Source: a virus. Taken from it: DNA of 14,785 nucleotides. This document shows, piece by piece, positions 1 to 14,785 of this stretch. A model generated the notes under the pieces. It had not been told where the DNA came from. It searched no databases and was given only the letters and a program-made list of their open reading frames with translations. Position 1 is the stretch's first letter, and every line of letters starts with the position of its first letter. Location of the stretch: UHGV virus genome UHGV-1885740. One strand, written 5' to 3'. A program made the translations under genes and the position numbers.

Positions 1-216
1 AGTGCAGCAGGCCAGGCGCATGACCACAACAACGGGAGCACTAATATTGATCCATCTTACGTAATGAAACGGATCCGGACTTGCAAGAATAAAGAGCAGG
101 TGTATAACGTCATAGATTGGCTGGACTCCCTGGGTGATGTGGTTTACAATAGGTTTTCTGCAGCTATTGAAATTCAGTTAGACAGGTTGGACGGGAAAGT
201 ACTGAAAACTTACTGA
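1..216 (+). CDS. hypothetical protein, 3' end only (gene begins upstream of window)
   Basis: Frame 1 is open from position 1 to TGA at 214-216 (71 codons, no internal stop); the 45-bp repeat element starts 2 nt after the stop. Confidence 0.45.
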   Translation, partial: SAAGQAHDHNNGSTNIDPSYVMKRIRTCKNKEQVYNVIDWLDSLGDVVYNRFSAAIEIQLDRLDGKVLKTY

Positions 217-217
217 G

Positions 218-262
218 TTTATTTTTAGATGGCCTTGACTCCAGGGCCATCAATAAAGTAAA
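218..262 (+). repeat. 45-bp direct repeat, copy 1 (promoter-like; TTGACT 235-240, TAAACT 259-264; internal hairpin GATGGCC/GGCCATC 228-251)
   Basis: Identical 45-mer tttatttttagatggccttgactccagggccatcaataaagtaaa recurs at 3953-3997; both copies start 2-3 nt after a stop codon and lie about 45 nt upstream of the next ATG. Confidence 0.8.
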
Positions 263-305
263 CTTTATACTGTTAACACTGAACTAATGCATAGGAGTTA
301 AAACC

Positions 306-551
306 ATGGCAGCACTAATCACCAAATATTATGCCCCTACCAACACCAAAAGCGCCCGTATCATGGTAAAAGGCTTCGGACGTAAAAAGGTGTACACCTG
401 GGATTATTCCCTAGACATGGAAGACAACTACACCAACGCAATGACCGATTTTATTAATGAACTAAATAAGCAGATCTTGACAAATTATAAAATTACCGAT
501 ATTGCCTATATAGGGGAAGGCGGGATCTGTTTTGTCGGTATCGTCAAATAA
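306..551 (+). CDS. hypothetical protein (81 aa)
   Basis: ATG start with AGGAG (293-297) 8 nt upstream; ORF-track frame; downstream of repeat copy 1. Confidence 0.7.
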   Translation: MAALITKYYAPTNTKSARIMVKGFGRKKVYTWDYSLDMEDNYTNAMTDFINELNKQILTNYKITDIAYIGEGGICFVGIVK

Positions 552-626
552 GCTGTTTTTTCGGTGGTCCTGGTAGCAGGGCCATCTATAAAGATAGTTT
601 ATCAACACAATGAAAGGAGAAAGTAC

Positions 627-980
627 ATGATCAGCGGGGCAAGTTTTATTATTGGCGCTATTGCTACGGCTTTAATTGTAAACAAGATCCAATCTAAAAA
701 CGAAAAAGAGAGCAACGCGCTCACAGAATACCCATTTTGGGTATTCAACGACAAGGAAGACTACATTATCAAGTACAAGAATGAGAAGGGCGACCAGGTA
801 ACACCGCGACCGATCCCGGCTTACAAGATGCAAGAAACACTATACCGCCTAAAGGCTGGAGGCGCAAAAATCGTAGACTTTTGGGGATATGATTGCAAGG
901 ATCAGGAGGTTATAAAACGGCGTATCCGGGCGATTCAGACAAATATTGAGATCAGTAAGGGGGAAAGTTATGAAAATTAA
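627..980 (+). CDS. hypothetical membrane protein (117 aa, N-terminal hydrophobic helix ISGASFIIGAIATALIV)
   Basis: ORF-track frame 564-980 begins at GTG; the internal ATG at 627 has AGGAG (615-619) 7 nt upstream, so the start was moved there. Confidence 0.65.
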   Translation: MISGASFIIGAIATALIVNKIQSKNEKESNALTEYPFWVFNDKEDYIIKYKNEKGDQVTPRPIPAYKMQETLYRLKAGGAKIVDFWGYDCKDQEVIKRRIRAIQTNIEISKGESYEN

Positions 981-1167
981 TTTCGAAAAAATTGTAAAGC
1001 GATCTCATGATTCCGAAGAGTTGCCGGAACGCCGCCAGCGCAACAATAAACTGAATAAGCCAAAAAGATTTGGGAAGATCTGGCGGAATCATTATGATCG
1101 TAAATTACCTGGCCTGCTTTTGGAACGTGAACGACAGGCGGAACGGTACCGCCATAAAGACAAATAA
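970..1167 (+). CDS. hypothetical basic protein (65 aa)
   Basis: ORF-track frame 946-1167 begins at TTG; ATG at 970 follows AAGGGGGA (956-963); overlaps the stop of the upstream gene; followed by a terminator. Confidence 0.55.
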   Translation: MKINFEKIVKRSHDSEELPERRQRNNKLNKPKRFGKIWRNHYDRKLPGLLLERERQAERYRHKDK

Positions 1168-1175
1168 CAACCAAC

Positions 1176-1204
1176 GCCCCGCCATTGTGCGGGGCTTTTT
1201 ATTT
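1176..1204 (+). terminator. intrinsic terminator
   Basis: Stem GCCCCGC/GCGGGGC with loop CATTGT followed by TTTTTATTT, 9 nt after the stop at 1167. Confidence 0.8.
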
Positions 1205-1337
1205 CTATCCTACGAATAGCGCCCCTGGTTGGCCCCACAAACGCCACAAAAGCCCCTACCTATGCAATCCCCTTTATTGACCTGAAAACATCACCCAGGG
1301 CCGTTTTATGGTGTTAAAAATATCTTTTATTTAAAGC

Positions 1338-1366
1338 TTGACACCTTGGAATCGCCTGGATATACT
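1338..1366 (+). promoter_or_regulatory. sigma70-like promoter (TTGACA-17-TATACT)
   Basis: TTGACA 1338-1343, 17-nt spacer, TATACT 1361-1366, AT-rich upstream; precedes the Shine-Dalgarno site and ATG at 1402. Confidence 0.75.
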
Positions 1367-1401
1367 AACCACATCAAAGCAAGAAGGAAGGAGTAAACGC
1401 C

Positions 1402-1752
1402 ATGCGTAAATTAAAAAATTTTGATAAAGTCGATGTTGTCCTGAATAATTTTTACTACTGCAATAATAAGGCCGTTTGGTGGCGTGATAGTTCCACCGAT
1501 AAAGTTAAAGCTCGCTTTCTCCAAGGGCACTGGCAAGGCCGTCCAGTGATTAAAATCCTGGGGCAATTGGTAGCGTTTAAAAATTGCCGCCGTGTTGATG
1601 ACGTTGAAGAGATTCTAAACATTTTACGCCACAATAATTTAAAAAAAATAGTGTTGACAAGTAAGTCTCAACAAGTATACTTAAGCACACAGGCGGGAAA
1701 ACTTCCAGCCACTAACAAAGAAAATAGGAGAAAATATCATGACCACCGTTAA
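1402..1752 (+). CDS. hypothetical protein (116 aa)
   Basis: ATG with AAGGAAGGAG upstream; ORF track; 3' end overlaps the next gene start by 14 nt. Confidence 0.7.
   Translation: MRKLKNFDKVDVVLNNFYYCNNKAVWWRDSSTDKVKARFLQGHWQGRPVIKILGQLVAFKNCRRVDDVEEILNILRHNNLKKIVLTSKSQQVYLSTQAGKLPATNKENRRKYHDHR
1654..1681 (+). promoter_or_regulatory. sigma70-like promoter (TTGACA-16-TATACT) with A-tract upstream
   Basis: TTGACA 1654-1659 and TATACT 1676-1681, preceded by AATAATTTAAAAAAAATA; lies inside the 3' end of CDS 1402-1752. Confidence 0.7.
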
Positions 1753-2362
1753 CATTACTACAGGTTACAATTTATCTTTCGACGTGCTGACCGACGAACA
1801 AAAAGAAAAAGCTGTTGAAATGGTCCGCGAAAGAGAAGAACACAGCGGGGATAACTTTTTTGCAGAAAGTGTAATTGAATACTATAAAGAATATGTTTTT
1901 CCAGAGTACGGGCTTGAAGATACCAAGGTACAGTGGTCCGGCTTTTGGTGTCAAGGCGACGGCGCATCAATTAGCGCTGAAAATGTAAACTTAGAAAAAT
2001 TCTTGCGTAAGGTTAAAGCGCTTACAAAATTTCGCTCAATTAGACACTTGTTCGGCACAATGCACGATGGCGAACTATCAGCCAGCGTTGAACGTATCCC
2101 GTTTAGCCATTATCATCACGAAAACACAATAGGCGGGTGCATCGATACCAACTGGCTAGACCTGACCACCAAGCAAGAGGATAAAGTTGAAGAGCTGGAA
2201 GAGCTGATCACCGAGACGGTACGGGAGCTATCCCGCAAGGTTTACGTAGACCTGGAGCAGGCCTATCTTGAACAATTCACTACCGAAAACCTGATCGGCC
2301 TTATCGAGGCCAATGATTGGCGGTTTGATGTGGATGAGTATGGCGAGATGACTTTTTCATAA
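1739..2362 (+). CDS. hypothetical acidic protein (207 aa; largest gene in the window)
   Basis: ATG with TAGGAG (1725-1730) 8 nt upstream; ORF track; E/D-rich C-terminal half; no family recognised by eye. Confidence 0.8.
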   Translation: MTTVNITTGYNLSFDVLTDEQKEKAVEMVREREEHSGDNFFAESVIEYYKEYVFPEYGLEDTKVQWSGFWCQGDGASISAENVNLEKFLRKVKALTKFRSIRHLFGTMHDGELSASVERIPFSHYHHENTIGGCIDTNWLDLTTKQEDKVEELEELITETVRELSRKVYVDLEQAYLEQFTTENLIGLIEANDWRFDVDEYGEMTFS

Positions 2363-2370
2363 ATAAAGTG

Positions 2371-2398
2371 TTGCAATAACCTAAAAACCTGCTATATT
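2371..2398 (+). promoter_or_regulatory. sigma70-like promoter (TTGCAA-16-TATATT)
   Basis: TTGCAA 2371-2376, TATATT 2393-2398; followed by a GC hairpin at 2408-2426, then AAGAGG and ATG at 2452. Confidence 0.65.
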
Positions 2399-2451
2399 AA
2401 AACTCAAGGGGCAAGACGTTTGCCCCCACACAAAACAAAGAGGAAAACATC

Positions 2452-2832
2452 ATGAAAAACACTACTAAAGCTATTGACACCGTTATGTTTAACCTGGTTA
2501 CCTTTCGCGAGGATATGAAAGATCTTCCACGTGAAACAGTGTGCGATCACATTGAAAACTATCGCAAACTAATCAAAGAGTTGCCTTTAAAACGTGACCA
2601 GTATGCGGCTAACGCCATGCTTAATGCCATGATCAAAAAGATGATTCAGTGTGATTTAACTCTGGCCTATGACTATGCGGGTGGTCGTTTTGCAGTATAC
2701 AATCAGCCCGTGCCCGGTATGGGCACCACCGAAGAATTGCACGCGCTCAATCTAAAACAAGACGTATGGGATAACATGCCCCGCGTGGTGGTGTGGGCAG
2801 AAAGCGGAAAGATTTACGGCGATAATTTTTAA
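2452..2832 (+). CDS. hypothetical protein (126 aa)
   Basis: ATG with AAAGAGG 2437-2443; ORF track. Confidence 0.8.
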   Translation: MKNTTKAIDTVMFNLVTFREDMKDLPRETVCDHIENYRKLIKELPLKRDQYAANAMLNAMIKKMIQCDLTLAYDYAGGRFAVYNQPVPGMGTTEELHALNLKQDVWDNMPRVVVWAESGKIYGDNF

Positions 2833-2841
2833 TCAGGTAAC

Positions 2842-2867
2842 AGGCGGCATATTTGCCGCCTTATTGT
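2842..2867 (+). terminator. probable intrinsic terminator (weak U-tract)
   Basis: Stem AGGCGGC/GCCGCCT with loop ATATTT followed by TATTGTT; 10 nt after the stop at 2832. Confidence 0.5.
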
Positions 2868-2896
2868 TAAACAGAACTGCAAAAGAGGTACATAGA

Positions 2897-3268
2897 ATGG
2901 AATTTATTATTTTGGCTGTAGTAGTTGCCTTGTTCAACGCCTGGATCGCTGGCAAGATGGGTAGATCCGCCTTTTTATGGTTTATTATATCTATTTTCCT
3001 GGGGGTGGTTGCAACTATTGTACTTGTTATCCTTGCAATTGTTGACAAGGGGAATAATAGAAAGGGTAAAGTATTTTCAGACCTGTACGACGCTCAAACG
3101 TTTGTCAACGCCTATTATAGTGATCTTCCAGTCTCCCTACGCTGCAGCCTGGCACAACAAGTTTTCGATGAGGCTAAAACCAGAGATCAAGCCCATGAGA
3201 TATGTTTAACTGAGGCGGATCGCCTATTTGAGAGGAATAGAAAATATGTGGGCCAACCGTTTAAATAA
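2897..3268 (+). CDS. hypothetical membrane protein (123 aa, two N-terminal transmembrane helices)
   Basis: ORF-track frame 2864-3268 begins at TTG; ATG at 2897 has AAGAGG (2883-2888) 8 nt upstream; helices IILAVVVALFNAWIA and FLWFIISIFLGVVATIVLVILAIV. Confidence 0.7.
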   Translation: MEFIILAVVVALFNAWIAGKMGRSAFLWFIISIFLGVVATIVLVILAIVDKGNNRKGKVFSDLYDAQTFVNAYYSDLPVSLRCSLAQQVFDEAKTRDQAHEICLTEADRLFERNRKYVGQPFK

Positions 3269-3491
3269 TGCCACGTTAATTAATCCCTTTAGTGAAGATT
3301 TGAAGCCAGCCGCCTGGCGTGATGGATTCAATAACGAACGCTTTATTTTCAAGCCTGATCTTGAGGAATTTTATAACAATGGATCGAACAACAGCGGAGA
3401 TAATTTTTCTTGGGATGTGCGTGGTGATGGTACTCCTGGGGGCCATTGTAGATCGCGTCACTACTACCAGAAGGAAAGGGGGAGACGATGA
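3246..3491 (+). CDS. hypothetical protein (81 aa)
   Basis: ORF-track frame 3228-3491 begins at TTG; ATG at 3246 follows GAGAGGAA; its stop overlaps the next ATG as ATGA (3488-3491). Confidence 0.5.
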   Translation: MWANRLNNATLINPFSEDLKPAAWRDGFNNERFIFKPDLEEFYNNGSNNSGDNFSWDVRGDGTPGGHCRSRHYYQKERGRR

Positions 3492-3607
3492 CAACCAAGG
3501 ATAAGCCATGCACCGATAAGGTGCGCCGCGTTATGGTATGGCTTGAGATTATCGCCCTTGAAATATTGCTAGGCGTAGGGATGTACTTTATCGCTGTAAG
3601 TAACTAA
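3488..3607 (+). CDS. small membrane peptide (39 aa, MTTKDKPCTDKVRRVMVWLEIIALEILLGVGMYFIAVSN)
   Basis: Below the ORF-track size cutoff; ATG preceded by purine-rich AAGGAAAGGGGGAG; ATGA overlap with the upstream stop; terminator follows 5 nt after its stop. Confidence 0.45.
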   Translation: MTTKDKPCTDKVRRVMVWLEIIALEILLGVGMYFIAVSN

Positions 3608-3611
3608 GAAC

Positions 3612-3640
3612 GGCCCCCGATCATGGGGGCCTATCTTTTA
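3612..3640 (+). terminator. intrinsic terminator (A11 run follows, possibly bidirectional)
   Basis: Stem GGCCCCC/GGGGGCC with loop GATCAT, then TATCTTTT and AAAAAAAAAAA (3640-3651). Confidence 0.75.
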
Positions 3641-3665
3641 AAAAAAAAAAATTACTTCCGGGGTG

Positions 3666-3694
3666 TTGCAATCCGGTCCGGAATGTGGATAATA
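3666..3694 (+). promoter_or_regulatory. sigma70-like promoter (TTGCAA-17-ATAATA)
   Basis: TTGCAA 3666-3671, ATAATA 3689-3694; 5' hairpin GGGGA/TCCCC at 3704-3718; AAAGGAG before ATG at 3750. Confidence 0.7.
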
Positions 3695-3749
3695 ACAATC
3701 AACGGGGAGCTAATCCCCACCACCACAAAAACCAGAAAGGAGAAACAAA

Positions 3750-3950
3750 ATGAGCAACAATATCCGCGTTATTAACTTCAAAAAAGAAGAAAAAATTGCC
3801 GTGCTGATTGACGGTCAAGAAATCTTCAAGGGCGACTATGAAGATCATCAAACGGCGATTAGTATCACTCGCGTGATTGGTTACCATAATTTTTACCCTC
3901 AAGGCGCTGAGGCAGCAGTAAAACGAATTAAGGAGATTGTAGGCCTGTAA
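3750..3950 (+). CDS. hypothetical protein (66 aa)
   Basis: ATG with AAAGGAG 3736-3742; ORF track. Confidence 0.75.
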   Translation: MSNNIRVINFKKEEKIAVLIDGQEIFKGDYEDHQTAISITRVIGYHNFYPQGAEAAVKRIKEIVGL

Positions 3951-3952
3951 AA

Positions 3953-3997
3953 TTTATTTTTAGATGGCCTTGACTCCAGGGCCATCAATAAAGTAAA
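3953..3997 (+). repeat. 45-bp direct repeat, copy 2 (promoter-like; TTGACT 3970-3975)
   Basis: Identical to 218-262; starts 3 nt after the stop at 3950; upstream of CDS 4042-4341. Confidence 0.8.
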
Positions 3998-4041
3998 TTT
4001 AAACCCTGTTAAAATAATCAGTGCAAAAAGGAGTAATGATC

Positions 4042-4341
4042 ATGTTTATCCAGGCTAATAATCTTTATTTCTTTGATGGTCAGATCGTAGACGGCGTGGA
4101 GGTGGAAATCACCGGGTGCCCTGGCGGTCAGGTTATGACTTTTCGGAATAATGCCTTTGATGATTCTCATATCGTTATGAGAATGGAAGTTAGTAAGCTG
4201 GATGACAAGAAAACACTTATCGACTATTCCGTCAAAGATCATCCAGACTACCACATGATCTATGGTGATTTGTGCATTGTTGACCGTGACAAGGTGGGCG
4301 GCATTGTGATCGCTATTGTGAACGATGTTTTCTCAAACTAA
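4042..4341 (+). CDS. hypothetical protein (99 aa)
   Basis: ORF-track frame 4021-4341 begins at GTG; AGGAG 4029-4033 gives an 8-nt spacing to the ATG at 4042 (the ATG at 4036 is only 2 nt away). Confidence 0.7.
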   Translation: MFIQANNLYFFDGQIVDGVEVEITGCPGGQVMTFRNNAFDDSHIVMRMEVSKLDDKKTLIDYSVKDHPDYHMIYGDLCIVDRDKVGGIVIAIVNDVFSN

Positions 4342-4358
4342 TTTCAGCAGGTGATTTT

Positions 4359-4439
4359 ATGAAAGTAAAACTATATTACCTTAATGAGCTTAACCCCCTT
4401 GCCCAGGTCCGCGCCCTGGCAGGGCCTGCAGCGATATAA
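4359..4439 (+). CDS. possible short ORF (26 aa, MKVKLYYLNELNPLAQVRALAGPAAI)
   Basis: ATG 5 nt after AGGTGA; ends 6 nt before a strong terminator; contains a CAGGGCC palindrome; could be a leader peptide or non-coding. Confidence 0.25.
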   Translation: MKVKLYYLNELNPLAQVRALAGPAAI

Positions 4440-4445
4440 TCACAT

Positions 4446-4479
4446 AAAGGCTATGCGGTTGCATAGCCTTTATTATTTT
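4446..4479 (+). terminator. intrinsic terminator
   Basis: 11-bp stem AAAGGCTATGC/GCATAGCCTTT with loop GGTT, followed by ATTATTTT. Confidence 0.8.
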
Positions 4480-4526
4480 AGCGTTACAGCGGCCCCAAGG
4501 CGCTTAAAAAATTTTTAAAGAAGTAC

Positions 4527-4555
4527 TTGCATCAAGTCCTACAATATGGATAATA
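4527..4555 (+). promoter_or_regulatory. sigma70-like promoter (TTGCAT-17-ATAATA) with AT-rich upstream element
   Basis: TTGCAT 4527-4532, ATAATA 4550-4555, upstream AAAAAATTTTTAAAG; 5' GC hairpin at 4566-4579; TAGGAG before ATG at 4612. Confidence 0.7.
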
Positions 4556-4611
4556 GGACGTGTCAGGGGGGCGGCCCCCAATCATTAACCGGATAGATAG
4601 GAGTTAAAATC

Positions 4612-4896
4612 ATGGCTATTGTCACCGTTGGCGATGTAGTGGAAATGGAAGCAAAATACTTAAAAGCGGGTATGCATATCCTACGGAATGATCAAGAATT
4701 GTTATTAACGATGGTAGACTATAATCCCGGCCAGGATTATCCAAGCATCGACTACTTTTTTGAGTATGTTGATGAAGAATTGAAAGAGGATGAGGCTTAT
4801 CAGGGTGAATTCTGCAATTTCTTTTGCCCTGATGAGGTTGTAAAAGTTATCTATCAACCTGGCGTACCTTTCCCGCTGCACGCTATCAATAAATAA
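4612..4896 (+). CDS. hypothetical acidic protein (94 aa)
   Basis: ATG with TAGGAG 4598-4603; ORF track. Confidence 0.8.
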   Translation: MAIVTVGDVVEMEAKYLKAGMHILRNDQELLLTMVDYNPGQDYPSIDYFFEYVDEELKEDEAYQGEFCNFFCPDEVVKVIYQPGVPFPLHAINK

Positions 4897-4950
4897 ACCT
4901 GGCGGGGCCGAAAAGGCCCCAATTATGAAAATAAAGAGAGGTAAATCATC

Positions 4951-5184
4951 ATGATGGAACAAATTAAACGCGCTGAGGCTATTAATGGCAATGTGATCTA
5001 TTTTGTCAGCAAAAACGAAAAAGGCGTACCATATGCGGCGGTAATAGTACAACCTGACGGCGATTATTGGTTTACTGTATACGGATCTTATTCTTTTGGG
5101 CGTCCAGTGCATGATAAAATTTTGAAAGTAGCGAACCCTACCGGGAAAAATATCACAGCAGAAAAATTTTTTGAAAATAGTTGA
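4951..5184 (+). CDS. hypothetical protein (77 aa)
   Basis: ATG with AGAGAGG upstream; ORF track; its TGA stop (5182-5184) sits inside the -35 hexamer of the next promoter. Confidence 0.75.
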   Translation: MMEQIKRAEAINGNVIYFVSKNEKGVPYAAVIVQPDGDYWFTVYGSYSFGRPVHDKILKVANPTGKNITAEKFFENS

Positions 5185-5209
5185 CATGACCATATAAGAC
5201 TGTAGTATA
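5181..5209 (+). promoter_or_regulatory. sigma70-like promoter (TTGACA, -10 TAGTAT/AGTATA)
   Basis: TTGACA 5181-5186, -10 around 5203-5209; 5' hairpin GGGGC/GCCCC at 5220-5234; AAGAGG before ATG at 5261. Confidence 0.65.
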
Positions 5210-5260
5210 TAAATCAAAGGGGGCAACAAGCCCCACCAACCACAAAGAGGATAAAAAATC

Positions 5261-5440
5261 ATGGCTATTATTGCAAAGACTGAGATCGTAGGCTTAGATT
5301 CTATTCTTCTCGCATATGAGGAAGCTATAGAAATGTATGTGGTTTCCTATGGTGAATATATCCGTGAATATAAATCTATTGATCTAGCTTTTGAATGTTA
5401 TATTCGCCAGGTCAATAAAGCATATGATGATTATCGTTAA
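5261..5440 (+). CDS. hypothetical protein (59 aa)
   Basis: Below the ORF-track cutoff; ATG with AAAGAGG 8 nt upstream; own promoter and 5' hairpin; ordinary codon usage. Confidence 0.65.
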   Translation: MAIIAKTEIVGLDSILLAYEEAIEMYVVSYGEYIREYKSIDLAFECYIRQVNKAYDDYR

Positions 5441-5446
5441 AATAGT

Positions 5447-5474
5447 TTGACAACAGTCAACAATCTGGTAAAGT
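5447..5474 (+). promoter_or_regulatory. sigma70-like promoter (TTGACA-16-TAAAGT)
   Basis: TTGACA 5447-5452; -10 TAAAGT 5469-5474; 5' hairpin GCGGGAA/TTCCCGC at 5487-5503; GAGGG before ATG at 5523. Confidence 0.6.
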
Positions 5475-5522
5475 GTACTACATAGCGCGGGAATACTTCC
5501 CGCCATTAATGAGGGTAGAATC

Positions 5523-5627
5523 ATGTTAGATAAAATTTTCACGGTTGTAGTAGTTGGCCTGGCATTATCGGTTGGAGTGGTTGCAACTATGGCTAACATG
5601 ATCCTATCTTCCCATGGTATCGGTTAA
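5523..5627 (+). CDS. small hydrophobic peptide (34 aa, MLDKIFTVVVVGLALSVGVVATMANMILSSHGIG)
   Basis: Not in the ORF track (too short); has its own promoter, 5' hairpin and GAGGG 7 nt upstream; a single predicted transmembrane helix. Confidence 0.5.
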   Translation: MLDKIFTVVVVGLALSVGVVATMANMILSSHGIG

Positions 5628-5637
5628 GGTGAATCAA

Positions 5638-5853
5638 ATGATCACGAATAAGACAGGTAAAACGGAATTCTTGCGAGGCTTGCAGATCGGCAAGCCAGAG
5701 ATCTGGCATTGCACTAAAACACCACGTGACGAAATGAAAGACTTCACCGCCACGCTGCAACGGGTAAAGATATCCATCACGCAGAAAAAGGCCTTGATAG
5801 TGGTGGAAGGTGAGATCCCGCAAACCGTTGTTATAGTTGAGCGTACAGCATAG
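5638..5853 (+). CDS. hypothetical protein (71 aa)
   Basis: ORF-track frame 5614-5853; ATG at 5638 is 5 nt after AAGGTGA (5626-5632), whereas the ATG at 5614 has no Shine-Dalgarno site. Confidence 0.6.
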   Translation: MITNKTGKTEFLRGLQIGKPEIWHCTKTPRDEMKDFTATLQRVKISITQKKALIVVEGEIPQTVVIVERTA

Positions 5854-5944
5854 TTTAATTTATAGCGATACCTGAAAATTAACCAATAAATCATAAACAG
5901 GCGGTTACCGCCGCCTTAAACGTAGCAGAAAGAGGCTAGACACA

Positions 5945-6229
5945 ATGAAAAAGATGATCGCAGTAGTTGCCCTGGTTGTTGGACTTAATGCGCCTGTAAT
6001 GGCTAAAGAGCTGGCAAAAGAGGTTAATCTAACGGATATCCATGCCGTCAATCAAATCGGGGTTACTTATCGCTTATGCCTTGCCGCTAAAACTTTTAAT
6101 GACGGCACAACAGAGTACTACGGATTCGAGGGTATCCGGTGCGGTGAGCTTGCTCGCGACCTTAAGGAAGATCCAGACCTGGAAGATCTGCCCATCACCG
6201 TAAACGGTAAAGCTTACGTAAACCGTTAA
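5945..6229 (+). CDS. hypothetical secreted/periplasmic protein (94 aa, N-terminal signal peptide)
   Basis: MKKMIAVVALVVGLNAPVMA followed by KE looks like a Sec signal peptide with an AxA-type cleavage site; no lipobox cysteine; AAAGAGG upstream. Confidence 0.75.
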   Translation: MKKMIAVVALVVGLNAPVMAKELAKEVNLTDIHAVNQIGVTYRLCLAAKTFNDGTTEYYGFEGIRCGELARDLKEDPDLEDLPITVNGKAYVNR

Positions 6230-6231
6230 CC

Positions 6232-6366
6232 ATGAGAAAGATAATCATCACCTTGGGGATTGTGGCTGGATCGCTGGCGCTCTTTCCCCTTATGGTTAGG
6301 TATGTGCTAATCAGTATTGTCCTGGTAGTCAGTGATCTATTGGGAACGGTTGGCACCTTGTTTTAA
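6232..6366 (+). CDS. small membrane protein (44 aa, two hydrophobic segments)
   Basis: ATG 2 nt after the upstream stop, no obvious Shine-Dalgarno site (coupling assumed); MRKIIITLGIVAGSLALFPLMVRYVLISIVLVVSDLLGTVGTLF. Confidence 0.4.
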   Translation: MRKIIITLGIVAGSLALFPLMVRYVLISIVLVVSDLLGTVGTLF

Positions 6367-6377
6367 AGAGCGATAAA

Positions 6378-6569
6378 ATGAATATCGAACAAGTTAGAAA
6401 GGTATTGGCGGTACTGCGTTATCATAATCATAGAAAGGTTATAGACGATCCTGATTATGTTGATTCAAGTCTGGAAGGGGATACACTGCAAGCCATAAGC
6501 AACATGCAAGAATTGCTCAAGCGCATGACAGAGAAAAACCGACCGGACTACATAGGCGAAAAAATATAA
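6378..6569 (+). CDS. hypothetical protein (63 aa)
   Basis: ATG with AAAGAG upstream; ORF track; terminator 17 nt downstream. Confidence 0.65.
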   Translation: MNIEQVRKVLAVLRYHNHRKVIDDPDYVDSSLEGDTLQAISNMQELLKRMTEKNRPDYIGEKI

Positions 6570-6585
6570 TCCTTATAAACTACAA

Positions 6586-6614
6586 AACAGGGCTTGCAAT
6601 GGTCCTGTTTTTTG
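6586..6614 (+). terminator. intrinsic terminator
   Basis: Stem AACAGGG/TCCTGTT with loop CTTGCAATGG followed by a T6 run. Confidence 0.7.
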
Positions 6615-6697
6615 TTATACTTGTTTCACGGCAGGCACCTGGCGACGGGTGGAGACAATCACCGGGCCTGCCTGTCATATAAGAACTATAAAAACCG

Positions 6698-6726
6698 TTG
6701 ACATCTGCCATGGGGTGGGGTAACAT
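6698..6726 (+). promoter_or_regulatory. sigma70-like promoter (TTGACA-17-TAACAT)
   Basis: TTGACA 6698-6703, TAACAT 6721-6726; 5' hairpin GGGCA/TGCCC at 6738-6751; CAGGAGAGAGG before ATG at 6781. Confidence 0.7.
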
Positions 6727-6780
6727 TTATCTTGAAGGGGCAAAAGTGCCCACACAATAACCAGGAGAGAGGAAAACACT

Positions 6781-7053
6781 ATGTCAAGCTGGATTAATCA
6801 AGAAGTCGAATCACGTTTTAATGCTATTTGGGATCTCATCGAAAAAGAAGACGGCACATCAAGCCCCTACCTCAACAATTTGGAATTCCATTTTGTGGAA
6901 GCGATGAACGCAGAACATGATCACGAAGGTGGCGCGGATGAGTTCGCTAAAGGTTATGGCTTTAACAATGCCAACGAAATGATCGAGGCGGTCGTACTCC
7001 AGGCTGAGGAAGATTATCAATTAAAAACACTTGAATTCTGCCGCCATAAGTAA
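6781..7053 (+). CDS. hypothetical acidic protein (90 aa)
   Basis: ATG with a purine-rich Shine-Dalgarno site; ORF track. Confidence 0.8.
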   Translation: MSSWINQEVESRFNAIWDLIEKEDGTSSPYLNNLEFHFVEAMNAEHDHEGGADEFAKGYGFNNANEMIEAVVLQAEEDYQLKTLEFCRHK

Positions 7054-7059
7054 TAAGAT
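7031..7059 (+). promoter_or_regulatory. sigma70-like promoter (TTGAAT-17-TAAGAT), overlapping the 3' end of CDS 6781-7053
   Basis: TTGAAT 7031-7036, TAAGAT 7054-7059; 5' hairpin GGGCC/GGCCC at 7068-7081; AGAGAGAAAG before ATG at 7114. Confidence 0.55.
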
Positions 7060-7113
7060 AATGACACGGGCCAAAAGGCCCACTAATCAGAACCACACAA
7101 AGAGAGAAAGAAA

Positions 7114-7332
7114 ATGACAACCCGTAAAATTAAAGTTGTTTGCATTGAATCGACTGGGGGCGCTTTTGTAGTTGGTCAGGAATATAATGCGGTTTTAATG
7201 GGTACGGATTGGAAGGTTAAAGGCCTTAATGGTTACGAGTACGGCACTACTTGCGGCTTGCGTGGTCGAATCGGATACGTGAGTTTAGACAATAAAGAAA
7301 AATTTGTTTTCGACACCGTTGTGAGTAAATAG
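7114..7332 (+). CDS. hypothetical protein (72 aa)
   Basis: ATG with a purine-rich Shine-Dalgarno site; ORF track. Confidence 0.75.
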   Translation: MTTRKIKVVCIESTGGAFVVGQEYNAVLMGTDWKVKGLNGYEYGTTCGLRGRIGYVSLDNKEKFVFDTVVSK

Positions 7333-7409
7333 CATGAATTGCTAAAGACTGATCTGCGAACTGCTGTATTATCAACTAATCAAAACGAACCACATAAAGA
7401 GGAAACATC

Positions 7410-7672
7410 ATGAAACGTCTGGATCAGCTTAAATTAGTTCAGTACATGGCCTACAGAATTCTTGAAGTCCAGAAAGGTAGCAAAAAAGAGGTTTGCGAGA
7501 AAGCTTATAAGATCTTCACTCGTAAAAAGATGATTGGATGTTACGCCAGACCAAAAAGGCTGACATCTTGGGGTACCTGGAAGAAGAGATCCGCCTTGAA
7601 GAGCAAGAAGAGATCCGCCGTAGTGAGGCAGATTATCAGGCAGCTTGGGAAAACTGGATGAGCAACAAATAA
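7410..7672 (+). CDS. hypothetical protein with an apparent frame change (frame 0 from 7410; -1 frame from about 7526 to TAA 7670-7672)
   Basis: The ORF-track frame (7410-7661) turns K/R-rich with rare AGA/AGG codons after about 7530, while the -1 frame reads DILGYLEEEIRLEEQEEIRRSEADYQAAWENWMSNK with ordinary codons. A T-AAA-AAG motif sits at 7523-7529, and a 15-bp direct repeat lies at 7581-7595 and 7606-7620. Alternatively two genes, the second starting at ATG 7538. Confidence 0.5.
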
Positions 7673-7691
7673 TACAACAAGGTGCACGGTC

Positions 7692-7717
7692 AGGGGCTTA
7701 AAGCCCCTTTCTTTTTG
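7692..7717 (+). terminator. intrinsic terminator closing the rightward gene module
   Basis: Stem AGGGGC/GCCCCT with loop TTAA followed by TTCTTTTTG. Confidence 0.8.
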
Positions 7718-8322
7718 TCTCCTCTTTTCCTACCACAAATGGCCCCGCCTGGCAAATGGAATAATCAACAAGCCAGCAATTAACCCCACTGTACAAACAT
7801 ACATATAAAATAACTATTGCATAATTTTTCATTGTGTGGTAGCAGGGCCATTTTTACACGTTTTTCCTTCCAAAATTGCACGTAATGCAGCATTTGCACA
7901 AAATTTAACCTGATGCATATCTTCAATAGCTTGTCAACAACTAAAAATTCTTATAAGTCATACACTTACATAACTACAAAAGCGTTTTCTACGTGAAAAA
8001 TCGAGTATAACTATAGCCGCCAGATCTCAGAATTTACGTACGCTCGCCATTCTATAGCCTGCTAAGCATTTATTCCAACCATAGAATAACGGAATAGTCA
8101 ATACCTGCATAAAATAATTATTCGTGTAAACTGCATAACATAAATCGGCCCAAGTGTCAACATTTTTCGTAAACAGTCTGGAATTGTCACGTTAGGTTAC
8201 CATAAGCAGAGAAATCTTTAGTCGTCTAATGTTTACTGTACGTTACTATACTAACTGGAATCATTAGATGACTAATAGAAAGATAAGAAATAATTAACAA
8301 TACAATTATTCTATCTGTAACA

Positions 8323-8593
8323 ATAAGGCAACTATGCAAACGAATGGCATGGCGCGACGGAGTCGCGACATAATATAAAAGCAGTAACCATCACCCCCGT
8401 GATAGTTTGTCTGCAATCTATTAATCAGATCATAGTTGCCTTGTATTCAGTTAATCATGACATAACAAGCAAGGCAACTATAGATCTGCTAATAGTTGCC
8501 CTGCTTTTATATTATGTCATGCTAATTATAATCAGTGCGATTATTGTCATGTATAATTATTGTCATGCAAACGAATGGCATGGCTTATCATTT
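8323..8593. repeat. nested inverted/direct repeat element (about 270 bp)
   Basis: AAGGCAACTAT at 8325-8335 and 8471-8481, with inverted copies at 8432-8442 and 8492-8501; 18-bp direct repeat TGCAAACGAATGGCATGG at 8335-8352 and 8566-8583; 18-bp perfect inverted repeat 8367-8384 / 8501-8518; palindrome CGCGAC-GGA-GTCGCG around 8354-8368. Confidence 0.8.
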
Positions 8594-8610
8594 TTGAGTA
8601 AATAATCTAT

Positions 8611-8716
8611 ACGTTAACAGTAAGCTATGTAAACTATTGGGAATGTAAACAGTAAAGGTCATGAACAGTAAGCGAGCGAATAGTAATAGCGTGAATAGTG
8701 ACAGCGTAAACAGTCA
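8611..8716 (+). repeat. tandem iteron-like array (about 7 units, 15-16 bp period, core GTAAACAGT / GAAYAGT)
   Basis: Cores at 8614, 8629, 8645, 8661, 8677, 8692 and 8706; further isolated copies in both orientations at about 8169, 8843, 8989 and 9719. Confidence 0.75.
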
Positions 8717-9298
8717 TGCATGTCAATTATGTTCAGTGTGTTTAATGTGCTTAAAGTGTCATATTATGTCAGACAAGTTTTTCTCCTCTTTGTCAAGTGC
8801 TGCATGAAAAATTTACAAGCTTGTATGGTAGCATTTTTGCGGCCCTGTTTACATTCAGTGTTGTATGTATAATCCTTGTTGTGTGGGCGTTTAGACGTCT
8901 GGACGGTCAGAAGTCTGCAGGTCAATATCTAATCTATTGGCTGCTAACTATATCCCCCCACAAATAATAAGAAATATAATTGTTATGTGCGTAAACAGTA
9001 ACCTATGTTATCAATCCCTGTATGTATCGCCAGTGGTGCGCATAATGGGTATTATGTTAAATTGCCCGTAATGATAAAGATTCTCACAATGATAGGTATT
9101 CTCATTCACCCTCACAAAATAGATTGCAAATGTTGTGCCACTGTGTGAACGGCCTCACCTATTAATTTGCCTCACTGCCTCGATATTTGAGAATTATTAT
9201 AAGAATGAGAAGTATTCCCATTCCGTCCGCCTGGCAGCACTCCAGTCGCTACCGCTCATGACAGGGCAGAACTGGGCCCATTCAGATATTTCTGACTG

Positions 9299-9567
9299 AC
9301 TCTTCAGGTCTGTGTGGGAAAAGACAACCTCTCCGGCGGGACAGGGGGATATCTGAGGAGAAATTGCAGGTCAATTAAAAAATTTACGTGGTGTATGAAG
9401 CGATCTTCAGGCAAGGTATGTATTATGGGATGAAACCCTCTTCAGGCAATGATATTTGTGGGTGTGATATTTGCTGGAAAGCCAGATATGACGGGACTCC
9501 CGGCGGGGCAGGGGTAGTACAGACAGGGAAAATATGGGGATGTAGTTGGGTAAATTGATCAGGCAGG
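9299..9567 (+). repeat. cluster of CTCTTCAGG-family motifs plus a GC-rich direct repeat CCGGCGGG(R)CAGGGG
   Basis: CTCTTCAGG at 9300-9308 and 9438-9446 (also 9850-9858 and 10500-10508); GATCTTCAGG 9402-9411; GATCAGGCAGG 9557-9567; CTCCGGCGGGACAGGGGG 9331-9348 against CTCCCGGCGGGGCAGGGG 9497-9514. Confidence 0.7.
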
Positions 9568-10210
9568 TAGAGTATGGAATATGTTACAGGTATGTTAAAT
9601 AGGGAGGCTGAATATCTGTAGGATTTGTGTGTAAAATCAAAGACTTAAGTGGTGTTGCGGTATTTTCTATAAATAATTCAAGTTTAATAGGTAATATTTG
9701 TCTCTATTCGCTTTGTGTGGTAAACAGATTCAGATGAGATTGGTTTACAAGTGTATACATAATATACAAATTAAAGATACAAGAAACCCCCTCCCCCTTC
9801 GGCTACCATTCACCTTTTCCTCTGACTGGTACTTAAACACTTATTCAGACTCTTCAGGTTATCACCCATATATCATATGGCAGTGACTGGTGTCCTCCGG
9901 CCCCTCTTTCGTCACCCGTCCGCTTCGCCATGCTAATGCCATAGCCAATGGTTCGGTTGTTCACCCTGTTCACTCAGGTGTATCTCCATACCCCTTCAAA
10001 CCGAAGAGAACAGAAAACCCGAATTACTCGGTAAAAGAAAAGAGAAGAACTTAATTTTATCAGGATAGGCAAGAATGTCAAGGCATGACTGCTCACTAAA
10101 CAAGCAAACAGTCATGTGTGGAAGGTAAGTGATTGTGGTGGTGGGAAATTTAGTTGAAAGATGTGTTATAGGTGCGCTTCCAGCACTTTGGCCGGGCAGC
10201 TAATTGTGCG

Positions 10211-10426
10211 TCAGTCCAGCGGTTCATCCTCTACTTCACTGAAATCAATGTTCATGGTCTCTTCCCAACCATCGATCTCAGCACAAGAGTGGAGTTCTTT
10301 AGGGTTTACTCCCAAAGCCTCAGCAACAGAGTCTATATTTAACACCTCTGGCAGGTATGATTCATCGAATTCAAGGTAAATCAGGCCACGAGTGTTGTCA
10401 GCTCCACCAAATATTTCTATCTTCAT
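10211..10426 (-). CDS. hypothetical acidic protein (71 aa)
   Basis: ATG with GAGGAG 5 nt upstream; ORF track; the overlapping plus-strand ORF is S/T-rich antisense. Confidence 0.65.
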   Translation of the reverse strand: MKIEIFGGADNTRGLIYLEFDESYLPEVLNIDSVAEALGVNPKELHSCAEIDGWEETMNIDFSEVEDEPLD

Positions 10427-10547
10427 AAAATCTCCTCTGGAAATGAGAGTGTGAACAGGGTTTTATACGTCCCAATGCACAGGAATTATGCACGTTTGCC
10501 TCTTCAGGCCATGCTTTAGCATGAGGAACCTGTGTGGGCTCGGTGCT

Positions 10548-10787
10548 TCATAGTCTACCACCTCTGAACTCTTCGTGCTCAGGCATAATAGAGAACCAGA
10601 TATCTACGATGTCTTCCCACGTTAGGTCATCAGCCTCAGGATCTACCTGGAGCGAAGATGGAGAATCTTCAGAATCTAAGTTTTCCTCTTTCACTGGCTC
10701 AGCCAAGGGACATATAGTCACTCCTTTGGATGTCTCTTCAGATGCATGTGTGTGTTGATCATGTTCCACCCGTGAGTATTCCGGCAA
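10548..10787 (-). CDS. hypothetical acidic protein (79 aa as drawn; start uncertain)
   Basis: ORF-track frame begins at TTG with no Shine-Dalgarno site and overlaps the small ORF 10759-10860 by 29 nt in another frame; acidic C-terminal region resembles that of 10211-10426. Confidence 0.4.
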   Translation of the reverse strand: MPEYSRVEHDQHTHASEETSKGVTICPLAEPVKEENLDSEDSPSSLQVDPEADDLTWEDIVDIWFSIMPEHEEFRGGRL

Positions 10788-10860
10788 CAGCTGCTATGGA
10801 CGTAATGATCATCAGGATCACCACCAAAACCTCTGACAATGTTTTCATTGTGTATCCCAT
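10759..10860 (-). CDS. small hydrophobic peptide (33 aa, MGYTMKTLSEVLVVILMIITSIAAVAGILTGGT)
   Basis: ATG directly downstream of a strong minus-strand promoter (TTGACA-17-TAATAT); GGAG 3 nt upstream; below the ORF-track cutoff. Confidence 0.45.
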   Translation of the reverse strand: MGYTMKTLSEVLVVILMIITSIAAVAGILTGGT

Positions 10861-10880
10861 ATTCTCCAAATGATGTGTGG

Positions 10881-10909
10881 ATATTATCACTGGAGCGGTA
10901 ATGTGTCAA
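10881..10909 (-). promoter_or_regulatory. sigma70-like promoter on the minus strand (TTGACA-17-TAATAT)
   Basis: Reverse complement of 10904-10909 is TTGACA and of 10881-10886 is TAATAT, with a 17-nt spacer; it is the first promoter downstream of the minus-strand terminator at 11066-11097. Confidence 0.65.
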
Positions 10910-11065
10910 CAGAAACGCCGCGAGGGTTTGGTTAAAATCCGAGCGTATGGTGATTTGGGTCAAAACGGACGTGCGTTCTCGCTACGCTCGAAATATGGAG
11001 TTGTTTGTAGGGAGCTCTTAAACGCTCTGTAATGAGATTAACTGCCCAAGGTATGCAATCGTGCA

Positions 11066-11097
11066 CCAGATAAAGAAAAGGACGCCACAGAGCGTCC
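11066..11097 (-). terminator. intrinsic terminator (minus strand)
   Basis: Stem GGACGC/GCGTCC (11080-11085 / 11092-11097) followed on the minus strand by CTTTTCTTTATCT; 26 nt after the stop of CDS 11123-11422. Confidence 0.7.
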
Positions 11098-11122
11098 TAG
11101 GTGTCTTAAATTTGATATTTTG

Positions 11123-11422
11123 CTATACCCACGAGGGCTTATCAAGGTTGGAGTAGCTGAAAGGTGTCAAAAGGTGACTGTCAAAATCTCTCAAACTATC
11201 CAAATCTTTTTCCTCGTCCTGACACCATCTGTGCCTACATTTGTTGTTGTAGTGCATGGAATGCATAGCGTTCTGCAACTTAACAGGCACAAGTGATTCA
11301 GGAGTAGATAGTATTGTTGGGTATGCCAGAACCACCTCAAACAGTGGAAACACATCGAAACTAAAGTCTACCTCTGCAGAGGTTGATGGCATGTAGGAGT
11401 ATTTAGCCGCCTTTGTAGACAT
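11123..11422 (-). CDS. hypothetical protein (99 aa)
   Basis: ORF-track frame 11123-11434 begins at GTG; ATG at 11422 follows GAGGTGG; closely follows the upstream gene. Confidence 0.65.
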   Translation of the reverse strand: MSTKAAKYSYMPSTSAEVDFSFDVFPLFEVVLAYPTILSTPESLVPVKLQNAMHSMHYNNKCRHRWCQDEEKDLDSLRDFDSHLLTPFSYSNLDKPSWV

Positions 11423-11430
11423 AATCCACC

Positions 11431-11763
11431 TCACACAGGTTTGATAATACCTTCACCGAATAGCTCTTCGTATCTAATCTTGTCCGGATCCCACTCCTGG
11501 ATAATTTCGAAGACAATATCCAACCCAGGAACAATCACTTCTCCAGTGTCAAGCTTAGCAAGAACAAAACCGGAAGGTTGAATGGTTTCCCAGTTACGGC
11601 GATCAGAATAAAATACTTCGAAAATATCACCAACCTCAATCCGTTTCTGTTGCTCAAGATGCTCAAGGTTCTCTTTCATACGGATGCAGCGTATTTTTCG
11701 TGCAGGCCATAGACCACCTGCATCACGTTCATTCAATTCTTTTACAGTGATCGGTATACCCAT
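11431..11763 (-). CDS. hypothetical protein (110 aa)
   Basis: ATG with AAGGAG 7 nt upstream; ORF track. Confidence 0.75.
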   Translation of the reverse strand: MGIPITVKELNERDAGGLWPARKIRCIRMKENLEHLEQQKRIEVGDIFEVFYSDRRNWETIQPSGFVLAKLDTGEVIVPGLDIVFEIIQEWDPDKIRYEELFGEGIIKPV

Positions 11764-11790
11764 CTCAAATCTCCTTCATAGATAGTAAAA

Positions 11791-11810
11791 AGAGGGGCCC
11801 AAGCCCCTCT
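11791..11810 (-). terminator. GC hairpin, possible terminator or attenuator between leftward genes
   Basis: Palindrome AGAGGGGC-CCAA-GCCCCTCT; on the minus strand it is followed by TTTTAC, then the Shine-Dalgarno site of the next gene only about 15 nt away. Confidence 0.5.
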
Positions 11811-11818
11811 CTTTGTCA

Positions 11819-12124
11819 TTATTCTACAGAGCGTTTGAACAGAATGTCTGCCTCGGACATGTGCTCAACCTCTTCTTCGATTTTAGCTCGACGTTTTTCA
11901 GCCTCATAGCGAATATCGAACTCGGTAGCCACCAAAGATTTGATGAATTTAGGAGAATACAGGTGATCCTGCTTCTCAACGAGAATGATATCCTTAATGG
12001 CATCTTTCAGATCTTTAATCTGAAGTTGGAGTTCCACCAGTTCTTCGATTGTCTTGCGAAGGCGATCACGCTCTGCAGTGTCAGAAGGAAGAGAGGTGAA
12101 CAGTTCAACTTTAGATTTAGCCAT
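11819..12124 (-). CDS. hypothetical charged, probably helical protein (101 aa)
   Basis: ATG with AAGGAG 9 nt upstream; ORF track; heptad-like E/K/L-rich sequence. Confidence 0.75.
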   Translation of the reverse strand: MAKSKVELFTSLPSDTAERDRLRKTIEELVELQLQIKDLKDAIKDIILVEKQDHLYSPKFIKSLVATEFDIRYEAEKRRAKIEEEVEHMSEADILFKRSVE

Positions 12125-12152
12125 AGTAAGAGTCTCCTTATGTTGTTTTAAA

Positions 12153-12404
12153 TTAACGTTCTACAAAAATACCGTTCAGTTCAATAACCAGGAATTTCTG
12201 GTCTTCACTGTCGTCTCGTGCCAGCACCTCACAGACGTATCGGTCATCTCCATCATCATCGCAGTCAAATACAAGACTGAGGACTTTATCATGATAAACC
12301 TTCGCCACTACCGCCTCGTAAGTATTGCCGATTGTGAATCCAAGATAATCTCCGATGCATTTGACAACAACATGGTCTCCAGCATTCAAGTCAATCTTCG
12401 TCAT
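12153..12404 (-). CDS. hypothetical acidic protein (83 aa)
   Basis: ORF-track frame 12153-12470 begins at TTG; ATG at 12404 follows AAGGGG; contains a DCDDDGDD acidic patch. Confidence 0.7.
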   Translation of the reverse strand: MTKIDLNAGDHVVVKCIGDYLGFTIGNTYEAVVAKVYHDKVLSLVFDCDDDGDDRYVCEVLARDDSEDQKFLVIELNGIFVER

Positions 12405-12550
12405 TACTGCGCCCCTTGGGTAATAATACTGTATGTAAAACTTTAACCAGAGATGTGAATAACGCCCCAAAACACACCGATAGCGCTAAAACAGACAAGG
12501 CCATCATTAAAGCTTCAGTAAAATCAGTCACTCCTCACCTCTTGTTAGTC

Positions 12551-12579
12551 ACTATACTGTCATTTATCTTTGCCGTCAA
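12551..12579 (-). promoter_or_regulatory. sigma70-like promoter on the minus strand (TTGACG-17-TATAGT)
   Basis: Reverse complement of 12574-12579 is TTGACG and of 12551-12556 is TATAGT; overlaps the 3' end of CDS 12560-12823; about 140-nt leader before ATG at 12404. Confidence 0.6.
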
Positions 12580-12823
12580 GAACTTTTTTAAATCTTTCAG
12601 GGATATCGCCTGTTCTTAGATAGCTCATGACCTCACAAGGTTCCCACTTGAATTTCTTACAAAGCAGGGCGGCTGAGATTGTTTCATTGCGAAAAGAAAG
12701 GATATTAATATCCCATTCTGAGAACCCCAACTTCCGAAGGGTAGCTACAGAAATCCTCACCGCAACCCAGCAGCAAAAACATGCAACAAACGCCACTGCT
12801 ATAACCCACATCAGGATGTTCAT
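12560..12823 (-). CDS. hypothetical membrane-anchored protein (87 aa, N-terminal transmembrane helix)
   Basis: ATG with GAGGTG 5 nt upstream; N-terminal WVIAVAFVACFCCWVAV; ORF track. Confidence 0.65.
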   Translation of the reverse strand: MNILMWVIAVAFVACFCCWVAVRISVATLRKLGFSEWDINILSFRNETISAALLCKKFKWEPCEVMSYLRTGDIPERFKKVLDGKDK

Positions 12824-12832
12824 ACAAGCACC

Positions 12833-12916
12833 TCACTGAAATACAAGACACAGTGTTAAGGTTACAGACCAGCAAATAATTAACAGTGCCGTTGCAACCT
12901 TGGCAAGATTTATCAT
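12833..12916 (-). CDS. small hydrophobic peptide (27 aa, MINLAKVATALLIICWSVTLTLCLVFQ)
   Basis: ATGA overlap with the stop of CDS 12913-13200; AGAGG 4 nt upstream; its stop overlaps the Shine-Dalgarno site of the next gene. Confidence 0.4.
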   Translation of the reverse strand: MINLAKVATALLIICWSVTLTLCLVFQ

Positions 12917-13200
12917 AGTGCCTCTAAGATTTCATATCCTTCGGGTCGGAATACAAGCCACTCCGTGGCTCCGTTTGGTCGATACGCTTTATACAGAACA
13001 ACCTGATCTCGGCACATGCACATAGCTACATAGTTTTCATCCACGCCTGCAGCCTGCATTGCAGCTTCTTCTCCGGCAACTGCTTTGCTTACAACCTCCT
13101 TAGTAGGCAGGTGTGCGATCAGCTCGTCACCATCATTAATTCCAAAATGGCTGAGTTCTCCATTGGTATCTTTAATCTTAATCTTAACCAGATCTTTCAT
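12913..13200 (-). CDS. hypothetical acidic protein (95 aa), member of a paralogous family
   Basis: ATG with GGAGGAAGA upstream; TAATG overlap with the upstream gene; N-terminus KIKIKD...DGDELIAHLP resembles 13880-14137. Confidence 0.75.
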   Translation of the reverse strand: MKDLVKIKIKDTNGELSHFGINDGDELIAHLPTKEVVSKAVAGEEAAMQAAGVDENYVAMCMCRDQVVLYKAYRPNGATEWLVFRPEGYEILEAL

Positions 13201-13529
13201 TAGTCTTCCTCCAGGTTCAAAGGACCTAAGATTTCATATGCCAGATTAGAAGTTACCAGAGGGTCTTCTGCATCTTTAGTATTATACCACCCGTGAATAA
13301 CCAGAGTCCCACTCTGTTTCATATCTAACTGGAACTGTTCTGCAGTTTCCTCATCCATCTCTAAGATCTCCATAAGGTACTTGATGTCAGGAAGGTATGC
13401 AGCTGTTACAGTTCCCTCTACCAGACCTTCGGGCCAACCTACATCCGGATGACAAGTAGGAACCAGATTGGTCAGCTTAATGGTGTACGCTTTTTCTGCA
13501 CGAGCCTTCAGTAACTGGTCAATCTTCAT
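13200..13529 (-). CDS. hypothetical acidic protein (109 aa)
   Basis: ATG with AGGAGGA upstream; TAATG overlap with the upstream gene; ORF track. Confidence 0.75.
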   Translation of the reverse strand: MKIDQLLKARAEKAYTIKLTNLVPTCHPDVGWPEGLVEGTVTAAYLPDIKYLMEILEMDEETAEQFQLDMKQSGTLVIHGWYNTKDAEDPLVTSNLAYEILGPLNLEED

Positions 13530-13879
13530 TATTCGTCCTCCTCTTCGGTGCCTGCTTCCAGTAATAAGTTAAGAATATCTTCTGCACAAGGCTCATAGAA
13601 CTCTTGGCCTTCATTATCGATGATTTTGTAGTCATCTCCGCGAATAATCAGAGGATCACTCTCAAAATTATCGAGACCTTTAACAACGACAACACGATCG
13701 ATTGCCATCATTGTAAGAACTTTATCGACATCTTTCTCTGCTACACCATACTGCAGCAGAATGTCTTTGGTAGGAGGAACAGCATCCACCACAACACCGT
13801 TACCAAAACCTTCCGGTAAGTTAGCTAAAATATCTTCCGGAACCACACTAACATCAAAACCAGTAATTTCTACTTTCAT
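13529..13879 (-). CDS. hypothetical acidic protein (116 aa), paralogous family
   Basis: ATG with GAGGTG upstream, immediately after the upstream stop; shares DIL..NLP...GFGN with 13880-14137. Confidence 0.75.
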   Translation of the reverse strand: MKVEITGFDVSVVPEDILANLPEGFGNGVVVDAVPPTKDILLQYGVAEKDVDKVLTMMAIDRVVVVKGLDNFESDPLIIRGDDYKIIDNEGQEFYEPCAEDILNLLLEAGTEEEDE

Positions 13880-14137
13880 TTACAGCACCTCTTCGTCAGC
13901 TACTTCATAAAAATGGCCTGGGATTGCAATAGCGTTCTCACCTTCACCTACAAACACAGTTCCGTCAAGAATCAACATCATAAGAGCTTCTGGAATATCC
14001 TCTTCCTGAACGTTGCCAAAACCTTTAATCAGCTCGTAGGTTGGAAGATTTACCTCTAAGATGTCACCATCTTTAGAGCGGAAATCAACACCATCCTGAA
14101 TCTCTGCCATTTCAAGGTTTTTCAGTTTAATCTTCAT
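13880..14137 (-). CDS. hypothetical acidic protein (85 aa), paralogous family
   Basis: ORF-track frame 13880-14140 begins at TTG; ATG at 14137 is 7 nt after GGGAGA; first gene after the promoter/operator at 14169-14208. Confidence 0.7.
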   Translation of the reverse strand: MKIKLKNLEMAEIQDGVDFRSKDGDILEVNLPTYELIKGFGNVQEEDIPEALMMLILDGTVFVGEGENAIAIPGHFYEVADEEVL

Positions 14138-14168
14138 CAATCAGTCTCCCGTCTTGTTAAGATGAAGG

Positions 14169-14208
14169 TATTATTTCACACAGGGTTGGTGTTGTCAACA
14201 CCTGTGTG
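14169..14208 (-). promoter_or_regulatory. sigma70-like promoter (TTGACA-18-ATAATA) embedded in a palindrome (candidate operator)
   Basis: Reverse complement of 14193-14198 is TTGACA and of 14169-14174 is ATAATA; inverted repeat CACACAGG (14177-14184) / CCTGTGTG (14201-14208) with inner TGTTG-T-CAACA overlapping the -35. Confidence 0.6.
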
Positions 14209-14216
14209 CAAGAAAA

Positions 14217-14612
14217 TTACTGAAACAGTGCGGATAAATTACCTTCTGGTGGGAACTTATCTGCCAAAAACGGTGTTAGCACAGTAGCCTTCTGAAGATC
14301 TGGGGTCCACTCGTTGTTCAGAACATCCCAGTAGTACGCAATGTTGCTGTGTGGGTGCCGCATTACGAACTTTTTCCCTTCGTAGTCATCTGAAACCTCT
14401 ACAGAAGAAATAACAACAGAATCTTCAAGGGTTTCTTCATAGAAAGATCCGCCTTCAAATTTCCAACGAGATGCAAGAGCCCCTGCCTTGAACGCTGCAG
14501 ATAACGGACTGTCGGCAAGAACATACATTTCTTGCACTCTGTCGCTGCGATCTTTGCTTCTTACGTTGTATACAGTATCTGAGCTATACTCAACACGGTA
14601 TAGGCTTACCAT
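14217..14612 (-). CDS. hypothetical protein (131 aa)
   Basis: ATG with GAGGAGGTG 5 nt upstream; TAATG overlap with the upstream gene; ORF track. Confidence 0.75.
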   Translation of the reverse strand: MVSLYRVEYSSDTVYNVRSKDRSDRVQEMYVLADSPLSAAFKAGALASRWKFEGGSFYEETLEDSVVISSVEVSDDYEGKKFVMRHPHSNIAYYWDVLNNEWTPDLQKATVLTPFLADKFPPEGNLSALFQ

Positions 14613-14785
14613 TACCGCACCTCCTCAATAACTTCCACATCTGAACCCACCACAAATGCAAAAGGACAGGTTTCATGAAAGACATCCGGATCGCCGCCAA
14701 GCTTGCTAACAATTTCTCCACCACTAATAAACACAAGCTCACCGATATTCATCAGATTGCTGAAATAGTATCCATAATGATTAAA
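14612..14785 (-). CDS. hypothetical protein, C-terminal 57 aa only (gene starts beyond window end)
   Basis: Minus-strand frame is open from the window edge to TAA (14612-14614), which overlaps the next ATG; reads ...FNHYGYYFSNLMNIGELVFISGGEIVSKLGGDPDVFHETCPFAFVVGSDVEVIEEVR. Confidence 0.55.
   Translation of the reverse strand, partial: FNHYGYYFSNLMNIGELVFISGGEIVSKLGGDPDVFHETCPFAFVVGSDVEVIEEVR

Follow-up and report, generated by a model that had tools for sequence, protein, structure and literature searches.

Organization of the locus

The window analyzed here, a stretch of 14,785 nucleotides of viral DNA (UHGV-1885740), comes from a Vequintavirus, an rV5-like E. coli myophage. Phage nomine is 99.3% identical over the region, and ~119 vequintavirus genomes match the window region. 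Four minus-strand ORFs, designated members A to D, were mapped to rV5 ORF150-153 via the rV5 annotation. They and the remainder of their transcription unit are listed below.

14170..14198, minus strand: sigma-70-type promoter, P150 in rV5 (consensus scan and rV5 annotation)
13880..14137, minus strand: member A (rV5 ORF150, bas54_0149, phrog_12359); 85 aa, pI 4.08
13529..13879, minus strand: member B (rV5 ORF151, bas54_0148, phrog_12155); 116 aa, pI 4.05
13200..13529, minus strand: member C (rV5 ORF152, bas54_0147, phrog_12457); 109 aa, with an additional N-terminal helix
12913..13200, minus strand: member D (rV5 ORF153+154, split in the rV5 record; bas54_0146, phrog_12794); 95 aa
12560-12823, minus strand: membrane protein, non-family (ORF)
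12391-12531, minus strand: 46-aa ORF, non-family
12153-12404, minus strand: 83-aa protein, non-family (ORF)
11819-12124, minus strand: 101-aa phrog_639 "transcriptional regulator," non-family (PHROG match)
11791-11810, minus strand: hairpin terminator (hairpin scan), ending the unit, whose whole remainder after member D spans 11791..12823

Member B has an additional acidic helix-like tail at its C terminus (EFYEPCAEDILNLLLEAGTEEEDE). A fifth member, E (rV5 ORF146), lies ~1 kb upstream of A-D, beyond the window edge. The terminator-like hairpin occupies the position of the rho-independent terminator annotated after rV5 ORF158. The family HMM gave zero matches among the genes in the rest of the unit, and neither tRNA nor Rfam matches were found in the window.

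P150 consists of TTGACA, a 17-nt spacer, and TG-n-AATAAT, giving 11 of 12 consensus matches in addition to the TG extension. An 8-bp inverted repeat (CACACAGG ... CCTGTGTG) flanks the promoter, with its arms on either side of the -35 element. The rV5 record has a promoter annotated at the same place, and the P150 sequence is kept in nine further vequintavirus loci. A first-pass annotation of this DNA had described the gene junctions as TAATG or ATGA overlaps; TAATG does occur twice, but there is no ATGA, and the other junction is TAAATG, at which the genes are adjacent without overlap. The Shine-Dalgarno sequence of each start is formed by the acidic C-terminal codons of the upstream gene. The conserved sigma-70-type promoter and the TAATG/TAAATG junctions support the proposal of a translationally coupled operon of small acidic paralogs. 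Judging from the promoter consensus, A-D would be transcribed early by the host RNA polymerase, from P150, and they would be translated in a coupled fashion. A literature search on vequintavirus transcriptomics found no transcript data.

The proteins are indeed small and acidic, with pI values of 4.05-4.8 and net charges of -6 to -20, but this acidity is not distinctive, as 10 of the 11 small proteins of the stretch are acidic. Being common to unrelated neighbors, acidity is therefore neither specific to the family nor a pointer to DNA mimicry.

Sequence comparisons unite members A to E in one family

The first-pass annotation had recognized a similarity among the genes at 12913-13200, 13529-13879, and 13880-14137 (D, B, and A). 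It is beyond chance: these three pairs rank at the top of 45 neighborhood pairs, with Gumbel p values of 1.8e-4, 1.0e-3, and 1.3e-3 (Smith-Waterman, 400 shuffles). The proposed paralogy was real, but the set of three was too small, as the intervening gene at 13200-13529 (C) is also a member; by these comparisons, the window carries four adjacent family genes. When each family was left out in turn, the HMM always placed the omitted member at the top of 184 six-frame segments, with E values of 5.5e-7 to 0.03 and runners-up at 0.6-1.4. Member B was recovered at 5.5e-7, D at 1.1e-4, and C at 1.3e-3 (runner-up 0.63).

Profile alignment had also been suggested as a check, and the ortholog-group hhalign comparison supports the similarity of A, B, and D. 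Shallow profiles (isolates with ≥80% identity) gave 36% for A-B and <5% for the other pairs; hhalign was informative only once exhaustive HMM searching across 1.84 billion representatives had supplied remote orthologs for each lineage. The probabilities were then 97.5% for A-B, 96.3% for A-E, 92% for B-D, 90.8% for B-C, 70.6% for A-D, and 62.7% for D-E, placing 6 of 10 intra-family pairs at 62.7-97.5%. The ten pairs among A-E are the top ten of 55, with controls at ≤2.3%, and the deep-profile matches of 90-97.5% span near full length. In addition, plain BLASTP finds bridging sequences that link the ortholog groups. The family HMM matches exactly the family genes among 2280 ORFs and, in one whole genome, exactly five of 1147 ORFs.

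Three residues, Gly-24, Pro-32, and Tyr-77, are near-invariant across 26 diverse members: the glycine precedes β2, the proline (LPT motif) follows β2, and the tyrosine (YE[IV] motif) lies in β5. One of the blocks noted in the first pass, DGD-x-L-x3-LPT, is homologous between 13880 (A) and 12913 (D). The shared "GFGN" turned out to occupy non-homologous positions, falling in the α1-α2 loop of A and before β2 in B, where it is aligned with "SKDG." The gene at 10211-10426, which had been put forward as a further relative, was not recovered as one: hhalign gave ≤1.4% over 6 columns (MKIEI only), the family HMM found no match at E ≤ 1, and the shuffle p value was 0.005-0.1, against member C only.

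It is hardly credible that A-D are unrelated ORFans with a chance or compositional resemblance. Raw pairwise alignments score poorly (22-29 bits, at 23-32% identity), the best pair reached only 36% with shallow profiles, and PHROGs left the families unmerged; however, composition-preserving shuffles reject this explanation, and neighbors of equal acidity show no match. Deep profiles matching at 90-97.5% over near full length, the BLASTP bridges, and the common topology predicted for A and C (below) all argue against it as well. At the sequence level, the leave-one-out HMM, bridging BLASTP, and deep hhalign already effectively refute it, and we conclude that the genes A-D go back to ancient duplications within a single protein family.

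In PHROGs, the members are spread over five families with no link between them (12359, 12155, 12457, 12794, and 11868), all labeled "unknown function." The window proteins A-D match the first four end to end (E = 1e-55 to 1e-75), and ORF146-type relatives match phrog_11868. What PHROGs keeps apart, the leave-one-out HMM and hhalign unite here into one superfamily. Pfam and the PDB hold no family model and no sequence relative of the A-E family. Two existing labels were examined and rejected. The Obg C-terminal domain (DUF1967), the source label on P0063, a D-like member with an insertion, gave no hmmscan match at E ≤ 0.05 in 26 members. ORF146 is called a "sigma-54 modulation factor" or ribosome hibernation factor in some GenBank records, but the ORF146-type members among those scanned showed no Ribosomal_S30AE (PF02482) match; the true HPF homologue is a separate gene two positions upstream.

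Predicted fold of the family

Structure prediction, suggested earlier as a check for a common fold, gave the same β-β-α-α-β-β-β topology in the models of A and C, which are non-independent. The AlphaFold model of member A has a pLDDT of 85.5 and a pTM of 0.73. The models point, as a weak assignment, to a small five-stranded SH3-like β-barrel in which strand 1 is followed by a long loop and strands 2 and 3 are separated by an inserted two-helix hairpin. Superposition of the predicted models on SH3/KOW-type barrels gave marginal scores at 5-15% sequence identity, and no proline-peptide or nucleic-acid binding motif was identified in the family. Among the predicted viral structures in BFVD, the only confident structural neighbor was A0A6M5CA15 of Vibrio phage Vc1.

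Evolution and distribution of the family

Rapid duplication had been taken to suggest an arms-race function. The loci do not support this: the four lineages are old, and neither their order nor their number varies among the isolates examined. Purifying selection acts on each of the four, at dN/dS values of 0.05-0.23 (A, the fastest member, 0.23; B, 0.16; D, the slowest, 0.05), as expected of real, selected genes. They were seen directly in 11 of 11 vequintavirus loci examined, and in the proposed check of copy number, queries with A and B each found one place per record in ~119 isolate genomes. A distant relative (L009) has A-B-C-D in the same order as separate orthologs (~40-50% identity), plus E. 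Three others (L012-14) have A-B-D plus E, without C; orthologs from L009 and L012-14 show 25-50% identity. One uncultured vequintavirus (n = 1) has a lone B-like copy at a separate locus.

Member A behaves differently in L008 and MiataMamis, where its allele is 53% identical to that of the window, ORF149 being 100% and B 97% identical. Together with the fastest evolution, this allele swap between near-identical flanks is the only arms-race-like signal. The variable sites of A lie somewhat more in the long loop and helix 1, a putative binding face (0.60-0.71 versus ~0.5 elsewhere), a weak trend on which we do not rely. In P0032, a natural variant of member D, precisely the 8-aa loop by which D exceeds its paralogs is missing. 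Overall, we infer a duplication that is old and stable rather than a recent arms-race expansion, with allele turnover at A only.

SH3-like and Sm-like barrels often form rings or dimers, and A-D, perhaps with E, could be subunits of one hetero-oligomeric complex whose fixed stoichiometry is delivered by translational coupling. The barrel-like predicted fold, the long separate maintenance of each lineage, and the order A-B-C-D with TAATG/TAAATG coupling, kept across isolates and in L009, are consistent with such a complex. We nevertheless consider it unlikely, given that C is absent from L012-14, that a lone B-like copy occurs at another locus in one uncultured vequintavirus, and that evolutionary rates differ ~4-fold among members. 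Moreover, A has been swapped while B stays 97% identical, which speaks against close co-adaptation at an A-B interface.

By sequence search, the family occurs only in Vequintavirus and in a small number of uncultured relatives. Word-indexed homolog searches returned members only from vequintavirus-type contigs, and a viral-contig search for loci related to P0049 found none. In Mydovirus, Seunavirus, Certrevirus, and the unclassified A7_1 and TH18, ~14-kb loci around the ORF158 homologue held no family member and no synteny. Three giant proteins from the exhaustive search (P0051-53), Calx-β/Ig-repeat surface proteins whose scores come from summed repeats, were discarded as spurious.

A-D are individually dispensable in Tn-seq data

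In the published Tn-seq data for phage Bas54, the orthologs of A-D are each "Non-essential" in K-12, with TA-site saturation of 0.81-1.0 (bioRxiv 10.1101/2025.11.20.689424). In the clinical isolate CFE311, where nearby Bas54 genes are required, the A-D orthologs are not: log2FC was +0.32 for bas54_0146, -0.04 for bas54_0147, +0.06 for bas54_0148, and +0.40 for bas54_0149, with an adjusted p of 1 (bioRxiv 10.1101/2025.11.20.689424). Sheets S6 and S7 contain identical numbers, and the command line names CFE311; the clinical data are thus for CFE311 only. Depletion of mutants in a defense-carrying host relative to K-12 would mark an anti-defense gene, and A-D were not depleted in this one isolate. 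No restriction- or defense-related phenotype of A-D appears in the Bas54 data (bioRxiv 10.1101/2025.11.20.689424). Member E is "Intermediate" (saturation 0.69), with a log2FC of -2.78 in CFE311 that is not significant (bioRxiv 10.1101/2025.11.20.689424). Redundancy among paralogs could mask a phenotype in single-gene Tn-seq.

These data bear on the view that A-D are DNA mimics or other inhibitors of host DNA-binding or defense proteins (Ocr/ArdA/Arn-like), expanded by rapid arms-race duplication. In its favor, the proteins are cytoplasmic, small, and acidic (pI 4.05-4.8), and their operon is putatively early; A is the fastest to evolve, and its allele has been replaced in some phages; and bas54_0140, a proven anti-defense gene with activity against DS-28, is found 1.5 kb downstream in this region. 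We regard this view as very unlikely, however. No sequence or fold match was found to Ocr, ArdA, Arn, Ugi, or any PADLOC-era or anti-defense-related family, the duplication is ancient with fixed copy number, A-D are under purifying selection, and the acidity is a regional property. Their dispensability in CFE311, where neighboring genes are required, also speaks against it.

A-D might instead act on the phage's own processes, such as early-to-middle transcription, replication, or the co-encoded ribosome hibernation factor. The phrog_639 "transcriptional regulator" is in the same operon, paralog E neighbors the phage HPF/RaiA homologue, and the intermediate Tn-seq class and negative log2FC of E would fit such a role. 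However, growth on K-12 requires none of A-D, acidic barrels would be unlikely to bind nucleic acid directly, and all of the links are by neighborhood only, making this role decidedly improbable.

Discussion

Our data suggest, with middling confidence, that A-D are old, stable paralogs serving as accessory early proteins. Each of the four would have a different job, most likely the binding of a different host protein for host take-over or counter-defense. They may matter only in particular hosts or be partly redundant, either of which would explain why single genes are dispensable in the laboratory. PHROGs, Pfam, and PDB sequence searches found no homology of the family to characterized proteins or known inhibitors, and literature searches with SH3-like and anti-defense terms and with protein accessions found nothing.

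A more far-reaching version, which we think improbable, would make the five paralogs a modular "binder cassette," one SH3-like scaffold with five specificities, each neutralizing a different host factor or defense protein. Partial redundancy would then hide single-gene phenotypes, and A would be the specificity under contest at present, accounting for the replacement of its allele. Such a cassette, if true, would represent a structurally new class of phage proteins that interfere with the host.

The vequintaviruses, E. coli phages with a broad host range, are employed in biocontrol and therapy, and about two-thirds of their genes are without known function. Large lytic phages commonly carry tandem families of small, paralogous accessory early genes, and the mechanism favored here, accessory early proteins with different host partners, would be unsurprising. 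The present work joins five separate PHROGs into one family with a predicted fold, ties it to existing Tn-seq data, and makes a single testable unit of five anonymous ORFs. Single-gene screens probably miss the function of this family, since its paralogs may back each other up.

A known gene for comparison is the anti-DS-28 gene bas54_0140 (bioRxiv 10.1101/2025.11.20.689424), which likewise encodes an accessory small protein of the same early region and whose ortholog lies at 11123-11422 in the window. It is not a family member, giving no match to the family HMM, and unlike A-D it is conditionally essential in CFE311 (log2FC -5.48) (bioRxiv 10.1101/2025.11.20.689424).

Compared with SH3-like small β-barrels (SH3, KOW/L24, PsaE, and Tudor-type), the predicted family fold has a two-helix hairpin at the position of the n-Src loop and a loop of ~20 residues after strand 1. 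The unannotated Vc1 protein A0A6M5CA15 (86 aa), from a phage of an unrelated host genus, resembles the family by predicted structure, with a TM score of 0.76 and 33% identity.

Small acidic early phage inhibitors include T7 Ocr, T4 Arn, and PBS2 Ugi. The family members resemble them in being of similar size, acidic, cytoplasmic, and probably expressed early, but no sequence or fold similarity was found. Furthermore, Ocr, Arn, and Ugi are single genes, whereas the family described here has five members.

Four genes of the window belong to a five-member paralogous family

The source of the window is a Vequintavirus, an rV5-like E. coli myophage: phage nomine matches positions 12800-14785 with 99.3% identity, and about 119 phage records match. 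Comparison with the annotated rV5 record gave the following gene map.

Genes of the family
13880-14137, minus strand: A, rV5 ORF150, 85 aa
13529-13879, minus strand: B, rV5 ORF151, 116 aa
13200-13529, minus strand: C, rV5 ORF152, 109 aa
12913-13200, minus strand: D, rV5 ORF153+154, 95 aa
L001 (homologous locus) 3307-3576, ~1 kb past the window's right end: E, rV5 ORF146, phrog_11868, fifth paralog

The rV5 record splits D into two overlapping ORFs (ORF153 and ORF154; L001 5680-5950). D is a single intact 95-aa gene in all other genomes examined, and the 2006 record probably contains a frameshift or sequencing error there. In 18 GenBank records (MG0656xx, "Campylobacter phage ...", C. jejuni), the region is 90-99% identical to that of E. 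coli vequintaviruses; these labels probably reflect contamination or mislabeling.

The first-pass annotation had proposed a family of three genes, A, B, and D, and had noted a similar start in gene 10211-10426. Raw pairwise scores among the family genes are weak (22-29 bits). In Smith-Waterman comparisons against composition-preserving shuffles, the A/B/D pairs were the top three of 45 neighborhood pairs (p = 1.8e-4 to 1.3e-3). When an HMM built from three gene families was searched against the window's full set of 184 six-frame segments, the gene left out came first every time (E-values: 5.5e-7 for B, 1.1e-4 for D, 1.3e-3 for C, and 0.03 for A), with the runner-up at 0.6-1.4. This leave-one-out search picked up C, which lies between B and D, as a further member; the paralogy of A, B, and D stands, and their number does not.

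Profile-profile comparison of the ortholog groups, with distant orthologs added, placed the ten intrafamily pairs at ranks 1-10 of 55 (A-B 97.5%, A-E 96.3%, B-D 92.0%, B-C 90.8%, A-D 70.6%, D-E 62.7%), and six neighboring control families of equal depth scored ≤2.3%. Gene 10211-10426 reached ≤1.4%, confined to six N-terminal columns, and was rejected as a member. Among 2280 ORFs, the family HMM matched A-D alone in the window and exactly A-E in every vequintavirus locus; on the whole genome of Bas54 (phage MaxBurger), it matched exactly 5 of 1147 ORFs, the next at an E-value of 1.6. Pfam gave no match for the A-D proteins, and PHROGs assigns each to a separate narrow family of unknown function.

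Conserved residues and predicted fold

Of the sequence blocks earlier described as shared, DGD-x-L-x3-LPT is homologous in A and D, whereas the GFGN tetrapeptide common to A and B occupies nonhomologous alignment positions. Near-invariant positions across 26 diverse members are limited to three: a Gly ahead of strand 2, the LPT proline, and the YE(I/V) tyrosine.

Structure prediction, which had been proposed as a check for a shared fold, gave AlphaFold2 models of A (pLDDT 85.5, pTM 0.73) and C (pLDDT 81.7, pTM 0.74). Both have the same predicted order of elements (a strand and a long loop, then a second strand, two helices, and three further strands), with an additional N-terminal helix in C. 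Paralogs were present in both alignments, so the two models do not prove homology independently of each other. The predicted fold may be read, with moderate confidence, as an SH3-like small barrel whose n-Src position is taken by a helical hairpin. BFVD contained one confident neighbor, an uncharacterized Vibrio phage Vc1 protein; a profile search of PDB sequences gave no match to the family.

A-D lie in a probable coupled operon with a conserved promoter

In the rV5 record, ORF150 is directly preceded by a sigma-70 promoter, P150, and ORF158 is followed by a rho-independent terminator. P150 (TTGACA, 17 nt, TG-n-AATAAT) agrees with 11 of 12 consensus positions and is conserved in nine further vequintavirus loci, including one with a divergent A. 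It is accompanied by one further element.

Inverted repeat at P150
14170-14212, minus strand: 8-bp inverted repeat CACACAGG(16 nt)CCTGTGTG around the P150 -35 element

This repeat is kept in ten vequintavirus loci and could serve as an operator or as an RNA hairpin where the upstream operon ends. The translational coupling noted in the first-pass annotation is supported: a GAGG/GGAG sequence, made of acidic codons at the 3' end of the preceding gene, stands before every downstream start, and the junctions are TAATG at B/C and C/D, as described, and TAAATG at A/B. The promoter type suggests that A-D would be expressed early; our literature search found no transcript data for the operon.

The family is old and stable

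Vequintavirus sequences were all that came back from tblastn against isolated phages and from two word-indexed searches covering 5.8 billion proteins. An HMM search run exhaustively over 1.84 billion representatives gave 14 matches, which included distant orthologs for every lineage (P0046-P0050, P0054, P0055); three giant repeat proteins were discarded as spurious. The distant relative L009 keeps the order A-B-C-D (85, 115, 100, and 110 aa), loci L012-14 have A-B-D, and both clades carry an upstream related gene of 89-91 aa, the ortholog of E. A phage HPF/RaiA homologue lies two genes upstream of E, and the label "sigma 54 modulation factor" that E carries in some records (GenBank S127 BCL3, ECP32) has no supporting Pfam match. 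A 657-bp metagenome contig (P0041) encodes a chimeric 98-aa protein, a DUF7399 N terminus joined to the C-terminal half of C, which may have arisen by recombination or through misassembly.

Over ten vequintavirus loci, dN/dS was 0.23 for A, 0.16 for B, 0.07 for C, and 0.05 for D (neighboring genes, 0.012-0.13); all four are under purifying selection, A and B evolving fastest. In locus L008 and phage MiataMamis (PP925834), A (82 aa; L008 6001-6249) is 53% identical to that of the window, with ORF149 100% and B 97% identical around it. These near-identical flanks indicate a single-gene allele replacement, and the 97-100% identity of promoter and flanking genes places the recombination boundary close to the A start codon.

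Rapid duplication, as first proposed, is not supported, given this selection, the lineages conserved in L009, and a copy number that is fixed in the isolates. One uncultured vequintavirus contig, whose DNA polymerase is 99% identical to that of isolates, has an additional lone B-like gene in a variable region downstream of the polymerase; this gene is absent from all isolates. Together, conservation, selection, and fixed copy number argue for an old and stable family in which members are now and then gained, lost, or replaced by another allele. The main rival to separate roles for the paralogs, a hetero-oligomeric complex of A-D, is less likely in an obligate form, since one clade has lost C and A alleles are freely exchanged.

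A-D are dispensable in the laboratory

The HIDEN-SEQ preprint reports transposon sequencing of Bas54 (bioRxiv 10.1101/2025.11.20.689424). K-12 figures are from its Extended Data Table 8; log2FC compares K-12 with a clinical isolate, and the comparison sheet's command line names strain 311, that is, CFE311.

Transposon data for the Bas54 orthologs (TA saturation and class in K-12; log2FC)
A, bas54_0149: 1.0, Non-essential; +0.40, adj. p = 1
B, bas54_0148: 0.83, Non-essential; +0.06, adj. p = 1
C, bas54_0147: 0.86, Non-essential; -0.04, adj. p = 1
D, bas54_0146: 0.81, Non-essential; +0.32, adj. p = 1
E, bas54_0153: 0.69, Intermediate; -2.78, not significant

In S6 and S7 of the same table, the "K-12 vs CFE303" numbers are those of the CFE311 sheet, and the command line names sample 311. 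The transposon profiles of the Bas54 orthologs indicate that A-D are accessory, none being individually required in K-12 or CFE311; single insertions could miss a function shared redundantly among the paralogs. Genes near the cluster behaved as follows in the same source: bas54_0150-0152, adjoining A-D, were fully depleted in CFE311 (log2FC -6.2 to -7.2, adjusted p 0), as was bas54_0140 (log2FC -5.48), which is reported to be required to overcome the predicted defense system DS-28 of this clinical E. coli isolate.

Orthologs of depleted Bas54 genes
11123-11422, minus strand: ortholog of bas54_0140, 99 aa, not a family member
14217-14612, minus strand: ortholog of bas54_0150
14612-14785, minus strand: ortholog of bas54_0151, cut by the window end

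The main-text passages available from the preprint do not mention bas54_0150-0152, which may form an uncharacterized counter-defense or host-range operon directly upstream of P150.

Between converging plus- and minus-strand gene blocks, window ~7690-10210 is a 2.5-kb stretch without a convincing ORF, Rfam family, or tRNA in our scan. Its GC content drops to 0.35 at 8000-9000; a 20-nt sequence recurs without mismatch in direct orientation (8334 and 8565), and 8367-8384 and 8501-8518 form a perfect 18-nt inverted repeat. The corresponding Bas54 intergenic region, 95-97% identical, had zero transposon insertions (bioRxiv 10.1101/2025.11.20.689424); the stretch may serve as a replication origin or encode an untranslated RNA. 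The plus-strand gene at 7410-7669 matches bas54_0133 (87 aa) in two reading frames with a break near 7527, indicating a frameshift in the window genome or in Bas54, and the window lacks a counterpart of bas54_0134 (139 aa).

Interpretation

DNA mimicry or defense inhibition driven by rapid duplication, the function put forward in the first-pass annotation, finds no positive support and is weakened by the age of the family, by the selection pattern, and by the transposon data for K-12 and CFE311; it may still apply in other hosts. We favor protein-binding roles that would be aimed at host factors, with a possible division of labor among the paralogs. A-E are a real, lineage-restricted protein family, not linked before and of unassigned function, whose definition is useful for annotation and for the design of cluster deletions. 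Such a family is an ordinary type of feature for a large lytic phage rather than a surprising mechanism.

Follow-up and report, generated by a model that had tools for sequence, protein, structure and literature searches.

A stem-loop overlapping the P150 promoter of an rV5-like phage and its likeness to PeSL cassettes

Promoter-early stem-loop (PeSL) cassettes have been described in the T4-like phages RB49/phi1, T4/PST, and KVP40/nt-1 (Arbiol et al. 2010, PMC2839356; Comeau et al. 2014, PMC4122927), and their definition allows five positions for the stem-loop, one of them being over the -35 box (PMC2839356). In the coliphage rV5, the promoter P150 was listed at 100005..100050 in Table S4 of Kropinski et al. 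(2013, PMC3606486), as the product of a consensus search with no experiment behind it, and GenBank DQ832317 carries it as regulatory feature 100027..100055. That publication treats P150 as a consensus promoter only, and the words palindrome and hairpin are absent from its text (PMC3606486). Our literature searches found no report of PeSLs in rV5-like phages and no Vequintavirus transcriptomes. Here, we describe the equivalent site in the window, the whole stretch of 14,785 nucleotides of virus genome UHGV-1885740 that was analyzed. The promoter is already known, while the hairpin that overlaps it is undescribed yet of a known type, that of the PeSL-type cassettes.

Genomic setting and layout of the promoter

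The window comes from a Vequintavirus, an rV5-like coliphage whose closest relative is phage nomine (99.4% identity in a megablast of positions 12500-14785). The same search matched 119 phage records, nearly all at full length and with 90-99% identity, and all of them are rV5-like coliphages of the genus Vequintavirus. Eighteen GenBank records named "Campylobacter phage" (MG0656xx), with Campylobacter jejuni given as the host, share 94-98% identity with this region of an E. coli Vequintavirus, which suggests mislabeling or contamination of these entries.

The annotations of nomine and rV5 show two long convergent arrays of small genes with no known function, with an unannotated gap of ~2.5 kb between them. 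In the window, this stretch without annotated genes covers positions 7710-10210 and corresponds to the region marked as "non-coding" in the rV5 map. Its core (8320-8590) is AT rich (35% GC). There, ATAGTTGCCYTG occurs at least four times, in both orientations (8325-8336, 8432-8443, 8470-8481, and 8492-8503), together with perfect repeats of 18 nt (inverted; 8367-8384/8501-8518) and 20 nt (direct; 8334-8353/8565-8584). From this arrangement of repeats, the core looks iteron-like and is a candidate replication origin.

The site studied here is located within the leftward array, which is equivalent to the rV5 unit ORF82-163 and runs on upstream past the right end of the window. It occupies the 79-nt gap between the homologues of ORF149 and ORF150 (Table 1). 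As genes on the same strand continue upstream beyond the end of the window, the site is not the start of an operon but an internal promoter. The initial annotation had placed it in the promoter of the leftward operon; the promoter and its direction hold, but it lies inside a long gene array. It consists of TTGACA and AATAAT separated by 17 bp, with an extended -10 TG, and its 11/12 match to the consensus makes it the top sigma-70-like site of the window. Its sequence, CACACAGGTG-TTGACA-ACACCAACCCTGTGTGA-AATAAT, is identical to that of rV5 P150, so that the proposal of a promoter at this position agrees with a published prediction. The -35, the TG, and the -10 are all invariant in the 21 loci (12 unique sequences) compared. 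We consider P150 to be probably active, and judging from the position of the -10, transcription would start near 14163.

The sequence previously described as a palindrome with flanking arms at 14169-14208 is present as stated. The plus strand at 14177-14208 reads CACACAGG GTT GGTGTTG T CAACACC TGTGTG, and the complete layout on the minus strand is TAA-TTTTCTTG-CACACAGG-T-GTTG-ACAACAC-CAAC-CCTGTGTG-A-AATAAT-...-GGGAGA-N8-ATG. Both dyads exist, but they are not concentric: the inner one is centered at 14195 and the outer one at 14192.5, 2.5 bp out of register. Because the centers differ, the two dyads are actually joined in a 12-bp stem that has a single bulged base and closes on a 7-nt loop.

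Table 1. Coordinates of the features at and around P150 and of the P164 hairpin loci (positions of the window unless a locus is named)
Feature	Position	Strand	Remarks
Upstream gene	14217..14612	-	131 aa; rV5 ORF149 homologue; PHROG 7379; function unknown; TAA stop at 14219..14217, 8 nt before the hairpin
T-rich spacer, stop codon to hairpin	14209..14216	-	TTTTCTTG; the four stem-adjoining bases are hypervariable (CTTG, ATGC, ATTC, ATAC, CCGG)
Outer arms	14177-14184 and 14201-14208
Inner TGTTG-T-CAACA	14190-14200
Hairpin 5' arm, transcribed strand	14201..14208	-	CACACAGG; promoter positions ~-45 to -38
Inner stem 5' half GTTG	14196..14199	-	After the bulged T at 14200; overlaps the first three bases of the -35
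-35 hexamer TTGACA	14193..14198	-	Invariant in 21/21 loci examined
7-nt loop ACAACAC	14189..14195	-	Includes the A/G polymorphism disrupting the inner DNA palindrome
Inner stem 3' half CAAC	14185..14188	-	Within the promoter spacer
Hairpin 3' arm	14177..14184	-	CCTGTGTG; within the promoter spacer; last two bases are the extended -10 TG
-10 hexamer AATAAT	14170..14175	-	17-bp spacer; invariant
Shine-Dalgarno GGGAGA of the downstream gene	14145..14150	-
Downstream gene	13880..14137	-	85 aa; rV5 ORF150 homologue; PHROG 12359; function unknown
P164 hairpin, rV5	L013 ~12087-12126
P164 hairpin, nomine	L001 ~7683
P164 hairpin, metagenome contig	L017 ~8702

The genes on the two sides of the gap differ in their conservation. 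The upstream protein shows at least 97.7% amino acid identity across the 119 Vequintavirus records (tblastn), whereas the downstream one is hypervariable, with 83-98% amino acid identity in the genus and 50% in phiWec189. The downstream gene is present in 119/119 records, and there is no indel at the P150 site among these relatives. In a sliding comparison, phiWec189 has a divergent block at ~13910-14145 with 40-70% nucleotide identity that ends at the promoter cassette, while the cassette itself has 83-93% and the upstream gene 97-100%. The downstream gene also shows a mosaic pattern, with patches of 70% identity at 13940-14029 in several phages.

Folding and conservation of the hairpin

The transcribed strand folds with -17.6 kcal/mol (z = -3.64), and none of 200 shuffled sequences was as stable; the opposite strand of the same 66-nt stretch gives -18.8 kcal/mol (z = -2.47). 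Rfam gave no match anywhere in the window at the gathering threshold, nor any around the site when E values up to 1 were admitted. We rejected an intrinsic terminator, as neither strand has a U-tract following the stem (3' flank, AAAUAAUACC), and with it the alternative that had been named as refuting the operator, a hairpin acting as a plain terminator. The site was not reported by a terminator scan of the window, nor is it found in the rV5 terminator list (PMC3606486). Intrinsic (Rho-independent) terminators share with P150 a stable hairpin a few bases past a stop codon, but theirs is followed by a U-tract.

A stem of this kind could have no separate function, being a chance repeat at one of ~33 promoters that was kept through the conservation of a short intergenic region in a young genus. 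The frequencies of such repeats fit this explanation. In the rV5 genome, a perfect inverted repeat of at least 8 bp encloses 1.4% of control hexamers, so ~0.46 such cases are expected among the 33 published promoters, and one 8-bp enclosing repeat alone is unremarkable. Hairpins around the -35 are not clearly enriched either: enclosing repeats of at least 7 bp occur at 5/33 published rV5 promoters, a count that falls to a nonsignificant 3/31 (p = 0.13) once the divergent P010/P011 pair is removed, and there is no enrichment of enclosing repeats around TTGACA over the whole rV5 genome (11% versus 12%). The inner palindrome is equally unremarkable, because TTGACA is half-palindromic by itself, so that the 11-bp sequence TGTTGACAACA requires just three bases beyond TG+TTGACA, and because this sequence occurs three times in the rV5 genome. 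What chance accounts for less well is the extension of the stem past the 8-bp arms to 12 bp, with the z score of the transcribed strand given above.

The comparison of relatives contributes to both sides. Our set comprised 21 loci with 12 unique intergenic sequences, taken from GenBank, IMG/VR, and metagenomes. A search for more distant relatives (blastn in distant mode, tblastn with both flanking proteins, IMG/VR, and metagenomes) recovered Vequintavirus only, at no less than 85% nucleotide identity; both flanking proteins are confined to the genus, so the divergence sampled is shallow. Overall, the sampled relatives share 94% identity in this region, as would be expected if the repeat were simply carried along. 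Against this, the variable sites are unevenly distributed, with 4/24 in the hairpin outside the promoter elements versus 16/36 in the other free intergenic positions (Fisher p = 0.03), and variation reaches every one of the four bases that adjoin the stem on its 5' side, which vary more than any others in the gap. The 8-bp arms contain two substitutions only, both of them C-to-T in the 5' arm (in FV3 and in metagenome Ga0129313), and both result in a U·G pair on the transcribed strand and an A·C mismatch on the opposite one. In phiWec189 and Ga0129313, which have weakened stems, a G preceding the stem and a C following it provide an additional G-C pair at the base. The changes observed keep or restore pairing on the transcribed strand, which argues against a stem free of any constraint, with the proviso that two G·U-compatible changes have a ~1-in-4 chance of appearing without it. 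No two-sided compensatory change was found at the P150 hairpin among the 12 unique variants, where 9/15 pairs are invariant and two vary one-sidedly, and for this reason the evidence for the hairpin from the comparison is suggestive and stops short of proof. Considering both sides, we regard a repeat with no function of its own as unlikely, without being far-fetched.

A proposed composite cassette and its competitors

The reading that we favor, if tentatively and at somewhat below an even chance, is that P150 and its hairpin form a PeSL-type composite promoter/stem-loop cassette, set among the small early genes that make up the long leftward array of an rV5-like phage. The near-consensus sigma-70 promoter P150 would re-initiate transcription for the next block, which would extend from the ORF150 homologue down to a canonical terminator at ~11790-11810. 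Transcripts initiated at P150 would lack the hairpin, and only the read-through RNA coming from upstream promoters would contain it. In this read-through RNA, the 12-bp bulged hairpin would form 8 nt past the upstream stop codon, where it could attenuate or pause read-through, protect the 3' end of the upstream message, or both. The downstream module would thereby be insulated and expressed for the most part from its own promoter. The conserved cassette might also be a recombination linker, or crossover point, for exchanging the hypervariable downstream gene. Both the role at the RNA level and the role in recombination are inferred, and attenuation is conjecture, as canonical intrinsic termination is not predicted for a stem that no U-tract follows. 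A cassette of this type requires no repressor. For this phage group, it has been proposed that an Srd-like anti-sigma protein shuts off the sigma-70 early promoters (PMC3606486).

The initial annotation had instead assigned the palindrome to a dimeric repressor, and we consider an operator plainly unlikely. Under that explanation, a phage or host DNA-binding protein sitting on the duplex repeat would block RNA polymerase at the -35 and spacer, leading to repression or autoregulation of the ORF150-ORF158 block. The position of the inverted repeat, which spans the -35, the spacer, and the extended -10, is appropriate for this, as are outer arms that are nearly invariant across the genus next to adjoining bases that vary. 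There are also proteins, such as p4 of phi29, that recognize inverted repeats spaced by about two turns over a -35. The symmetry of the site itself is less favorable. The dyads share no axis, one bulge is required to join them, and the outer arms are 24 bp apart center to center, so the site lacks one common axis flanked by two equivalent half-sites. TTGACA dictates part of the inner palindrome, which has been degraded in at least four lineages, by an A-to-G change in nomine, V18, ev146, and phiWec189 and also by a G-to-A change in phiWec189. Arm substitutions are one-sided, which means that DNA symmetry is lost while RNA pairing is kept. The search for other copies of the palindrome that had been suggested as a check returned none in the window or in the whole rV5 genome: in these 138 kb, allowing up to 9 mismatches for the 32-mer and up to 2 for the 15-bp palindrome GGTGTTGACAACACC brought up no further match.

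A cognate repressor was equally hard to find. The only DNA-binding candidate in the leftward block is the 101-aa protein encoded at 11819-12124 on the minus strand, which matches PHROG 639, "transcriptional regulator" (E = 1e-21), but has just sub-threshold GapR-like or MecI-like matches and no solved relative; elsewhere in the rV5 genome, ORF79 is annotated as GntR-like. The 101-aa gene is located directly upstream of the canonical terminator, 2 kb downstream of P150. The ten neighboring proteins have no Pfam domain of any kind above threshold, and so neither a helix-turn-helix nor another DNA-binding one, and comparison of the neighbors with Pfam, PHROGs, NCBIfam, and PDB sequences provided no convincing repressor. 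Among host sites, the CRP, FNR, LexA, DeoR, GalR, and FadR-type consensus sequences were compared by eye, and none fits.

A DNA switch, in which supercoiling-driven cruciform extrusion would take the -35 out of the duplex and modulate the promoter, is very improbable: the -35 would indeed fall within the loop and inner stem if a cruciform formed, and an E. coli promoter has reportedly been engineered so that cruciform extrusion regulates it, but extrusion is disfavored by the imperfect repeat (one bulge) and its 7-nt center, and the C-to-T changes in the arm make the DNA cruciform weaker on one of the strands.

Other modules and comparison with known systems

Other promoter-like sequences in these genomes are combined with stem-loops. 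Two near-identical 48-nt intergenic cassettes are found in the window at 218-265 and 3953-4000, with a weaker copy at 553-600. They consist of a stop codon, a T-rich tract, and a GATGGCC-TTGACTCCAG-GGCCATC hairpin around a -35-like TTGACT, followed by a -10-like TAAACT, a Shine-Dalgarno, and an ATG. rV5 has three copies (115223, 114592, and 110848), and 0/3 appear in the published promoter list. Separated by 3.7 kb, these PeSL-like repeats could mediate deletions. Among the published rV5 promoters, P121 (10-bp arms) and P164 (7-bp arms) likewise enclose their -35, and the P164 hairpin shows a compensatory T-A to C-G change: where rV5 has ATCCTTG...CAAGGAT, nomine and a metagenome contig have ATCCCTG...CAGGGAT.

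A true module indel concerns this last promoter. In nomine, a 545-bp module begins with a GGGG-loop-CCCC stem-loop and continues with an AT-rich tract, the P164 promoter-hairpin, and the ORF164 gene, ending at a second such stem-loop (L001 7648-7665 and 8211-8228). The P164+ORF164 module is missing from the window, which has a single chimeric GGGG-loop-CCCC stem-loop at 7692-7708, followed by TTCTTTTT. A chimera of this kind is as expected of recombination between the two nomine-type stem-loops. Such features of the cassettes and modules correspond to what has been reported of PeSLs in T4-like phages (PMC2839356; PMC4122927). A further gene of 72 aa, at 7114-7332 on the plus strand, is a homologue of rV5 ORF166 that is found in the window and in rV5 but not in nomine, and the leader/Shine-Dalgarno motif ACTAA-CA-AAC...CCACA-AAAGAG is directly repeated on either side of it. 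These repeats suggest that single-gene indels may also arise via recombination between conserved leaders.

We can extend these observations to a broader proposal, which we see as possible though rather doubtful: promoter/stem-loop cassettes would be recombination linkers outside the T4-like phages as well, and Vequintaviruses would exchange, gain, or lose self-expressed single-gene modules at them (ORF150, P164+ORF164), the P150 hairpin being one such linker and an insulator too. If the hairpin insulates and the cassette recombines, PeSL-type modular shuffling would reach an unrelated group of therapeutic coliphages. This would help to account for the swapping and independent expression of many small early genes, probably involved in host takeover or anti-defense. 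The single site is of modest interest, because its promoter is already published, and the broader pattern of modules bounded by promoters and stem-loops in the genus Vequintavirus is the more interesting lead. There is also a warning for annotation, in that a palindrome over a -35 is not necessarily an operator, because TTGACA itself is half-palindromic.

Compared with the repressor operators that overlap promoters (lambda OR/OL, P22 Mnt/Arc, and the phi29 p4 sites), P150 has in common an inverted repeat over the -35 and spacer, reaching as far as the TG. It differs from them in having no single dyad axis, no convincing cognate repressor, and no additional sites, and in a symmetry that is not kept in its relatives. 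The likeness to PeSLs is closer. Both are intergenic among small ORFans, with the upstream stop codon in a T-rich stretch, a near-consensus sigma-70 promoter (here TTGACA-17-AATAAT), a stem-loop over the -35 box, which is a listed subclass and is represented here by the -17.6 kcal/mol fold, and the Shine-Dalgarno and start codon of a small downstream gene, so that the intergenic layout TAA-TTTTCTTG-hairpin/promoter-GGGAGA-N8-ATG is the one expected. Both also have G·U-tolerant stems and a neighboring gene that differs between close relatives. Unlike the PeSLs of T4-like phages, this one belongs to a Vequintavirus, and where theirs are repeated G-run/C-run stems, the P150 stem CACACAGG/CCTGTGTG is unique in the genome, as is the 32-mer that contains it. 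There is also no indel at the P150 site. The better PeSL analogues in the window are the three-copy family (218-265 and 3953-4000) and the GGGG-loop-CCCC junction at 7692-7708.
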